Of a stretch of 64,000 bases of DNA, positions 1 through 64,000 are shown piece by piece. A program made the translations under genes and the position numbers. The notes below the pieces were generated by a model. That model made no database searches. It saw only the letters and a program-made list of their open reading frames with translations, and was not told where the DNA came from. This stretch comes from Candidatus Bathyarchaeota archaeon (GTDB lineage: Archaea; Thermoproteota; Bathyarchaeia; Bathyarchaeales; Bathycorpusculaceae), in the NCBI GenBank assembly GCA_963775465.1, contig CAVZIW010000003.1:128001-192000 (forward strand), written 5' to 3'. Position 1 is the first letter of the stretch; each line of letters begins with the position of its first letter.

Positions 1-36
1 ACAACGTGACCGCAGAAAAGCTTTCAAAAACAAGTT

Positions 37-366
37 TTATAGAAAACCTGCTTCTTTGAGCTTCAGGGCCGTAGCTATATTACCTCTGAACTGAATTCTG
101 CCAGTAAAGAAAGCTTTTTCAGCACTCAATCTTTCGTTGACCAAATCCATAAAATCATTCTCATTCATCTTTAAAGTCAAAGACGGCGAGGGCGCTACTC
201 CCTCGGTTACCTGTAGTTTTTTATCTTTAATAGTAACTGTCCAGTTGCCGCCATCGGGCCCAGTAATATTTATTTGAGTAACCACGTCGATGTCTTTTGC
301 TTTTTCAGGCTTAAACCGCCCTGGCAAAGCATTATCGAAGAATTCTCTAGGCGATTTTACTTCCAT
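37..366 (-). CDS. SCP2 sterol/lipid-binding domain protein
   Basis: 109 aa with an SCP2-like pattern (W-x-V-x-I...PSLTLKM...F..L..L.AEKAFFTGRIQFRGN). Confidence 0.8.
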   Translation of the reverse strand: MEVKSPREFFDNALPGRFKPEKAKDIDVVTQINITGPDGGNWTVTIKDKKLQVTEGVAPSPSLTLKMNENDFMDLVNERLSAEKAFFTGRIQFRGNIATALKLKEAGFL

Positions 367-428
367 CTTTCTCGACCCAACTTTTTGATGCTATAACCAT
401 ATAACCGAATTATTGAAACTTTTCTACT

Positions 429-1188
429 CTACCTGAAGAGGTCTTTTTCCCTGGGCCTGGTCATATCTGTTGGTACCGCTTTACCTGCAACTTGGTAACT
501 GTAACCACGGATAATCGCAACCGGAAATCCTTCATTAGCTTGCCCAATCACCAACTCTGCGGCAGAAGCTAGCTCATCTGCTATAGCAGTTTGCTTAACT
601 CTAAGGACATAACCAAAAAGGTCCTTTTCTCCTCGCCTGTCTCGAATAGGCTTGATTCCCGAAACGCCAATAGCCACGTTAATCTCACCGTTTCTGAACG
701 GTCTGCCATGAGTGTCCGAAACAATAACCGCAACATTAGCCCCTGTTAAACGTTTTATATCCCGCTTTATTCTATCAGCAGAAGAGTTCGGGTCCTTAGG
801 AAGTGGCACCACGTTTCTTTCTCCTGCTACATTGGATCTGTCCACTCCAGCATTGGCGCAGATTATACCGTTCTTGGTTTCTGTTATTATGCTGTTTTCT
901 CCAATGCGGATTATGTCTTTGGATTCTCTTAGGACAACTTCAACCATAGCGGGGTCTTTACCTGTCTTCACAGCGATTTCTTTCGCCTGTTCCGAAGGAA
1001 TTAAAGAGTCAAGATTGACGATGTTACCTTCAGCCTTGGAAACCACAACATGGGTGATCACAACAACATCATTTTCTAAGTATAGGCGTACCCTGTTTTG
1101 CTGCAGCGTTAGAAATAAGCTGTGCTAAGTCATCTCCCGTAACTATCAAAGGTAGACCTTCAACGGCAATTATCTGTATAGCGTCCAC
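429..1188 (-). CDS. cofE: Coenzyme F420-0:L-glutamate ligase, interrupted by a +1 frameshift near 1080 (pseudogene or sequence error)
   Basis: Motifs VSKAEG, ANAGVDRSN, VIVSDTHGRPFRNG, ADELASAA. The N-terminus MDAIQIIAVEGLPLIVTGDDLAQLI starts at GTG 1188 after an AGGAG RBS, in a different frame from ORF 429..1061. Confidence 0.85.
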
Positions 1189-1337
1189 TTCTATGATTCT
1201 CCTGAGTTTATAGATTGCTACGGAAAATTAGCTTTAAAGCTTACTGTACAACTCAATCTTATTAAGGTAAAAAATGCCAATAATTGACAAGTTTTAAATC
1301 CACTTACCGCCTTATTAGGAGTAACTAGCCGTTTTCT

Positions 1338-4016
1338 ATGGTGTTAAAGATGGGCATCGAGAAACTTAACCATCTGTTTAATCCTAAACGGATAGCAGTG
1401 ATAGGCGCAAGTGACAGAGACCACTCCATAGGCGGCAAAATTCTCAGAAACCTTATCGGCGTCGGCTTTAAGGGTTCAGTCTTCCCAGTTAACGCATTTA
1501 GCGATACCGTGCACGGAATAACTGCGTACCCAAGCATCAGCAAAATCCCGCGCGTAGTCGACTTAGCAATAATCGCTACACCAGCACACACAATTCCTCA
1601 GATTGTTGAGGAATGCGGGAAAGCAGGCGTCTCAGGATTAATTATTTGTTCGGCAGGCTTTCAAGAAACTGGCGAAGAAGGCATTGCAATACAGGAAAAA
1701 ATTGCAACAACCCAAAAAAAATATGGTATGCGCATTATCGGCCCAAACAGTTTCGGTATAATTAGACCAAAAATAAATCTCTACGCCACCTTCGCAGACG
1801 CAACTGCATCTGCGGGAAAAATCGCTTTCATCTCCCAAAGTGCAGCACTATGTGCCTCTGCACTAGATTGGGGAACGGAAGCTCACGTAGGATTTAGCGC
1901 TGTAATATCAACCGGATCAATGCTCGATGTAGACCTTGGAGATTTGATTGATTATTTTGGTGTTGACCCTCAAACCAAAAGCATAGTTTTGTATGTTGAA
2001 GCAATAAAAAACCCTCGAAAATTCATGAGCGCTGCAAGAGGTTTCGCTCGAAGCAAACCAATAATAGTCGTTAAGGCGGGTCGTTTTCAGGAATGCGTAA
2101 TCCCTACGCTTTCTCATAGTGGTTCTTTAGCCGGAGAGGACGCCGTTTATGATTCAGCGTTCAAACGAGCGGGAGTAGTTAGAGTAGAAACAATGATTGA
2201 TTTGTTTAACTGCGCTGAAACCTTAGCAATGCAGCCTAATCCAACAGGACCTAACCTAACGATAATTACAAATGCGGGGGGACCTGGCATAATGGCCACA
2301 GATCATCTCATAAGCAAAAGTGGAAAAATAGCGCCTCTAAGTCAAGAAACTACCAAAGCGCTAAAAAACATTTTACCAGCTTACTGTTGCACTGCAAACC
2401 CAATCGACATCTTTGAGGAAGCAACACCTGAAAGATACAAAGATGTCATAGAACTCTCGCTAAAAGATTTCAACAGCAACGGTTTTTTACTTATTTACGC
2501 ACCTCAAGCTGCCACCGACCCATTTTCCTTAGCAAAAATAATAGTCGAGCAGTCTAAGGAGACAAAAAAACCCATACTAACTTGCTTGATGGGCGGCGAT
2601 TATAGGTGTCGAAAAGCCCGCAGTTTTCTACAAAGCCACGGGATTCCTACTTTTCTAACTCCCGAGCAGGCTGTTTCAACATTTATGTATATGTACCGAT
2701 ATACCCAGGGCTTGGAGCTTCTTTACCAAACACCCGAAGAACTCTCTGTAGAACCAACGGATTCTGCAGCTCTAAAATCAATTTTAACGCATGCTCACCG
2801 TAAGGGTCAGCGAGTTCTTGGTCTTGTTGAATCTCTACGGTTCTTAGAGGCGTATAACATCCCATCTGTCAAGACTTTGGTTGCCAAAACAGCGAAAGAA
2901 GCACAAGTTGTCGCAGAAAAAGTAGGTTACCCAATTGTTATGAAGGCGTTGTCTCCTCAAGCTACTCATAAAACCAAAATCGCAGGTGTGATTCTGAATG
3001 TTTGTTCCAAATCTGAAGTCGGTCCACGCTTTGATAAACTGGTTAAAAACATAAAAGAATTAGGAAACGCTGCAGAATTTCATGGTGTGGCAATTCAGCC
3101 TATGGTTTTCAACAAAGGTTACGAGGTACTGATTGGTTCTAAAAAAGACCCCCAATTTGGGTCAGTAATCCTGTTTGGAAGAGGTGGAACAAACACTGAA
3201 ATGATGAAGGACGTAAGCATTGGTTTTCCACCATTAAATCAAGTGCTAGCTAGACGAATAATAGAAGATACACTCGTCTATAAACAAACAGCTCTTTCAG
3301 GATTACCCCTAAACATCAAACCAATCGAAGAAGCCCTTGTAAAACTCTCTCAACTAGTAATTGATTTTCCCGAAATTAAAGAAATCGACATAAACCCCCT
3401 CATAGTAGACCAAAATGATGCAATAGCTGTTGATGCACGAATAGTCATAGACCAGAACCGAAAAATAAAAAGCCAAAGCTCTTATGAACACCTCGCCATC
3501 GCTCCTTACCCCCGAAGATACAACTGTAGTTGGACAGCCAAAAACGGTAACATCCTAATGCTACGGTCAATTAAGCCCGAAGACGAAGTAAGATTCTCCG
3601 AGCTATTCAAATCTCTATCACCACAGACTATGCGTTATCGATTCTTCGAAATTATCAAAGAACTGCCTCATGAAACCTTAACACGTTATTGTAACTTGGA
3701 TTATGACCGGGAAATTGCAATTGTTGCAGAACTTCCTGAGAATAGATGTATAATCGGTGTCGGACGCTTAATAATCGACCCGTTCGGCAAAAGGGGAGAA
3801 TACGCCGTTTTAGTTGGCGACAAATGGCAAGGCCTTGGAGTAGGTCTCAAACTTATGGAAACTTTGGTTCAAATCGCTAAAGATAAGCATCTGGAAAAAA
3901 TCTACGGTTATATCATGTCAGACAACTATAAGATGCTCAACTTATGTGAGGGTTTAGGCTTCAAAACAGAGAATCTTGAAGACGAGGTCATAGTCTTGTC
4001 TTTAGCTTTGTCTTAA
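1338..4016 (+). CDS. ADP-forming acyl-CoA synthetase (alpha+beta) fused to a C-terminal GNAT acetyltransferase (ACD/Pat family)
   Basis: IAVIGAS CoA-binding region, GPNSFG, SQSAAL, SHSGSLAG phospho-His, TNAGGPG, ATP-grasp EIDINPL..DARI, GNAT WQGLGVG. Confidence 0.9.
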   Translation: MVLKMGIEKLNHLFNPKRIAVIGASDRDHSIGGKILRNLIGVGFKGSVFPVNAFSDTVHGITAYPSISKIPRVVDLAIIATPAHTIPQIVEECGKAGVSGLIICSAGFQETGEEGIAIQEKIATTQKKYGMRIIGPNSFGIIRPKINLYATFADATASAGKIAFISQSAALCASALDWGTEAHVGFSAVISTGSMLDVDLGDLIDYFGVDPQTKSIVLYVEAIKNPRKFMSAARGFARSKPIIVVKAGRFQECVIPTLSHSGSLAGEDAVYDSAFKRAGVVRVETMIDLFNCAETLAMQPNPTGPNLTIITNAGGPGIMATDHLISKSGKIAPLSQETTKALKNILPAYCCTANPIDIFEEATPERYKDVIELSLKDFNSNGFLLIYAPQAATDPFSLAKIIVEQSKETKKPILTCLMGGDYRCRKARSFLQSHGIPTFLTPEQAVSTFMYMYRYTQGLELLYQTPEELSVEPTDSAALKSILTHAHRKGQRVLGLVESLRFLEAYNIPSVKTLVAKTAKEAQVVAEKVGYPIVMKALSPQATHKTKIAGVILNVCSKSEVGPRFDKLVKNIKELGNAAEFHGVAIQPMVFNKGYEVLIGSKKDPQFGSVILFGRGGTNTEMMKDVSIGFPPLNQVLARRIIEDTLVYKQTALSGLPLNIKPIEEALVKLSQLVIDFPEIKEIDINPLIVDQNDAIAVDARIVIDQNRKIKSQSSYEHLAIAPYPRRYNCSWTAKNGNILMLRSIKPEDEVRFSELFKSLSPQTMRYRFFEIIKELPHETLTRYCNLDYDREIAIVAELPENRCIIGVGRLIIDPFGKRGEYAVLVGDKWQGLGVGLKLMETLVQIAKDKHLEKIYGYIMSDNYKMLNLCEGLGFKTENLEDEVIVLSLALS

Positions 4017-4017
4017 A

Positions 4018-4032
4018 CGACAGCTTTTTAAA
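4018..4032 (+). promoter_or_regulatory. Putative BRE/TATA promoter of the hypothetical-mer operon
   Basis: CGACAGC-TTTTTAAA about 40 bp upstream of the 4070 start; AGGAG RBS follows. Confidence 0.5.
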
Positions 4033-4069
4033 CATTGTGTGCACTTAATTTTCGCTATAGGAGTTAACC

Positions 4070-4381
4070 TTGATGGATTACCCTAAATTAATTGAATTGG
4101 TTCCTGCTGAGAAGTGGGGTCCTTTATCTGAAGATTTAATCGGTGTAATTTTAAACTCAAAAAGCGACGATAAAATGCCAAATACCCTTGCTAACGACAT
4201 GCTTCTACAGATGAAGAACGGAACGGCAAACACAAAGTCTGGATTAACCATACTTTTGGAAGCCGCAGTCTTAGTGGCCGCGGAAAAAACCGTTAGCGCA
4301 CTTGGTGATCTGCAACTGTTAAAAGTAGCAGAACTCATAGTTCAAAATATGCTTTCAGGAGAGAAAAAGAATGACGCTTAA
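4070..4381 (+). CDS. Hypothetical helical protein translationally coupled to mer
   Basis: AGGAG RBS, overlaps the mer start by 11 nt, fills the gap between promoter and mer. Confidence 0.7.
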   Translation: MMDYPKLIELVPAEKWGPLSEDLIGVILNSKSDDKMPNTLANDMLLQMKNGTANTKSGLTILLEAAVLVAAEKTVSALGDLQLLKVAELIVQNMLSGEKKNDA

Positions 4382-5369
4382 ATTCGGTATAGAATTCGTT
4401 CCAAAAGACCCTTACTGGAAACTAGCTGCCTACGCAATCCAAGCAGAAAACAAGGGTTTTAGTAACCTTTGGGTAACAGACCACTTCGGAAATCGCAATG
4501 TCTATGTTACCTTAGCTGCCGCAGCTCTGTACACAAAGAAGATCACTTTCGGTACGGGTGTAACTAACCCTTGGATGGTTAACCCAGTTATTACTGCTCA
4601 ATCTATCGCTACTCTCAATGAATTAGCACCTGGGAGAGTGGTGCTTGGCATCGGCGCAGGCGACAAAACAACTTTAGAAGCAGTTGGTGTAGAAATGGCA
4701 AAACCCATGGCTGCAGTACGAGAAGCCATAGAAATATTCCGAAAACTAACCACAGGCGAAAACGTTGCCTACCAAGGCGAAATCTTCAAGACTGCAGGCG
4801 CAAAATTCAACTTTAAGACAAGAAACATAATTCCAGTTTACGTCGGTGCGCAAGGGCCAAAAATGCTAGAAATGGCTGGAAAAATCGGCGACGGCGTTCT
4901 CGTGAACGCAAGTCATCCGACCGATATTAGCTTCGCAGTTAAAATGGCAACTGAGGGTATGAAACAAGCAGGCAAATCGGCTTCAGATGTAGACATTGCA
5001 GCGTACACTTCTTTTAGCGTTAATGAAGACCCAAAGAAAGCAGTAAAAGCTGCCTCACCAGTTGTAGCCTTCATCGTTGCAGGAAGCCCTGCTCAAGTGC
5101 TTGAAAAACATGGAATTATCCCAGGTAAAGCAGATGAAATCCGCGCAGCCCTAAAAGCAGGAGATTTCCCCAAAGCTATCGGTGCAGTCACACCAGAAAT
5201 GATTAACGCTTTCTCAATCTGCGGTACACCAGATGTTTGCATTGAAAAGATTGCTGCCCTCAAAAAAATCGGCATAGGACAATTTGTAGTTGGCTCCCCA
5301 ATCGGTACAAACGTAAAACAAGCCATCGACTTGATTGGCCAAAAGATTATCCCCCAATTCAAGGATTAA
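4371..5369 (+). CDS. mer: 5,10-methylene-H4MPT reductase (F420-dependent)
   Basis: KFGIEFVP, WVTDHFGNRNVY, GVTNP, LGIGAGD, PVYVGAQGPKML, VVGSPIG. Confidence 0.93.
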   Translation: MTLKFGIEFVPKDPYWKLAAYAIQAENKGFSNLWVTDHFGNRNVYVTLAAAALYTKKITFGTGVTNPWMVNPVITAQSIATLNELAPGRVVLGIGAGDKTTLEAVGVEMAKPMAAVREAIEIFRKLTTGENVAYQGEIFKTAGAKFNFKTRNIIPVYVGAQGPKMLEMAGKIGDGVLVNASHPTDISFAVKMATEGMKQAGKSASDVDIAAYTSFSVNEDPKKAVKAASPVVAFIVAGSPAQVLEKHGIIPGKADEIRAALKAGDFPKAIGAVTPEMINAFSICGTPDVCIEKIAALKKIGIGQFVVGSPIGTNVKQAIDLIGQKIIPQFKD

Positions 5370-5463
5370 AAATCCCCGTGATACAGGCGCTTTCTTTGCG
5401 CCATACCCTAAATATTTTTAGGCTACAAATACTTCATTTTTCGGAAACCTTGAGGATCTACTG

Positions 5464-6138
5464 ATGGCTGTATACGCAGTTATCCCTGTAAAGACTCTAA
5501 ACGAGTCAAAACAACGACTTTCATCAGTTTTCACTCCGCAAGAACGAAAACAGCTAACGTTAGCCATGCTTAACGATGTCTTAAATGCCTTAAAAGGTTC
5601 AAAGATCAAAAAAACCGTCATTTCTGCAACTGACCCAGAAGTACACCAAATTGCCGAAAAATTAAGCATTGCTTATTTTTCACCGTCTCAAGATGGCTTA
5701 AACCAGGCTATCGATCAAGCAACAACTTGGTGCATCAAGGATGGTGCCGATTCAGTTCTCGTTTTGCCAGCTGACCTCCCATTTTTAACTAGCCAAGAAA
5801 TAAATCAGGTAATCAATATTGGCAGCGCTGAATCATCATTAATTGTTATATGTCCTTCTTGGGATTTGGGGACAAACGCCTTGTTCCAGAAGTCGACGAA
5901 GCAAATTTCTGCTCACTTTGGATCCAACAGTTTCATCGAGCATGCACGTCAAGCCTACTGCAACGGTATATCTGTTTGGATTCATTTTTCGCCAGGAATT
6001 TCAACGGACATTGATTCCGAGAAAGATTTGCGCAAACTTTTTGAAATTAAAAGCGATACAGAGTGCAAGAAAGTTATAGAGAAGTTAACTGGCGAAAATC
6101 AAAAACAGGAAACGGTTGGGTTATTAAAAAATAGTTAG
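5464..6138 (+). CDS. cofC: 2-phospho-L-lactate/PEP guanylyltransferase
   Basis: AVIPVK..SKQRLS, GLNQAI, LVLPADLP, GTNAL, FGSNSF..H, DIDSEKDL. Confidence 0.9.
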   Translation: MAVYAVIPVKTLNESKQRLSSVFTPQERKQLTLAMLNDVLNALKGSKIKKTVISATDPEVHQIAEKLSIAYFSPSQDGLNQAIDQATTWCIKDGADSVLVLPADLPFLTSQEINQVINIGSAESSLIVICPSWDLGTNALFQKSTKQISAHFGSNSFIEHARQAYCNGISVWIHFSPGISTDIDSEKDLRKLFEIKSDTECKKVIEKLTGENQKQETVGLLKNS

Positions 6139-6813
6139 CTATTCTCGTGGTACGCCCACTATGTGGATGCCAGCGCCTTTAATTTTGTATCTTATGTTGA
6201 TTGATATCAATGCTGCAGTTAAAGTTTCTACAACTACAGCGTTTTGGATCGGTCCCGCATCGAAAGCTTCCATTCCTATTCCCCTGATATATCCTATTAC
6301 CGTGTCGCGCGCTTCCCGATCTGCGCCACAAACCAGAACATCTGTCTCAACTTTCTCTAAACTCTCAAATTGTTCAGGTGCAATGTTCTGAAATGCCGCA
6401 ATGACTTTAACGTTTTCACCTAAAAAATCCTGCACTTCCTGGGTTATCGAACCATGGGGGTTTATTTTTGCTCGACTTTTCTTTTCAGGATCTAATGAAG
6501 AGGCGAGGTTTATGACGATTTTTCCATCGAGGCAACCTCTTATTTCGGTCAAGACGTCCATCATGCAAAAATAGGGTAGACACATAGCGATCACTTGGGC
6601 TTTGTTTGCAGCTTCAAAGTTAGTGTAACCTTCAACTACAGTTGTTTTAAACATTTGATTTATGGAGTCTGCCATTTTCTGCGCTTTTCCAGCCTCACGT
6701 GACCCAATTAAAGTTCGAGTTCCTGCTTTTGCAAAACGTTTAGCTAAGGCGCTTCCTTCTTTGCCTGTTCCTCCAATTATTGCGATTGAGGGACAAAGAT
6801 TGGGGCTTGACAT
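6139..6813 (-). CDS. fno: F420H2:NADP+ oxidoreductase
   Basis: IAIIGGTGKEGSALA, IGSR..KA, AAFQNI, DVLVCG, DAGPI.NA..VE.LTA.LI.IN. Confidence 0.9.
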   Translation of the reverse strand: MSSPNLCPSIAIIGGTGKEGSALAKRFAKAGTRTLIGSREAGKAQKMADSINQMFKTTVVEGYTNFEAANKAQVIAMCLPYFCMMDVLTEIRGCLDGKIVINLASSLDPEKKSRAKINPHGSITQEVQDFLGENVKVIAAFQNIAPEQFESLEKVETDVLVCGADREARDTVIGYIRGIGMEAFDAGPIQNAVVVETLTAALISINIRYKIKGAGIHIVGVPRE

Positions 6814-7178
6814 ATTTACTTCCTCGAATAGCTTATTCCAAAGTATAACGGACTTATAATTATTTCTCGAAATACACTTTTTAAGTACAGACTTGTACTA
6901 GATTGATCAGTCTGCCTTTCTTTTGACAAATAAAACGTTGTCTCTTCAGATTACACTTAGTTTCTTTGGTTAACTTATTATTTTAAAGCAGAGAATCTCA
7001 TTTGTGAATTCAACTTTTGTGTATCAAAACTGCCGCGGAGAACTATTACTTCTAATGTTTGATCTTCAAATCTGGCTGCCATGAACTTGAATAGAAACAA
7101 TATGTAAGATGTGAATAATTCAAAGTATTCAAGGAAATGTAAATTAACCCTAAAGACGGATTTTAAAAATGTGAGCTT

Positions 7179-7958
7179 ATGAAGGTAGCAATTTCCGGCA
7201 AAGGCGGCGTTGGTAAAACCCTCATCGCAGGTGGTTTAGCACGCGGGTTTGTTGAACGTGGACTAAAAACAATAGCGATAGATGCGGATTCTTCGCCAAA
7301 CTTGGGGTTAACATTAGGGTTAAACGCAGAAGAAACCCGTAAACTAATTCCGATTTCAGAAAATACCCCCTTAATTGACTCAAAGACCAGCACAGGCTAT
7401 TCAGGAGTATACAACCTAAACTTCAATGTTGACGATATCGTCAAGCAATACTCTGTACTTACACCTTTAGGCGCTAATCTGATCGTTATGGGTACGGTTC
7501 ACTCCATGGGAGCAGGTTGCATGTGTGCTCCTACAGCTGTCATCCGAGCACTATTAAGACACCTAGTGGTTGAACGAAACGAAGCAGTAGTTTTAGACTT
7601 GGAAGCAGGCGTAGAACACATTGGTAGAGGGACAGCGCGGGAAGTTGACGCGCTCCTAATTGTCGCCGATTCTAATCTAAAGTCACTGGAAATAGCTAAA
7701 CACATACATGACCTTGCAGCATCAGCAGGTATGAAACAGCTCTTCCTAATCGGAAACCGGGTCATGAATGAAACCCAAAGACAAGCAATCCAGGATTTTG
7801 CAGATAAAAACGGTATTTTGGTGCTTGCTTTTGTGCCTTGGGACCCAAAAGTCATTGAAGCAGATATGCTGGGTGAAACCCCCCTTAAAAACAAAGAAAT
7901 CTCCGCAGTTAAGACCATAGACAATATATGCGAGCTTTTAATTAAGAAAACAGAATAG
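7179..7958 (+). CDS. cooC: CODH/ACS nickel-insertion ATPase (CooC family)
   Basis: GKGGVGKT deviant Walker A, IDAD, GCMC, DLEAGVEH; lies upstream of the cdh operon. Confidence 0.88.
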   Translation: MKVAISGKGGVGKTLIAGGLARGFVERGLKTIAIDADSSPNLGLTLGLNAEETRKLIPISENTPLIDSKTSTGYSGVYNLNFNVDDIVKQYSVLTPLGANLIVMGTVHSMGAGCMCAPTAVIRALLRHLVVERNEAVVLDLEAGVEHIGRGTAREVDALLIVADSNLKSLEIAKHIHDLAASAGMKQLFLIGNRVMNETQRQAIQDFADKNGILVLAFVPWDPKVIEADMLGETPLKNKEISAVKTIDNICELLIKKTE

Positions 7959-7976
7959 CGCTTTGAGGTTTATTGT

Positions 7977-8741
7977 ATGAAAACTTTGGTTACTGTTGGT
8001 CGTGGCGGAACAGGAAAATCAAGTTTCACCTCCCTTATGGCCAAATGCTTCATAGAAGCGGGCATATCGCCGATTCTTCTTGTTGACGCAGATCCTGACC
8101 AAAACCTTGCTGAAATGCTTGGAGTAGACCTAAAAGAGGCAGGAAAATCAACAATAGCTGATCTCATCGTGAGTACCTTCATCGAGAAAGGCGGTACAAC
8201 TGTTGGTGTTCCTCCAACCCAACGCATTGAGAGCCGTATTTGGGAAAAAGGTCTCTACGAAGGCAAGAACTTTGATTTTATGGCTGTTGGCACAAAATGG
8301 GTGGAAGGCTGCTATTGTATGCCAAACTCGGCGCTCAAGAACGCCTTGGGCTCTCTAACAAAGAACTACAAATACGTGCTTGTCGATTCACCCGCGGGGC
8401 TAGAGAACCTAAATAGACGTATAACCTCGGAAGTCAACGACATCTTTGATATTCTTGATCATTCGAAGAAATCTCAAGATCATGTCAGACGAGCCTACAA
8501 AATAGCTAAAGAAGTTGACATGAAATTCGAAAACTTTTACATAGTTGGCGGTTACCGTTTCCCTAACGAATTGGGCAAGCAGGCTGAGGCTGACTTGAAA
8601 TTCAAATACTTAGGAAAGATCAACGCTGATGACCAACTAGACGAGTATGTTCTCGACGGAAAAAACCTTTTAGAGCTTTCAAACGACAACCAAGCTTACC
8701 TCTCAGTGAAACAAATCCTCAAAAACTTGGGTTACGTATAA
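7977..8741 (+). CDS. cooC: Second CooC/AcsF-family maturation ATPase
   Basis: GRGGTGKS, DADPD, GCYC, DSPAGLE. Confidence 0.82.
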   Translation: MKTLVTVGRGGTGKSSFTSLMAKCFIEAGISPILLVDADPDQNLAEMLGVDLKEAGKSTIADLIVSTFIEKGGTTVGVPPTQRIESRIWEKGLYEGKNFDFMAVGTKWVEGCYCMPNSALKNALGSLTKNYKYVLVDSPAGLENLNRRITSEVNDIFDILDHSKKSQDHVRRAYKIAKEVDMKFENFYIVGGYRFPNELGKQAEADLKFKYLGKINADDQLDEYVLDGKNLLELSNDNQAYLSVKQILKNLGYV

Positions 8742-8815
8742 TCCGAAATATTTACTTAATTTTTAGCAAACCTTCCATACTTGCAGCTACACCGTGACTT
8801 TTGCCAAAAAAAACT

Positions 8816-8830
8816 GGAAAGGTTTAAAAA
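8816..8830 (+). promoter_or_regulatory. Putative BRE/TATA promoter of the cdh operon
   Basis: GGAAAGG-TTTAAAAA upstream of the GAGGT RBS and TTG start of cdhA. Confidence 0.55.
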
Positions 8831-8875
8831 GTCTGTAATGCAGCTTAGACATAAACCTTTACAGAGGTTTACAAT

Positions 8876-11224
8876 TTGACTAGCAAAAACGTCCATGTAA
8901 AAATAGACGAAATGAAGACCGGTAGCGGTCTTATTAAAAATCTTGAATTATCTATTGGCAAAGTAATCAACGACAATTGGACTGAGCCAATGGGTCCAAC
9001 TCCAATGCCCCACATTAGCACTCTTCGCGACTGGGATATGAAACTTCTCAATAAATACAAGCCCTTCTACATGCCCGACTGCGATCTCTGTTGTCTTTGT
9101 ACATATGGCAAATGTGACTTGACAGCTGGAAAACGCGGTGCCTGTGGACTCAACATAGCTGACCAGTCTTCTCGCATCGTACTTATTGCTTGCTGTATTG
9201 GCGCTGCAACCCACAATGCACATGCCCGACATGTTGTTGATCACTTGATTGAAAAATATGGTCGCAGGTTCCCCCTTGATGTTGGAGGATTAAACGTTAA
9301 AGTTGAAGCTCCAGTTACAAGACTTATCACTGGAGTAAAACCTGAAACCCTTGGTGACTTGGACGACATTTTAGCATACACTGAATCACAAATTACCCAT
9401 TGCCTCTCTGCTGCACACACAGGTCAAGAAGCTAACAATTTAGATTTTGAATCAAAAGCATTCCATGCAGGTAGAATGGATCAAGTGGGCATGGAAATAG
9501 CCGACCTAGCTCAGATATCAACTCTTGGTTTTCCAAAAGCAGAACCTGAAGCTCCACTAATCCAGATGGGTATTGGTACTGTTGACCCAAAGAAGCCAGT
9601 TATTATGTGCATCGGACACAACGTAATACCTTCGGTTGGAATTATCGACTACATGAAAGACAAGAAAGTCGATGATAAAATGGAAGTAGTTGGTTTATGT
9701 TGCACTGCCATTGACAACACAAGGTATTTCGATCGCGCAAAAATCGTTGGACCAATTTCATGGGAACTCCGATTCATTAGAGGCGGATTTGCAGATGTGG
9801 TAGTTTTAGACGAACAGTGTGTACGCACAGATGCTTCCCTGGAAGCCGAACGTGTAAAAGCACCAGTCATTGCGGCGTCAGAGAAAAATTGTATAGGTTA
9901 CAAAGACCGTACGAATGATCCGGCAGACCAAATTGTTGCAGATCTGGTCAGCGGTAAAGTGCCTGGTGTACTAATACTTGATCCTGAAAAAGTCGGTGAA
10001 GTTGCTGTACGCGTAGCGCAACAAGTAGCACCTTTGCGCAAAAAGATGAAGTCTCTTCCTGAGTTAGATCAAATTAAAGAACTAGCTAAGAAATGTCGAC
10101 ATTGCAACATGTGCCAGAGAAGTTGTCCACAAGACCTTAGTATTGAACCCGCGGTAAAAGCTGCCTCTGAGGGTGACTACTCTAAACTTGCAGCACTATA
10201 CGAGGAATGCATTGGATGCGGAAGATGTGAAGAAGCTTGTCCAGTGAAACTAGAAATACATAGCTACATACTAAAAGTCGGTGAGAAGAAAATGCTTGAG
10301 GAGAAGAACTTCTGTCGATCTGGTAGAGGAGCAGTCTCAGACGTTGAAATTAGAAGTGTTGGTGGTCCAATAGTTCTAGGTGAAATTCCAGGAATTGTTG
10401 CACTAGTAGGTTGCGCTAACTATCCGCACGGAGGTAAAGACGTATATGACATAGCCAGAGAATTCGCTTCACGACGATACATTGTAGTGACTTCCGGTTG
10501 CTCGGCTATGTCCGCTGGATCCTACAAGAACGAAGAAGGCAAGACACTCTACGAAGAATTCCCAGGAGGCTTCGAAGCTGGCGGTGTACTAAATGTCGGA
10601 TCATGCGTTTCTAACCCACACATCGCAGGCGCAGCAATCAAAGTAGCAAACATCTTTGCCAAACGCAATCTACGAGGTAACTACGAGGAAATCGCTGACT
10701 ACATACACAATCGAGTAGGAGCAGTCGGTTTAGCTTGGGGCGCATACTCGCAGAAAGCAGCATCAATCGCCTCCGGCTTTTGGAGTTTAGGTGTTCCAGT
10801 ACTTGTAGGGCCCCACGGCAGCAAATATCGTCGGATGCTAATGGGCAGATCAGACAAACCTGAAAACTGGGAAGTTTACGATGCACGCTCAGGCGACACG
10901 GTTAACGTTGGTCCAGCACCCGAACATCTCTTCCAAACAGTTGAAACCCCGCAGGAAGCAATGGTCCAAATTGCAAAACTATGCTTAAGACCCAACGATA
11001 CATGGAAAGGACGGATGGGAAAACTTACCCACTACATTGACTTGCACAAGCGTCACTATGGCATAATGCCTCCAGACATTCACATGTTTGTTCGAACAAC
11101 AGCAGATATACCCATTACAATGAAAGATGAAATCACTGAGATTCTGAAAGCAAAAGATTGGAAGGAGACAATAATTCCGGATCCGACAATGCTTCCTAGA
11201 ATGATTAGGAAGGTTAAGGAGTGA
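8876..11224 (+). CDS. cdhA: ACDS/CODH alpha subunit
   Basis: EPMGPTPMP, CDLCCLCTYGKC, IGHNV, GLCCT, two 4Fe-4S motifs, VGCANYP, SGCS, GSCVSN. Confidence 0.97.
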   Translation: MTSKNVHVKIDEMKTGSGLIKNLELSIGKVINDNWTEPMGPTPMPHISTLRDWDMKLLNKYKPFYMPDCDLCCLCTYGKCDLTAGKRGACGLNIADQSSRIVLIACCIGAATHNAHARHVVDHLIEKYGRRFPLDVGGLNVKVEAPVTRLITGVKPETLGDLDDILAYTESQITHCLSAAHTGQEANNLDFESKAFHAGRMDQVGMEIADLAQISTLGFPKAEPEAPLIQMGIGTVDPKKPVIMCIGHNVIPSVGIIDYMKDKKVDDKMEVVGLCCTAIDNTRYFDRAKIVGPISWELRFIRGGFADVVVLDEQCVRTDASLEAERVKAPVIAASEKNCIGYKDRTNDPADQIVADLVSGKVPGVLILDPEKVGEVAVRVAQQVAPLRKKMKSLPELDQIKELAKKCRHCNMCQRSCPQDLSIEPAVKAASEGDYSKLAALYEECIGCGRCEEACPVKLEIHSYILKVGEKKMLEEKNFCRSGRGAVSDVEIRSVGGPIVLGEIPGIVALVGCANYPHGGKDVYDIAREFASRRYIVVTSGCSAMSAGSYKNEEGKTLYEEFPGGFEAGGVLNVGSCVSNPHIAGAAIKVANIFAKRNLRGNYEEIADYIHNRVGAVGLAWGAYSQKAASIASGFWSLGVPVLVGPHGSKYRRMLMGRSDKPENWEVYDARSGDTVNVGPAPEHLFQTVETPQEAMVQIAKLCLRPNDTWKGRMGKLTHYIDLHKRHYGIMPPDIHMFVRTTADIPITMKDEITEILKAKDWKETIIPDPTMLPRMIRKVKE

Positions 11225-11230
11225 TCATGA

Positions 11231-11779
11231 ATGTCGTGTGAACCATGGCAATGTTCAGAAATAGCTGCCACTAAAAAAGCAAACCCCATTCAAAAACCCG
11301 AGATAGCAGTAGCAATGATCAAAAGAGCCGCCCGCCCCCTACTTATTGTTGGAAGTAACGCTACTCAACGTTGGATGGAAGGTCGACAACTGATCGATTA
11401 CCTCATCGAATTCGCTAACGCTTCTAAAGTTCCGGTGTTAGCCACAGCTCACATGGTCGGTGAATTCCTAAAACGAGGGTATACTCCTGCAAGTTTCATG
11501 ACCGCGATGGACATAGGTCAAAGAATTGTTGACCCAACCTGGCAGGGTATCGACGGAAAAGGTCACCCAGATCTTGTTATATTCGTTGGCTTGCCTTACT
11601 ATATGGAAGCACTCATCCTTTCGGGACTCAAACACTTCGCACCAGACCAAAAGACAATGACCATCGACAACCTTTATCATGCACATGCAAGCTGGTCTTT
11701 TCCAAATGCAAGCCTAGAGGATTGGGCTTCAAATCTCAAAGTAATGACATCAAAATTTGAAAATAATGGAGGAAATTAA
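11231..11779 (+). CDS. cdhB: ACDS epsilon subunit
   Basis: MIKRAARPLLIVG, WQGIDGKG.PDLV..VG..YY, LSGLKHFAP, ASWSFPN; operon position. Confidence 0.95.
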   Translation: MSCEPWQCSEIAATKKANPIQKPEIAVAMIKRAARPLLIVGSNATQRWMEGRQLIDYLIEFANASKVPVLATAHMVGEFLKRGYTPASFMTAMDIGQRIVDPTWQGIDGKGHPDLVIFVGLPYYMEALILSGLKHFAPDQKTMTIDNLYHAHASWSFPNASLEDWASNLKVMTSKFENNGGN

Positions 11780-11782
11780 AAA

Positions 11783-13195
11783 ATGTCAATGTTTAAAGAT
11801 ATCCCTGTTGAAGTTGGCGTAATCTACGAAGGAGAACGTATCCGAAGAAACGACATGCAAATCGAACTTGGCGGACCAACAGTCAAACAAAAGTTTGAAT
11901 TAGCAAAAGTAAAACCCATGGATCAGATCGAAGATGGCAAAATCACCATCATCGGTCCAGATATTAAAGACATGAAAGAAGGCGGCGCATATCCCCTTGG
12001 CATTCTTGTTGAAGCGGCAGGAGCAAAACTCGATGCAGGTCTTGAAGGTGTCATAGAAAGACGTATTCACGGTTACCTAAACTACATTGAGGGCTTTATG
12101 CACTTGAACCAACGTTATGACATCTGGATACGACTGGGCAAAAAATCTTTCCAAAAAGGCTTAAACAGCTTTGAAGCAATCGGCAAAGTTCTCTTCCGCT
12201 TATTCAAAAGTGAACTACCAATAATTGAAAAAGTGCAAATTACGTTCATAACAGACACCTCAAAACTAGACGAGCTATACCCAGAAGCAGTCCAAGCTTA
12301 CGAGGCACGAGATGCAAAAGCAAGAGGTCTCAAAGACAGTGAAGTTGATACATTCTACGGATGTGCACTCTGCCAATCATTCGCACCAAGCCACGTTTGT
12401 GTCATCACACCACAAAGATACAGTAACTGTGGCGCCATCAGCTGGTTTGACGGTAAAGCTTCCGCAAGCATCGATCCCAAGGGTCCAGTATTCGCAATTC
12501 CAAGAGGCGAAATGATCAACGAAGAAAAAGGCGAATTTAGTGGTGTTAACGAAGCAGCCAAGACACGTAGCATGGGTGAAGTTAACAAAGTATGGCTCTA
12601 CACAGCCTTTGATCATCCACACACTTCATGCGGATGCTTCGAGGCAGTAGCATTCTACATCCCAGAAGTCGACGGACTAGGTGTGGTCCAAAGAAACTTC
12701 AAAGGCGCAACCGTAAACGGCTTACCTTTCAGCACCATAGCAGACTCCGCAGCAGGCGGACGACAAATCGACGGATTCCACGGAATGTCCATAGAATACA
12801 TGCGAAGCAAGAAATTCTTTGCAGCAGACGGTGGTTGGAATCGCATTGTCTGGGTGCCTAAAGAAGTTAAAGATCGCGTTAAAGATTTTATCCCCGCAGA
12901 CATCGTTGATAAAATCGCAACTGAAGAAGATGCAAAAAACGTTGATGAACTCAAAGCTTTCCTCAAAGCAAAGAACCACCCAGTGGTTGCCAAATGGGAA
13001 ACAGAAGCAGCACCAGAAGCAGAAACAGCAGCAGTCCAAATATCCGAGGAAGCAGCAGGCACTATGATGCCAGTTGCAACAGCAGGCTCACTTCCAATAA
13101 TGGCAGGCGGATTCAAAATAATACTCAAAGACGCAAAAATTTACGCGAACAAAGTTATCATAACAACCGTCAAAGACAATAAAGACAAACGGTGA
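11783..13195 (+). CDS. cdhC: ACDS beta subunit (acetyl-CoA synthase)
   Basis: YEGERIR, ERRIH, FYGCALCQSFAP.HVC, HTSCGCFE, C-terminal GFKIILKDAKI module. Confidence 0.97.
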   Translation: MSMFKDIPVEVGVIYEGERIRRNDMQIELGGPTVKQKFELAKVKPMDQIEDGKITIIGPDIKDMKEGGAYPLGILVEAAGAKLDAGLEGVIERRIHGYLNYIEGFMHLNQRYDIWIRLGKKSFQKGLNSFEAIGKVLFRLFKSELPIIEKVQITFITDTSKLDELYPEAVQAYEARDAKARGLKDSEVDTFYGCALCQSFAPSHVCVITPQRYSNCGAISWFDGKASASIDPKGPVFAIPRGEMINEEKGEFSGVNEAAKTRSMGEVNKVWLYTAFDHPHTSCGCFEAVAFYIPEVDGLGVVQRNFKGATVNGLPFSTIADSAAGGRQIDGFHGMSIEYMRSKKFFAADGGWNRIVWVPKEVKDRVKDFIPADIVDKIATEEDAKNVDELKAFLKAKNHPVVAKWETEAAPEAETAAVQISEEAAGTMMPVATAGSLPIMAGGFKIILKDAKIYANKVIITTVKDNKDKR

Positions 13196-13201
13196 TATTC
13201 G

Positions 13202-14428
13202 ACGACGCACCACGATACAGACAAAAAAAAAGACGCTGAAGGCCTGAAACTAAGCGACGACTTACTTGCAGCCCTAGCAAAATTCCAGACAATCGAACTG
13301 GAAGACTTTCAACTTGACGCTAAAGAACTAGAAATCATCTTCGAAGCAGGTGCAGCAGGACAATTAATGCCAAAACTAAAGCTTCCAACAGCTATTACAG
13401 GTGGAAAACCAACTAGCCTGCTCCAAGCTTCTTTCTTACCCCCTATCGAAACCTATCCCAACAAAATCACCGAAGTAAAACTTGGGGCAACCAAAAGCGA
13501 AGGCGGCACACGCGGCAGATCACTTACTATAGGCGGAGAAGTCTCTCCTGCTTTCTACACTTTTGAAAACCCAATGCCACACAAACCAGTGGTTACATTA
13601 GACGTTTTCGACATGGAAATCCCATTGTCTAAAGCAGTCAAGATGCACGTTAAAGATGTAATTGGTGACCCGGCAGCATGGGCAAAACTTGCAGTTGAAA
13701 AATTCGGTGCAGACATGGTTACAATGCACTTAATCAGTGTAGACCCACTTCTCAAAGATGCGTCACCCAAAGAAGCATGCAAAACAATAGAAAAAGTCCT
13801 ACAAGCCGTAAACGTGCCACTAGTTATCGGGGGATGCGGAGACCCAGTTAAAGATACGGCAGTCTTCGAAGAAGTATGTGCTCAATTCCCAGGAGAACGG
13901 TTTCTAATCAGTTCAGTCACAAGGGATATGGATGTAGAAAAATGCGCAAAATTCATCAAAAAAGCAGGCCACGCCATACTCTCATTCACACCCATGGACC
14001 TTAACCTAGCACGTGAACTTAACAGGCGCCTCTACGACTTTGTTGCAAGAGAGGACATCGTTATGGACTTGACGACTGCCGCCTTAGGATACGGCTTAGA
14101 TTACGCGTTCACAAACATGGAGCGTGCAAGAATGGGTGGCTTAATGGGCGATTCTGAACTTGCGCACCCGATGTCGTCAGGTACAACTAACGCTTGGGCA
14201 GCCCGTGAAGCATGGCTCAAAATGGGCGCTGAATGGGAACCGCGTGAACTCAGAGGTCCCCTCTGGGAAGTAACAACGGCTATAACCCTGTTACTAACAG
14301 GCGTAGACTTGTTTATGATGATGCATCCCGCTGCAGTAAAAACCCTCAAAGATGTAACCAATTATTTAACAAGCGGTAAAAAAGCAGATCCAACCAAATA
14401 TGCAAGTTGGGTCAAAGTAAAAGCTTAA
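13202..14428 (+). CDS. cdhD: ACDS delta subunit (small corrinoid Fe-S subunit); true start lies upstream of the annotated ATG 13367 and is uncertain
   Basis: EVKLGATKSEGGTRG, PLVIGGCGD, ALGYGLDY, NAWAAREAW. The frame is open from 13196 and encodes a typical delta N-terminus (LLAALAKFQTIELEDFQLDAKELEI) with no ATG/GTG/TTG. Confidence 0.92.
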   Translation, partial: TTHHDTDKKKDAEGLKLSDDLLAALAKFQTIELEDFQLDAKELEIIFEAGAAGQLMPKLKLPTAITGGKPTSLLQASFLPPIETYPNKITEVKLGATKSEGGTRGRSLTIGGEVSPAFYTFENPMPHKPVVTLDVFDMEIPLSKAVKMHVKDVIGDPAAWAKLAVEKFGADMVTMHLISVDPLLKDASPKEACKTIEKVLQAVNVPLVIGGCGDPVKDTAVFEEVCAQFPGERFLISSVTRDMDVEKCAKFIKKAGHAILSFTPMDLNLARELNRRLYDFVAREDIVMDLTTAALGYGLDYAFTNMERARMGGLMGDSELAHPMSSGTTNAWAAREAWLKMGAEWEPRELRGPLWEVTTAITLLLTGVDLFMMMHPAAVKTLKDVTNYLTSGKKADPTKYASWVKVKA

Positions 14429-14434
14429 GGAGAT

Positions 14435-15868
14435 ATGACACAGATGAGCGAGAAAAAGAAAGCTGGACTAAAAGAATTAAGCCCAATAGACGTTTACAAA
14501 CTTCTCCCGAAAACTAATTGCAAAGAATGCGGTCAAGACAACTGCATGGCCTTCGCTACCAAAATTGTAAACCGCGAAATCGAAATTGACAGTTGCAAAC
14601 CCCTCCTTAAACCAGAAAACGCCAAAAACTATGCCAAACTCAAAGACCTCCTGAAACCTGCAGTCAAAGAAATTACCGTCGGCGTTGGAGACAAAGCCAA
14701 AAAAATCGGCGGAAAACTCGTTATGTACCGCCACGAATTCACTTACAAGAACCCAACAGCCATAGCAATTGACGTAACCGACGAAATGCCTGAAAACGAA
14801 GTTGTAACCCGCGTTCAAAAAGCAGAAAACTTCAGCTTCGAATATATAGGCAACACATTAAGACTCGATATGGTTGCAGTTCGATGTACTAGCGAAGACC
14901 CAGACAAATTCAAATCTTGTGTTAAGAAAGTATCGGAATCAACAAAGTTACCTATGATACTTTGCACCTTAAACCCCACCATAGCTGAAGCAGGCTTAAT
15001 GGCGGCACCCAAAGCACGACCATTACTTTTCGCAGCAACCACTGAAAACTGGAAAGATATGGCAGAACTCGCCTTAATGTACAACTGTCCCATAGTTGCA
15101 TCTGCACCAAACGATTTGAGCACACTTGTGTCCTTAGCAAAAACATTGATCGCTTATGGCGTAACCGACATAGTACTAGACCCTGGTACCTTCCCAGCTG
15201 AAGGAATAGGCGACACCATAAACAACTTCACAATGTTACGACGCGCAGCAACCAAAGGCGGAGAAGAACTTGCAGGCTTACCACTACTCGGTGTTCCAAT
15301 GGTTGCATGGACAGACAAAGGAGACACCGCAGAAGACCTGATCAAATGGCGCGAATCATACATCGCATCAATGCTTGTAGTTCGCTACGCAGATGTACTC
15401 ATAATGCACGGTAATGATGGTTGGTCTTTACTTCCAATAACAGTACTAAGACAAAACATCTACACAGATCCCCGCAAACCCGTCGCAGTTGCACCAGGCC
15501 TCAAAGTCTTCGGCGCCCCCGATGAAAACTCACCAGTCCTCTTCACCTCAAACTTCGCTTTAACCTACTATACAGTTGCCTCAGACATCGAAAGCAACAA
15601 AGTCAACGCCTACCTAATCGTTGTTGAAACAGAAGGCTCAGCCATAGACAGCGGAGTGGCAGGACGCAAACTAACCGCCGAAAAAGTAGCAGACGCAATA
15701 AAAGAAAGCAACATCGAAAGCAAAGTAAAGCATAAGAGAATCATCAGTCCAGGCAAAGCCTCACGCATAAGCGGGGAAATTGAGGAACTCAGCGGCTGGA
15801 AAGTCCTTGTTGGTCCACGCGATAGCAGTGAGATACCCAAGTATCTCATAGAGAAATGGCAACCATAA
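14435..15868 (+). CDS. cdhE: ACDS gamma subunit (large corrinoid Fe-S subunit)
   Basis: LPKTNCKECG..NCMAFA...C, RHE, IYTDPRKP, TSNFALTY, VGPRDSS. Confidence 0.97.
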   Translation: MTQMSEKKKAGLKELSPIDVYKLLPKTNCKECGQDNCMAFATKIVNREIEIDSCKPLLKPENAKNYAKLKDLLKPAVKEITVGVGDKAKKIGGKLVMYRHEFTYKNPTAIAIDVTDEMPENEVVTRVQKAENFSFEYIGNTLRLDMVAVRCTSEDPDKFKSCVKKVSESTKLPMILCTLNPTIAEAGLMAAPKARPLLFAATTENWKDMAELALMYNCPIVASAPNDLSTLVSLAKTLIAYGVTDIVLDPGTFPAEGIGDTINNFTMLRRAATKGGEELAGLPLLGVPMVAWTDKGDTAEDLIKWRESYIASMLVVRYADVLIMHGNDGWSLLPITVLRQNIYTDPRKPVAVAPGLKVFGAPDENSPVLFTSNFALTYYTVASDIESNKVNAYLIVVETEGSAIDSGVAGRKLTAEKVADAIKESNIESKVKHKRIISPGKASRISGEIEELSGWKVLVGPRDSSEIPKYLIEKWQP

Positions 15869-15873
15869 ACCAA

Positions 15874-15896
15874 CTCCTTCCTTTATTTTATTTTTA
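15874..15896 (+). terminator. Pyrimidine/T-rich archaeal terminator after the cdh operon
   Basis: CTCCTTCCTTTATTTTATTTTT right after the cdhE stop. Confidence 0.5.
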
Positions 15897-16176
15897 ACTA
15901 ACATATCTATTAGCAATTTCTTTATAATCCGAACACGCTTTAGAATGATGATTTTATGACTGTTCTAACTTCTTATTTTAAAATAACTGAGAGAAAGGTT
16001 GAAAAGCACGCAAACACCGCGACTTTCTAATTTTCTAATATTTCTCACCTTTCGAATGTATGTTGCAATAATCTGTATTATGTTAAAAACATCATGAATT
16101 CTACTTAAATTTGTACTAAAGCCGTATAAACATCTTCTTTCAATACATGAGTACTAATGGTAGAAGGGACTGAAAA

Positions 16177-17658
16177 ATAGGCTGCGGTATCTTTGGTGCA
16201 ATAAACTACGAGAAACAACCAGTTTTTCCCTACGTTTACTGGGGTTTACGTGCTCAAAATCATCGAGGTCACCAATCTCATGGTTTCCTCACAAGCAACA
16301 ACAACCAATTCTTTACCTATAAAGCTCTTGATTTAGTTCCGCGTCTAAAGACAACCACTATAAACGAATGGTTCAGTCGCCTTCCAGGCTCAATAGGCAT
16401 CGGAAATGTGCGATATACAACCTCAGGAAAATGCGATGATGTCTCCATAATTGATGGCACCCAACCCGTCGTAGCATCTGCAGGTGGAATAAAGCTCGCA
16501 CTTTCGTTCAACGGCAATATCGTTAACACTTTGCCTCTTAGAAAAGAAATTAATCAAAACTTCGAAAACTTTCTCTACAACTGTGACTCAGACATCGTCT
16601 GCCACAAAATGCTCCTTGAGTTAAAAAATGGCAAAACTTTGGAGGATGCAGCCAGAAACGTTATGGAGAATTTGGATGGCGCTTTCTCCGTAACTGGACT
16701 AACTGGCAATGGTGAATTTTTCGCTTTCAAAGACCCCCATGGAATAAAGCCTCTGTGCGCGGGACATGACCCCAAAAGTAAAACCTATGCCTTTTCCTCC
16801 GAAACCGTAAGCCTTGATATGAACAGTTTTGAACGAGATTTTGAACTCACCCCAGGTGAGCTGGTAATCGCTTCCGAAAATGGATTCAAACGTACACAGC
16901 TAATCGATAATCCTCGCGAAGCTTTTTGCTGTTTTGAATACGCTTATTTTGCCCGACCTGACTCACGTTTCGACGGCAGATTTGTTTATGAAATACGTGA
17001 AGCCTTCGGAAGAAATCTCGTAAAAGAGTTCCCTGATGTTGTTAAGGACAGCGACATCATAATGTCGGTGCCTGAAACTGGGGACGACCCTGCCATGGGC
17101 GTACATGAAGCGTCAGGTCTGCGTTGGGAACGTTCATCAAGACGACACCGCTATGTAACTGAACGGGCCTTCATACTTCTTAACAATGAACGATACTCAA
17201 CCATAGATAAAAAAATCAACATCCTTGGAAGCAAAGTCGCCGGCAAACGAGTTATAGTAGTTGAAGACAGCGTAGTTAGAGGTGACACAACCAAAGTTAT
17301 AATAGAAAAACTCCGTAAAGCAGGCGCCAAAAAAGTTTACCTCTTCGTAACTTTCCCCCGTATCATCGGACCATGCTTTTACGGTATTGACATGTCAACT
17401 TACGGTCAACTGGTTGGCTCTAGACATGATCCAGAAGAAATAGCCAAAATTATCGGTGCCGACGGCGTATGTTATCAATCACTTGAAGGCTTAATTCAAG
17501 CCACTGGACAAACCGAAGGGCAACTCTGCTTGGCTTGTGTAACTGGCAAATATCCGACGTCATGCGCGCAAAGAATGGCAGATGTTATGAAAAAACGTTT
17601 CATTCAGGGCTACGAAGAAAAAGGCAGAATTTACGAATCTGAGGAAATTCAGCCGTAA
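16177..17658 (+). CDS. purF: Amidophosphoribosyltransferase; true start upstream of the ORF call (16408) and anomalous
   Basis: In-frame GCGIFGA...QNHRG from 16180, VRYTTSG, CFEYAYFARPDS, VEDSVVRGDT PRPP site, PCFYGIDM, CLAC Fe-S ligands. Confidence 0.93.
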   Translation: MGCGIFGAINYEKQPVFPYVYWGLRAQNHRGHQSHGFLTSNNNQFFTYKALDLVPRLKTTTINEWFSRLPGSIGIGNVRYTTSGKCDDVSIIDGTQPVVASAGGIKLALSFNGNIVNTLPLRKEINQNFENFLYNCDSDIVCHKMLLELKNGKTLEDAARNVMENLDGAFSVTGLTGNGEFFAFKDPHGIKPLCAGHDPKSKTYAFSSETVSLDMNSFERDFELTPGELVIASENGFKRTQLIDNPREAFCCFEYAYFARPDSRFDGRFVYEIREAFGRNLVKEFPDVVKDSDIIMSVPETGDDPAMGVHEASGLRWERSSRRHRYVTERAFILLNNERYSTIDKKINILGSKVAGKRVIVVEDSVVRGDTTKVIIEKLRKAGAKKVYLFVTFPRIIGPCFYGIDMSTYGQLVGSRHDPEEIAKIIGADGVCYQSLEGLIQATGQTEGQLCLACVTGKYPTSCAQRMADVMKKRFIQGYEEKGRIYESEEIQP

Positions 17659-17710
17659 CCGCTATAAAGAATTATCTTTAAGAATAGGTCGTCAAGGGGT
17701 TGTATCTCTG

Positions 17711-19123
17711 ATGGAAAAGATAGGAGTACTGTTGATTTCTTATGGTGCACGAGAAGTTGCTATGGCCGACACACTGCTTCGGAGTCAAAACTACCAGGTT
17801 GAGCTTTATATTGTTGACAAACAACGCAACCCCTTCAACGCAAACCACTCCATCAAACAAGTTGTGATTCCAAGTCTTAATATCCAGGAAACATGCAAAT
17901 TCGCTCAAGCCAACAAGAATAACCTTGACTTTGTTTTAGTCGGTTCAGAAAAACCAATAATTGATGGTGTGCGCGATCTAATCGAAAAAGAGACTGGCAT
18001 ACCCGTGATTTGTCCAATGAAAGCTTACGCAATCGAGAAAAGCAAGGTTGAGCAGCGTTTGCTCTTTGAAGAAATTGCGCCAGAAGCCAATCCGCGATTC
18101 AAAGTTTTTGACCCAGCTGATTATAAGCATAGAGACGTAAAAAGTGACGTTTACAAATGGCTTGATGAATTAGGCAACCAAGCTGTTGTCAAACCCGATA
18201 AGCCAGCTTTAGGAAAAGGTGTCGGTGTGTGGGGCGACCACTTTGTTAACCGAGAGCAGCTTTTTGAGTTTTTCATGTCTAACTTTCTGTACAGTTCAGT
18301 ACTAATCGAAGAAAAAGTTCCTGGGGAAGAATCCAGCTGCATAGGATTCTCCGACGGCAAGCACTTTATTGCTTTGCCGGATACTCGGGACTACAAGCGT
18401 GCATTCGACGATGATAAAGGTCCCAACACGGGCGGAATGGGCTCCTATAAAGACATCACCGATTATCTGCCTTTTTTAACTGCAGCCGACCGTGAACAAG
18501 AAATCGCTTTAGCCGACAAGATCTTTAAAGGCTGGAAAGCAAAAATCCCCGACGATAAAGCCCTTCGAGGGGTCCCGTTATACCTCGCGTTTATGCATAC
18601 AGGCAAAGGAATTAAGGTTCTAGAAATTAACAGTCGTCCAGGCGACCCCGAAATTATGAACCTTCTTCCTATAATCAAAGATGACTTTGTCGATGTATGT
18701 CTCAAGATGGTGGATGGCAGCCTCAAGGGTGTTGCCACAGATAAGTCTGCTACAGTTTTAACCTACAAAGTGCCTGCAGACTATGGTGGTTACCTGCAAG
18801 AATTCCCAGATAAAGTTGATAAATCCTCAATTGATGGTCCCGTCGACTTGATCAAGGCAGAAGCGCTCTCTGAAAAATTCGGCGATAACATTCGTATTTA
18901 TCCTGGCTCTATGGAACTTCGTGAAGGCAAAAATTATGCGTTAAAATCCCGTGCCATCGGAATCTTAGGTATTGCTGACAATATTGAAGAAGCTCGCCAA
19001 ATTAGCCTAGAAGGTGCTCAAGCAGTCAGGGGTGGTGCACTCTGGAACCGTACCGACATTGCAGCAAAACAACACATCCAAAGAAGCATCGCCCATATGG
19101 AGCTGTTGAGGCGCAAGGTTTGA
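17711..19123 (+). CDS. purD: Phosphoribosylamine-glycine ligase
   Basis: GARE.A, EKSK..R, VVKPD...GKGV, IEEK..GEE, DYKRAFDDDKGPNTGGMG, EINSRPGDPE. Confidence 0.95.
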   Translation: MEKIGVLLISYGAREVAMADTLLRSQNYQVELYIVDKQRNPFNANHSIKQVVIPSLNIQETCKFAQANKNNLDFVLVGSEKPIIDGVRDLIEKETGIPVICPMKAYAIEKSKVEQRLLFEEIAPEANPRFKVFDPADYKHRDVKSDVYKWLDELGNQAVVKPDKPALGKGVGVWGDHFVNREQLFEFFMSNFLYSSVLIEEKVPGEESSCIGFSDGKHFIALPDTRDYKRAFDDDKGPNTGGMGSYKDITDYLPFLTAADREQEIALADKIFKGWKAKIPDDKALRGVPLYLAFMHTGKGIKVLEINSRPGDPEIMNLLPIIKDDFVDVCLKMVDGSLKGVATDKSATVLTYKVPADYGGYLQEFPDKVDKSSIDGPVDLIKAEALSEKFGDNIRIYPGSMELREGKNYALKSRAIGILGIADNIEEARQISLEGAQAVRGGALWNRTDIAAKQHIQRSIAHMELLRRKV

Positions 19124-20196
19124 AACGAATTTTTGTTTCCGACTGCGAAGGGCCCATCTCAAAAAATGACAACGCGTTTGAGTTGACGGAAAATTTTATT
19201 CCAAACGGAGACAAACTCTTTGCAAACATAAGCAAGTACGACGATGTTCTAGCAGATGTTTTGCGTAAACCAAACTACTGCGCTGGAAGCACACTTAAAT
19301 TAATTTTACCTTTTTTCAAAGCCTATGGAATAACAGATGCACAGGTGGAAAAGTTTTCAGCCCAAAATATCATCTTAATCACGAACACGAAAACAACGCT
19401 AAGTTACGTGCAATCCATAACCTCTTCCTTTATTGTAAGCACCAGCTATGAACACTACATCAAAGCTCTCTGCAAAGCAGTGGATTTCCCCTACAAGAAC
19501 ACCTATTGCACCAAAGTGAACCTCAACAAATTAGGTATCACTCCACAAGAAAAGGAACGCCTCAAAGAAATAGCTCAAGAAATCACTCAAATGCCCCTAA
19601 TTGACATTCCTCCCAACACGAAAACTCCCAAAGACTTTTCTGCTAACGATAGGATGTCAATTCAAAGATTAAACGAAATTTTCTGGGACATAATCCCAAA
19701 AATGTTTGTGGGAAAATTCCTTCTCGATGTCGTAACAGTTGGGGGGGAACAGAAAGCTGACGCTATCCGTGACTCAACTAAACGATTATGTTCCAAGTTA
19801 TCAGATGTCATGTATGTGGGTGATAGCATAACAGATGGGGAAGCTTTCAAACTCGTCCGTAGCAACGGAGGTCTAAGTGTATCGTTTAACGGTAACGGTT
19901 ATGCACTTAAGAACGCAGAAGTTGCGGTAATGTCAGAAAGCAACCTTGTCATTGCTGTCATTGCTGACTTATTTTGCAAGTTAGGCACAAAGGAAAGTCT
20001 CAAAATATTCAATTCTTGGAACATAGAAGCGCTAAAGGATAAGGTGGACACGATCTTACTGAAAAAACTTTTAGCACAAAGCAATGGGTTGCCGAAAGTT
20101 CAAATAGTTACGGCAGAAAATATGGAATCACTCGTAGAAGAGAGCTGTGAATTCCGAAAAAAGGTTCGCGGAACGGCAGTAGGGAGACTTGGATAA
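19120..20196 (+). CDS. HAD-superfamily protein, EhaR-like
   Basis: FVSDCEGP...NDNAFEL, VSTSY, K, YVGDSITD HAD motifs; TTGA overlap with purD. Confidence 0.8.
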   Translation: MKRIFVSDCEGPISKNDNAFELTENFIPNGDKLFANISKYDDVLADVLRKPNYCAGSTLKLILPFFKAYGITDAQVEKFSAQNIILITNTKTTLSYVQSITSSFIVSTSYEHYIKALCKAVDFPYKNTYCTKVNLNKLGITPQEKERLKEIAQEITQMPLIDIPPNTKTPKDFSANDRMSIQRLNEIFWDIIPKMFVGKFLLDVVTVGGEQKADAIRDSTKRLCSKLSDVMYVGDSITDGEAFKLVRSNGGLSVSFNGNGYALKNAEVAVMSESNLVIAVIADLFCKLGTKESLKIFNSWNIEALKDKVDTILLKKLLAQSNGLPKVQIVTAENMESLVEESCEFRKKVRGTAVGRLG

Positions 20197-21113
20197 TGGG
20201 TAAACCAGTAATTGAAGATACTTTCATAGAAACCTTTGCAGGAATATTTTGTCGAGTAATCGTGACTGCAGATGATGATGACACTCTTCGTCATGCTGCT
20301 GAGGATTCCACTTCTACGCCATCAGTAGTTATCGGTCGAACAGAGGGTGGAATTGAAAAATACCTTACCCCAAACGAAACTCCCGACAAACGTATTGGTG
20401 CGATTTTGCAGTTCTGGGGCGAAATAAATCCTAAAAAAACCTTCCAAGAGTCCTTAAACAAGTTTGAAACTGAGCTTTCTTATCGCATCCGTCAAGACAT
20501 CCTCGTAAAACCATTCACGGCAGTTTTTGACGCTTTGCCAAATCCCGCGGGCAAACTAGATATGATGGAAAAGGTTGGCCATTGCGGGGACGGGTTCGAA
20601 TGGATCGAGAAACGCCATGGAAGAGAAGTTATTGTTGTGCCCTTAATGGTTCCTGACTTTGTTATTGAGCGATGCTTAGGTTATTCCCGTGGTGTGATGG
20701 GTGGAAACTTTTGGGTAATGTGTACCACTAAGCACGCATTAAAAACAGCGGGGGAAAAAGCTTTAGATGCTATCCACCAAATTAGCGGTGTCGTAACGAC
20801 CTTTGACATTTGCTCCGCTGGCTCAAAACCTGAAACCCATTTTCCAAAGATTGGACCAACTACAAACCATCTCTATTGTCCCTCGCTTAGGACTCGGTTA
20901 GGAAAAGAATCCAAGGTTCCAGAGGGTGTCAAGTACATCGCTGAAATCGTTTATAATGGTGTATCATTGGCAGCAATCAAAGAAGCCGCGAAAGTAGGGA
21001 TAGCCGCTGTCTTAGATGTTGAAGGCGTTATGCGGGTTTCCGCTGGTAACTACGACGGAAAACTTGGGCAATACAAAATTCAACTCAAGGAGCTTTTCAA
21101 TGACAAAGTTTGA
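20196..21113 (+). CDS. Formylmethanofuran:H4MPT formyltransferase paralog (Ftr2/EhaS-like)
   Basis: IEDTF.E.F, EGGIE, TPD.R.G, GGNF, SAGSK, EIV.NG, SAGNY.GKLG. Divergent RIRQDILVKPFT and GHCGDG segments differ from canonical Ftr. Confidence 0.85.
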   Translation: MGKPVIEDTFIETFAGIFCRVIVTADDDDTLRHAAEDSTSTPSVVIGRTEGGIEKYLTPNETPDKRIGAILQFWGEINPKKTFQESLNKFETELSYRIRQDILVKPFTAVFDALPNPAGKLDMMEKVGHCGDGFEWIEKRHGREVIVVPLMVPDFVIERCLGYSRGVMGGNFWVMCTTKHALKTAGEKALDAIHQISGVVTTFDICSAGSKPETHFPKIGPTTNHLYCPSLRTRLGKESKVPEGVKYIAEIVYNGVSLAAIKEAAKVGIAAVLDVEGVMRVSAGNYDGKLGQYKIQLKELFNDKV

Positions 21114-22014
21114 TGTAATAGGTTTTGGCGCTCTTAACGTAGATACTCTTCTAAAAGTTGACAAAATTGCTGTCGCAGAAGAGGAAAGTTACATACGTGA
21201 TTACACAGAGGCATGCGGCGGTTCAGCTGCAAACACTATGGTAGCGCTGGCTCGTTTAGGTTGCAAAGTGGGCTTCATAGGTAAAGTCGCGAATGACCAC
21301 GAAGGTAGCCTTCAAATTGATTGCTTCAAAACTGAAGGTGTAGACACAGGAGGAATTATCCAAACAAACAAAGGCAAAAGTGGAATGGTGCTTGGCTTAG
21401 TAGATAAAAAAGGTGCACGAGCACTCTACATCAACTCAGGTGTTAACGACCTAATTGAGCCACGCGAATTAAAGTGGGAATATGTTTCCCAAACGCAATT
21501 TCTTCACCTCTCATCATTTGTAGGCGAAAAATCTTTTCGAACACAAAAAAAACTCTTAACATCCTTGCCAAGTAACATCAAAATCAGCTTTGACCCAGGC
21601 TCAGTGTATGCGCAAAAAGGCTTCGCTGCGATTGAACCGATAATACAAAACTCCTATGTTATGATGCCAAACGCGTTGGAGCTTGAACTTTTAACAGGCG
21701 AAAGTAATTATCCGAAAGGCTCAAGGCATCTGTTAGATATGGGTGTTAAAATTGTTGCTGTCAAGCTTGGTAAGAAGGGTTGTTACATAACCAACGGTCA
21801 AGAAAAGCGTACTATTGAACCTTTTAGAGTTCCAGTAGCTGATACTACAGGTGCAGGTGACGCTTTTAACGCAGGCTTTTTGTACGGCTTAATCAACAAT
21901 AAACCTTTAGCTGAATGTGGTAAGCTTGGAAATTTTGTAGCTTCCCAAAGCATAATGAAAATGGGTGCCAGAGCTGGCTTGCCTTATGAAAAGGATTTAG
22001 AACTTTTTGGTTAG
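21100..22014 (+). CDS. PfkB/ribokinase-family kinase (EhaT-like)
   Basis: GALNVD, GGSAAN, FDPG, PN..E, DTTGAGDAFNAG; ATG 21100 with AAGGAG RBS. Confidence 0.88.
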   Translation: MTKFDVIGFGALNVDTLLKVDKIAVAEEESYIRDYTEACGGSAANTMVALARLGCKVGFIGKVANDHEGSLQIDCFKTEGVDTGGIIQTNKGKSGMVLGLVDKKGARALYINSGVNDLIEPRELKWEYVSQTQFLHLSSFVGEKSFRTQKKLLTSLPSNIKISFDPGSVYAQKGFAAIEPIIQNSYVMMPNALELELLTGESNYPKGSRHLLDMGVKIVAVKLGKKGCYITNGQEKRTIEPFRVPVADTTGAGDAFNAGFLYGLINNKPLAECGKLGNFVASQSIMKMGARAGLPYEKDLELFG

Positions 22015-22815
22015 TTCCTCGATTATACTTTGGAATATTAGTTTGCCGTCGCCGTATTGCCGTTTAAGGTTTTCTCGTGTCCAGTCCGGTTGTTGCCACC
22101 AGTACATGGCTCGCTCAGGGTGGGGCATTAAGCCGAATATATTGCCTTCTTTGTTGCATATCCCTGCGATGTCATGGAATGATCCGTTAGGATTGGATGG
22201 GTATTTGCCGTTGGCTTCTTCGCCTTTTTTGGCACAATAGCGAAAAACCAACATGTCATTATCCTCGAGTTTCTTTAGGAGCAACTGTTCTTTGTTTTTA
22301 GGGAAGAGCAGTCGCCCTTCTCCATGTGCTATCGGGAGTCGTATTGTTTTTCCCGCCGGGATTTTGCTTGTAAAAACACATTTACCTTGATTTTCTTGTT
22401 TCAAATAAACCCATTCACATTTGAAACCTGCTGGCTCGTTGGTTGTGAGTGTAGCTTCAGGGTAAATGCTTATGCCATTAAAACCTGGAAGCAATCCATA
22501 TTCTACGAGAATTTGAAAGCCATTACAGATGCCGAGTATTGGTCTGCCTTCATCAACAAATTTTTCCATTTCTTTGCCTAATTGAGTTGAGAGATGCCTA
22601 GCGAAGATGACGCCTGAGCGCACGTAATCACCAAACGAAAATCCTCCCGGAAACACTAGAATGTTGTAATCAAGCAGATTTTTTCTTTTGCTCAGCTCGT
22701 TAAAGTGGACTATTTCTGCTTTCACGTCGAGCTCTGTAAATGCCCGTTGCGTCTCTACATCACAGTTCGTTCCGCCAACACGTAAAACACAGACTTTGAT
22801 GTCTTCTATCTTCAA
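21997..22815 (-). CDS. purQ: FGAM synthase glutaminase subunit
   Basis: GTNCD.ET, PGGFSFGDY, GICNGFQ, AHGEG, NPNGS, MPHPER. Confidence 0.97.
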   Translation of the reverse strand: MKIEDIKVCVLRVGGTNCDVETQRAFTELDVKAEIVHFNELSKRKNLLDYNILVFPGGFSFGDYVRSGVIFARHLSTQLGKEMEKFVDEGRPILGICNGFQILVEYGLLPGFNGISIYPEATLTTNEPAGFKCEWVYLKQENQGKCVFTSKIPAGKTIRLPIAHGEGRLLFPKNKEQLLLKKLEDNDMLVFRYCAKKGEEANGKYPSNPNGSFHDIAGICNKEGNIFGLMPHPERAMYWWQQPDWTRENLKRQYGDGKLIFQSIIEELTKKF

Positions 22816-25199
22816 TTCAGTCCTTCCTCAGGGCTAAGGGTTTTCTTCCAACTGTTTCTAAGTGTTTCAAGAGAGGCGTCAATAACAACTTTTCCGTTCA
22901 AACCTTTGATTATTATTTTCTGTTCTTCGGTTACTTTGCCAATCAATGAGCAGACTTTGCCTTTCATCAAATCCTCAAAATCTTCTTTGTCTGCTTCTGT
23001 GACTTCAACGATGAAGCGGCTGTTAGATTCAGAAAATAGCACGAAATCATTTCGAGTTAATTCTTTGCCTGAAACCTTTTTGAGTTCAATTTCTAAGCCT
23101 AAACCACCTGCAAACGACATCTCTGCTACCGCAACTGCTAGTCCACCTTCAGAGATGTCATGGCATGATTTAATTAAGCCTCTATCAATTGCAGAGGTGA
23201 CCGCTTTGAAAGTTCGTTTGGCTTTGGCGCCTCTGACTTTGGGCACGGATGCTCCGAGGTAGCCTTTAAGTTTGTAGTATTCTGATCCCCCTAGCTCGTT
23301 GAAGGTGTCGCCAACAATGTATATACAGTTGCCCACAGTTTTAAGATCTACACTGATAGTATTTTGGATGTTGGGAATTACACCAATCCCCGTTATGAGC
23401 AGAGTAGGTGTCACGGGTCCCATTGGGGATTCGTTGTAAAGGCTGTCCTTGCCAGAAATAAACGGCGTCTTAAACGCAACAGCAAAATCGTAGCATGCCT
23501 CACAAGCTCGAACTAGAGAGCCTAACCGTTCTGGTTTTTCCGGATTACCCCAAGTGAAGTTATCCAAAAGCGAAATCCTCCTTCCGCCCACAGCGACGTT
23601 GTTGCGTATCGCTTCATCTATTGCCGAAGCTGCCATCCAATAAGCATCGATTTTGCCATAGTTAGGGTTCATGCCGCAGGAAATCGTTAGCCCTTTAAAT
23701 GAATCATCCAGGGGTTTGAGAACTGCCGCGTCGTTTGGTCCAGCATAATCGCCTTGCAAGGGCTTAAGGAGTGTGTTACCTTTGACTTCATGGTCATAGG
23801 TGCGTATCACAGATTCTTTGCTCGCAATGTTGGGGGCTGAAAGTAATCTTATTAGGGTTTCATTCAAATTAGTTGGTTCAGAAAATTCTGGTTCTTTGAG
23901 AATATTGTTTTTAATGGTTGCAACTTTGGAGCTTTGACAAGGATTGAACATAAACTCCATTTCGATATCACTAACTATGTCGTCTTTGTACTTGAGTCGG
24001 AGGCGTCTCTCGGGAATCAAAGTTCCAATTGCTGTGGCAACAACGTCTTCTTTTTCAAAAACTTCCATAACTCTCTCCAAGTTTTCAGGTGGGATTACTA
24101 ATAGCATGCGTTCTTGGGATTCGGATAGATAGATTTCCCAAGGGGCTATGCTCTGGTATTTCAAAGGTACTTTGGCAAGGTCTACTGATACACCGCAGTT
24201 GAATCGTTCAGCGGTTTCGCCTACCGCAGAAGATAAACCTCCACCGCCTATGTCTGTTACCGCCGAACCCAGCTGAAGGTCTCGAATCTCCACAACTGCA
24301 CGTTTAACTTTCTCTTCCTCGATGGGGTCAGCAATTTGAACAGCTGGGCGCGAGATCTCCTCAGATTTTTCGGTGAGTTCTGCTGAGGCAAAAGTCACCC
24401 CGTGGATGCCGTCGCGTCCTGTCTTGCCGCCTGCCAAAACCACAAAGTCGCCGACCTTACCATTTTTGGCGTATTTTTTTAGGGGTAACAACCCGATACA
24501 GCCACAGTAAACGATAACGTTTCCAGTATAACTGTCATCGAAGTATATGGCGCCATTGACGGTGGGGATGCCCATATTATTTCCATAAGCGCTGATGCCT
24601 GCTGTTACACCCATATATACGTACTTTGGATGTTTAACACCTGCTGGCAGCTTGTTGTAATCGAAATCTAATGGGCCAAAACCCAAAACGTCAGTGCATG
24701 CGATCGGGTCAGCCCACACACCCAAGATGTCTCGAATAACACCACCAACACCGGTAGCTGCACCCCCAAATGGTTCTACTGCAGAGGGGTGATTGTGAGT
24801 TTCCACTTTTGCTGCTATACCATACCCCATATCAAATTTCACGATACCCGCGTTATCTTCGAAAACGCTAACGCACCATGGCGCCCTTATTTGTTTGGTA
24901 GCTTTGGCAATGTAAGTTTTAAAGAGACTTTGGATTTCTTTGTTGTCGAGTTCAATTTTGCCTTTAAAGGTTTTGTGACAACAGTGTTCACTCCAAGTTT
25001 GGCTTATTGTCTGCAGTTCCACATCAGTTGGATTACGTTTTTCTTTTTTGAAATAAGCCTGAATGACTTTGAGTTCTTCTGCACTAAACCCAAGCGAAAG
25101 TTCACTGTTTATTTCGGCAAGCTGCTCTTCGGTGGCTCTTGCTATTGAAAACTCCAATATTGAGTTACTTTTGCGTTGAGTGATTAGTTTAGGGTTCAT
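22812..25199 (-). CDS. purL: FGAM synthase synthetase subunit
   Basis: QTWSEHC.HK, ETHNHPS, GGAATGVGG..RD, TGRDGIHG, SESQERM, FSES. Confidence 0.97.
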   Translation of the reverse strand: MNPKLITQRKSNSILEFSIARATEEQLAEINSELSLGFSAEELKVIQAYFKKEKRNPTDVELQTISQTWSEHCCHKTFKGKIELDNKEIQSLFKTYIAKATKQIRAPWCVSVFEDNAGIVKFDMGYGIAAKVETHNHPSAVEPFGGAATGVGGVIRDILGVWADPIACTDVLGFGPLDFDYNKLPAGVKHPKYVYMGVTAGISAYGNNMGIPTVNGAIYFDDSYTGNVIVYCGCIGLLPLKKYAKNGKVGDFVVLAGGKTGRDGIHGVTFASAELTEKSEEISRPAVQIADPIEEEKVKRAVVEIRDLQLGSAVTDIGGGGLSSAVGETAERFNCGVSVDLAKVPLKYQSIAPWEIYLSESQERMLLVIPPENLERVMEVFEKEDVVATAIGTLIPERRLRLKYKDDIVSDIEMEFMFNPCQSSKVATIKNNILKEPEFSEPTNLNETLIRLLSAPNIASKESVIRTYDHEVKGNTLLKPLQGDYAGPNDAAVLKPLDDSFKGLTISCGMNPNYGKIDAYWMAASAIDEAIRNNVAVGGRRISLLDNFTWGNPEKPERLGSLVRACEACYDFAVAFKTPFISGKDSLYNESPMGPVTPTLLITGIGVIPNIQNTISVDLKTVGNCIYIVGDTFNELGGSEYYKLKGYLGASVPKVRGAKAKRTFKAVTSAIDRGLIKSCHDISEGGLAVAVAEMSFAGGLGLEIELKKVSGKELTRNDFVLFSESNSRFIVEVTEADKEDFEDLMKGKVCSLIGKVTEEQKIIIKGLNGKVVIDASLETLRNSWKKTLSPEEGLN

Positions 25200-25447
25200 T
25201 TCTCTTCAACGACGCTTATGGTGTAATTGTCTTTGGTTGGATTAGCTAATAGACGCTTGCTCATTTCTTCTGCTTTTGCTTTGACTTCTTCAGGCGAGGA
25301 TGCATCTAAGGTAATAATATAGACTTTGCTGACATCTACAGATGCTACTTTGTAACCGAGTTCAACGAGTAATCGCGCTGTGGTTTCACCTTCAGGGTTA
25401 CTGTGCCCTGGTTTAAGGCTAACCTCAATTTTGGCAACATATTTCAT
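25196..25447 (-). CDS. purS: FGAM synthase PurS subunit
   Basis: LKPG..NPEG, LLANP..DNY; coupled to purL. Confidence 0.93.
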   Translation of the reverse strand: MKYVAKIEVSLKPGHSNPEGETTARLLVELGYKVASVDVSKVYIITLDASSPEEVKAKAEEMSKRLLANPTKDNYTISVVEEK

Positions 25448-25471
25448 AGATCCTTAAATTATGCACAGATA

Positions 25472-25486
25472 ATTTAAACACTTTCG
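25472..25486 (-). promoter_or_regulatory. Putative internal BRE/TATA promoter for purSLQ
   Basis: Minus strand CGAAAGTG-TTTAAAT about 25 bp upstream of the purS ATG. Confidence 0.5.
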
Positions 25487-25505
25487 TAAAGAAAACTACA
25501 AAATT

Positions 25506-26594
25506 TTACGTTAGAACCATATGTCTATTTCGATAATTGATTTCTACAACGCGATCTTTGTTTGTAACTCTGCCTATTTGTTCAGGATTCACATCGCATT
25601 GTTCAAGCACACTTATCGCTTGATCGATATCCGTTTTGTCCACAATTATTCCAAATCCCCATCCCATGTTAAATGTTTTAAACATCTCCTCATCCGTTAT
25701 TGTGTATCCCAGTTCGGCGGCTGTTTTCTGGATTAAGTTAAAGACAGGTTGCGGCTTAAAGTTGTCAAATTTGAAACCTATTTGGGGTGAATAGTTGGCT
25801 AAGTTATTAAATTTGGTAAATGCATCTCCCGTTATGTGCACGGCGGCTTTGACTTTTACTTGACGAACAAGTTTGAGAATTGGTTTAACATAAATTTTGG
25901 TTGGCTCCAAAACTTCAAGCGCAACTTCTCTATTCAAGCCCTCTGGGACGTCGTCTGGTGAATATTTTCCACCCCACTGTTTGAAGAGTATCTTTCGCAC
26001 CAGCGTAATACCGTTGCTGTGAACGCCACTGCTGGATAGCCCAATTATTGGATCATCTGGCTCTATGTTCTCTCCTGTTATGATTTCTTGGCGTTCCACT
26101 TTGCCCACGGAAGCCACAACCATATCAAATCCAGCATTTTGTGTAATGCCCTTTATGATTTCCGCTACGTCGCCTGTTTCTCCTCCTGTGACTGGGCACT
26201 CAGATAGATGAGCGCCTTCAATGATGCCTTTTAACCATGCATTTACTAATTTGGGTTCGCTGGCTTGCGCATGAATATTGTCGGCAATTGCTAAAGGTTT
26301 AGCGCCCGAACGGATGACATCATTGACTGCCATGGCAACTGCGTCAATTCCTATGGTGTCGTATTTCTGGGCTAATTCAGCGATTAGAACCTTTGTGCCA
26401 ACACCCTCAATTACAAGGTCCAAAAATGTGTTTTCGCCTACTGCAAAGATGTTGCCGTAAGGTAGATGAAGTACTCCGTCAAATTGGCTATGTCTGTATG
26501 TTTCCTGTAGGTTTTTCAGGTTTTTTTTGGATTCGACGCGTTGTTTACGGTTCACGCCTGCATCGTCATAGGTGTAGTTTTTGGACATAGACAC
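25506..26594 (-). CDS. purM: AIR synthetase
   Basis: YDDAGV, EGVGTK, GIDAVAMAVND, GGET, SSGVHSNG, HITG, TFNMG.G. Confidence 0.96.
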   Translation of the reverse strand: MSMSKNYTYDDAGVNRKQRVESKKNLKNLQETYRHSQFDGVLHLPYGNIFAVGENTFLDLVIEGVGTKVLIAELAQKYDTIGIDAVAMAVNDVIRSGAKPLAIADNIHAQASEPKLVNAWLKGIIEGAHLSECPVTGGETGDVAEIIKGITQNAGFDMVVASVGKVERQEIITGENIEPDDPIIGLSSSGVHSNGITLVRKILFKQWGGKYSPDDVPEGLNREVALEVLEPTKIYVKPILKLVRQVKVKAAVHITGDAFTKFNNLANYSPQIGFKFDNFKPQPVFNLIQKTAAELGYTITDEEMFKTFNMGWGFGIIVDKTDIDQAISVLEQCDVNPEQIGRVTNKDRVVEINYRNRHMVLT

Positions 26595-26719
26595 TTCTCT
26601 CCTTGTACGCTAAATGTGTAGTTTGCTGTCTGATAATTATTTTGTTTGCCATACTCTCAAAATCGTTAATATCCTTCTTTGTCATGGTAAAGTTTTTCTG
26701 CTTATTGGGTATTTAGACC

Positions 26720-27559
26720 TTGATTATTGTGCAAGTACCCAAATACCATATCTACATAGAATACTCAGAGACCGAAAAGTCTGGAATTCGTTTCAACGTT
26801 TCCCACGAAGAGCTTCTTCGCGTCTTTGCAACACCGTTCGCTGTTGGTCAACCCTTCTGGTTTATGGGCAGACTCCTTAGTCCTATTAAAGTCATTAAAG
26901 CTGTCCTTTTCTGGTCCTATGAAACAGCCGACAAACTAACTCTCCCCAACCATGAAAGCCTCGTAGTCGTAAAAGACAAGAAATACCTCATCGAAAGCAT
27001 TCTTCAAAATAAAGTAAAAGGCGTCTACCCCTGCACTGAGGAATTTTTGCAGCCCGAAAAAATCCGGGTTCTCGCTCAACCAATTGTTGCATCTTCAAGG
27101 ATTGCACTTCAAAGAATTTTTGTTGTTTCTGGTTCTGATGATCATATGAAACAAGCCGTATTGGGGGCTTTGGCCAAACTCAAAATAGTGCCTGTGCTAA
27201 CTTGTGAAGAGCCAAGCCAAGGAAGAAAAATAGTGGACCGGTTCAATGACTATGAAGATATGGCTTTCGCGGTGGTTTTGCTATCCCCTGATGATTTTGT
27301 CTATTGCAGAAATGAGACAACTACGCAACGCAAACTCAAACCACAGCAGAATGTGGTTTTCCAGCTCGGTTTCCTTCTAGGCAAGCTTGGCAAAAGCAAT
27401 GTTTTTGTTTTGTTAAGGGAATGCGAAAACTTTCAAGTCCCTGATTTCGAAGGTTTAAAAACTGTAGCCTTCGATGATCGAGGCAGTTGGAAACTTACCC
27501 TCATTCGAGAATTATCTAGTCACGGATTTAGAATCGAAGCCGCCAGAATCGTAAAGTAG
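26720..27559 (+). CDS. Protein with a C-terminal TIR-like nucleotide-binding domain (Cap12/Pycsar-type), with apparent catalytic Glu to Gln
   Basis: IFVVSG.D, EEPSQGRKIVDRF, FAVVLLSPDD, QNVVFQLGFLLGKLG. Confidence 0.78.
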   Translation: MIIVQVPKYHIYIEYSETEKSGIRFNVSHEELLRVFATPFAVGQPFWFMGRLLSPIKVIKAVLFWSYETADKLTLPNHESLVVVKDKKYLIESILQNKVKGVYPCTEEFLQPEKIRVLAQPIVASSRIALQRIFVVSGSDDHMKQAVLGALAKLKIVPVLTCEEPSQGRKIVDRFNDYEDMAFAVVLLSPDDFVYCRNETTTQRKLKPQQNVVFQLGFLLGKLGKSNVFVLLRECENFQVPDFEGLKTVAFDDRGSWKLTLIRELSSHGFRIEAARIVK

Positions 27560-27640
27560 CTTAATAGAAGTTTTGATAGCAAAGTTTCTATATGAAATGA
27601 GCTACCCTATCAATTAACTACTCCATAAGAGGGAACATTT

Positions 27641-27713
27641 GCGGTTGTAGTCTAGCTCGGTAGGACATCAGCTTCCCAAGCTGAGTACCCGGGTTCAAAT
27701 CCCGGCAACCGCA
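27641..27713 (+). tRNA. tRNA-Gly (CCC), no intron, CCA not encoded
   Basis: Acceptor stem GCGGTTG/CAACCGC-A, anticodon arm TCAGC-TTCCCAA-GCTGA, T arm CCGGG-TTCAAAT-CCCGG. Confidence 0.97.
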
Positions 27714-27718
27714 CTCTC

Positions 27719-29506
27719 TCATTGGGCTGTTTCTTCTTCGAGTCGAGAGTTAATTTCAATTCTATAAACTCTCCAAACATCTTCTCGGGTAACTATACCG
27801 ATCAACTGTTTCTTGTTGGCTGTCTTAACAACTGGTAATCTTCCGATCTGATTGCCTGTCAATTTACCAAGAACATTAGCCAAATTTTCGCTTGGAATTG
27901 TTACAATTACGTCTTTTGTCATTACGGATGAAACTGATTTCTTATTTCTGTTGTCTGGATGCATCTCCAGAATGTCTGTAACTGTTAGAATACCTACAAG
28001 TTCGTTGTGACGATTTGTCACAGGGAGCCCTCGAATTCCCTGCTTTTTCATAATCTCTGCTGCTTCTGAAACCAGCATATCAGGATTAGCTGTGACTACG
28101 TAATTGCTCATCGCGTCTTTTACCAAAAGTTTCTCAAGCAATGAAAAAGAATATTCTCCCCTGTGAGCGGGTGATTCAGCTCTTGTCGGAACTTGACTTC
28201 TGTAAATTGTTATCTTGCCAGCCATAACATAAGCAATTGATGTTGCTATCATCGACGGAACCAAAAGTGTATATGAACCTGTCATTTCACTTGCCATCAA
28301 AATTACCGCTATGGGAACTTTTCCTACGCCCCCGAAGAAGGCCATCATACCAACAATAACGAAAACAGCTATACTTGGTTGAAAGTTAGGAATTAGAACA
28401 TTCAAGATACCCCACAATATGGCTCCAAGCATACCCCCTATTATTAAAGCTGGACCGAAAACTCCACCACTTCCTCCAGACCCAATCGTAAGGGACGTTG
28501 CAAGAATTTTCAGCACGATGATTATCGGCAAAAACACTAAAGGCAAAAGAGTGAAGTCACCATTCATTATGAGCTGAAGCCAGCCGTATCCTACACCTAA
28601 AATTTGAGGGAAAAAAACGCCGATAACTCCAACTATAAATCCTCCTATTGCCGGCTTAAAATAATTCGGAACCTTAAGGCGTTGGAAAGCTTCTTTAACT
28701 CCGTAAAAACTCATAACGTAAGCTATTCCAAGAAGCCCACAAGCTAAGCCCAATAACGCATAAAATGGTAAGTCTAAGGGATTTTGAAAAGCGCCTAAAT
28801 TTACTAACCCAAAAACAGGTGTCCATCCATTGATAAATCCAAAAATACTGTAGCCAATCGTTGAGGCAATGAACGCTGGAAGCAAAGCATCTACTTCGAA
28901 ATCACCCATGTATAGAATTTCAGCCGCCAAAATTGCACCGCCAAAGGGCGCTTTGAAGATTGCTCCTATGCCGGCGCCGATGCCTACTGCTAGTGCGATA
29001 CGGCGGTCATGCAAGTTTAAGTGAAGTCTTTTTCCTATGAATGATCCGAATCCTGCGCCTATCTGCGCAGTGGGGCCTTCTCTTCCTGCGCTACCTCCTG
29101 ACCCAATTGTTATGGCAGACGCCAATGTTTTGACTAATGGAATTCTTGCTCGAATGTTTCCTTTTTTGTTATGAAAAGCGTCTATAGCGGCGTCTGTTCC
29201 ATGTCCTTCAGCTTCTGGGGCTAAGCCAAAGACTAACATGCCGCTAAAGAGTCCGCCCAACGTTGTTACGAGTACAAGAAGATATGGGTTAAATGTTAGT
29301 GACGGCAGTAATCCTCCTTCTCCTAAAGGTGTAGGAGCTTGGAAACCTGCTATACTGTTTAGAAATAGACTGTTGAAGAAGGCGATTGCATCATCAAATA
29401 GTATAGCACCTAAACCGCTAACTACGCCTATCAAAATTGCTATTGGAATCCATTTTCTTAGGTACCGGAGCTCTCCTGAAAAAACAATAGTCTTTCCTAT
29501 ATCCAC
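27719..29506 (-). CDS. ClC chloride channel / H+/Cl- antiporter with a CBS pair
   Basis: GHGTD, GSAGREGP, GGVFGP, two CBS domains. Confidence 0.93.
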   Translation of the reverse strand: MDIGKTIVFSGELRYLRKWIPIAILIGVVSGLGAILFDDAIAFFNSLFLNSIAGFQAPTPLGEGGLLPSLTFNPYLLVLVTTLGGLFSGMLVFGLAPEAEGHGTDAAIDAFHNKKGNIRARIPLVKTLASAITIGSGGSAGREGPTAQIGAGFGSFIGKRLHLNLHDRRIALAVGIGAGIGAIFKAPFGGAILAAEILYMGDFEVDALLPAFIASTIGYSIFGFINGWTPVFGLVNLGAFQNPLDLPFYALLGLACGLLGIAYVMSFYGVKEAFQRLKVPNYFKPAIGGFIVGVIGVFFPQILGVGYGWLQLIMNGDFTLLPLVFLPIIIVLKILATSLTIGSGGSGGVFGPALIIGGMLGAILWGILNVLIPNFQPSIAVFVIVGMMAFFGGVGKVPIAVILMASEMTGSYTLLVPSMIATSIAYVMAGKITIYRSQVPTRAESPAHRGEYSFSLLEKLLVKDAMSNYVVTANPDMLVSEAAEIMKKQGIRGLPVTNRHNELVGILTVTDILEMHPDNRNKKSVSSVMTKDVIVTIPSENLANVLGKLTGNQIGRLPVVKTANKKQLIGIVTREDVWRVYRIEINSRLEEETAQ

Positions 29507-29786
29507 TTCTAATTCAAGGTCCTTTCGCTTTTTTGATCGTTGAAAACATTTAGTTTATTAGATTTATAAGTTAAATCTCGATTAGTTTTCAGGTGAATAT
29601 TTGGAGCAAAGACACATTCATGGCTTCTCATAAAGTTTCTCAAGCATTTAGCGTAAAATTAATCTTTCGCAATAAACTAAAAAGTCTGAAGCATCCCAAC
29701 ATTTAACCGAAGCTTTTAATGCCTTCATGTATTTTAGTAAAGACCTCCAAAAGAGAAAAATGGCTAACTATCAAATAATTTAGTGG

Positions 29787-30026
29787 GTGATAGTTGTTCT
29801 TTCCGTTTATCTTATAGTTTCAGTTCCAGCTTACTCAAATTTTTTCACGTGTCCTAATTGTGGGTCACATTTGAATTTTCTTTACAAATACTGCAATTCA
29901 TGTGGCATGATCCTGATTCAAACAACAGTTCTAAAAATATGTTTCAATTGCAAGAACCGAATCGAAGAAAAAGTCAGATTTTGCCCTGAGTGCGGTCATA
30001 AGCAGGATTTAAACATAAAAAGCTGA
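29787..30026 (+). CDS. Double zinc-ribbon protein
   Basis: Four CxxC pairs (CPNC, CNSC, CFNC, CPEC); start uncertain. Confidence 0.65.
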   Translation: MIVVLSVYLIVSVPAYSNFFTCPNCGSHLNFLYKYCNSCGMILIQTTVLKICFNCKNRIEEKVRFCPECGHKQDLNIKS

Positions 30027-30043
30027 CACTTCTGGATAAACCA

Positions 30044-32353
30044 CTAGTTGATGACTTTGAATATGACATATCGGTCGTTTGAGTAAATCAATTCAAGGAT
30101 TTTACTGTGGATCATTTGAATATCGAGTTGGTTTCGATCGTAGACGATAAACCCGATGTTGTTATTCTTTATGTAATCGGTAAAGTCTCGGGCGGCAACT
30201 GTAAATTCGGCTATCTTGAGGTCAAATAATCCCTGCAAATTGTCAGCTTTTAGTGTTGGGTAACTGTTTTGTGACATCGCTAAGGTCTGGTACGAACGGG
30301 AAACTGTTTGGTTTACGTTTAAGTTGCTGAATTGGTATTGAAATCGTACAGCATCTATTTGTCGGTTGCCTAAAACGCCGATGTTTCCCCAATCTGGGGG
30401 ATCATTAAACTTGAACGCGAAAGCCACATTATCGTTTGTGTCGTACAAACCAATGTAGTTGTCTTTTAGTTCTGACCTGGAAAAGTTGACTACTGCCCAA
30501 TCGCTTCCATGAACACTTTTTATGGAGTCAGGTGCATCCCAAGGATTTGTCCAATTCAGCAACTGAGGTATCTCTGCCTCATCGAAGTGGTACTTCAAGT
30601 CAAAAAACGTGCTCAAATACAAGATTACATTGTGTATTTCGCTTTTAAGTGGCGTTAATTTCCAATAAACGCCTATTGAATAGCTATTGTTTTCTGCTCT
30701 TATGGTTTTTGTTAGGGCAATATAGTCATTTGAGTATATGAAAACTATTTCTTTTGGATTGTTTTGATCTTCAAAAATGATTTGCTTGTTTAATTGAGAG
30801 AGAGTCAACTTGTATTCGATGCCGTCCGCTGTATAGTTGAGAAAATCACCAGCTCCCGAACAAAGTGAAATTCTATCCCAAACTTGATCTATGGGGATGA
30901 AAGTTTCTTCAGAAATATCTCCTTTCGCTTCATATGCTCTCAACATTGTCTGTGAGTTTTCAACTTCATAGGACAGACTAAGAACTGCCTCCGCGATTTC
31001 ATTTCTTTGAACAGTTGGGTCTGTTTGTGCAATCACGTTCTTGCCGGAGAATTCTTGGAACCAAAAACCAGGAATTTCTGTGGTAACTATTGTTGCGTTT
31101 TGGTCATAGTTAGCTTTAAGCCAAACCCCTGCATCGTAAGCTTTAACGTCAGTTGTTGCATAAAAAACGCTAGCTTCCATAATGTTGCCATAAACGACAT
31201 CTGAACGATAAACAAGCATCACAGCCAACAAAATAAGCATAGAAACAGTGGCGATTCTGACCCAACTCTTCCTAAATATTCGCTTGTTTTTACTGTAGAA
31301 TAGAAAGAATTTTCCAGATAGAAAAACTGCAAAGACAGCTGCTAGAACCGCTAATGTGGGCGTCAAATAGTACATGAACCATTGAAAGGGCAGATACAAA
31401 CCGAAAAGCCACGATTCAGCGAAAAACAACGGAACAAATAAGCTCAGAAATATTGTTAAAAGAAAAATTGGTTTCTTTTGCTTCCTTAGCAAATAGAACG
31501 AAATCGCAAGTCCGCCCAATGCAAAAAAGAAAATAAAACCGAAATTAATCATAAAAGCGTTAAAACTTGTGTACGGAATCTGGTATGCATAAGTTTTCAC
31601 CGCAAAAAACACATATTCTATAACAAGATCGAGGTATCCCCACATCGCTTGGAAATAATAGAGAAAGAAAGCTATGCCTCCACCTAAAATTAGAGCGAAT
31701 ACAACTTTGAGGTGTGCACCTTTTGACTTGATCAACATAAGAAGCAAAATTGGAGGCATAATAAAAACTGATAGAAATGCTGCTAGTTGATGTGAAAGCA
31801 CTAAAGCGAAAGCAGCAAAAAAGGCCACTGTAAGATACCCCAATCGTTCCGCTGCCAAAGGGGTGTAGAGGAATACTAAGAACATGAATGCTAGAGCCAG
31901 TACTGTGGTTGAACCGCCAAACTGGTTCATCTCATATACTGGAAAACACATTAATAAAAAAACAACCGCTACGGCTGCAACTCGTATATCAAAAAATCTT
32001 TTAGCTAAAAGGTAAACTCCCATGAAAAAGAGCCAGTCCACAATCGCGGTTAAAACTTTAACCAAGAAAATAAACTGCCCTATATTGATCGCGCCTGTCA
32101 CGGAAATAAACATTGCCAACACAATTTCATATAGCGGAGGGGTCCAACCCAAATTCGCCAAAGAAATTTTGCCCGTGTTAAGGAAAATCTGTGCTTTTTC
32201 AAGGTGAACTGCGGGGTCGTTACCCAAAACCACACCATTCATCGATATTAACACGTAAAAAATCGCAAGTACGAGCACGGAAAAAATCGTGATAAACGCT
32301 ATTTCAATTCTTTTCTCATCTGGTCTCGCGCTTTTCAAAGCGAAAGTGCTCAC
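30044..32353 (-). CDS. Polytopic membrane protein, GT-C glycosyltransferase-like (AglB/ArnT/PMT-like architecture)
   Basis: GNDPAVH in the first external loop, PPLY, roughly a dozen TM segments, large C-terminal soluble domain ending LIYSN..Y.IFKV. Confidence 0.6.
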   Translation of the reverse strand: MSTFALKSARPDEKRIEIAFITIFSVLVLAIFYVLISMNGVVLGNDPAVHLEKAQIFLNTGKISLANLGWTPPLYEIVLAMFISVTGAINIGQFIFLVKVLTAIVDWLFFMGVYLLAKRFFDIRVAAVAVVFLLMCFPVYEMNQFGGSTTVLALAFMFLVFLYTPLAAERLGYLTVAFFAAFALVLSHQLAAFLSVFIMPPILLLMLIKSKGAHLKVVFALILGGGIAFFLYYFQAMWGYLDLVIEYVFFAVKTYAYQIPYTSFNAFMINFGFIFFFALGGLAISFYLLRKQKKPIFLLTIFLSLFVPLFFAESWLFGLYLPFQWFMYYLTPTLAVLAAVFAVFLSGKFFLFYSKNKRIFRKSWVRIATVSMLILLAVMLVYRSDVVYGNIMEASVFYATTDVKAYDAGVWLKANYDQNATIVTTEIPGFWFQEFSGKNVIAQTDPTVQRNEIAEAVLSLSYEVENSQTMLRAYEAKGDISEETFIPIDQVWDRISLCSGAGDFLNYTADGIEYKLTLSQLNKQIIFEDQNNPKEIVFIYSNDYIALTKTIRAENNSYSIGVYWKLTPLKSEIHNVILYLSTFFDLKYHFDEAEIPQLLNWTNPWDAPDSIKSVHGSDWAVVNFSRSELKDNYIGLYDTNDNVAFAFKFNDPPDWGNIGVLGNRQIDAVRFQYQFSNLNVNQTVSRSYQTLAMSQNSYPTLKADNLQGLFDLKIAEFTVAARDFTDYIKNNNIGFIVYDRNQLDIQMIHSKILELIYSNDRYVIFKVIN

Positions 32354-32357
32354 CTAC

Positions 32358-34709
32358 CTAACCTAGATTGAGGTTGCTATTGATTTTAAAGATGGCAACT
32401 TCGTTATTAATAAATACAAGGTTAAATGAGGGATCTTTGAGGAATTTCGGGAACATTTCAGGATTGCGACAGGCAATGTATGAGACCTCGTAGTTTTGTA
32501 TTTCTACTTGATAGTTGAAGATTTGTACCCAGTCTTTTGTATTATCTGGAGTTTGTTTCGAATTCAAGTTATCTGTCATTTGTTTTCCTAAAAAAGTGTT
32601 TTTAGTACTGGCATTATTGTAAATGTTTAGGTCATCACTGACCGAGTATGCACTTGCAAAAATCTGAATTTCAGAATTTGGTTTTCCATTCAAGTTATAA
32701 TCTAGGTGTATGCGATGTTGTGTTCCATTTTCCAAAATTATTGGAGTTGCTGGCTGGTTTAAGTTAAAAATTAACTGTGCGAAAACCTTCATAGGTTCAT
32801 CAAACAAGCCAATAGTTCTATCGTTGTCATAAGGTATTGTTTGGTTCACCTTACTTTGCACGTCTATAATCACTCTATCCATAGAAACATCTGGAACTAC
32901 ACTGTCTATAGATGTAGTGAAGTTAACAAGACGTAGTCCTTTATAGACTGTTGTTTGCTGAGTGTAATTGAAGTAGTCGTTACCTCTAGTAACAGTGATA
33001 CTTACGTGCTGTGTGGCATTTTTCATTGACATATCTTTTACTTTAAGCGTATCCAAAGATACTGAACGAGCATCTCCATCAACTGAGTAGTAAATTTTTG
33101 TTTCGTTACTGGAAAAAACGAAGAATGAAATCGGAAAATATGTCCAATTAAGTTTAGCCACTATCTCAGGATTATGCCTAGCAATGTATCCGCCATCCTC
33201 TCGAACCTGAATTAAGCCATTATCAATTAAATAATCGGTATCAAGAAGGCTCTTAGCAAAAAGGCTTTTTTTATATTCACTATTGATTGTAAGATACTGG
33301 GGGTCAACAGCACTATATGTTCGTCTCTGGGCAAATCCACCGAGCCACCATCCGTACAATGCATCGGAAACAAACACTGAGTTTGTGGAGGTGTCGGTTT
33401 TTGCCCATTGAATCGCGTCCCAAAGTTGGTTGTCCATGAGTTGGTAGAAACTTTGGATTGTTTGGCCACCATTGTAGTATATTGGGCTCATAAAGATTGG
33501 AATTACAGTAAATGAAAACATCAGAAGAAACATTATAAATCCTGCATATATACTCCCGCGAGTTTGAGTAGCTGAAAGCTTGGCTATTCTTTTGTTAAAA
33601 CCCTTCTTGGTTTTTTGTGCTTGGTTGGCAAAACTTCGATATGTAGTTATAAGGTTGGCAAAAAAGCTGGAACCATGCTCAATAAGAACTGCGATGAAAA
33701 TTATAAAGGGCAAGATCAGAAAGTAAAGAAAACGGTTGTAATCGATAGGAAACCCAACTAAATAAGTCTGTGACAATACCAATGGCACAAAAGTCCATAC
33801 TGAAAGAAGGAACGTTGGCAAAGCAAGAAACCGTCCAGCATATTTTTTCGAAAAAATAAGAAATCCTGCAAGGACACCAAACAATGGCAGAACTAAACTG
33901 AGCGGAAGCTGTTGAGTCGCGATCGTTGCGACCTTTATTGCCATCGAACTTGTGGAGTCAGAAGATAGAGAAGAATTGTTGCTTAGGTATTCTGGGATCG
34001 CCTGCATCATAAATGGGAAAAAAAGCAAAGCTCCAAGAATAATCGGCAAAAACCAGTAGAGACCGGTTTTACGCGTTGTACCGAATATTTTTGGTTTGAC
34101 AAGAACAAATAACGCAACAACAGAAGTGATGGCTATAAACATTGCAGCGCTTAGTGAATGCGTTAAAAATATTGATCCAGCTAAAATGGAAGTTGACACA
34201 AGAAATGGCATTGTTGAAATTCTGTCCTTCTGTAAATACAAATAAAACGTTAATGGAATTAGCAGCAAAGTTATTACGTTTGGATAGCCACCCCACATCA
34301 ACATTTCTATATCGAAGCGTGAGATCGCCGCTAAAAAAGCCACTATTAATGCTGCGGATTCGGACCACACACGCTTAGTTATCAAATAACCAATCAAGAC
34401 AACAAGCGATGAAAACAAAGAGACGATTGCTGAATGTGCGACATAATCTGGCAATCCTGTCATTAACATTATACTTGAAGCAAAAATGTGGTATCCTGGA
34501 AAAGTAAGCGAAACACCTCCTCCCATATGGAAAGCATTATAGAAAAAATTTACGTTTCCTGACCCTGTAATCGAGTAGATAACACTGTTGTGTAAACCAA
34601 TATCCGCTCCTGGGGGGAATCCCTCCCAAAGCATCAATAGCAAACGGTAAACAAAAGAGAAAACAAAAACTGACAACAACACGAAGTATGTTCTGTTTGC
34701 TTTGAGCAT
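32358..34709 (-). CDS. Paralogous GT-C-like membrane protein
   Basis: GADIGLH, FPGYH, GGYPN, THSLS, SDALYGWWLGGFAQRRT, LVFINNEVAIFK; same architecture as its neighbour. Confidence 0.6.
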   Translation of the reverse strand: MLKANRTYFVLLSVFVFSFVYRLLLMLWEGFPPGADIGLHNSVIYSITGSGNVNFFYNAFHMGGGVSLTFPGYHIFASSIMLMTGLPDYVAHSAIVSLFSSLVVLIGYLITKRVWSESAALIVAFLAAISRFDIEMLMWGGYPNVITLLLIPLTFYLYLQKDRISTMPFLVSTSILAGSIFLTHSLSAAMFIAITSVVALFVLVKPKIFGTTRKTGLYWFLPIILGALLFFPFMMQAIPEYLSNNSSLSSDSTSSMAIKVATIATQQLPLSLVLPLFGVLAGFLIFSKKYAGRFLALPTFLLSVWTFVPLVLSQTYLVGFPIDYNRFLYFLILPFIIFIAVLIEHGSSFFANLITTYRSFANQAQKTKKGFNKRIAKLSATQTRGSIYAGFIMFLLMFSFTVIPIFMSPIYYNGGQTIQSFYQLMDNQLWDAIQWAKTDTSTNSVFVSDALYGWWLGGFAQRRTYSAVDPQYLTINSEYKKSLFAKSLLDTDYLIDNGLIQVREDGGYIARHNPEIVAKLNWTYFPISFFVFSSNETKIYYSVDGDARSVSLDTLKVKDMSMKNATQHVSITVTRGNDYFNYTQQTTVYKGLRLVNFTTSIDSVVPDVSMDRVIIDVQSKVNQTIPYDNDRTIGLFDEPMKVFAQLIFNLNQPATPIILENGTQHRIHLDYNLNGKPNSEIQIFASAYSVSDDLNIYNNASTKNTFLGKQMTDNLNSKQTPDNTKDWVQIFNYQVEIQNYEVSYIACRNPEMFPKFLKDPSFNLVFINNEVAIFKINSNLNLG

Positions 34710-34816
34710 TAACTTTCCCGCTTAATATAGTTAAATTGGAATTGTTGGTAAAAGGTTAAATATGGATTTCGAGTATAAAAAGCCCAGAGTATTAAAAAGG
34801 AAAAAAAGGTGTTTAA

Positions 34817-35242
34817 ATGTCTTGGCTTAAATCTATGATGGAAAAAGAACCACCAGAACCAGAAAATCCATTAGGTATAGTAGTTATCGGCAACATCGAA
34901 CCAGACATGCACGATACAGCAAAAGAAGCTGTCAGGCGCTCCCTGAAACGTGCAGGCTTCAAAACAATTGACGTCGGAAAAAGCGTTGCTCCCCAAGTAT
35001 TCATCGACAAAGTCAAAGAAAACAATGCAAACATAATCGCTATATCCGTAAACACAGTACCTGCAAAGAATAATCTCGCCAAACTCGATGAACTGCTCAA
35101 ATCATCAGGACTAAAAGAAAAAATAGGCATAATAATGGGCGGCGCAGCTGTCAAAAAAGAAGACGCAGACGCACTCGGCGCACTCTTCGGCAAAAACAAA
35201 GAAGAAGCCCCAGAACTTGCAAAGAAAGCATTGAAGAAATAA
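34817..35242 (+). CDS. Stand-alone cobalamin-binding (corrinoid) protein without cap domain
   Basis: DMHDTA (DxHxxG variant), GF..IDVG..V, IAIS, IIMGGA. Confidence 0.85.
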   Translation: MSWLKSMMEKEPPEPENPLGIVVIGNIEPDMHDTAKEAVRRSLKRAGFKTIDVGKSVAPQVFIDKVKENNANIIAISVNTVPAKNNLAKLDELLKSSGLKEKIGIIMGGAAVKKEDADALGALFGKNKEEAPELAKKALKK

Positions 35243-35261
35243 ATCCCTCAGATGTGGAAAA

Positions 35262-36173
35262 ATGTCCTTTCAATTCAAAACACAACAGAAAGTATACGAG
35301 CTTGGTAAGGTTAAAGTAGGCGGTCAACCGGGCGAATTACCCACTTTTCTGATCGGCTCTATCTTTTGGCTAGGCCAAAAAATGGTTACTGATGCAAACA
35401 AAGGAGTTTTTGATGCAAAAGTTGCCGAACAGATAATAAATACATGCCAAACCCAAAGCGACAAAACTGGTGTCCCCTTCGCTCTTGATATAGTCGGTAC
35501 GACTGAAGCAGCGTTCGAAAAATACATTGACTTCGTACCAAAACACACGGATGCACCTATGATGCTCGATGCAATGAGCCCAAGAACTCGCATGGCAGCA
35601 GCAACCTTAGCAAAGAAAATGGGTCTTGCAGACAATTGCCTCTACAACTCTGTCTACAAAGGAGTCACAGACGCTGAACTCGCAAACCTAAAAGACAGTG
35701 GCATCAAAATGTCCATAGTTCTCGCAGACGATCCAAAAGACACCACCCTTGAAGGCAAAATGAATGTAATAGTCGAAGCACTTGCATTAGCCGATAAAGG
35801 CGGTATCACAAAACCACTCATTGACACAGCTATCCCTGCATTCGAACCAGACATGGGAACAGCCGTCAGAACTATACCAATCATGAAAGAAAAGTATGGT
35901 CACCCAGTCGGCTTAGGAAGCGGAAACGTTGTCACAACCATGGGTTGGGTCAAAGCAAACGTTGCTAAAGAGTTCCGTTATGGATGCAGAACTTCAACAA
36001 ACTCAATTATGCAAGTGGCAGGCGCTAACTGGCTTATGATTGGACCAGCTGAACAAGCGGAATATGTATTCCCCGCTGTCGCAGTAACTGACTCGTACAT
36101 TGGATCTGCTGCAGGCGATCTAGGAACAAGACCCCTGGAAGAATCGCATCCAATCTTTAAGATGTTTGCATAA
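35262..36173 (+). CDS. mtrH: MtrH/MtgA-family pterin:corrinoid methyltransferase
   Basis: F...QKV.....VKVGGQPGELPT.L.GSIF, D..KG.FD, LYNS, PLID, K..YG.PVG.G..N, GANWLMIGP. Confidence 0.88.
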   Translation: MSFQFKTQQKVYELGKVKVGGQPGELPTFLIGSIFWLGQKMVTDANKGVFDAKVAEQIINTCQTQSDKTGVPFALDIVGTTEAAFEKYIDFVPKHTDAPMMLDAMSPRTRMAAATLAKKMGLADNCLYNSVYKGVTDAELANLKDSGIKMSIVLADDPKDTTLEGKMNVIVEALALADKGGITKPLIDTAIPAFEPDMGTAVRTIPIMKEKYGHPVGLGSGNVVTTMGWVKANVAKEFRYGCRTSTNSIMQVAGANWLMIGPAEQAEYVFPAVAVTDSYIGSAAGDLGTRPLEESHPIFKMFA

Positions 36174-36212
36174 CATCTTCCTTATTTTTTATATAAACTT
36201 GAAGGTATTATC

Positions 36213-36623
36213 CTGAAACCGCTTAGATGGTTTGAAATAATCGTCTCCTTCACATTTTTAACGATAATAATAACTTATTTTAGTCCAAGTAGCGAAACTT
36301 TTTCTTTTATTCTAGTTCCTCGCTATATTCTAAGTTTCATTTTTATTTCATTCTTGCCTGGATATTGTTTAGTTAAAGTCCTGTTTTTAGGTAAGAACAA
36401 GATTGACATAATCGAAGAACTCGTGTTATCTGTTGCCTTAAGCTTTGGCTTAGCCGGTCTAGTAGGGTTATTCTTGGGCTTATCCCCTATAGGAATAAAC
36501 TTCGGATCCATAACTATCTCATTGAGCGCTATAGTTATGATGTTTGCTGCAATAGCCTTCATCCGAAAAACACGGGAACTCTCAGTGCCTAAAATGCAAG
36601 TACCGAAGCAAATAAGCCCCTGA
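36213..36623 (+). CDS. DUF1616-like membrane protein, probable CTG start
   Basis: FLPGY..V..LF....ID.IE..VLSVALS..L..L.GL.L..SP.GI; frame open upstream of TTG 36354 with a GAAGGT RBS before CTG 36213. Confidence 0.7.
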   Translation: MKPLRWFEIIVSFTFLTIIITYFSPSSETFSFILVPRYILSFIFISFLPGYCLVKVLFLGKNKIDIIEELVLSVALSFGLAGLVGLFLGLSPIGINFGSITISLSAIVMMFAAIAFIRKTRELSVPKMQVPKQISP

Positions 36624-37961
36624 AGTTTTCACAGCAGCCATTCCATAAACTCCTCCTCTACCCATCATTTTTAATACATAACGGGGTCTGAGATAGAAAT
36701 CTTGGTAGGCTTTAGCCCGTAGCTCAGCAAGTTTTTCCATACTCAACTGGGGGGTCTCAAAGGTTGGACCAGCAGTATCGTATTTGTCAAAATCAGTAAC
36801 CCGTAGCCAGCCGTTTTTAATTACTTGCTCATACATGGGAGTTCCAGGATAAGGAGTCGCTATGTAGAAGCCCACATCATCGGGATTTAGCTCTTTTACT
36901 AAACGAATGGTTTCAAGAGCTGTTTGCTCGGTTTCTCCTGGGAAACCCAAAACTACGTTGGCAATAGTCATTAAACCTATCTGGTGCGCTGTTTTGTATG
37001 CTTTTTTAGTTTGCTCTATCTTTATTTTCTTGTTCATGGCACCTAAGATAAGTTCTGAACCTGACTCGACGCCTAACCAAACTGCAAAGCAGCCAGCATC
37101 ATGCATAGTTTTGAGAAGTTCGTGGTCCACCATATCCACTCGAGTTCCACAATCCCACTTCAAATGCAGCTTCCTTGCATGTAACTCTTCGCAAATTTTG
37201 ACCACTCGGTTACGATCAACGCTAAATGCATCATCGTAGAAGGTTACTTGGTCAACTCCGTATTTGTCGTAGATAAGCTGCATTTCGTCAACGACGTTCT
37301 TGGGGCTACGCATGCGATAACCTCTTCCGAACATCCTTACTGTGCTACAGAAGTCACACCAATAGACACATCCCCGGCTACTGACAAGGGGGAAGATGAT
37401 TTTGCCGTTGTGTTTTAGGTTCTCCAGCGGCAACAGGTGATGCGCTGGGAAAGGTAAACTGTCAAGATCTTCAATGAAAGGTCGATCTGGGTTCCGAACT
37501 ATTTGGAGGTCGCTTCGGTACGTGATGCCCAAAACACCTTTAAGGCTAATAGAACCTTCTATTTTTTCGACAAGTTCCATGAAAGTCAATTCGCCTTCTC
37601 TTCTAACTACGATATCTAAAGCGGGGTACTCTTTGAGAGCGTTCTCGTCCCAGAAAGTGCCATGTGAACCGCCAAGAACTGTAGCTGCTTGGGGATGAAC
37701 TTCTTTGATGATGGATACAAGCTTCATGGCTGACTTGTAAAGTAGTGTGGTCGCGGTTACGCCAACTATGTCGGTGCTTATTTGGGCGATGCGCCTGCGG
37801 AAAGCCTCTGGGTTGAGTTTTTCAGCTTGGCAGTCTATTATAGTGATTTGGTGTCCTGCTTTTTCGGCGACTGCACCAAGATAAGCTAAGCCGAGCGGGA
37901 TGAAGGCTGGATGGGAATGAACACTTGGTGGATAAGGTGGATTAACCAGCGTTATTTTCAT
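36582..37961 (-). CDS. Cobalamin-dependent radical SAM enzyme (class B methylase-like), paralog 1
   Basis: PLGLAYL B12 domain, GGSH, RREGE, SRGCVYWCDFC, GVESG, GFPGET, TPYPGT. Confidence 0.92.
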   Translation of the reverse strand: MKITLVNPPYPPSVHSHPAFIPLGLAYLGAVAEKAGHQITIIDCQAEKLNPEAFRRRIAQISTDIVGVTATTLLYKSAMKLVSIIKEVHPQAATVLGGSHGTFWDENALKEYPALDIVVRREGELTFMELVEKIEGSISLKGVLGITYRSDLQIVRNPDRPFIEDLDSLPFPAHHLLPLENLKHNGKIIFPLVSSRGCVYWCDFCSTVRMFGRGYRMRSPKNVVDEMQLIYDKYGVDQVTFYDDAFSVDRNRVVKICEELHARKLHLKWDCGTRVDMVDHELLKTMHDAGCFAVWLGVESGSELILGAMNKKIKIEQTKKAYKTAHQIGLMTIANVVLGFPGETEQTALETIRLVKELNPDDVGFYIATPYPGTPMYEQVIKNGWLRVTDFDKYDTAGPTFETPQLSMEKLAELRAKAYQDFYLRPRYVLKMMGRGGVYGMAAVKTSGAYLLRYLHFRH

Positions 37962-38192
37962 TTCAGTCTGCCTTTCTCTGGATGTCTTTGGTTGGATGGG
38001 ATATATTGCTTTCTTATTAACGCGCCTTTCTTTTTTAAAATGGTTTCTTCTGATTTTAGGTAAATTTGATTAATTTATTCTGAAAGGATTGCAAACGTAA
38101 TCAGCAATATTTACTGGAGATTTAGCGAGTATAACCTTGGAAGTTATCGAAATAGAATTCTAAAACCTACCATAAAAAACGAGGCTGTAAAC

Positions 38193-38306
38193 ATGCACTT
38201 CGCATCTAAAGAATTTGTTGTTGCTGTTGCTACAACCATTATTTGTACGCCTGTTGCAACAGTCACAGGCAAAGAAGATTGGCAAAACATACTTCAGCAA
38301 AGTTAA
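38193..38306 (+). CDS. Possible 37-aa peptide MHFASKEFVVAVATTIICTPVATVTGKEDWQNILQQS
   Basis: ATG with GAGG 8 nt upstream, in the 393-bp gap between two rSAM genes; too short to appear in the ORF track. Confidence 0.4.
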   Translation: MHFASKEFVVAVATTIICTPVATVTGKEDWQNILQQS

Positions 38307-38354
38307 CAAACAGCAAAGATTTCATTGCCAACTGAAAAGAATTATACATAAAGT

Positions 38355-39737
38355 TTAGGAGAGTTTAATATGCATGGCTCTTAGAGCGTATGCAGCTGAT
38401 GTTTTCAATCCTGATCTGCCGTATGTTCCGCCTTTGAGCATCATTTTAAGAACATAGCGTGGTCGTAGGTAGAATTTTTGGTGCGCTTTGTACTTGATTT
38501 CTCGGAGTCTGTCCATGCTTAAGTACGGTGTTTCGAATGTTGGAGTGGCTGTATCGTATTTGTTGAAATCGGTCACCCGTAGCCAGTTGTTCTTTATTAC
38601 TTCCTCATACATGGGTGTTCCTGGGTACGGTGTTGCGATATAACAACCGATATCATCGGGGTTTAAGGAATTGATGAAGTTGATGGTTTCCCATGCAGTC
38701 TCTTCGGTTTCTTCCGGAAAGCCAATAACTGCACTAGCAATTGTCATCATGCCGGCTTTCTGAGCCATCTTAAACGCTTCACGGACCTGTTCACGGTTGA
38801 TTTTTTTGTGCATCTTATCCAAAATCTTCTCACTGCCCGATTCGACACCAAACCATATAGTTATGCAACCAGCGTCACGCATCTTCTCCAATAGTTCTCT
38901 GTCGACAGCATCGACCCGGGTTTCGCAGTCCCATTCCACGTCGAGTTTACGTGCCTTAATATCTGCACACATCTCCAACGTGTGATTACGATTAATCGTG
39001 AATGCATCATCATAAAAAGTGAATTGACTCTCTCCGTACTTACTATGTAGCATCTCCATATCATCTACTACTTTTTTGGGACTCCGTACCCGGTATCCTC
39101 TCCCGAACATGCGCACAGTGCTGCAAAAGTCACACCACTGGACACATCCGCGACTAGTAACGATGGGGAAAATGGTTTTACCCATGCGATGATAAGAATC
39201 AAGAGGTAACAGGTGATATGCTGGCGAAGGCAGTGAATCCAAATCATGCAAGAACGGTCTATCTTCGTTACGTTGAATACCATTTTTCGTTCGAACGGTT
39301 GTGCCTAAAACGTCTTCAAACCCCTTATTGGCTTGGATTCGATCAAGCAACTCAAGGAAAGTGAGTTCGCCTTCTTTGCGGACGATTAGATCGAAGGCTT
39401 TGGTTTCGTTAAGTGCGTTTTCATCCCAGAAGCTTACATGGCTTCCTCCGATCATATTGACGGCTTTTGGGTGAACTTCCCTTGCGACCTCCATGATGGT
39501 TTTTGCCGAGTTGTAAAGAAGAGTAGTTGAAGTTACGCCGACAACGTCTGAGGGAACCCCTGCGATTCGCTGGCGGAAGCTTTCGTAGTTGAGTCTTTCA
39601 CCTTGGCAATCGATGACTGTGACTAAATGACCAGCCTGTTCTGCTACTGCACCTAAATAAGCTAAACCTAATGGTATGAAAGGTGGATGGCTGTGGGCAT
39701 TTGGAGGATAAGGTGGATTAACCAGAGTAATTTTCAA
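38355..39737 (-). CDS. Cobalamin-dependent radical SAM enzyme, paralog 2
   Basis: Same motifs; SRGCVQWCDFC; closely similar to paralog 1. Confidence 0.92.
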   Translation of the reverse strand: MKITLVNPPYPPNAHSHPPFIPLGLAYLGAVAEQAGHLVTVIDCQGERLNYESFRQRIAGVPSDVVGVTSTTLLYNSAKTIMEVAREVHPKAVNMIGGSHVSFWDENALNETKAFDLIVRKEGELTFLELLDRIQANKGFEDVLGTTVRTKNGIQRNEDRPFLHDLDSLPSPAYHLLPLDSYHRMGKTIFPIVTSRGCVQWCDFCSTVRMFGRGYRVRSPKKVVDDMEMLHSKYGESQFTFYDDAFTINRNHTLEMCADIKARKLDVEWDCETRVDAVDRELLEKMRDAGCITIWFGVESGSEKILDKMHKKINREQVREAFKMAQKAGMMTIASAVIGFPEETEETAWETINFINSLNPDDIGCYIATPYPGTPMYEEVIKNNWLRVTDFNKYDTATPTFETPYLSMDRLREIKYKAHQKFYLRPRYVLKMMLKGGTYGRSGLKTSAAYALRAMHIKLS

Positions 39738-39867
39738 GGTGATGCGCCTTTGGTGAAGGGTTACACGTTAAAAACCAATATATTGTTTTTGTAAATAAAC
39801 TCAAAAAATCTAAAAGCACAAAAGTTGAAAAAAAAATGAAAATTTTTTGGTTAACAAAATTGGGGAA

Positions 39868-40770
39868 TTATTTGTAGAGTTTTTCCCAATCGCTGAACAG
39901 TTCTAGGACGTCGTCTCCTCCGTGGTCTTTGAGGAATTCGCGTGTTTCTTTGTCTGCTGCTGCTTCTTTCTGGAATTTTTGGATGTATTCAGCTTTTTCA
40001 GCTAGGAAGATGATGCCGTCGACGCCTTGACGTGCAACACGAGTTGCAACTGTCATGATTTGCTTGGTTGTTGCAACAGTATCCCATGTTTCGTTTGGGC
40101 CGCGGACATAGAAGTTAACGAACATTGGCTTCTTTAGTTGGTTCTTAAATCCACGGGCTATTGTTTCCCAGTACCATGGAGTTGGGTATGATTTACTAAA
40201 CATTGGGATAACGAAATAATCGGCGTATTGTGCCATGGCGTCAAAGTCGTAGCCAAAACGTTCCTTTCCCATCAATGGGTCAGGTAGAATGTTTACGTAG
40301 AGTGGTTTGCCGCTGACGATTTCTTTAACTTCTGCAAGGAAATCTGTTACTGTTTTTGCTCTCCAGTCAACCCATTTTAATCCACTTTTACGTTGTTGTT
40401 CAATACATCTCGGACAAGTGCAGAAGTGTTGGTCTGCAAAGTGTTGGCTGCTAATGCTAATTCCTGGGGTAAGTTTGGTAGATTCTGCGATAATCTTTAG
40501 GTTGTATTCACGCGCTTCTGGGTTAGTCATGCAAACGACGTCCCAGCGAAGGTTAAATCGTTTGTTTGTTCGAAGCGCTGGACCAAAAGAGCTTACTGAG
40601 ATCCAGTCGGGACGTTTTGCCGCCATATTGTTGTCGCCAAAAACTGCGATGTTAGTGTACATTTTTGGGTTGGCTTTGCCCACGATTCCTGACTCAGATT
40701 TTTGACGATAAAAGTTGATATCGACGCCTTCAACAGGCTCAGGTTGATATAGGAATACGCCAGATTTCAA
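39868..40770 (-). CDS. Unknown protein, GHL10-like barrel with CxCxxC
   Basis: VCMTNP, HFADQHFCTCPRC, W..WRA.T.T.FL, PDP....ERFG.D, DYF..P. Confidence 0.6.
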   Translation of the reverse strand: MKSGVFLYQPEPVEGVDINFYRQKSESGIVGKANPKMYTNIAVFGDNNMAAKRPDWISVSSFGPALRTNKRFNLRWDVVCMTNPEAREYNLKIIAESTKLTPGISISSQHFADQHFCTCPRCIEQQRKSGLKWVDWRAKTVTDFLAEVKEIVSGKPLYVNILPDPLMGKERFGYDFDAMAQYADYFVIPMFSKSYPTPWYWETIARGFKNQLKKPMFVNFYVRGPNETWDTVATTKQIMTVATRVARQGVDGIIFLAEKAEYIQKFQKEAAADKETREFLKDHGGDDVLELFSDWEKLYK

Positions 40771-40824
40771 GTTATATGCACCATTTTTACGGTTGTTTTA
40801 TTACGGAATAAAAGTGCAGGTTAT

Positions 40825-41877
40825 TTAAGTCTTTTCAGGTAATCCCTGTTTATGTTTTTCTTGAATAATACCGATTAAAACGTGTTTTACAAATGGCGGC
40901 AAATTTATCTTTTCGTAATTTGGCAGTTTAGAGTCATCTTTTTTTGATGCAGTAGAGTTGCCAAAACCTTTGATTGCTTCGTTCCAGTTCGCGAAGTTGG
41001 TGGGAAGCAAGTTTTTCTTATAGTCATCATCCATCTTTGCAGCCGCCATAAGATACGCGTTAAAGACTGGTTTATTCGCAAGAATATCCGCTAAAGTTGT
41101 AGTGTCCACTGTTAAGCTTTCAACTTTGGATAGTTCAGTTGCCAATTTATCAAGAGGCAAATGTCTTTCCTTGAGCCTGTCCTCCACACTTCGGCATTCC
41201 CAAAACGGTTCCTGTTTAAGTAAGGCTTCAGTAACTGCGCGCCTTGTACAATACCCGATTGCTTTGCCTAATTTCGAAGCCGGACCAGCCAATGAGATTC
41301 TCTTACCTTTGTCTAATGAAACTAGCGTAACGCTATCAGTAATAGAGCCCGTTGCTGGCTCGCCGTTGTAGAAGCTTCTAACATCAAGATCTCGAAGTGC
41401 GGCTGATTTAGCTTCGGTTGTGGTGATAAGTGCAGCTACCATGCAACTGTCTGATGGCTTTGCATCGATAATGACAATTATGTTTATAGTACCGCCGATT
41501 TCTTGAACATCCATTTGTTCTCCTGCGGATTCGCCATGTTTGCAGCCTGCAGTTGCAATAACGCTTACAGAGAAATCGTCAAGTTTTTGGCTTACAAGGC
41601 TGAAATTTTGGATTTTTGCTGCTGTAACCATGGCCAAATAATCTTTTGTGACGCCTAATTTGGCTGCAGATGATGTTATTAGTTTCAGCGGGTCTAGGTG
41701 CAAGGAGAGGTCATTGTATCCTTCCGGCACCCCTACATTGAGGACAGTTTTTACCTGTTTGTGCCCGCCACAATAAAACGCTGAACTTAGAGTCTTTAAA
41801 GCATTATCACAAGATACGGCTAGTACATTTTCTTTAACTATGAGTTTAATTCCCTCTGCAAGGCTAAAATCCCGCAA
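40825..41877 (-). CDS. cbiZ: Adenosylcobinamide amidohydrolase (CbiZ family)
   Basis: LSSA...G, MVTAA, ATAG, GTINII, TEAKSAAL, ATGSITDS, GPAS.LG. Confidence 0.85.
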   Translation of the reverse strand: MRDFSLAEGIKLIVKENVLAVSCDNALKTLSSAFYCGGHKQVKTVLNVGVPEGYNDLSLHLDPLKLITSSAAKLGVTKDYLAMVTAAKIQNFSLVSQKLDDFSVSVIATAGCKHGESAGEQMDVQEIGGTINIIVIIDAKPSDSCMVAALITTTEAKSAALRDLDVRSFYNGEPATGSITDSVTLVSLDKGKRISLAGPASKLGKAIGYCTRRAVTEALLKQEPFWECRSVEDRLKERHLPLDKLATELSKVESLTVDTTTLADILANKPVFNAYLMAAAKMDDDYKKNLLPTNFANWNEAIKGFGNSTASKKDDSKLPNYEKINLPPFVKHVLIGIIQEKHKQGLPEKT

Positions 41878-41897
41878 ACCGCCAGGCTTCCTTTATG

Positions 41898-42116
41898 CTA
41901 TTTTTGGGCTCTACTCGGATTTAAAGTGATGGCTTTGGATGGGCACAGGTTGACGCATATCCCACAGCTTGTGCATTCTATTACGTCAATCACTTGAGGT
42001 TTTCGATTTTTTCCTTCTTCTAAGACTCCTTGTGGACAAACGCCGATACAGATTTGTCCTGTGCAAGGTGGGCATTTGGATAGATCAATTATTATTGAGG
42101 TTTTGGGTTTGCCCAT
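41898..42116 (-). CDS. 2x[4Fe-4S] ferredoxin
   Basis: CPPCTGQICIGVCP and CTSCGICVNLCP; ATG 42116. Confidence 0.88.
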   Translation of the reverse strand: MGKPKTSIIIDLSKCPPCTGQICIGVCPQGVLEEGKNRKPQVIDVIECTSCGICVNLCPSKAITLNPSRAQK

Positions 42117-42174
42117 TTGAATCAACAATTAAATAAGCGCCAACAATATATCTGTTGCGAGCAAGGTAAAAGTC

Positions 42175-43059
42175 ATGAAAATAGGCTTAGTCACATACAA
42201 ACCCGAATTTGTTGAGGGTTTTGACCTACATGTTTACTATTCTAAATGGGTAGACGGACAAGTTTTTCCTGCGGCAAAGGGTATGCAGAATGATGTGTCA
42301 GTCCTTTGTGACGCTAAAGCAATTCGTGAAGACCCCAGTATTGTCGCTCTCTCAAAAAACGGTCCAGCGCTACGCCGCAATAAAAGAAGTCATTTTGTTT
42401 TTGACTATGTTTGTCCGACAAATCCAAGTTATAGAAGTAGAGTTATGGATTACATCGAAGGCTTAAGTAAAGAAGAAATTCTTGGAGTAACGCTTAACCT
42501 CTATCATTTTCCAGATCAAGAATTTTGTATTTGTCCACGGTGCATTGAGAAATGGAAGCTGAGCGGCTTAAACTGGATACAATGGCGAGCACAAACTATC
42601 ACTGAGTTACTAAGAGAAGCTAAATCGAAAGTAAAAGGCACGTTTGCCGTAGAAATTTACCCTGACCCCGTCTTAGCTAAAGAGCGGTTTGGAATAGACC
42701 TTGAAGCTGTCGGTAAATTAGTGGACTACTTCCATGTACCTCTATCATCACGCGACTATTTGACTAGCTACTGGGTAGATATAATAACCCGAGATTTCAT
42801 TGCAACGCTAAAAAAGCCGGTTGTGGTTGAATTAAGTGGTGAAATACCAACCGACGAAAAACTCGACGCTCTTCTAAGAACGATAGCTTACATTTCTCGT
42901 CACAACTTGGATGCTGTCCTTCTTTTGGTGCATGATTCAGAAAACGCCCGACAAGTCGCAAAATTTGCTGTCCAAAACAATGATTTACGAGAGTGGTTTG
43001 CAAAGTATGAGTTTGAAGAAATGAGCAGAATCGTTGACAGGTGGGCTAAACTTTACTGA
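42175..43059 (+). CDS. Unknown protein, paralog of 39868..40770 (CxCxxC barrel)
   Basis: GPALR.NKR, VCPTNP, HFPDQEFCICPRC, PDP....ERFG.D and terminal W.KLY shared with the paralog. Confidence 0.6.
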   Translation: MKIGLVTYKPEFVEGFDLHVYYSKWVDGQVFPAAKGMQNDVSVLCDAKAIREDPSIVALSKNGPALRRNKRSHFVFDYVCPTNPSYRSRVMDYIEGLSKEEILGVTLNLYHFPDQEFCICPRCIEKWKLSGLNWIQWRAQTITELLREAKSKVKGTFAVEIYPDPVLAKERFGIDLEAVGKLVDYFHVPLSSRDYLTSYWVDIITRDFIATLKKPVVVELSGEIPTDEKLDALLRTIAYISRHNLDAVLLLVHDSENARQVAKFAVQNNDLREWFAKYEFEEMSRIVDRWAKLY

Positions 43060-43840
43060 GTTGTGCTCGGTAGTCTCTTAGTATTTTCATGTCTAGATCC
43101 GCATTCAAGATAGAGTCTTTCGGTGAGTCGGTGACCTCTCCAAGGATTCCCCATGGTGCAATGATAGCGCTTCGACCTCCCCGCATGTTTGAACATACAT
43201 TGCCAACTTTAAGGATGTAGAAACCGAAGTTTCGAGCAATTCCAACTGTAAGCGGATGGCCTTGAACTGTTGGGTGTGTTCCCATGGCCGCCACGGGTAA
43301 AGAGACAATTTCTGCGCCTAAATCGGCAACAGCATTGACGACTTCAGGGTTAAAAGTGTCTGCGCATACAATCATACCGAGCTTGCCAAATTCTGTGTCT
43401 ATGACAGTTGGTATAGACCCTTTGGAGACACCTGCCTCAAGTTCAGCTTTTATAGGACTGATTTTCTTGTATTTTGTTATTAGTTTGCCGTTTCTCCAAA
43501 GTGTACTAGTGTTGTAATATTTGTTGTCCTCTTTCTCCAAGATTGTTCCGCCCAGCAAGTATATGCAGCCAATGGCTTTGGAGATTTCTTCCAGGAAAGC
43601 AATGGTTTTGGAAGCGGTTTGCTTGCTGATTTTTGGGGCGTCGGTAAAGTCTGCCATGCAGTTGGGGACAGTGAAGTATTCTGGTAAAGTAATGATGGCT
43701 GGGTTTTGTTTTGCTGCTTTTAAGACGGCGGTTTTTGCTGCGGCGATGTTGTCTTTTAGGGTTTGGCGGATTTCCATATGTAAGATGCTAACTTTCAAAG
43801 AGGTGGCCTCTGGCAATTCTATTGGTTTGTTTTTGTACAT
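43046..43840 (-). CDS. Carbon-nitrogen hydrolase (nitrilase superfamily)
   Basis: E-K-C triad in LPEYF, YKKI, VCAD; YYNTS; G.S.II.PWG. Confidence 0.9.
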   Translation of the reverse strand: MYKNKPIELPEATSLKVSILHMEIRQTLKDNIAAAKTAVLKAAKQNPAIITLPEYFTVPNCMADFTDAPKISKQTASKTIAFLEEISKAIGCIYLLGGTILEKEDNKYYNTSTLWRNGKLITKYKKISPIKAELEAGVSKGSIPTVIDTEFGKLGMIVCADTFNPEVVNAVADLGAEIVSLPVAAMGTHPTVQGHPLTVGIARNFGFYILKVGNVCSNMRGGRSAIIAPWGILGEVTDSPKDSILNADLDMKILRDYRAQLSKV

Positions 43841-44010
43841 TTAAACATAGTTCTTTGACGCATAAATGTGTAACAAAGCTCCTTTGTAAGCATTTGTCAA
43901 ATTATTGTGTTTATTTATGCACAAATGTCGGGTAATTAACACCTTTTATATGCATACGGATAAACTTATATAGAAGACGAGTGACAAACAGTGTAATGCG
44001 AGGGACAGAA

Positions 44011-44994
44011 ATGACGTTTAATGAATCAGAAGTTAACAAACTCTTGCCTGACGTTAAGACGTTAGTCAATAAAGTCGTTAAGAAAAACATGGCTGATGGC
44101 TTTCTATTTTCAGCGGGAACAGACACCCAAATTATAGCATACGAAGCGGTAAAGTACAATCCAGACATACCTTGCCTTACCTTAGCTTTTAAACATGGCC
44201 AACCAAAAGACACTGAATACGTTAAAAAAATGGTTGAGCTTCTGCACTTAAAGCATGAGACTTACCAATTTGGCAAAGAGGACGTAATGAAATTTTTCCC
44301 CAAAGTTGTGGAAGCACTAAAAAAATATGATCCTATGGAGATCCGAAACAGCCTGCCCGTCTACATTGGTTTAACATTGTTGAAACCAAAGGGTATAAAG
44401 ACTGTTTTTACAGGTGATGCATTAGACGAGCTTTTCGGTTATCCGTGGCAATTTCATTTGTCAGAAGAACAATTTGCAGTAAAGCAGCAGGAAATGTGGG
44501 CCGAAATGGGTTTTTCCTCCTTCCCAATGGCAGAATCTCTTGGAATGCAAATAAAAGCACCATATAGGGACCCAGAATTTATGGATTGGGCAATGAAGCT
44601 ACCAATCAAATATAAGATTAACATGTACAACGGTGTAAAATACAGCAAATGGATTCTGCGTAAGGCCTACGAGGATGTAATACCCAAAGATATCATATGG
44701 AGGCCAAAAGCACCACTCGAAGCAGGTACAGGAACAGAAACCTTGCGTACCTATTTTAACGATATGATCACCGATAAAGAGTTCAGCGAGAAAAAAGAAG
44801 CTATTAAGGTATCAGACGATGTAGAAATCCAAGACAAAGAGCAATTGCTCTACTACGAGGTATTCCGCCAAAAGTTCGGCAAGCCCAAAGATGTTTTCCC
44901 AAAAATTGAAGGTGCAGTGCAATGTCCAAAATGCCATAGCTACATCAAAACTAAAATACAGTTCTGCAAGACTTGCGGAGCCTACCCAATCTAA
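44011..44994 (+). CDS. Asparagine-synthase-like ATP-dependent ligase domain (no glutaminase domain) with C-terminal Zn ribbon
   Basis: FSAGTDT PP-loop variant, TGDALDELFGY, KWILRKAY...IP..I.WRPK, CPKC..CKTC; likely ATG 44011. Confidence 0.82.
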   Translation: MTFNESEVNKLLPDVKTLVNKVVKKNMADGFLFSAGTDTQIIAYEAVKYNPDIPCLTLAFKHGQPKDTEYVKKMVELLHLKHETYQFGKEDVMKFFPKVVEALKKYDPMEIRNSLPVYIGLTLLKPKGIKTVFTGDALDELFGYPWQFHLSEEQFAVKQQEMWAEMGFSSFPMAESLGMQIKAPYRDPEFMDWAMKLPIKYKINMYNGVKYSKWILRKAYEDVIPKDIIWRPKAPLEAGTGTETLRTYFNDMITDKEFSEKKEAIKVSDDVEIQDKEQLLYYEVFRQKFGKPKDVFPKIEGAVQCPKCHSYIKTKIQFCKTCGAYPI

Positions 44995-45055
44995 TTTTTC
45001 TTTTCTTTATTTTCGAGATTTTTTTGCATTTTTGGGAAAGACTTAATTCTTTAAT

Positions 45056-46138
45056 TTGTTTAATGTTGAAAAACAACGCAAGGTATCATGTTTGGCTAGT
45101 CTTTCCCAACTCAAGTTTGCAATGGCAACCTCCATTTTTCTATCTGCCTTCATTTTTGGCCTATTTGTGTTTGCCATTGTTTTCTTTTTGCAGTTGGATG
45201 TTTTTACTGGGTTACTTGTTGCTGTAGGGGGATCGGCGCTCTTTATTCTATTCCAGTACGCGATTGGTCCAGTCATTGTTGCAACAACTACAAAATTGCA
45301 GTACCTAAAGGCAGGAGATAACCCGTGGCTTGAGGCAACTGTCAAAAATCTTGCTGATAAAAGTGGATTACCTATGCCGAAACTCGCAATCGTGCCAAAT
45401 AACACACCTAATGCTTTCACTTTTGGTAGAACTACTAGTAGCGCTACTTTAGCTGTACATGAAGGACTTTTAAGGCAACTAACCGAAGCTGAAGTTGAAG
45501 GTGTAATTGCTCACGAACTAGGTCACATCAAGCATAAAGACTACATTGTCATGACTGTACTTTCTGCTTTACCTTTGATTGCATACATTATTGCCCAAGT
45601 TACTCTGCGCGCCGGAGTGTTTAGTAGCGGATCCCGAAGGAACAACAAAGACAACTCCGGTGTTGTCCTACTTGTTATCGGGGCTATTTCATTTGCCATT
45701 TACATAATCACTTTCTTAATCGTAATGAGGCTTAGTCGTCTCCGCGAACATTATGCTGATGCTTTTTCTGCATATGCGACGAGTTCACCGAGAGAACTGG
45801 AGAGTGCTCTGGCAAAAATTACCTATGGCCTATCGATATCGCCTAAACCACCTGAAGGCGTACGAGCATTCTACATTGAAGACCCTGGTATGGCAAAACA
45901 GGAGATTCAACGCATAATGGAAAACAAAAACCAGTATGATTTGGATCACGATGGTGTTTTAGACCAGCGTGAGTTAGAGATGGCAATGGAAAAAGAATCT
46001 AAATCTACATGGGTTCAAATGAACAGCCTCTTTGCTACTCACCCACCTACGTTCAAACGAATCTTACTTTTAAAGGAAATCGAGCAAGAAATGGACACAG
46101 GTCGATATAGTATCGACAAAATGTACACACATGTTTAA
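45056..46138 (+). CDS. htpX: HtpX/M48 zinc metalloprotease with an EF-hand-like insert
   Basis: PNAFTFG, AHELGH, SRLREHYAD, THPP..KRI; start may be the TTG of LASL. Confidence 0.9.
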   Translation: MFNVEKQRKVSCLASLSQLKFAMATSIFLSAFIFGLFVFAIVFFLQLDVFTGLLVAVGGSALFILFQYAIGPVIVATTTKLQYLKAGDNPWLEATVKNLADKSGLPMPKLAIVPNNTPNAFTFGRTTSSATLAVHEGLLRQLTEAEVEGVIAHELGHIKHKDYIVMTVLSALPLIAYIIAQVTLRAGVFSSGSRRNNKDNSGVVLLVIGAISFAIYIITFLIVMRLSRLREHYADAFSAYATSSPRELESALAKITYGLSISPKPPEGVRAFYIEDPGMAKQEIQRIMENKNQYDLDHDGVLDQRELEMAMEKESKSTWVQMNSLFATHPPTFKRILLLKEIEQEMDTGRYSIDKMYTHV

Positions 46139-46231
46139 AACAACTTTCTGGGTCAAAATCATCGAAATTAATGCGAAAATTAATATCTCCCAAGAATCGA
46201 TTTACTATAAAAAACTAAAAAGGAACCGAAA

Positions 46232-46438
46232 ATGGTAAATTACTGTCCCGAATGCGGCGGAGAAATACATTACATTTCATTAACCAAGCACTATGTTTGC
46301 AAAAGTTGCGGATTATCCTGCACAGGACAGGAACTTAACGACCTCCATGACAAGAACAGACCAGCCGAAGAAACTGAGGAAGAAGTGCGAGCGAACCGCC
46401 GAAAAGAATACCTCAAATGGTACCTGAGCAAAAAGTAA
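46232..46438 (+). CDS. Small zinc-ribbon protein
   Basis: CPECGG..YVCKSCG, charged tail EYLKWYL; AAGGA RBS. Confidence 0.75.
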   Translation: MVNYCPECGGEIHYISLTKHYVCKSCGLSCTGQELNDLHDKNRPAEETEEEVRANRRKEYLKWYLSKK

Positions 46439-46700
46439 GGTTGCCTTTAGAGAGTAGTTTGTCTTTTTGTTAGCCTTGACTTTGTTAGTTTTGCTCTCGG
46501 TTTGGGCTTGATTTTTTTTTAGCTGAATCGATGTGAACGCTGTAATGGTATATTTGTCTCTGACTTGTGCAACTCTTGTCTTGTGACTTTGACAAAACGC
46601 AGGAATGCGCGACTCAGAAATTTGCAATTTAAAACTGCTTTTCTGCAATGAAAGCAAAACTGGACAAGGAATATAAAGAAAATAAATTGAAAAAGGGAAA

Positions 46701-47879
46701 TTATGCTTGTTTAACTTTTTCAAGCTCTTTCTTGAGAATTTCAGCTTTGTCTGTTTTTTCCCATGGAAAGTCTCCGTCTTCTCTTCCAAAATGTCCAAAG
46801 ACGGCCGTTTTCTTGTAGATAGGTCTTAGAAGATCAAGTTGTTCGATTATTGCTTTGGGTCGCATGTCAAAGTGTTTCTTGACGAGTTCAAGGATTTGTT
46901 CGTCTGCTATTTTGCCTGTCTCGTTAGTGCAAATCAGAACTGAAATTGGTTGGGAAACACCAATGGCATAGCTTATTTGGATTTCGCATTGATCTGCTAA
47001 GCCTGAAGCCACAACGTTCTTGGCGATGTATCTTGCCATGTAGCAGCCTGAGCGGTCTACTTTTGATGGGTCTTTGCCGCTGAAGCAGCCACCACCATGG
47101 CTTCCGACTCCTCCGTAGGTGTCTACGATAATTTTCCTGCCTGTTAAACCTGAGTCAGCTAAGGTTCCGCCTATTACGAATCTTCCTGTGCCGTTAATGA
47201 CGTAGTTAACGTCTGGAGACAGTAGGTTGGCTGGGATGACATATTTGATTACTTTTTCCACGATTTCCTTCTTTAGGGTGTCATCGTTAACCGTTCCGTT
47301 GTTTTGCGCAGCAATAACAACAGTTTTAACGTATTTTGGTTTGCCGTCCTCGTATTCGATTGTGACCTGCGATTTACAGTCAGGTCTTAGGCAGGGTATG
47401 ATTTTTGTTTTTCTGCATTCAGCTAGACGTTTGACAAGTTTTTGTGCTAGCATTATTGGCAGGGGCATAAGTTCTTTGGTTTCGTTTGAAGCGTAACCGA
47501 AAACCATCCCTTGGTCTCCAGCACCTTGCTCGTGACCTTCGCATTCATTTACTCCCCTGGCAATGTCTGGAGACTGCTCCGTTAATGAAACTAGTATGCC
47601 GCAGGTTTCCCAGTCTAATCCGTCTTTAGCGTTGTCAAACCCGATTTCTTTGAGGGTTTGGCGAACAATCTTGGGAATATTAATGTAGGTACTTGTTGTG
47701 ATTTGACCTGTGACAACGACTGTTCCTTGCATGACTAGGGTTTCGCAGTCAACTCGAGCTTTTGTGTCCTTGCAAAATATTGCATCCAAAACGCTGTCTG
47801 AGATTTGGTCTGCAACTTTGTCTGGGTGACCTTCTCCGACTGACTCAGATGTGAACAAATATTTTCCGTTTGTTTTCAT
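46701..47879 (-). CDS. metK: Methionine adenosyltransferase, bacterial/eukaryotic type
   Basis: LFTSESVGEGHPDK, QSPDIA, GAGDQG, GRKIIVDTYGG, GGG.FSGKDPSKVDRS; likely ATG 47879. Confidence 0.96.
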   Translation of the reverse strand: MKTNGKYLFTSESVGEGHPDKVADQISDSVLDAIFCKDTKARVDCETLVMQGTVVVTGQITTSTYINIPKIVRQTLKEIGFDNAKDGLDWETCGILVSLTEQSPDIARGVNECEGHEQGAGDQGMVFGYASNETKELMPLPIMLAQKLVKRLAECRKTKIIPCLRPDCKSQVTIEYEDGKPKYVKTVVIAAQNNGTVNDDTLKKEIVEKVIKYVIPANLLSPDVNYVINGTGRFVIGGTLADSGLTGRKIIVDTYGGVGSHGGGCFSGKDPSKVDRSGCYMARYIAKNVVASGLADQCEIQISYAIGVSQPISVLICTNETGKIADEQILELVKKHFDMRPKAIIEQLDLLRPIYKKTAVFGHFGREDGDFPWEKTDKAEILKKELEKVKQA

Positions 47880-48222
47880 AAGAATCTTTCCGATTTTGCC
47901 GTGTGATAGCATAGGTAACTCAGAGTTTTTCTTAAAAGGCTTTCTACAATGCAAGACGGATTGAATCAATTAATTGCGATGATGCAATAACAAGAACTGT
48001 CTTAACGATTACACTGCTCTCTAGTAAAGACGAAAAATTAAAAAAAAATCGTAGCTCTGAATGCATTTAGACCAATAGGAACATATTTACGCTATTCAAG
48101 TAGTCTTTTCTCAAAGCAGCAGATGTTTTAATCGAAATTTCTGTGGGTTCACAGAAACTGGATGGTTTGTTTTGAGAAGTTATAAAAGTCCCTGTAGCCG
48201 CTTATTTATGTAAGGGCAAAAC

Positions 48223-48849
48223 ATGCCAGTGTCCATAAAGAAATTCATCCACCAAATCGCTGGGAAAAAAGCTCCTGGACCATCCACAACGTTTACTGTA
48301 TTTCATATGTTCTATGCTTTGGAGCTCATTGCACAGAAGCCATTGGGGAGAAACAAGTTGGCAGAAAAACTCGCGGTTGGCGATGGTGCGGTGCGTACCA
48401 TAATAAGCAGACTCAAAGAGGCGGATTTGATTGAAACATCCAAGCATGGATGTTACTTAACTAAGAAAGGGTTAGATGTTTGGAAACAATTTGAAGAAAT
48501 CTTTCCTAAACAAATGGCGCTTCCGAAATCTGATTTGAGTTCTTCAGAATTTAATTATGCTTTTTTGGTCAAGAATTGCGGGCAGAAAATTAAATCAGGG
48601 ATTAACCAGCGTGATGCAGCCATTTTTGCAGGTGCTCGAAACGCGTTAGTTATTGTTTACCGAAATGGGCATCTGTGCATAGAATCCGTTAGCAGTCATA
48701 TTGAAGAGGATTATCCTATTATTGCTGGTCAAATAATAGATGAGTTGGCACCCAAAGAGAACGATGTCATTATTGTTGCAGGTGCAGATTCATTGTTGAG
48801 GGCTAAACGGGGAGCTTTTGCTGCGAGCTGGTCACTTGTCAGCTTTTAG
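48223..48849 (+). CDS. Winged-helix regulator with a DUF4443-like C-terminal domain
   Basis: GR.KLA..L.VG.G.VRTII.RL...LI HTH, then SG..QRDAAI.AGA. Confidence 0.72.
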   Translation: MPVSIKKFIHQIAGKKAPGPSTTFTVFHMFYALELIAQKPLGRNKLAEKLAVGDGAVRTIISRLKEADLIETSKHGCYLTKKGLDVWKQFEEIFPKQMALPKSDLSSSEFNYAFLVKNCGQKIKSGINQRDAAIFAGARNALVIVYRNGHLCIESVSSHIEEDYPIIAGQIIDELAPKENDVIIVAGADSLLRAKRGAFAASWSLVSF

Positions 48850-49607
48850 GTTGTGTATTTTTCTCCTTCGTTGAGTATGCGTTCGAGTAGCGTGTTAATG
48901 TTTACCATGCCTTCGTTTGATTTGGAGGAAACGGGCATTAAGTGGAACTGCAGGTCTAGTTTGCTGATTGCTTGCATCATGTTGCGGCTGAATAATCGTT
49001 TTGTGCCTTCTAGTTTCTCTTCAATTGCGTCTTCTAAGGCTTTGGAGCTTGCTGACCAATTTGCGATTGCTTGGACATCCTTTTTTGGAATTAGATCGCT
49101 CTTTGAAAGTAAATGTACTTGTGGTTGGAAGAACCTGTTATAAACCGCTGCTGCCAAGAACATGTTCGAGACGTAGTTGAGAGGATTTATTGAGAATACA
49201 GCGTCGAAGAGGTAGATTAACGCTTTAGGTTCTCTGGTGAGTTCATTAACGATGTATGGTCCGCTTGCTCGGAAGGCAAACAATTCCATTTGCCCCGGAG
49301 TATCCACCAAGATGATGTCAGCATGGGCTTCTTCGATGTCTCGAGTTAAGTTTTCAATTTCGTCAGCGATTAGATCAGCCGCCATGATGAGTGCGCCGTT
49401 AGGTCCCAAGTTATATTTTTCCATTAAATCGCCTACATCGACATAGTTGCGAACATCAACGTCTGGTTGATAGGGCAACTTTAAGACGCCAGGATCCAAA
49501 TTGACCACTGCTACGTCTTGTTTGCTCATTTTTAGCCATTCGGCAAAAGCTGCTGTGAATAGGGATTTACCTGATCCAGCTGTTCCAATGATAAACGCTA
49601 GAGGCAT
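48846..49607 (-). CDS. GPN-loop GTPase
   Basis: GTAGSGKS, VNLDPG, LGPNG, DTPGQMELF. Confidence 0.93.
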   Translation of the reverse strand: MPLAFIIGTAGSGKSLFTAAFAEWLKMSKQDVAVVNLDPGVLKLPYQPDVDVRNYVDVGDLMEKYNLGPNGALIMAADLIADEIENLTRDIEEAHADIILVDTPGQMELFAFRASGPYIVNELTREPKALIYLFDAVFSINPLNYVSNMFLAAAVYNRFFQPQVHLLSKSDLIPKKDVQAIANWSASSKALEDAIEEKLEGTKRLFSRNMMQAISKLDLQFHLMPVSSKSNEGMVNINTLLERILNEGEKYTT

Positions 49608-49957
49608 AATGTTCTCCGTTCTACGTGAGAACTATGATGCAGATAATAACCTTTCTGAAAAACAAAAGGACATGTCTTTTAGTCCAAACATTGATCGTTG
49701 ACGCTAAGGCAGCTTTAAATTTTTTTAATGTCGATTTTGTGCCATCAACCATTTCAACAAATATCATAGGGCTGTGCAAAATTTGTTGTATAATTATTTC
49801 CCATTTATCTGTTTGTCTGCTAGAACAACCACACCTAAAAAATTCTTGTTGTTGTTATTCCGACCTTACAAGTTCGCCCAGAATTTTAATTTTCTATGAA
49901 ATAATGCTCTGATTGCTCCACGTAAATATCAAAGTAGGTGAGAAAGGAAAGGTTGCT

Positions 49958-51061
49958 TTATTGTTTCCCCATTGGGTTTGCCCGCAGTTTTTCAAGATAT
50001 TTCGGGTCTTCTTGTAGAACTTTGGGTATGTAGTTGCATGCTGGATCTGACTCAAACAGGTCTCCTGTGTAGTATTCTGCGCGTGTTCTGCATCCGCCGC
50101 AGATTTCCCGATATTCGCAGACTCCGCATCTTCCTTTGAGGTTGTTTTTATCACGTAGTTTGAGATGGAACTCGCTTTTTTGCAAGTCTTCCCAAGCAGT
50201 GCGTAGTTTTGTATCTTTGACGTTGCCGATGCGATAGCCTTCGTGGAAGCCGCAGCTTCGGTAGTCGCCGTTTTCAGTTATTCCGATGTAGTTGCCGCCG
50301 ATGGTGCATCTGCCAAGGTAGCCTTCATTATACCAGTCCCAGAAGTCTACGGAGTTCTTTTGTCGGACAATGCGTGCGTAGAAGGGGGCGTAAACGTTGA
50401 CTTTGACTTTGCCGTAAAGTCTGCGCTGTATTTCGTATATTTCGTTGAATGCTACTTCATACTGATCAGCGGTTGGAGCTAGATCTTCCATATGTTCGCC
50501 TGCTCGACCTACTGGAACAAGGTTGTGGTATACGACTGAGCGGGCTTTGTAGTCTTCCGCTAACTTTGCGGTATGAGCCATCTGATGAATGTTATATTTA
50601 GTCATAGTTGTGACAAGACAGTCAAGTAATCCAACGCTGCTAAGTTTCTGCATTGCATTCATGGCTTTATCGTAGCCGCCTTTGCGTCTTATCTTATCAT
50701 TTGTGTCTCTTTCGCCATCAATGCTGATGGCTGTTTTAACGTTGTATTTTGTTAGTTTATTGAAGCGTTCTTCATCCCAAGCATAGCCGCTTGTGATTAA
50801 ACTAACATTAAGACCGTGCTCTTTTTCTGCATACTCAATAATCTCCCAGATGTCTGGACGAACCAGAGGCTCTCCGCCGCTGATTCCGAACCATTGTGAG
50901 CCGAAATCTGCCATTTCATCAACCATGTGTTTGGCTTGTTCAGTGGTTAATTCTTGGTCTTTAGCGTAATCTTTTATGTAACTGCAATAAGTGCAAGTGC
51001 CAACACAGTTACGTGTACACCGCCAAACAACCATAAACAACGGCGTTGTGGTTGGATTCAT
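49958..51061 (-). CDS. Radical SAM/SPASM protein (AhbC/AhbD/NirJ-like), paralog 1
   Basis: CVGTCTYC, SGGEPL, SIDG, VPVGRA, SPASM C..C..GRCGVCEYREICGGCRTRA..DPAC. Confidence 0.9.
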   Translation of the reverse strand: MNPTTTPLFMVVWRCTRNCVGTCTYCSYIKDYAKDQELTTEQAKHMVDEMADFGSQWFGISGGEPLVRPDIWEIIEYAEKEHGLNVSLITSGYAWDEERFNKLTKYNVKTAISIDGERDTNDKIRRKGGYDKAMNAMQKLSSVGLLDCLVTTMTKYNIHQMAHTAKLAEDYKARSVVYHNLVPVGRAGEHMEDLAPTADQYEVAFNEIYEIQRRLYGKVKVNVYAPFYARIVRQKNSVDFWDWYNEGYLGRCTIGGNYIGITENGDYRSCGFHEGYRIGNVKDTKLRTAWEDLQKSEFHLKLRDKNNLKGRCGVCEYREICGGCRTRAEYYTGDLFESDPACNYIPKVLQEDPKYLEKLRANPMGKQ

Positions 51062-51187
51062 TTAATTCACAGGTGAGAATAGATTTGCCGTTGTGATATA
51101 AAACTTACTCTAAAAAAATAGATTTCCACTTTTTGGCAAAATCCGCAGAAAGAATGCCGGATGTACTCAAAAACCACTGTTATCAAA

Positions 51188-51643
51188 CTATTCCGTTTTT
51201 AGATTGCTTATCCGTTTACGCTGCAATAATCCTTCAACAGTGAAAACCGTCAGCGCCAAACTAGTGATAAGAGCCAAAAGCAGGAAAAAAATCTTGAACT
51301 CATAGGTTTCAATCGAAAAATGAACAAGTAAAATTGCAAGTTCAACAATTAAGATCGCTAAAAAAATCAACGAATAAAGCCACATCTTAGGCATCAAACG
51401 TTTTCCCAGCCAAATATGTCCTCTGATTCGGGCTTTCATTGCAACAATATACTCGCCGTACTCGTTTTTCTTTAAATATCCTGCGTCTTCGAGTTTTTGC
51501 AAGTGACGATATGCGACGCTGGGGCTGCTGAGGTTAACACTTTTCATGGCGTCTCGAGGCCCCACTGGGCTGTCCTTTTTTGAGGCGTACAAGTAAACGT
51601 TTAGTGTGATTCCTTGCAGTTCCTCTTTTTTGTCTCCAGTCAA
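51188..51643 (-). CDS. Winged-helix protein with two C-terminal TM helices (membrane-anchored regulator)
   Basis: VGPRD.....LSSPSVAYRHLQKLE..G.L.K...GEY, then two hydrophobic helices. Confidence 0.72.
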   Translation of the reverse strand: MTGDKKEELQGITLNVYLYASKKDSPVGPRDAMKSVNLSSPSVAYRHLQKLEDAGYLKKNEYGEYIVAMKARIRGHIWLGKRLMPKMWLYSLIFLAILIVELAILLVHFSIETYEFKIFFLLLALITSLALTVFTVEGLLQRKRISNLKTE

Positions 51644-51883
51644 ACTAACTTTAACCTCTAGACAGAAGAATAGTTTTGCTTTTAGTCGTATTAATTTTGC
51701 CCAAGATTTCTATCTTTTTGGTTAAGCATTATGAAAGTAGCATCTGTAAATACATTCAGGTAATCACCGAGTAAACCACGCCCGTTTTCGATGTTGATAT
51801 TTAAACCTTCACTACGTTTTAGGAAAGTCTTATAAAACCTATCAGCGCTAAATTCAAACAGAAATTAAGGAGATCAATAAAAA

Positions 51884-54055
51884 ATGTCTAAACCCCAAGA
51901 ATATTCATTGATGACTAAAGATAAACTAATGATTTACACTTTTGCTGCATTGGCGATCATCGCCGCAGTAACCACCATTCTATGGTGGGACGTTTATGCA
52001 GTAGACGCAGCAACCGGTAACCAAATTGGCTGGAATTACGGTTTAACTGTTCTATTAAACAGCCTTATTGCAGTAGGACTCGCAGTCGGTATCGACGTTT
52101 TGCTGGCAAAGACAGCCTCAGACAGCCCACTCAACCTATGGTCAGCAGCAGTTTTTGGCATGATTGTTTCATTATGCTACACTATCGGCGAACCCCAGAT
52201 GCGTGCAGGTGATGTACTTCCTTTGCTTGGCCCTGACTCATTCCTATACATAACACTGATTACTATAATCGGCATGGTTGTTTTTAAGAAACTCGCAGGA
52301 CTTAAAGGCAGAAAATACCTCAACCCCGCCGCAACAGCCAAACTTGTCGTTCTAAGCATTGTTGGATTGTTCACAGTTCTAATTCCAAAAGACCATTTAA
52401 ATTCAGGCTTACTGCAGGTACCTTCACTGGCTGGACCAATCAGCTATAACGTCGTAAACGGCAACGGTGCAGCAGGCTTTGGCTTTTATCTTGCTGGATG
52501 CTTCGGAAGTCCGAACATGCCAATTCCAACGACACCTACGCAAAGCGACATATTCAATTTACTGATTCTTGATAAATTCCACGGTTGGGCAGGCGGAGCT
52601 TCAAGCATCGCTGTCATAATCGTGGGTATTGCACTGTTTGCTTTAGCTCGCAGATATATCAAATGGAGAATTACCACTGTTTACTTTGTCACTGTTGCCC
52701 TAATGTCAGTTGTCCTCAACTTTGCATATCCAGGCGGCGACTTATTACTACGACTCGGCTTTGAAATCTTCATGGGCAGTTCAATATTCCTTGCGTTCTT
52801 TATGGCAACCGATCCAGCCACTACACCTATCACGCATATGGGCCAAATAATATTCGGAGCTGGCTTAGCCGTGCTTACGGTTTTAATTCAAACATACACG
52901 GGATTCTTCGGTGGTTCAATTCTAGCGTTAGTTATAATGAACTTAACCTGTCCAATCCTTGACAAGGTCGGCAAACAAAAACCCATAGAAGGCGGAAAAG
53001 AACCAAAACTACCCAAAGGCAAAGTCTTTCCAAAAGTCAAAACAACAGCTTGTATACGATGCGGCGCTTGCATGACAATTTGCTGCAACAAACTAAGTCC
53101 GATCCTAATCAAACAAGCCCGTGACAAAAACGACTTCACAGAGCTAATGAAACTTGACGCTGACTTCTGTGCTGGATGTATGGACTGCAATTACGTTTGT
53201 CCTGCAAGAATCGACCTTAGAAGCAATATTATAAATGTTCCACTTGGCGATGAAGAAATACAATCAATTGAGCAGTCATTCCTTAGTGGTGCAGCAGATG
53301 AAAACATAGGAATTTACCAAGACATGTTCTCGGCAAAAAGCAAGTATAGTGGCCAAGACGGTGGTGTCGTAACCGCATTACTGGTTTCAGGCATGGAAAA
53401 AGGCATGTTCGACTCTGCTATAGTGGTTAGACGTAGCAAAGGTTACCTTGCAGAAGCATTTGTAGCTAAAAGCGTTGATGACATAATAAAAGCAAGCGGA
53501 ACAAAATACATGCGTGTTAGAATAATGGCACAACTAGGCGAATTAATATCGAAAGGCAAACGCAAAATTGCAATCGTGGGTATGCCTTGTGTTATACGTG
53601 CAGCAAGAAGAGTTCAACAGCAAATGTTTACTGATTGCCCAGACCTAGAACTAACTATGATTGGTCTATTCTGCTATGAAGACTTCTACTATCGAATCCT
53701 CAAATCAGAAATACAAAGACTGCTAAACATTGACTTAGATCAAGCTGAGAAGACGCAAATTAACAAAGGCAAATTCATCGTGACCATTAACGGGCAAGAG
53801 AGCTCGGTGCCAGTCAAAGATTTGAATGCAGCAGTGGAAAAAGGTTGCTTACGTTGTCCTGACTTTGCAGCGATGTATGCAGATATTTCTGTCGGTTCAG
53901 TAGGAAGCGAACAAGGCAAATCAACAGTAATTGTGCGCTCAGATGTCGGTGCAAAACTAGCACAAGGTCTTGATTTGAGTAAAGGCGCTGTCAAGAAAGA
54001 AGAAATCGTTAAATTAGCAATAAACAAGAAGAAACGTGCTCAAGAACACCAGTAA
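51884..54055 (+). CDS. Fusion: RnfD/NqrB-like membrane domain + RnfC-like 2x[4Fe-4S] + FrhB/FpoF F420-binding domain
   Basis: NPAA, IKWRI, AFFMATDPATTP, MN...PILD; CIRCGAC...C and CAGCMDCNYVCPA.I.L; GQDGGVVTALL, GTKY, VGMPC, IGLFC, CLRCPDF, ADISVG. Confidence 0.85.
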   Translation: MSKPQEYSLMTKDKLMIYTFAALAIIAAVTTILWWDVYAVDAATGNQIGWNYGLTVLLNSLIAVGLAVGIDVLLAKTASDSPLNLWSAAVFGMIVSLCYTIGEPQMRAGDVLPLLGPDSFLYITLITIIGMVVFKKLAGLKGRKYLNPAATAKLVVLSIVGLFTVLIPKDHLNSGLLQVPSLAGPISYNVVNGNGAAGFGFYLAGCFGSPNMPIPTTPTQSDIFNLLILDKFHGWAGGASSIAVIIVGIALFALARRYIKWRITTVYFVTVALMSVVLNFAYPGGDLLLRLGFEIFMGSSIFLAFFMATDPATTPITHMGQIIFGAGLAVLTVLIQTYTGFFGGSILALVIMNLTCPILDKVGKQKPIEGGKEPKLPKGKVFPKVKTTACIRCGACMTICCNKLSPILIKQARDKNDFTELMKLDADFCAGCMDCNYVCPARIDLRSNIINVPLGDEEIQSIEQSFLSGAADENIGIYQDMFSAKSKYSGQDGGVVTALLVSGMEKGMFDSAIVVRRSKGYLAEAFVAKSVDDIIKASGTKYMRVRIMAQLGELISKGKRKIAIVGMPCVIRAARRVQQQMFTDCPDLELTMIGLFCYEDFYYRILKSEIQRLLNIDLDQAEKTQINKGKFIVTINGQESSVPVKDLNAAVEKGCLRCPDFAAMYADISVGSVGSEQGKSTVIVRSDVGAKLAQGLDLSKGAVKKEEIVKLAINKKKRAQEHQ

Positions 54056-54228
54056 ACACAAGAAAATTTCCCTTTTCCTTTTCTTTGTTTTTTATATTTC
54101 TTATAGAATCATCCATTTTTGCTATCCTGGTTTTGCCATGGGTCTTGGAAAATAGACTCTTTGCAGAGCGCTTGTAAGCATTAAGCTTATTAACACGCCC
54201 CAACGTAAAATAGTCCAAAGGGATAAAA

Positions 54229-54885
54229 ATGGAACAGGAAAAATTCAGAATAGTTGACATACTCTATGGCATTGTCATACCAATAATTCTAGTGCTCTTG
54301 ATTTATGTTCTCGCTGTCTATGTGAACCCAAGTGGACAAAACCATGTTCTCGGCGTTGCAGGTACAACCGGAACGATCGCTGTTATCCTATCGCAAGGCT
54401 TTGCTCAAATGATTATTCTAGGTGTTCCCTTAGTTCTTGGTTTGCTTTGGAACAAGTGGGCGGGTGGAGCAGCAGGCTTCATCATGGGCGGTCTTTATTA
54501 TGTTGCTCAGGCAGGACTCTACACAGGATACTTTGCAGGTTCAAATCCACCATACAACTACTTTGGCGATGTTAGCTTGCTTTTCTGGCTTGTAAACGGT
54601 GTCATCATCGGTTATATGGCGGGAGCACTCACTAACGGATCAACAAACTTCAAACGTATGCTAGGTGCAGGCTTAACCGCTGCAATATCAACTGCTCTTA
54701 TTCAGGCGTACATGAACTATACTGTCTCGCTTGACCCTTCGCGTGGAATGGCTCAGGGCTTATGGGCAACTGATCTAGGACAGGCTATATTGATTAATTT
54801 CGTTCCGAGCATTGCGTTAGGTGTGATTGTACCAATACTTGCAAAAGTAATGACTTGGTATGGTCTTCAACCGACAAGGCACTAA
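54229..54885 (+). CDS. About 6-TM membrane protein, ECF S-component-like, copy 1
   Basis: 218 aa, hydrophobic; P..LGLLW..WAGGAAGFI.G pattern. Confidence 0.6.
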   Translation: MEQEKFRIVDILYGIVIPIILVLLIYVLAVYVNPSGQNHVLGVAGTTGTIAVILSQGFAQMIILGVPLVLGLLWNKWAGGAAGFIMGGLYYVAQAGLYTGYFAGSNPPYNYFGDVSLLFWLVNGVIIGYMAGALTNGSTNFKRMLGAGLTAAISTALIQAYMNYTVSLDPSRGMAQGLWATDLGQAILINFVPSIALGVIVPILAKVMTWYGLQPTRH

Positions 54886-56039
54886 TCTACATCTTCTTTC
54901 TTTTTTTGAGTAGGAATTATTTAAAAATTCTTATAGACTTTGGTTTTTCAAGATTAGCCTTTTAAGTAAAAAAGACATTGTTGTTCCTATTACTCCAAGT
55001 TTCTCCAACTATTGATTAATGTTTTTAACTTCCTTTGATGTATGTTTGCTGCTGGTTGTGTTTTTGCATGTTTCAAATCCTATTATTTCATTGATCGCAT
55101 GCCTTGTAAATTATCTCTTGTTTAAAAGTTCTTAATTGCTTGCTTGGATATTTTTTATCCTCGAAGGTGGTGTAAAATTATCGATTCTGCTTAAGCCATA
55201 ATTCTGTATTTCATTTAACCTACGCCTATAGTCGCCATTTCTTTTTTCCCACGCTTCCTCTATTCTTTTGATATACGGGTAAGAATCCTTTCGAAATTCA
55301 GTTGATTTATACAACATACTTAAACAGTAACGGTTAAGCTTATTACCGACTTGTGCAGAAAATAATCTTAAAGGGATAAAGAATGGAACCAGAAAGATTC
55401 AAATTAATAGACATATTATACGGCATAGTAATACCGTTCCTTCTCGCATTCTTGATTTATGTTCTCGCTGTCTATGTGAACCCAAGTGGACAAAACCATG
55501 TTCTCGGCGTTGCAGGTACAACCGGAACGATCGCTGTTATCCTATCGCAAGGCTTTGCTCAAATGATTATTCTAGGTGTTCCCTTAGTTCTTGGTTTGCT
55601 TTGGAACAAGTGGGCGGGTGGAGCAGCAGGCTTCATCATGGGCGGTCTTTATTATGTTGCTCAGGCAGGACTCTACACAGGATACTTTGCAGGTTCAAAT
55701 CCACCATACAACTACTTTGGCGATGTTAGCTTGCTTTTCTGGCTTGTAAACGGTGTCATCATCGGTTATATGGCGGGAGCACTCACTAACGGATCAACAA
55801 ACTTCAAACGTATGCTAATGGCAGGTTTAACAGCCGCAATAATAACAGCTATCATCCAGGCGTACATGAACTATACTGTCTCGCTTGACCCTTCGCGTGG
55901 AATGGCTCAGGGCTTATGGGCAACTGATCTAGGACAGGCTATATTGATTAATTTCGTTCCGAGCATTGCGTTAGGTGTGATTGTACCAATACTTGCAAAA
56001 GTAATGACTTGGTATGGTCTTCAACCGACAAGGCACTAA
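54296..56039 (+). repeat. Direct repeat (offset 1154 bp): blocks 54296-54663/55450-55817 and 54703-54885/55857-56039 identical by eye
   Basis: Read-through comparison of the two gene copies. Confidence 0.9.
55383..56039 (+). CDS. About 6-TM membrane protein, ECF S-component-like, copy 2
   Basis: Near-identical to copy 1 except for the N-terminus and one internal patch. Confidence 0.6.
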   Translation: MEPERFKLIDILYGIVIPFLLAFLIYVLAVYVNPSGQNHVLGVAGTTGTIAVILSQGFAQMIILGVPLVLGLLWNKWAGGAAGFIMGGLYYVAQAGLYTGYFAGSNPPYNYFGDVSLLFWLVNGVIIGYMAGALTNGSTNFKRMLMAGLTAAIITAIIQAYMNYTVSLDPSRGMAQGLWATDLGQAILINFVPSIALGVIVPILAKVMTWYGLQPTRH

Positions 56040-56132
56040 AATATCTCTCAACCTCTTTTCTTTTTATATTTTATAATCTAAAACTGGAAATTTTTTATAT
56101 TGATCTATTAAAATTCTTGTTAAAATAAAAAA

Positions 56133-57431
56133 TTAAGTTTTAGCTTGGTTAGGAGCAAACTCCCAAGCGATATTTCCCTTCCATAGCTCACCGTTCTTAG
56201 TTAAGCGAACTTCGTTATCATCAATTTCTATTAGTCCTTGGTCCTTTAGTTTTTGCAACTGTTTCGGAAAGACCTTTTCGGGAGTGGTTTGGAATTTTTC
56301 CATAAACTCTTTTTTGCTTACTGGTAACCGCAAATATAGTCGTGTCATGGATCGGCGCATCATGTCTTCAGTTGAGGATTCAGAGAGTCTGCAAATTGGT
56401 AATTTGCCCTCTTTTACCGTTGCCATGTAATCATTGATGTTTTCTAGGTTTGAGTAAGAGAATTTTTGCAAGTAACCCATGAAGCATCCTGCGCCTGTGG
56501 TTAGGATGCCTCCCCATGGCCAACCGTTAAGGCAGTTTTCACGCATATGCCACTCCACTCTGCTGTAACGGTCGTGACCGACAGCTTTGTAACCTGCTTC
56601 TGTGAGCATCTTGTGCGCTGTTAGGAACATTTGTTTCTCGAACTCCGCGTTACCCTGTGGAGGAGACTGGCCATTTTTTATCATCTTTTCAAGAATAGTT
56701 CCTGGATCAACATGTAGCGAGTAAGCATCAACTTCTGCATCTAACTCAATTGTTTTCGTTAGTGTGTCTATCCAGCTTTCCATGGTTTGTCCGGGTAGGT
56801 TATACATAAGGTCGACACATACGACCATTCCTAGTTTTCGTGCATGTTTGATAGCTGCCTCAACGTCAGCTGCGCTATCGGGGAGGCATAGGGCTTTGCG
56901 TAATTTGTCGTCAAAAGTTTGGGCACCCATGTCCATTTGGTAGACACCATAGTCTGCTAATTTGTCGATTTTTTTAAGTGCAAGCGTCTTTGAGGATCCG
57001 GTTACTTTGATAAAGTATTCTTTACTTGTGTTAAAGTTGGCTTTGCAGAAATCGATTAAGTCGATAATCTGCTCAGCGCTTAATACGCTTGGGGTTCCAC
57101 CTCCCAAAACGATTTCGTCAAAATAGCTGGTTTTGACGTATTTGGTTTTAGCGTACATTGAAAGCTCTTTTTTAAGAAGGTCAAGGTAAGGTTCAAGTTG
57201 TACTTTACTTGAGGCTGTAGTTGGAAAATAACAGAAAGCACATCGGCTATCGCAAACAGAAATCCAGGGCTGCAACTCCATTAGTCTGCCTGAGGTGTTC
57301 TCAGTCTCCAAAAAATTCAAGAATGCATCGTATGTTTCAGGCTTTATGCCTGGGTAATCCCTGTAGGTGTACGGAGGCCAGTTTTCTCTGGATTCATATG
57401 CTTCTGCTTTTGATTGGGAAGCTATTGTCAA
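56133..57431 (-). CDS. HemN-like (class C / HemW-like) radical SAM enzyme
   Basis: CDSRCAFCYF, GGGTPS, MGAQTF, DLMYNLPGQT, G.G...Y, HemN_C-like LT..G. Confidence 0.88.
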   Translation of the reverse strand: MTIASQSKAEAYESRENWPPYTYRDYPGIKPETYDAFLNFLETENTSGRLMELQPWISVCDSRCAFCYFPTTASSKVQLEPYLDLLKKELSMYAKTKYVKTSYFDEIVLGGGTPSVLSAEQIIDLIDFCKANFNTSKEYFIKVTGSSKTLALKKIDKLADYGVYQMDMGAQTFDDKLRKALCLPDSAADVEAAIKHARKLGMVVCVDLMYNLPGQTMESWIDTLTKTIELDAEVDAYSLHVDPGTILEKMIKNGQSPPQGNAEFEKQMFLTAHKMLTEAGYKAVGHDRYSRVEWHMRENCLNGWPWGGILTTGAGCFMGYLQKFSYSNLENINDYMATVKEGKLPICRLSESSTEDMMRRSMTRLYLRLPVSKKEFMEKFQTTPEKVFPKQLQKLKDQGLIEIDDNEVRLTKNGELWKGNIAWEFAPNQAKT

Positions 57432-57544
57432 TTACGTTTCCTCTGTGATTGTGGTTCTAAACCGTTCGTTGACATAATAAAGTTTCCGCAAAAAATCTAT
57501 CAAGCCCAATAATGGCTTTATTTAATCAAGATTCAAAAAAATTG

Positions 57545-58948
57545 TTAGACACGAGCTTTTGCTCGCCAAAGCATATAGTTCGCGGCGGTTCGCGTCATTA
57601 TCTTGCTATATAAGTTGCCTTTGATGTAACCTTTTACTGCTTGACGCATTACGTAACGTGGTGAGTAAAATTTGTTGTAGAATGTTCTTCTCATTGCCGC
57701 TATTTCTTTGGCTGGGAGAGCTGGATCTTCGAAGATGGGGTTCATAGTATTGTACAGTTCCCAATTATCTGACATCTTCCATCCATAGCTCTTAACTAAA
57801 TCACGAAGATAGGTGCCTGGATATGGCGTTGCATGGCAAAGCCAAACGTCGTCGGGTTCTAGTTTGCGAGCAAAATCTAGTGTTTCTTGCAATGATTCTT
57901 TGGTTTCACCGGGATATCCTAAAATGACTGAGACGGTTACGAACATGCCTGCTTCTTTAGCCCATTTAATTGCGTTCCAACACTGCTCGTTCGTGACTCC
58001 TTTTTTCAGGACAGCCCGCATTCGTTGGCAACCAGATTCGATTCCGAACATAGTCTCATTGCAGTGGGCTTTCGCCATTTTTGCTAGGACTTCTTTTGTT
58101 ACCACGTCTGCACGGGTTCCGCAACCCCAAGGCAAATTGATTTTTCTTTCAATTATGCCATCACATATTTCAGTGGCACGTCTCTTGTCGAAAGTTAAAG
58201 TGTCATCTTGGAAAGCTATCCCTTCAGCTCCATATTCATCTCTTAGCCACTCAAGCTCGTCCAGAACGTTTTTTGAGCTTCTCATTCGGAATCTCTGGCC
58301 AAACATTTGTGAGGCGACACAGAAGGAACATTGAAAAGGGCAACCTCTGCTCGTTATAATTGGTAGAAGAGTCTTACCTGTGATTCTGTATTTTTCCATG
58401 GGAACGTATTTGTAAGCTGGACGTGGAAGAGAATCAAGGTCTTGAATAAAGGGCCTATTGACTGTTTGAATTATTTGGTTTTCTTTTCGAAAACTTATAC
58501 CTTTGACGTCACCTAGTTTTTGCATGTTTGGCGCTTGTTTGGCGAGTTCAACGATTGTTTCTTCCCCTTCTCCTCTAACGATTATGTCGACTGCTTTTTC
58601 GTCAATAAGAATTTCTCTATCTGCAAAAGTCGCGTGAGGTCCTCCCATTAAGACTTTGGCGTCTGGGCAGACTTCCTTGGCTACCTGCGCCGATTTAAGA
58701 GCTGAAACAATGGTGGGTGTCATAGATCCTATGCCTACTATAGTAGGATCATAAGCTGCAAGTTCAGCTTTGAGTTTTTCATGGTCTATTTGGCACACTG
58801 GGCAATCGATTATTTTGACTTCAAAATCATTCTGCTCTAAAACAGCCCCCATGTAAGCTAAGCCGAGAGGTGGAAAAAGCGGGTGATGAGCAACATTCTC
58901 TAAGAGTGGTGTAGTTACCAAAGCAACTTTGGTTTTTTTAGTGCTCAT
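57545..58948 (-). CDS. Cobalamin-dependent radical SAM enzyme, paralog 3
   Basis: PPLGLAY, GGPHAT, RGEGE, SRGCPFQCSFC, GIESG, GYPGET, TPYPGT. Confidence 0.92.
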   Translation of the reverse strand: MSTKKTKVALVTTPLLENVAHHPLFPPLGLAYMGAVLEQNDFEVKIIDCPVCQIDHEKLKAELAAYDPTIVGIGSMTPTIVSALKSAQVAKEVCPDAKVLMGGPHATFADREILIDEKAVDIIVRGEGEETIVELAKQAPNMQKLGDVKGISFRKENQIIQTVNRPFIQDLDSLPRPAYKYVPMEKYRITGKTLLPIITSRGCPFQCSFCVASQMFGQRFRMRSSKNVLDELEWLRDEYGAEGIAFQDDTLTFDKRRATEICDGIIERKINLPWGCGTRADVVTKEVLAKMAKAHCNETMFGIESGCQRMRAVLKKGVTNEQCWNAIKWAKEAGMFVTVSVILGYPGETKESLQETLDFARKLEPDDVWLCHATPYPGTYLRDLVKSYGWKMSDNWELYNTMNPIFEDPALPAKEIAAMRRTFYNKFYSPRYVMRQAVKGYIKGNLYSKIMTRTAANYMLWRAKARV

Positions 58949-58964
58949 CCCTTTTTACCTTTAC

Positions 58965-60056
58965 TCACTCTTTCCGTAGGCTCTTGGGAATGTAAATGCA
59001 TGCGGGGTCTGATTCAGTTATGTCGCCTGTGTAGGCGTAAGCACGGTTTCTGCATCCACCGCAAATTTCTCGGTATTCGCAAACTCCGCATTTACCTTTG
59101 AGGACGCTGCGGTCTTGGAATTTGTTGTAGTATTTTGAAGCTTTGATTTCTTCCCAAGCAGTACTTAGGGTTTTGTTCCGTATGTTTCCCAGCATCATGG
59201 GTTCAGAAGGTTGTAAATCCGTATAAAAGCAAGGAATTAGATCACCGTTTTCGGTTACACTTAGATATCCGCCAAACGCGAAATAGGTGCATTTACCGTG
59301 GAATTCTTTTTCGTACCATTCCTTGAATTCTTCTTCCGGCAGTCTTTGACATACAACCCGTGCGAAATGGGGGCAATGTACATGAACCTCAAATTTACCC
59401 TTATACTTTGTTGTTATATCCCAGATGTGATTTAGAGTCCACTCATACTGTTCGGGCGTTGGAGTTAGTTCCATAGTTTCTTTGGCTCGTCCACTTGGAA
59501 CCAGATGATTGTACCAGACAAAATTTGCATGGTACTTGTCAGCTAACTCCGCGACGTGGTCAAGGTACTTGTAATTAATAGTTGTTATCGCACAGGCTAA
59601 ACCGTTTAAGATTTTGCCAGCAGATAGTTTTTCGATGGCAGCAAGGGCTTTCTTGTAGGACCCTACTCCACGGAGTTGATCGTTTATTTCTTCTGGTCCA
59701 TCGATGCTGACTGAAGTCCAGACTTGGTTCTTAACCAAGTTATCGTAGATTGATCCATCAACAAAAACGCCGTTGGTCAAGAGACAGACATTTAATCCTT
59801 TGCTTTTGGCATAAGTGACGATTTCGAAAATGTCTGGGCGCGTTAAGGGTTCGCCGCCTTTAATGCCAAACCATCTGACACCAAACTTTTTAACTTCATC
59901 CACCAGATGAAAGGCTTCTTGGGTGGTCATTTCTCTTTCAGCGTGTTTGCCTGTAGCATCTACGTTACAGTATTTGCATCTGGCGTTGCACGCGCCTGTG
60001 GCCCTCCACGAGGTCATAAGTAATGGACCTTTATGTTCTGTCAAAACAAAATACAC
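58965..60056 (-). CDS. Radical SAM/SPASM protein, paralog 2
   Basis: CNARCKYC, GGEPL, TNG, SIDG, GKCGVCEYREICGGCRNRA..DPAC; start may be TTG 60044. Confidence 0.9.
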   Translation of the reverse strand: MYFVLTEHKGPLLMTSWRATGACNARCKYCNVDATGKHAEREMTTQEAFHLVDEVKKFGVRWFGIKGGEPLTRPDIFEIVTYAKSKGLNVCLLTNGVFVDGSIYDNLVKNQVWTSVSIDGPEEINDQLRGVGSYKKALAAIEKLSAGKILNGLACAITTINYKYLDHVAELADKYHANFVWYNHLVPSGRAKETMELTPTPEQYEWTLNHIWDITTKYKGKFEVHVHCPHFARVVCQRLPEEEFKEWYEKEFHGKCTYFAFGGYLSVTENGDLIPCFYTDLQPSEPMMLGNIRNKTLSTAWEEIKASKYYNKFQDRSVLKGKCGVCEYREICGGCRNRAYAYTGDITESDPACIYIPKSLRKE

Positions 60057-60262
60057 CTGTGAGCATTTTTCATGTTTACTTTAAGGGCACTTTTCGTACT
60101 AAAAAAGATTGTGCGCTAATGGTGCTTTTTGGATTTTCACTGTTTTCTGCTGGTTATTGCCCTTTTTGGGTTATACTAAATCAATGTATCTGTTTTTAGC
60201 GTGCTTTCCGTAAGGTTTATAGTGAAACACAACCTAGACATTCAATCTCGGGGCAAGATCCA

Positions 60263-62797
60263 ATGGAAACGAAAATACATGTCACAATTATTCTGGTACT
60301 CCTTCTTGTTTCTTCAGTTTCAGCAGGTCTTGCTGTACAATCAAATCAAACCATTGTGGATGCACAGACAAGCTCTAATAGCAATTTGCTGCAGTATGAA
60401 TGGCCTCAATTTATGGGAGACTCCTCTTTTACAAGATTCAACCCTGGTCCTGCCCCAGACAAACCCGATATTCTATGGAAAGCCAATGTCACTGGCATAC
60501 AAACTTACCTTTCAGCCTTTGGCGGTATGATATTTGTTGGGACAAACACTTCTGTGGCGGCTTTAGACGGCGAAACGGGAAGTATAGTTTGGGAAACGAC
60601 TATTCCGATGCCTCGTTCTTGGCCAATCGCCTACAAAATTGATGGCTCACACTTGGTTGTAGAGAATAGTTGTCTGGACCCAAAAACAGGCAAAATACTT
60701 TGGACTAGTTCCGCTTTTAACGAGGATACAGGTATTTTCAGCGCCAATGTTTACAGCCCAGAAGAACGAATGTTTTTCATTAAAGTTGACTCATTCATTC
60801 AAGGTTGGAGTTTTGCTGATCCGTCCAATCCTCCTGTTATGGTTTGGCAGACTTATGTTCCAGGCGGTGGCAAAACTGGAATCGGAACAACTTATGGTGA
60901 AGGATTAGTTTTCGTAGGTTCTTTTATGAACCAGCAGATGGCACTTGATGCTAAAACAGGTGCAGTGGTCTGGACAACTTTAACTAAGGGTCCGATGATT
61001 TTTGAAGGCGCCTATTCTGATGGCAGATTCATAAGAGGTGGAACAGACGATAACACCCTTTACTGTTTTAATGCAACTGATGGAAGAATTCTATGGACTT
61101 ACTCTCCCGGAACATCGGACGGATATTTTACAACGGGACCGGCAATTGCATACGGGATGGTTTATGAACTCAATAAAGACGGTAATCTCTACGCAGTAGA
61201 CTTAGCAACGGGTAAATTGGTGTGGACGTATCAGGGTCCAGGTACACTTCTTTGGCCCGGGTATCCCACGATTGCAGATGGGAAAGTATACGCCACAACA
61301 GGTGAGATTGCCCAGTATGGTGGTCAGGTTGGCACTTCCGAGTTTGTGTGCTTAAACGCTTACACTGGAGCAGTAAAATGGAAGTTACCCATCGAAGCGT
61401 TGGCACCTAGAGAATCCGTTGCTGTTGCTTACGGTCATCTCTATCTTATTCCAGGAACTGTCACTGATGCTGTTGACTCCATTTCAGGAAATGAATACGC
61501 CAATTTCGACCAAGTTTGGGCAATAGGAGAACCAGAAATTGTAACCAGCAACTGGCCTATGTGGCGTTCTGATCCTTCTCATTCTTCAACTGCACAAGTT
61601 GGTCCTTCCAACTTGTCTTTGTCATGGAATTTCACTACCCACGGCTCCGTTATATCTTCGCCCAGCGTAGTAAACAATATAGTTTACGTTGGTTCTCAAG
61701 ACAAAAACATCTATGCTCTAAGTGCTTTTAGCGGAAACCTAATCTGGAAATTTGCAACACAAGATGCCCAAGTTTCTTCTCCCGCGATCAGCAATGCCAG
61801 ACTCTACACCGGAGGTGATGATGGCTACGTTTACTGCCTTGACGCCTATACTGGTACCCTATATTGGAGAACTTTTGTTGACGGTAACTTACCCTACACT
61901 TACGGGTCATTTGTCCTCAAATCTTCTCCAGCAGTCTTTGAAGGCAGGGTATATGTTGGTTCATTGGACGGCAATATGTATGCACTTGACGCGAACACAG
62001 GCCAGATTGACTGGAAATATGAAACAGGTGGACACATTCTATCTTCACCAGCAATTGATGATGGAGGCGTCTATTTTACTTCAGAAGAGCCCAATACAGG
62101 GGTCCTCTACAAATTAGACGCCATCAGTGGGGCTTTAAGTTGGAAGCAAGATTTGCCCTTTGAATATCAATTTACGGGCGGAACTGAGATGATTGGTTCG
62201 CCTTCTGTTGCTGCTGGTATGGTGTTTGCATCTGCGGACTTGAGAACCTACTTTGGTATAGATGCGAACACTGGCGACATCATCTGGACTTTCCGAGACC
62301 CTGACGCAATGGAATTCATTGTTTCCTCCCCAATCTACGTTAATGGTCAACTCTACGTAATCGACAAGTTCAGCATAACTTCTCTTAACGCAAAAACCGG
62401 ACAGAGCAATTGGAGCTTTTTCACTGGTGATGAACTCTATGCTTCTCCTTCGTATGCGGATGGCAAAATTTACATGATGACCAGTCAGCGTCATATCTTC
62501 GTTCTTGATGCTAAAAACAACGGATCAAAGCTTGATAGCTATGAGATGCCTTCGGGCAGCTGGTCTTCACCCACTATCGCTAACGAAAGATTATACATCG
62601 GCAACCACGACTGGAATGTCTATTGTTTTGCGAATGAAATATCAGTAACTGAAAACTCCCAGCCGACAGATAGTATGCCGTATCAACCTTCACTTGCTGT
62701 AGTTGCCGTGTTGATCATCGCAATTGTATTATTGGCTGCAATAAGCGGTACCTACTTTTTCCGAAAAATAAAAGCCCAAAAAAACCAACAATCATAA
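60263..62797 (+). CDS. Secreted, C-terminally anchored PQQ-binding-like (BamB-type) beta-propeller repeat protein
   Basis: Signal peptide, many SSP..VYVGS.DG..YALDA.TG...W repeats, two WP.F/W starts suggesting two propellers, C-terminal TM plus basic tail. Confidence 0.88.
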   Translation: METKIHVTIILVLLLVSSVSAGLAVQSNQTIVDAQTSSNSNLLQYEWPQFMGDSSFTRFNPGPAPDKPDILWKANVTGIQTYLSAFGGMIFVGTNTSVAALDGETGSIVWETTIPMPRSWPIAYKIDGSHLVVENSCLDPKTGKILWTSSAFNEDTGIFSANVYSPEERMFFIKVDSFIQGWSFADPSNPPVMVWQTYVPGGGKTGIGTTYGEGLVFVGSFMNQQMALDAKTGAVVWTTLTKGPMIFEGAYSDGRFIRGGTDDNTLYCFNATDGRILWTYSPGTSDGYFTTGPAIAYGMVYELNKDGNLYAVDLATGKLVWTYQGPGTLLWPGYPTIADGKVYATTGEIAQYGGQVGTSEFVCLNAYTGAVKWKLPIEALAPRESVAVAYGHLYLIPGTVTDAVDSISGNEYANFDQVWAIGEPEIVTSNWPMWRSDPSHSSTAQVGPSNLSLSWNFTTHGSVISSPSVVNNIVYVGSQDKNIYALSAFSGNLIWKFATQDAQVSSPAISNARLYTGGDDGYVYCLDAYTGTLYWRTFVDGNLPYTYGSFVLKSSPAVFEGRVYVGSLDGNMYALDANTGQIDWKYETGGHILSSPAIDDGGVYFTSEEPNTGVLYKLDAISGALSWKQDLPFEYQFTGGTEMIGSPSVAAGMVFASADLRTYFGIDANTGDIIWTFRDPDAMEFIVSSPIYVNGQLYVIDKFSITSLNAKTGQSNWSFFTGDELYASPSYADGKIYMMTSQRHIFVLDAKNNGSKLDSYEMPSGSWSSPTIANERLYIGNHDWNVYCFANEISVTENSQPTDSMPYQPSLAVVAVLIIAIVLLAAISGTYFFRKIKAQKNQQS

Positions 62798-63511
62798 TTT
62801 CTTTTCGAAAAAAACAATAATTGTCGGTGTTTGTGCTGAACCCGTCGCAGCTAACCTCTCCACCTTTTTTAAAATAAAATTGGGGCCCAACAATTTTACT
62901 AATTTTTCAACAGTGTAGAAGTTCATGTGGGAATCGTAGTTTAATCCGGCTATGCCTTCGGGAGTTTCTATTATCAAGTAACCTTCCGACTTTAGAGTTC
63001 TATAAGCTTCTGATATGAAGTTCTCAGGTGCCCAAAGATGCTCCAGAACCTCGGAAGCAATAACCAAATCAAATGTTCTATCAGTGAAGGCTAAGGTTTC
63101 TGCATCACCTGCCATAACGGAGGAAACTTTACATTTTTGTCCTGCGGTCGTCACTGTTGGTAAATCTACGGCTGCGACAAAATGTCCCTTCTTTATCAGC
63201 GGTTCGCTTATGACAGCGTCGCCACAGCCGACATCTAAAATCCGCAAGTCATCGACACCTATGCTGTCAACCATGTTGCCGAAAATTTTGAGTCTATCCA
63301 AATTTAAGGCGTTAACGTTCATAGCTTCGGGGTGCGCCCGCATCATCAAAATATGCATGTTTGCATCGTATTTTTGCCATTCGATCCATTTGCGCTTACT
63401 CTTTTTTCGTTGCCCAAAATGAATCTCTCTCTCAATTACCCATTTTAGTTGATGTGGGTGGGTTAGCAAGTATTTAATGCCCGAGACTTGTCTTGATAAT
63501 GCCTTCGACAT
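62792..63511 (-). CDS. Class I SAM-dependent methyltransferase
   Basis: ILDVGCGD, GDAETL.F....FDLV.ASEVLEHL, LK..G.LII.TP. Confidence 0.9.
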   Translation of the reverse strand: MSKALSRQVSGIKYLLTHPHQLKWVIEREIHFGQRKKSKRKWIEWQKYDANMHILMMRAHPEAMNVNALNLDRLKIFGNMVDSIGVDDLRILDVGCGDAVISEPLIKKGHFVAAVDLPTVTTAGQKCKVSSVMAGDAETLAFTDRTFDLVIASEVLEHLWAPENFISEAYRTLKSEGYLIIETPEGIAGLNYDSHMNFYTVEKLVKLLGPNFILKKVERLAATGSAQTPTIIVFFEKKL

Positions 63512-63526
63512 ATTGGTACCTTGCCG

Positions 63527-64000
63527 CTAATCCTGATTCTGGTTAATGGGTGCACTGTGCCCTCCAGCCTTCTTTTTTGGATGATAGAGCCTGCGAACTG
63601 CCCATTTTGCAACGCGATTATTAGACACTATATGGTTTAATGTCATGCGCGCCATGACTTGGCTGTAAAAGTCGCCTTTTAGCTTCTTTTTTAGGTAGAA
63701 ACTTGGAGAGAGGTATCTGTCGTAGAATTCTTTTTTGGTTTCTTCAAGTTTTTCCAGCGGCAAAAGTTTGTTGTTAAAAACCTGTGTTTGTTCATGATAC
63801 TGACTCCAATCAGAGGCTAATTCTAAGCCTAGACTTTTTGCATAGTCGTAGAGTTCTGTGCCTGGGTATGGAACTGCTTCACACATGTAGACGTAGTCGG
63901 GTTTAGTTTTGTAGATAAAATCTATTGTTTCCTGCAATTGTTGAGATGTCTCCCCAGGGTAACCGATAACCAGGGATATAGCAACTGAGATGCCTGCTTC
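63527..64000 (-). CDS. Cobalamin-dependent radical SAM enzyme, paralog 4 (C-terminal part; runs off the window)
   Basis: Frame open to the edge: EAGISVAISLVIGYPGET..PDYV....VPYPGT; resembles the paralog 3 C-terminus. Confidence 0.8.
   Translation of the reverse strand, partial: EAGISVAISLVIGYPGETSQQLQETIDFIYKTKPDYVYMCEAVPYPGTELYDYAKSLGLELASDWSQYHEQTQVFNNKLLPLEKLEETKKEFYDRYLSPSFYLKKKLKGDFYSQVMARMTLNHIVSNNRVAKWAVRRLYHPKKKAGGHSAPINQNQD

Follow-up and report, generated by a model that had tools for sequence, protein, structure and literature searches.

Described relatives of the triad

Among the closest described counterparts of the present locus is EhaR-EhaS-EhaT of Methanothermobacter, where genes of the same three families (HAD, then Ftr-like, then ribokinase-like) follow one another as they do here, in a host lineage that lacks purN and purT. 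EhaRST is joined to a hydrogenase operon and was read as hydrogenase subunits, whereas the triad considered here resides inside a pur operon. The passages of Kaster 2011 (PMC3087415) cited here describe EhaS as Ftr-like, EhaT as ribokinase-like, and both as cotranscribed with eha. An earlier note on this DNA had stated that such a triad terminates the eha operon of Methanothermobacter; this agrees with these passages and with the name 'energy-converting hydrogenase A subunit R' given by JGI to close homologues of our HAD protein. In methanogens without cytochromes formate is said to supply purine C2 via PurP, and these passages do not mention C8.

The portion of Brown 2011 (PMC3261824) used here lists two Archaeoglobi, four Methanobacteria and M. 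kandleri as devoid of purN and purT, in line with the earlier note's statement that several H4MPT-using archaea lack both. ANME-1 was added by Chadwick 2022, who report a second type of Ftr, Ftr2, in Archaeoglobales, M. kandleri, Methanothermobacter and ANME-1. As far as these sources were covered, the taxa reported to lack purN and purT are the taxa reported to carry Ftr2. Our literature searches found no paper which ties Ftr paralogs to GAR formylation.

The purine locus and its host genome

The window, i.e., the whole analysed stretch of 64,000 nucleotides, stems from a Bathyarchaeia genome of 2.42 Mb (15 contigs, 92% complete). According to open reading frames and family scans its forward strand carries purF, purD, an EhaR-type HAD protein, an Ftr paralog and a PfkB kinase, converging on purQ-purL-purS-purM. 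The amidophosphoribosyltransferase purF (16183..17658, +) is the sole strong purF-like match in the genome; on the ORF starting with GTG 16408 it scores 291.7 bits with TIGR01134 (cut-off 350), and the match begins at profile position 71. Upstream of this GTG the frame is open as far as the catalytic-Cys codon of 'CGIFG' at 16183; no ATG, GTG or TTG was found ahead of this codon. A single-copy purD of divergent type, encoding GAR synthetase, follows (17711..19123, +; TIGR00877 226 bits, cut-off 288; GARS_N/A/C). The triad consists of the EhaR-type HAD-superfamily protein (19120..20196, +; PF08282 24.9 bits), the EhaS-type Ftr2 (20196..21113, +; PF01913 140, PF02741 178 and NF002554 326.7 bits, the latter with a cut-off of 297) and the EhaT-type, ribokinase-like PfkB kinase (21100..22014, +; PF00294 182 bits; TIGR02152 169 bits, below 299.65). 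On the opposite strand are purQ (21997..22815, -; NF002252 316.8 bits, cut-off 298), a small-type purL (22812..25199, -; AIRS, AIRS_C and FGAR-AT_linker domains), purS (25196..25447, -; PF02700 69.9 bits) and purM (25506..26594, -; TIGR00878 274.3 bits, cut-off 236).

The genes are tightly coupled. Read directly in the sequence, the purD stop TGA and the TTG start of the HAD gene share letters (TTGA), as do the HAD stop TAA and the Ftr2 ATG (TAATG). The kinase ATG at 21100 lies inside Ftr2, the stop of which is 21111-21113, an overlap of 14 nt; the 3' ends of the convergent kinase and purQ genes overlap by 18 nt. Thus, the gene order and the three overlaps given in the earlier note are borne out. 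The span 17711-22014, which it had assigned to the triad, does contain the triad; because position 17711 is the start of purD, the span comprises purD plus triad.

Of the steps that lead from PRPP to AIR, the cluster lacks only GAR to FGAR, as had been claimed, and PurN and PurT are also undetectable in the genome at large (92% complete). PF00551 had zero matches, and the top PurT score was 47.7 bits (cut-off 502), the weak matches to this profile being CarB and an MfnD-like ligase. A tblastn search of the genome with Bathyarchaeial PurT and PurN-like proteins gave no match, and PurH was looked for and not found. Nor is the Ftr of the triad the only copy, an eventuality the earlier note had allowed for: a canonical Ftr (Ftr1) is encoded on contig 12. 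FwdC and Mch are also present, as are two tandem purP genes, 33% identical to each other.

Window Ftr2 and Ftr1 of the same genome are 37% identical. Ftr and FhcD (PDB 1FTR, 1M5H, 6S6Y) have the two-lobe architecture in common with Ftr2, and they match the window protein at E-values of 1e-50 to 1.4e-45 (Ftr chains) and 1.2e-25 (FhcD). In a tree of 37 Ftr proteins 19 rows including the window copy form an Ftr2 clade (support 100/100) apart from Ftr1. This clade takes in all triad-linked and purD-adjacent copies as well as the second copies from EhaR genomes, from both phyla; by this tree, the Ftr2 paralogs are a single ancient, deep clade. They are linked to purD and, unlike Ftr, not to methanogenesis or Wood-Ljungdahl genes. 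Ftr2 is set apart by fixed changes (F146 to C, W162 to I, A240 to P), by deletion of a P-G-G loop and by an insertion near residues 74-84. Judged from these residues, its pocket is remodelled with retention of the catalytic, oxyanion-stabilising Glu common to Ftr (window E250). The identification of window Ftr2 as an EhaS orthologue rests on Chadwick 2022 and the JGI names.

The catalytic motifs of all three families, HAD, Ftr and PfkB, are conserved. Motif I of the HAD protein reads D-x-E-G-P, and the protein matches PDB 1Y8A/AF1437 at E 1.8e-28. With its structure model (pLDDT 94.8) Foldseek returned 1Y8A first (TM 0.82/0.93), followed by phosphoserine-phosphatase-type HAD-IB proteins. The top NCBIfam profiles of the kinase are ribokinase and ribose-1-phosphate kinases, each below its cut-off; one further homologue only, 25% identical, is encoded in the genome.

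Conservation and replacement in Bathyarchaeia and Asgard archaea

We compared 80 other genome_contigs loci, one from Thorarchaeota and 79 titled Bathyarchaeia/Bathyarchaeota, Bathycorpusculum, Nitrososphaerota or 'uncultured archaeon'. purD is immediately upstream and Ftr2 immediately downstream of EhaR in 79 of 80 loci each; PfkB is next after Ftr2 in 76 (of the other four loci, three are cut off by the end of the contig and one is a genuine exception), and a convergent purQ is present in 64. Since synteny is kept across these loci, the gene order clearly is not due to chance. The linkage with pur genes, which the earlier note had proposed to check, extends to two Asgard pur operons (G338 and G327) with the order purF-purD-EhaR-Ftr2-PfkB-purL-purQ.

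A different picture prevails in triad-less Bathyarchaeia. In G293 and G240 an ATP-grasp gene of PurT type (233-302 bits with TIGR01142; in G240 also PurT_C, 53.8 bits) sits straight after purF-(PurF')-purD, i.e., in the slot of the triad, and in G293 this run converges on purQLSM. Among 51 Bathyarchaeia within 301 Thermoproteota genomes, EhaR is present in 45, none of which has PurT, and PurT is present in five of the six without EhaR. In a second sample of 146 Bathyarchaeia the 63 genomes with EhaR and the nine with PurT do not overlap; 74 have neither of these two, which may speak against a purine module. A close PfkB homologue is missing from the five PurT-type genomes, where the best match scores 63 bits (versus 347 in a triad-type genome of the same family, G047), and four of the five have exactly one Ftr, of the Ftr1 type. 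Where PurT is present, then, Ftr2 is gone and Ftr1 retained, and the triad is dispensable for making or using H4MPT and methanofuran. PurT is of unrelated fold and, as a single protein, uses free formate via formyl phosphate and no C1 carrier.

One Bathyarchaeial family (G055, G087) has purF-purD followed by a divergent PurN-like gene (PF00551 62-66 bits) in the place of Ftr2 and EhaR-PfkB-FolD at a separate locus; neither locus contains Ftr2. In a metagenomic protein (P0192) this PurN-like domain (53% identity, E 2e-91) is fused to EhaR. PurN carries out a carrier-dependent formyl transfer to GAR, as proposed below for Ftr2, yet it differs in fold, depends on folate and, in its canonical form, needs neither a phosphatase nor a kinase beside it.

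The Asgard sample comprised 151 genomes. Of 20 loci examined, 17 have purD no more than about 2.2 kb away from EhaR; the order purD-(HEAT protein)-EhaR is seen in many genomes in which Ftr2 lies apart, and four have purD-EhaR-PfkB-purE with Ftr2 at another place. Conversely, G330, G341 and G351 possess purQ-purL-purF-purD-Ftr2, with Ftr2 alone after purD and EhaR, PurN and PurT undetected. Evidently, the three genes of the triad need not occur together. At least two Ftr matches occur in 15 of the 22 purD-bearing genomes without PurN or PurT (another, G342, has one low-scoring match of 153.8 bits, outside the tree), and in 15 of the 81 with PurN or PurT. Canonical PurN (170-210 bits) is present in 14 of 26 genomes with purD and EhaR, 13 of them with at least two Ftr matches; in the two examined, G363 and G457, the second copy falls into the Ftr2 clade. 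Therefore, module and PurN do not strictly exclude each other. The expectation that the triad does not occur together with purN or purT holds in the Bathyarchaeia sampled with respect to PurT and fails in these Asgard genomes.

A proposed function and its alternatives

The analysis establishes which genes are present, their synteny and phyletic pattern, the fusions, the structure of the Ftr clades and the conservation of motifs. The use of the same slot by PurT, the replacement of Ftr2 by a PurN-like protein, the purD-Ftr2 operons and the deep clade make Ftr2 a candidate GAR formyltransferase, as the earlier note had suggested; the co-occurrence with PurN in Asgard archaea speaks against it. 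On balance, we consider it rather probable that the triad trailing purD is a purine module for GAR to FGAR conversion in H4MPT/methanofuran-using archaea without PurN and PurT. Further points against are six Asgard genomes which possess purD and lack PurN, PurT, EhaR and a second Ftr; ATP-grasp-EhaR fusions with no pur genes within 10 kb; and an EhaR homologue (29% identity) in a record of Methanomethylophilaceae, which are not known to have the H4MPT pathway. In addition, formyl-H4MPT was thought not to be a good formyl donor, a statement made of N10 in the portion used of Brown 2011 (PMC3261824).

Substrate and donor, the sequence of the steps and enzyme activity as such are inferred. Ftr2 would be the catalytic core and would transfer the formyl group of N5-formyl-H4MPT, or of formyl-methanofuran, to the primary amine of glycinamide, which chemically resembles the aminomethyl group of methanofuran. 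Its accessory partners would be the HAD protein of EhaR type and the kinase of EhaT type. Tentatively, we prefer a sequence in which EhaR may strip the 5'-phosphate from GAR, Ftr2 formylate the riboside and the kinase re-phosphorylate it to FGAR. Overall, GAR + formyl-carrier + ATP + H2O would yield FGAR + carrier + ADP + Pi. Removal and return of the phosphate would turn a near-equilibrium formyl transfer irreversible, at the same net ATP cost as PurT. We know of no de novo purine route via a nucleoside-level intermediate. Pairs of a PfkB-family kinase and a HAD phosphatase that share a single ribosyl or heptosyl intermediate do exist, such as HldE/GmhB; adenosine kinase acts on AICA-riboside, and ribosides with small aglycones can be phosphorylated by PfkB kinases.

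Alternatively, EhaR and PfkB are a housekeeping pair linked to PurD, e.g., one that salvages, repairs or regulates ribosyl intermediates of the PRA/GAR type or supplies ribose phosphate, with Ftr2 an ordinary second Ftr for the anabolic C1 pool and the true GAR formyltransferase still unfound. The linkage of purD to EhaR is indeed broader than that to Ftr2, as in the Asgard loci with unlinked Ftr2 and PurN present; the kinase fits ribokinase and ribose-1-phosphate kinases best, and in fold EhaR comes nearest to HAD-IB phosphatases that act on small substrates and to the phosphotransferase ThrH. Yet the joint loss of all three genes where PurT is present, the lone Ftr2 after purD in three genomes without detected PurN or PurT, and the PurN-like formyltransferase in Ftr2's position and fused to EhaR render this explanation unlikely. 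That a PurP paralog formylates GAR while the triad has another job is quite improbable: the tandem purP genes, and cluster II PurP-like proteins without demonstrated function, would permit it, but Methanobacteriales without PurN and PurT have a single PurP and cluster II PurP occurs in PurT-bearing Sulfolobales and Pyrococci (the statements on cluster II and on Methanobacteriales are from the sections cited of Brown 2011, PMC3261824), and the same-slot swap for PurT is left unexplained.

Ftr2 might also act like bacterial Fhc, passing formyl groups from H4MPT to methanofuran and freeing formate for PurP and an unrecognised formate-dependent GAR enzyme. PurP requires free formate (Kaster 2011, PMC3087415, passages as above), the Ftr homologue FhcD is so used in the Fhc formyltransferase/hydrolase complex (Hemmann 2019), and FwdC is encoded in the host genome. 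We regard this as very improbable: Ftr1 already covers this reaction, Ftr2 is absent from PurT-type relatives, whose formate demand is higher still, and kinase and HAD protein are left without a role. Hardly any credence is due to structural or assembly subunits of Eha hydrogenase placed incidentally in a pur operon, despite the cotranscription with ehaA-R in Methanothermobacter (Kaster 2011, PMC3087415, same passages) and the JGI name EhaR; the surroundings are pur and not hydrogenase genes, both in the window and in 79 of 80 related loci, and likewise in the operons from Asgard archaea, and all three families keep their catalytic motifs. Returning to the purine module, the three proteins are strong, testable candidates for the third step of purine biosynthesis, which is unassigned in several archaeal groups.

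Purine cluster and GAR formylation in the own genome

The purine cluster, as delineated by reading of open reading frames and by family scans, spans positions 16183-26594 of the window. On the plus strand purF is located upstream of purD (17711-19123), which is followed by the genes for a HAD-superfamily protein of the EhaR type (19120-20196), for a divergent Ftr paralog, Ftr2 (20196-21113), and for an EhaT-type PfkB kinase (21100-22014). The minus-strand genes purQ, purL, purS and purM converge on this triad, and the PfkB gene and purQ overlap tail-to-tail by 18 nt when the junction is read directly. The arrangement described in the earlier note, i.e., purF, purD and the triad facing purQLSM, is confirmed, and the three coupled junctions which it listed (TTGA, TAATG and a 14-nt overlap) are exact in the sequence.

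Directly 5' of the cluster, at 11783-15868, are cdhC, cdhD and the gene of the gamma subunit of acetyl-CoA synthase/CO dehydrogenase. About 20 of 80 related loci from other genomes have a cdhE homologue in the 8 kb upstream. The titles of close homologues of the HAD protein read Bathyarchaeia or Bathyarchaeota; the source is therefore a Bathyarchaeion, one which has an archaeal Wood-Ljungdahl pathway. The start of purF is peculiar. Its frame (16150-16410) is open 5' of the first ATG, GTG or TTG, and in front of the codon of the catalytic Cys (TGC at 16183, in 'CGIFG') there are just GGC, ATA, AAA, CTG and then a TAG stop. As no standard start precedes the Cys codon, either a non-standard start, possibly ATA or CTG, or an assembly error is indicated. 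A tRNA-Gly(CCC) at 27641-27714 is the sole tRNA of the window.

The own-genome assembly comprises 2.42 Mb in 15 contigs. A search for PF00551 (Formyl_trans_N), the PurN signature, gave zero matches in this 92% complete genome; the control search matched 12 of 14 named genomes. For PurT the best TIGR01142-like score reached 47.7 bits (cut-off 502), compared with 224-302 bits in Bathyarchaeia which carry PurT and lack the triad. A tblastn search of the genome with a Bathyarchaeial PurT (from G293), a PurN-like protein and FolD yielded no match. Thus, purN and purT, the presence of which would have spoken against the earlier note, were found neither by profile searches nor by tblastn. Nor is the window copy the only Ftr: a canonical Ftr1 is encoded on contig 12 (PF01913 189 bits, against 142 bits for the window copy). 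purD is single-copy. FwdC, Mch and an MfnD-like methanofuran ligase are also encoded, and with Ftr1, FwdC and Mch present both formyl carriers should be available. GAR formylation in this genome is without an assigned enzyme, and the gap is real at the genome level.

In Brown 2011 (PMC3261824), neither purN nor purT could be found in two Archaeoglobi, four Methanobacteria and Methanopyrus kandleri, and Methanothermobacter is a purine prototroph although neither gene was found. ANME-1 was added to these groups in Chadwick 2022 (PMC9012536), where divergent 'Ftr2' paralogs are described for ANME-1, ANME-2a/b, Archaeoglobales, M. kandleri and M. marburgensis; the paralogs and the absence of purN/purT appear there in separate sections, unconnected by its authors. 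For two products of the eha operon, the Ftr-like EhaS and the ribokinase-like EhaT, a canonical function is described as unlikely (Kaster 2011, PMC3087415). The JGI name for the HAD family of the window is 'energy-converting hydrogenase A subunit R'. In the open (non-subscription) full-text literature searched, no proposal was found that an Ftr paralog or EhaS is a GAR formyltransferase. The euryarchaeal contexts (Methanothermobacter, Archaeoglobus, ANME-1, Methanomassiliicoccales) are taken from papers, not from fetched loci.

Distribution in Bathyarchaeia and Asgard archaea

The 80 related loci, nearly all from Bathyarchaeia, were retrieved with a 19-row EhaR-family alignment and their neighbours were identified by tblastn. 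The expected synteny with pur genes is evident: purD immediately precedes the HAD gene in 79 of 80 loci, and Ftr2 immediately follows it in 79 (the exception is L094). PfkB comes next in 76, contig ends explaining three of the misses, and a convergent purQ lies inside the locus in 64. One 3.6-kb contig (L061) from a Thorarchaeota-titled MAG, G318, contains EhaR-Ftr2-PfkB-purQ with 59-74% identity to the Bathyarchaeial genes. Given this identity, and as no purD was seen in G318, it is probably a mis-binned stray contig; G318 was used solely as the centre for the Asgard genome draw.

Among 301 Thermoproteota genomes of at least 90% completeness, 51 of them Bathyarchaeia, EhaR (threshold >140 bits) is present in 45 of the 51 Bathyarchaeia and in none of the 250 others. 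Of the six Bathyarchaeia without EhaR, five encode a PurT-type protein of full length (224-302 bits) and the sixth lacks PurT too; PurT is absent from all 45 EhaR-positive genomes. A draw of 146 Bathyarchaeia, profiled for these two proteins, contains 63 genomes with EhaR, 9 with PurT, no overlap and 74 with neither, 57 of the latter from two families. The phylogenetic profile which had been suggested as a check thus supports the proposal with respect to PurT: EhaR and PurT do not co-occur in either sample.

The replacement extends to gene order. G293 has purF-PurF'-purD-PurT facing purQ-L-S-M, and G240 has purQ-purL-purF-PurF'-purD-PurT, so that PurT occupies the exact slot of the triad; in the remaining three PurT-type genomes PurT is located away from pur genes, one such locus being a 5.2-kb contig. 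The best kinase match in the five PurT-type genomes reaches 63 bits, against 347 in G047, a triad-type genome of the same family, and four of the five have exactly one Ftr, of the Ftr1 type. The three triad genes vanish together where PurT is present. As four of these genomes keep Ftr1, the triad genes are dispensable for H4MPT/methanofuran metabolism.

One Bathyarchaeial family, represented by G055 and G087, has a divergent PurN-like gene (PF00551 62-66 bits) after purF-purD, and EhaR, the kinase and FolD in a separate cluster; Ftr2 is at neither locus. A metagenomic protein of 599 residues (P0192) is a fusion of a PurN-like domain of this same type (53% identity, E 2e-91) with an EhaR domain. 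This suggests that with a seemingly folate-like C1 carrier the family of the formyltransferase switches while the HAD protein and the kinase stay.

Other purine genes differ as well. Between purF and purD the PurT-type loci (L098:6365-7699, L099:7311-8645) contain another PurF-like gene, whose 444-aa product has a PRTase domain and a weak GATase domain. Two Asgard genomes (L141, L142) have such a gene in this position as well; it recalls the Cys-less PurF' of Crenarchaeota (Brown 2011, PMC3261824). PurD of the two PurT-type loci is 27-29% identical to that of the window. In G293 purL, purQ and purS are 56-59% and purF is 52% identical to the window genes; in G240 purL, purQ and purF reach just 34-41%, and the contrast with the low PurD identity is clear in G293 alone. 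From these identities, PurD may have been exchanged along with the formylation system. The window PurD scores under its NCBIfam cut-off; EhaR-linked PurDs from Asgard archaea score 425-453 bits.

A different picture emerges with respect to PurN in Asgard archaea, where purD was found in 103 of 151 genomes. Of these, 78 have PurN, 3 PurT and 22 neither. Within the 22, EhaR occurs in 12, of which 11 have at least two Ftr matches; four are without EhaR and have at least two Ftr matches, and six have no extra Ftr. The order is purF-purD-EhaR-Ftr2-PfkB-purL-purQ in G338 and G327. Four genomes (G319, G331, G352, G359) have purQ-purL-purF-(purD)-EhaR-PfkB-purE-purB-purM-purP with Ftr2 elsewhere, and three (G330, G341, G351) have purQ-purL-purF-purD-Ftr2 with EhaR, PurN and PurT not seen. 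In 17 of 20 fetched Asgard loci purD is at most about 2.2 kb from EhaR. Canonical PurN is nevertheless present in 14 genomes positive for both purD and EhaR, and 13 of these have at least two Ftr matches; the second Ftr was fetched from two of them, G363 and G457, and belongs to the Ftr2 clade in both. Hence the presumed absence of purN and purT wherever the triad is found stands for PurT, without overlap in Bathyarchaeia, and fails for PurN in these 14 Asgard genomes. As E. coli has both PurN and PurT (Brown 2011, PMC3261824), co-occurrence with PurN does not refute the proposal, but it weakens the phyletic argument.

In many Asgard loci a 160-residue HEAT-repeat protein is encoded between purD and EhaR (L119:8126-8611; equivalents in L120, L121, L143 and L144). 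The neighbourhood in G394 and G409 is identical to this but for the absence of the EhaR gene.

The three proteins of the triad

Ftr2 of the window has both Ftr lobes (PF01913 140.3 bits, PF02741 178.3 bits). It passes the cut-off of NF002554 (326.7 against 297 bits), stays under that of TIGR03119 (227.8 against 292.6) and is 37% identical to Ftr1 of the own genome. When 37 Ftr proteins are placed in a maximum-likelihood tree, 19 rows from both phyla form an Ftr2 clade (support 100/100). Besides the window copy it contains all copies that are linked to a triad or adjacent to purD, as well as all second copies of genomes which have EhaR. Outside it are the copies with high scores and those which are the only Ftr of a PurT-type genome, and the window Ftr2 does not group with Ftr1 in this tree. 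The Ftr2 paralog is old and distinct. Its sister (support 94/94) is a third, small clade from Asgard archaea (L152, L154 and L168 from G330, G341 and G359), which means that three Ftr paralogs are present in some Asgard genomes.

The conserved active-site Glu of the Ftr family, Glu252 in FhcD, is described as stabilising the oxyanion (Hemmann 2019, PMC6926001). The catalytic Glu is E250 in Ftr2, aligns with PDB 1M5H in 'YEIV/AEIV' and is invariant in 13 Ftr1 and 19 Ftr2 sequences. The residues F146 and W162, the P-G-G loop and A240, all invariant in Ftr1, are changed in Ftr2 to C, I, a deletion and P, respectively.

EhaR possesses D8-x-E10-G-P, S107-T108-S109, K212 and G234-D235-S-I-T-D239. 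Each is either invariant or conserved to 90% or more in the 19-row alignment, and we take them to be the four HAD motifs (Asp nucleophile/D+2, Ser/Thr, Lys, GDxxxD). Family-wide, Asgard and fused forms included, the D+2 residue is Glu instead of Asp. The sequence matches 1Y8A (AF1437; structure unpublished) with E 1.8e-28, and the predicted model (pLDDT 94.8) has 1Y8A as top Foldseek match (TM 0.82/0.93), followed by HAD-IB proteins of the phosphoserine-phosphatase type, ThrH and MtnX. An assignment as the phosphoserine phosphatase SerB was rejected: EhaR is absent from the 11 TIGR00338 matches of the genome, the best of which is another gene, at C2:19684 (88 bits).

The kinase scores 182.2 bits against PF00294 (cut-off 25.8) and 169.2 bits against ribokinase TIGR02152, under the required 299.65; it is below every NCBIfam equivalog cut-off. 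Its 'GGSAANT' and 'DTTGAGDAF' stretches are presumably the PfkB/ribokinase family motifs.

Two metagenomic proteins of about 900-970 residues (P0199, P0216) have an N-terminal ATP-grasp region of the PurK/PurT type fused to a C-terminal EhaR domain (L147:10001-12895, L148:10001-12913), with a conserved gene of about 150-165 aa just 5'. A link to PurT was considered and dropped; the best NCBIfam match is PurT, but at about 33 bits over a local stretch. They have no similarity to PurD, and no pur genes lie within 10 kb of the two loci.

A possible route from GAR to FGAR

The main interpretation of the earlier note, formylation of GAR by the Ftr paralog, is well supported by comparative genomics and, partial co-occurrence with PurN excepted, was not refuted by the conditions which that note had set. 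Ftr2 is rather likely to be the GAR formyltransferase of these organisms, drawing on formyl groups bound to H4MPT or methanofuran. The roles of its two partners are more doubtful. The simplest chemistry in which a formyl transfer needs both a phosphatase and a riboside-type kinase would be the removal and restoration of the phosphate put forward in the earlier note. EhaR would remove the phosphate from GAR to give glycinamide riboside, Ftr2 would move the formyl group from N5-formyl-H4MPT or formyl-methanofuran onto the riboside, and the EhaT-type kinase would trap the formylated riboside as FGAR by re-phosphorylation at the expense of ATP. Since the transferase would not act on the product once it is phosphorylated, a near-equilibrium formyl transfer would become irreversible. 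The net stoichiometry would equal that of PurT.

We consider it rather improbable that the three enzymes make FGAR from GAR in this manner, because three genomes have Ftr2 alone and because EhaR stays beside purD in PurN-bearing Asgard archaea. EhaR and the kinase may instead have a role linked to PurD or to GAR handling, or act as a scaffold. Another conceivable GAR enzyme is a PurP paralog, as two tandem purP genes of the own genome at C8:13681-15869 (contig 8) are 33% identical to each other. With two purP present and no purH found, AICAR formylation is covered by PurP, and a function of one copy in GAR formylation is unlikely.

Should the formylation of GAR be the function of Ftr2, a step of a universal pathway would gain a third, unrelated family of enzymes. 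If the dephosphorylation and re-phosphorylation steps also apply, the triad would constitute a third, non-homologous system for formylating GAR, which leads the Wood-Ljungdahl/methanogenic C1 pool directly to purine C8. This would further account for the position of ehaRST at the end of the Eha operon, Eha being the hydrogenase which refills formyl-methanofuran drained by biosynthesis. The GAR-formylating enzyme of Methanobacteriales, Archaeoglobales and Methanopyrus has been reported as missing since at least 2011 (Brown 2011, PMC3261824). The affected taxa include well-studied prototrophs, and naming a candidate for which the assay is clear makes the gap accessible to experiment. Ftr2/EhaS, EhaR and EhaT, at present annotated as hydrogenase subunits, Ftr, ribokinase or hypothetical HAD protein, would acquire a function, metabolic models of methanogens, ANME, Bathyarchaeia and Asgard archaea would be corrected, and a C1 route from H4MPT/methanofuran to purines would be revealed in organisms without folate.
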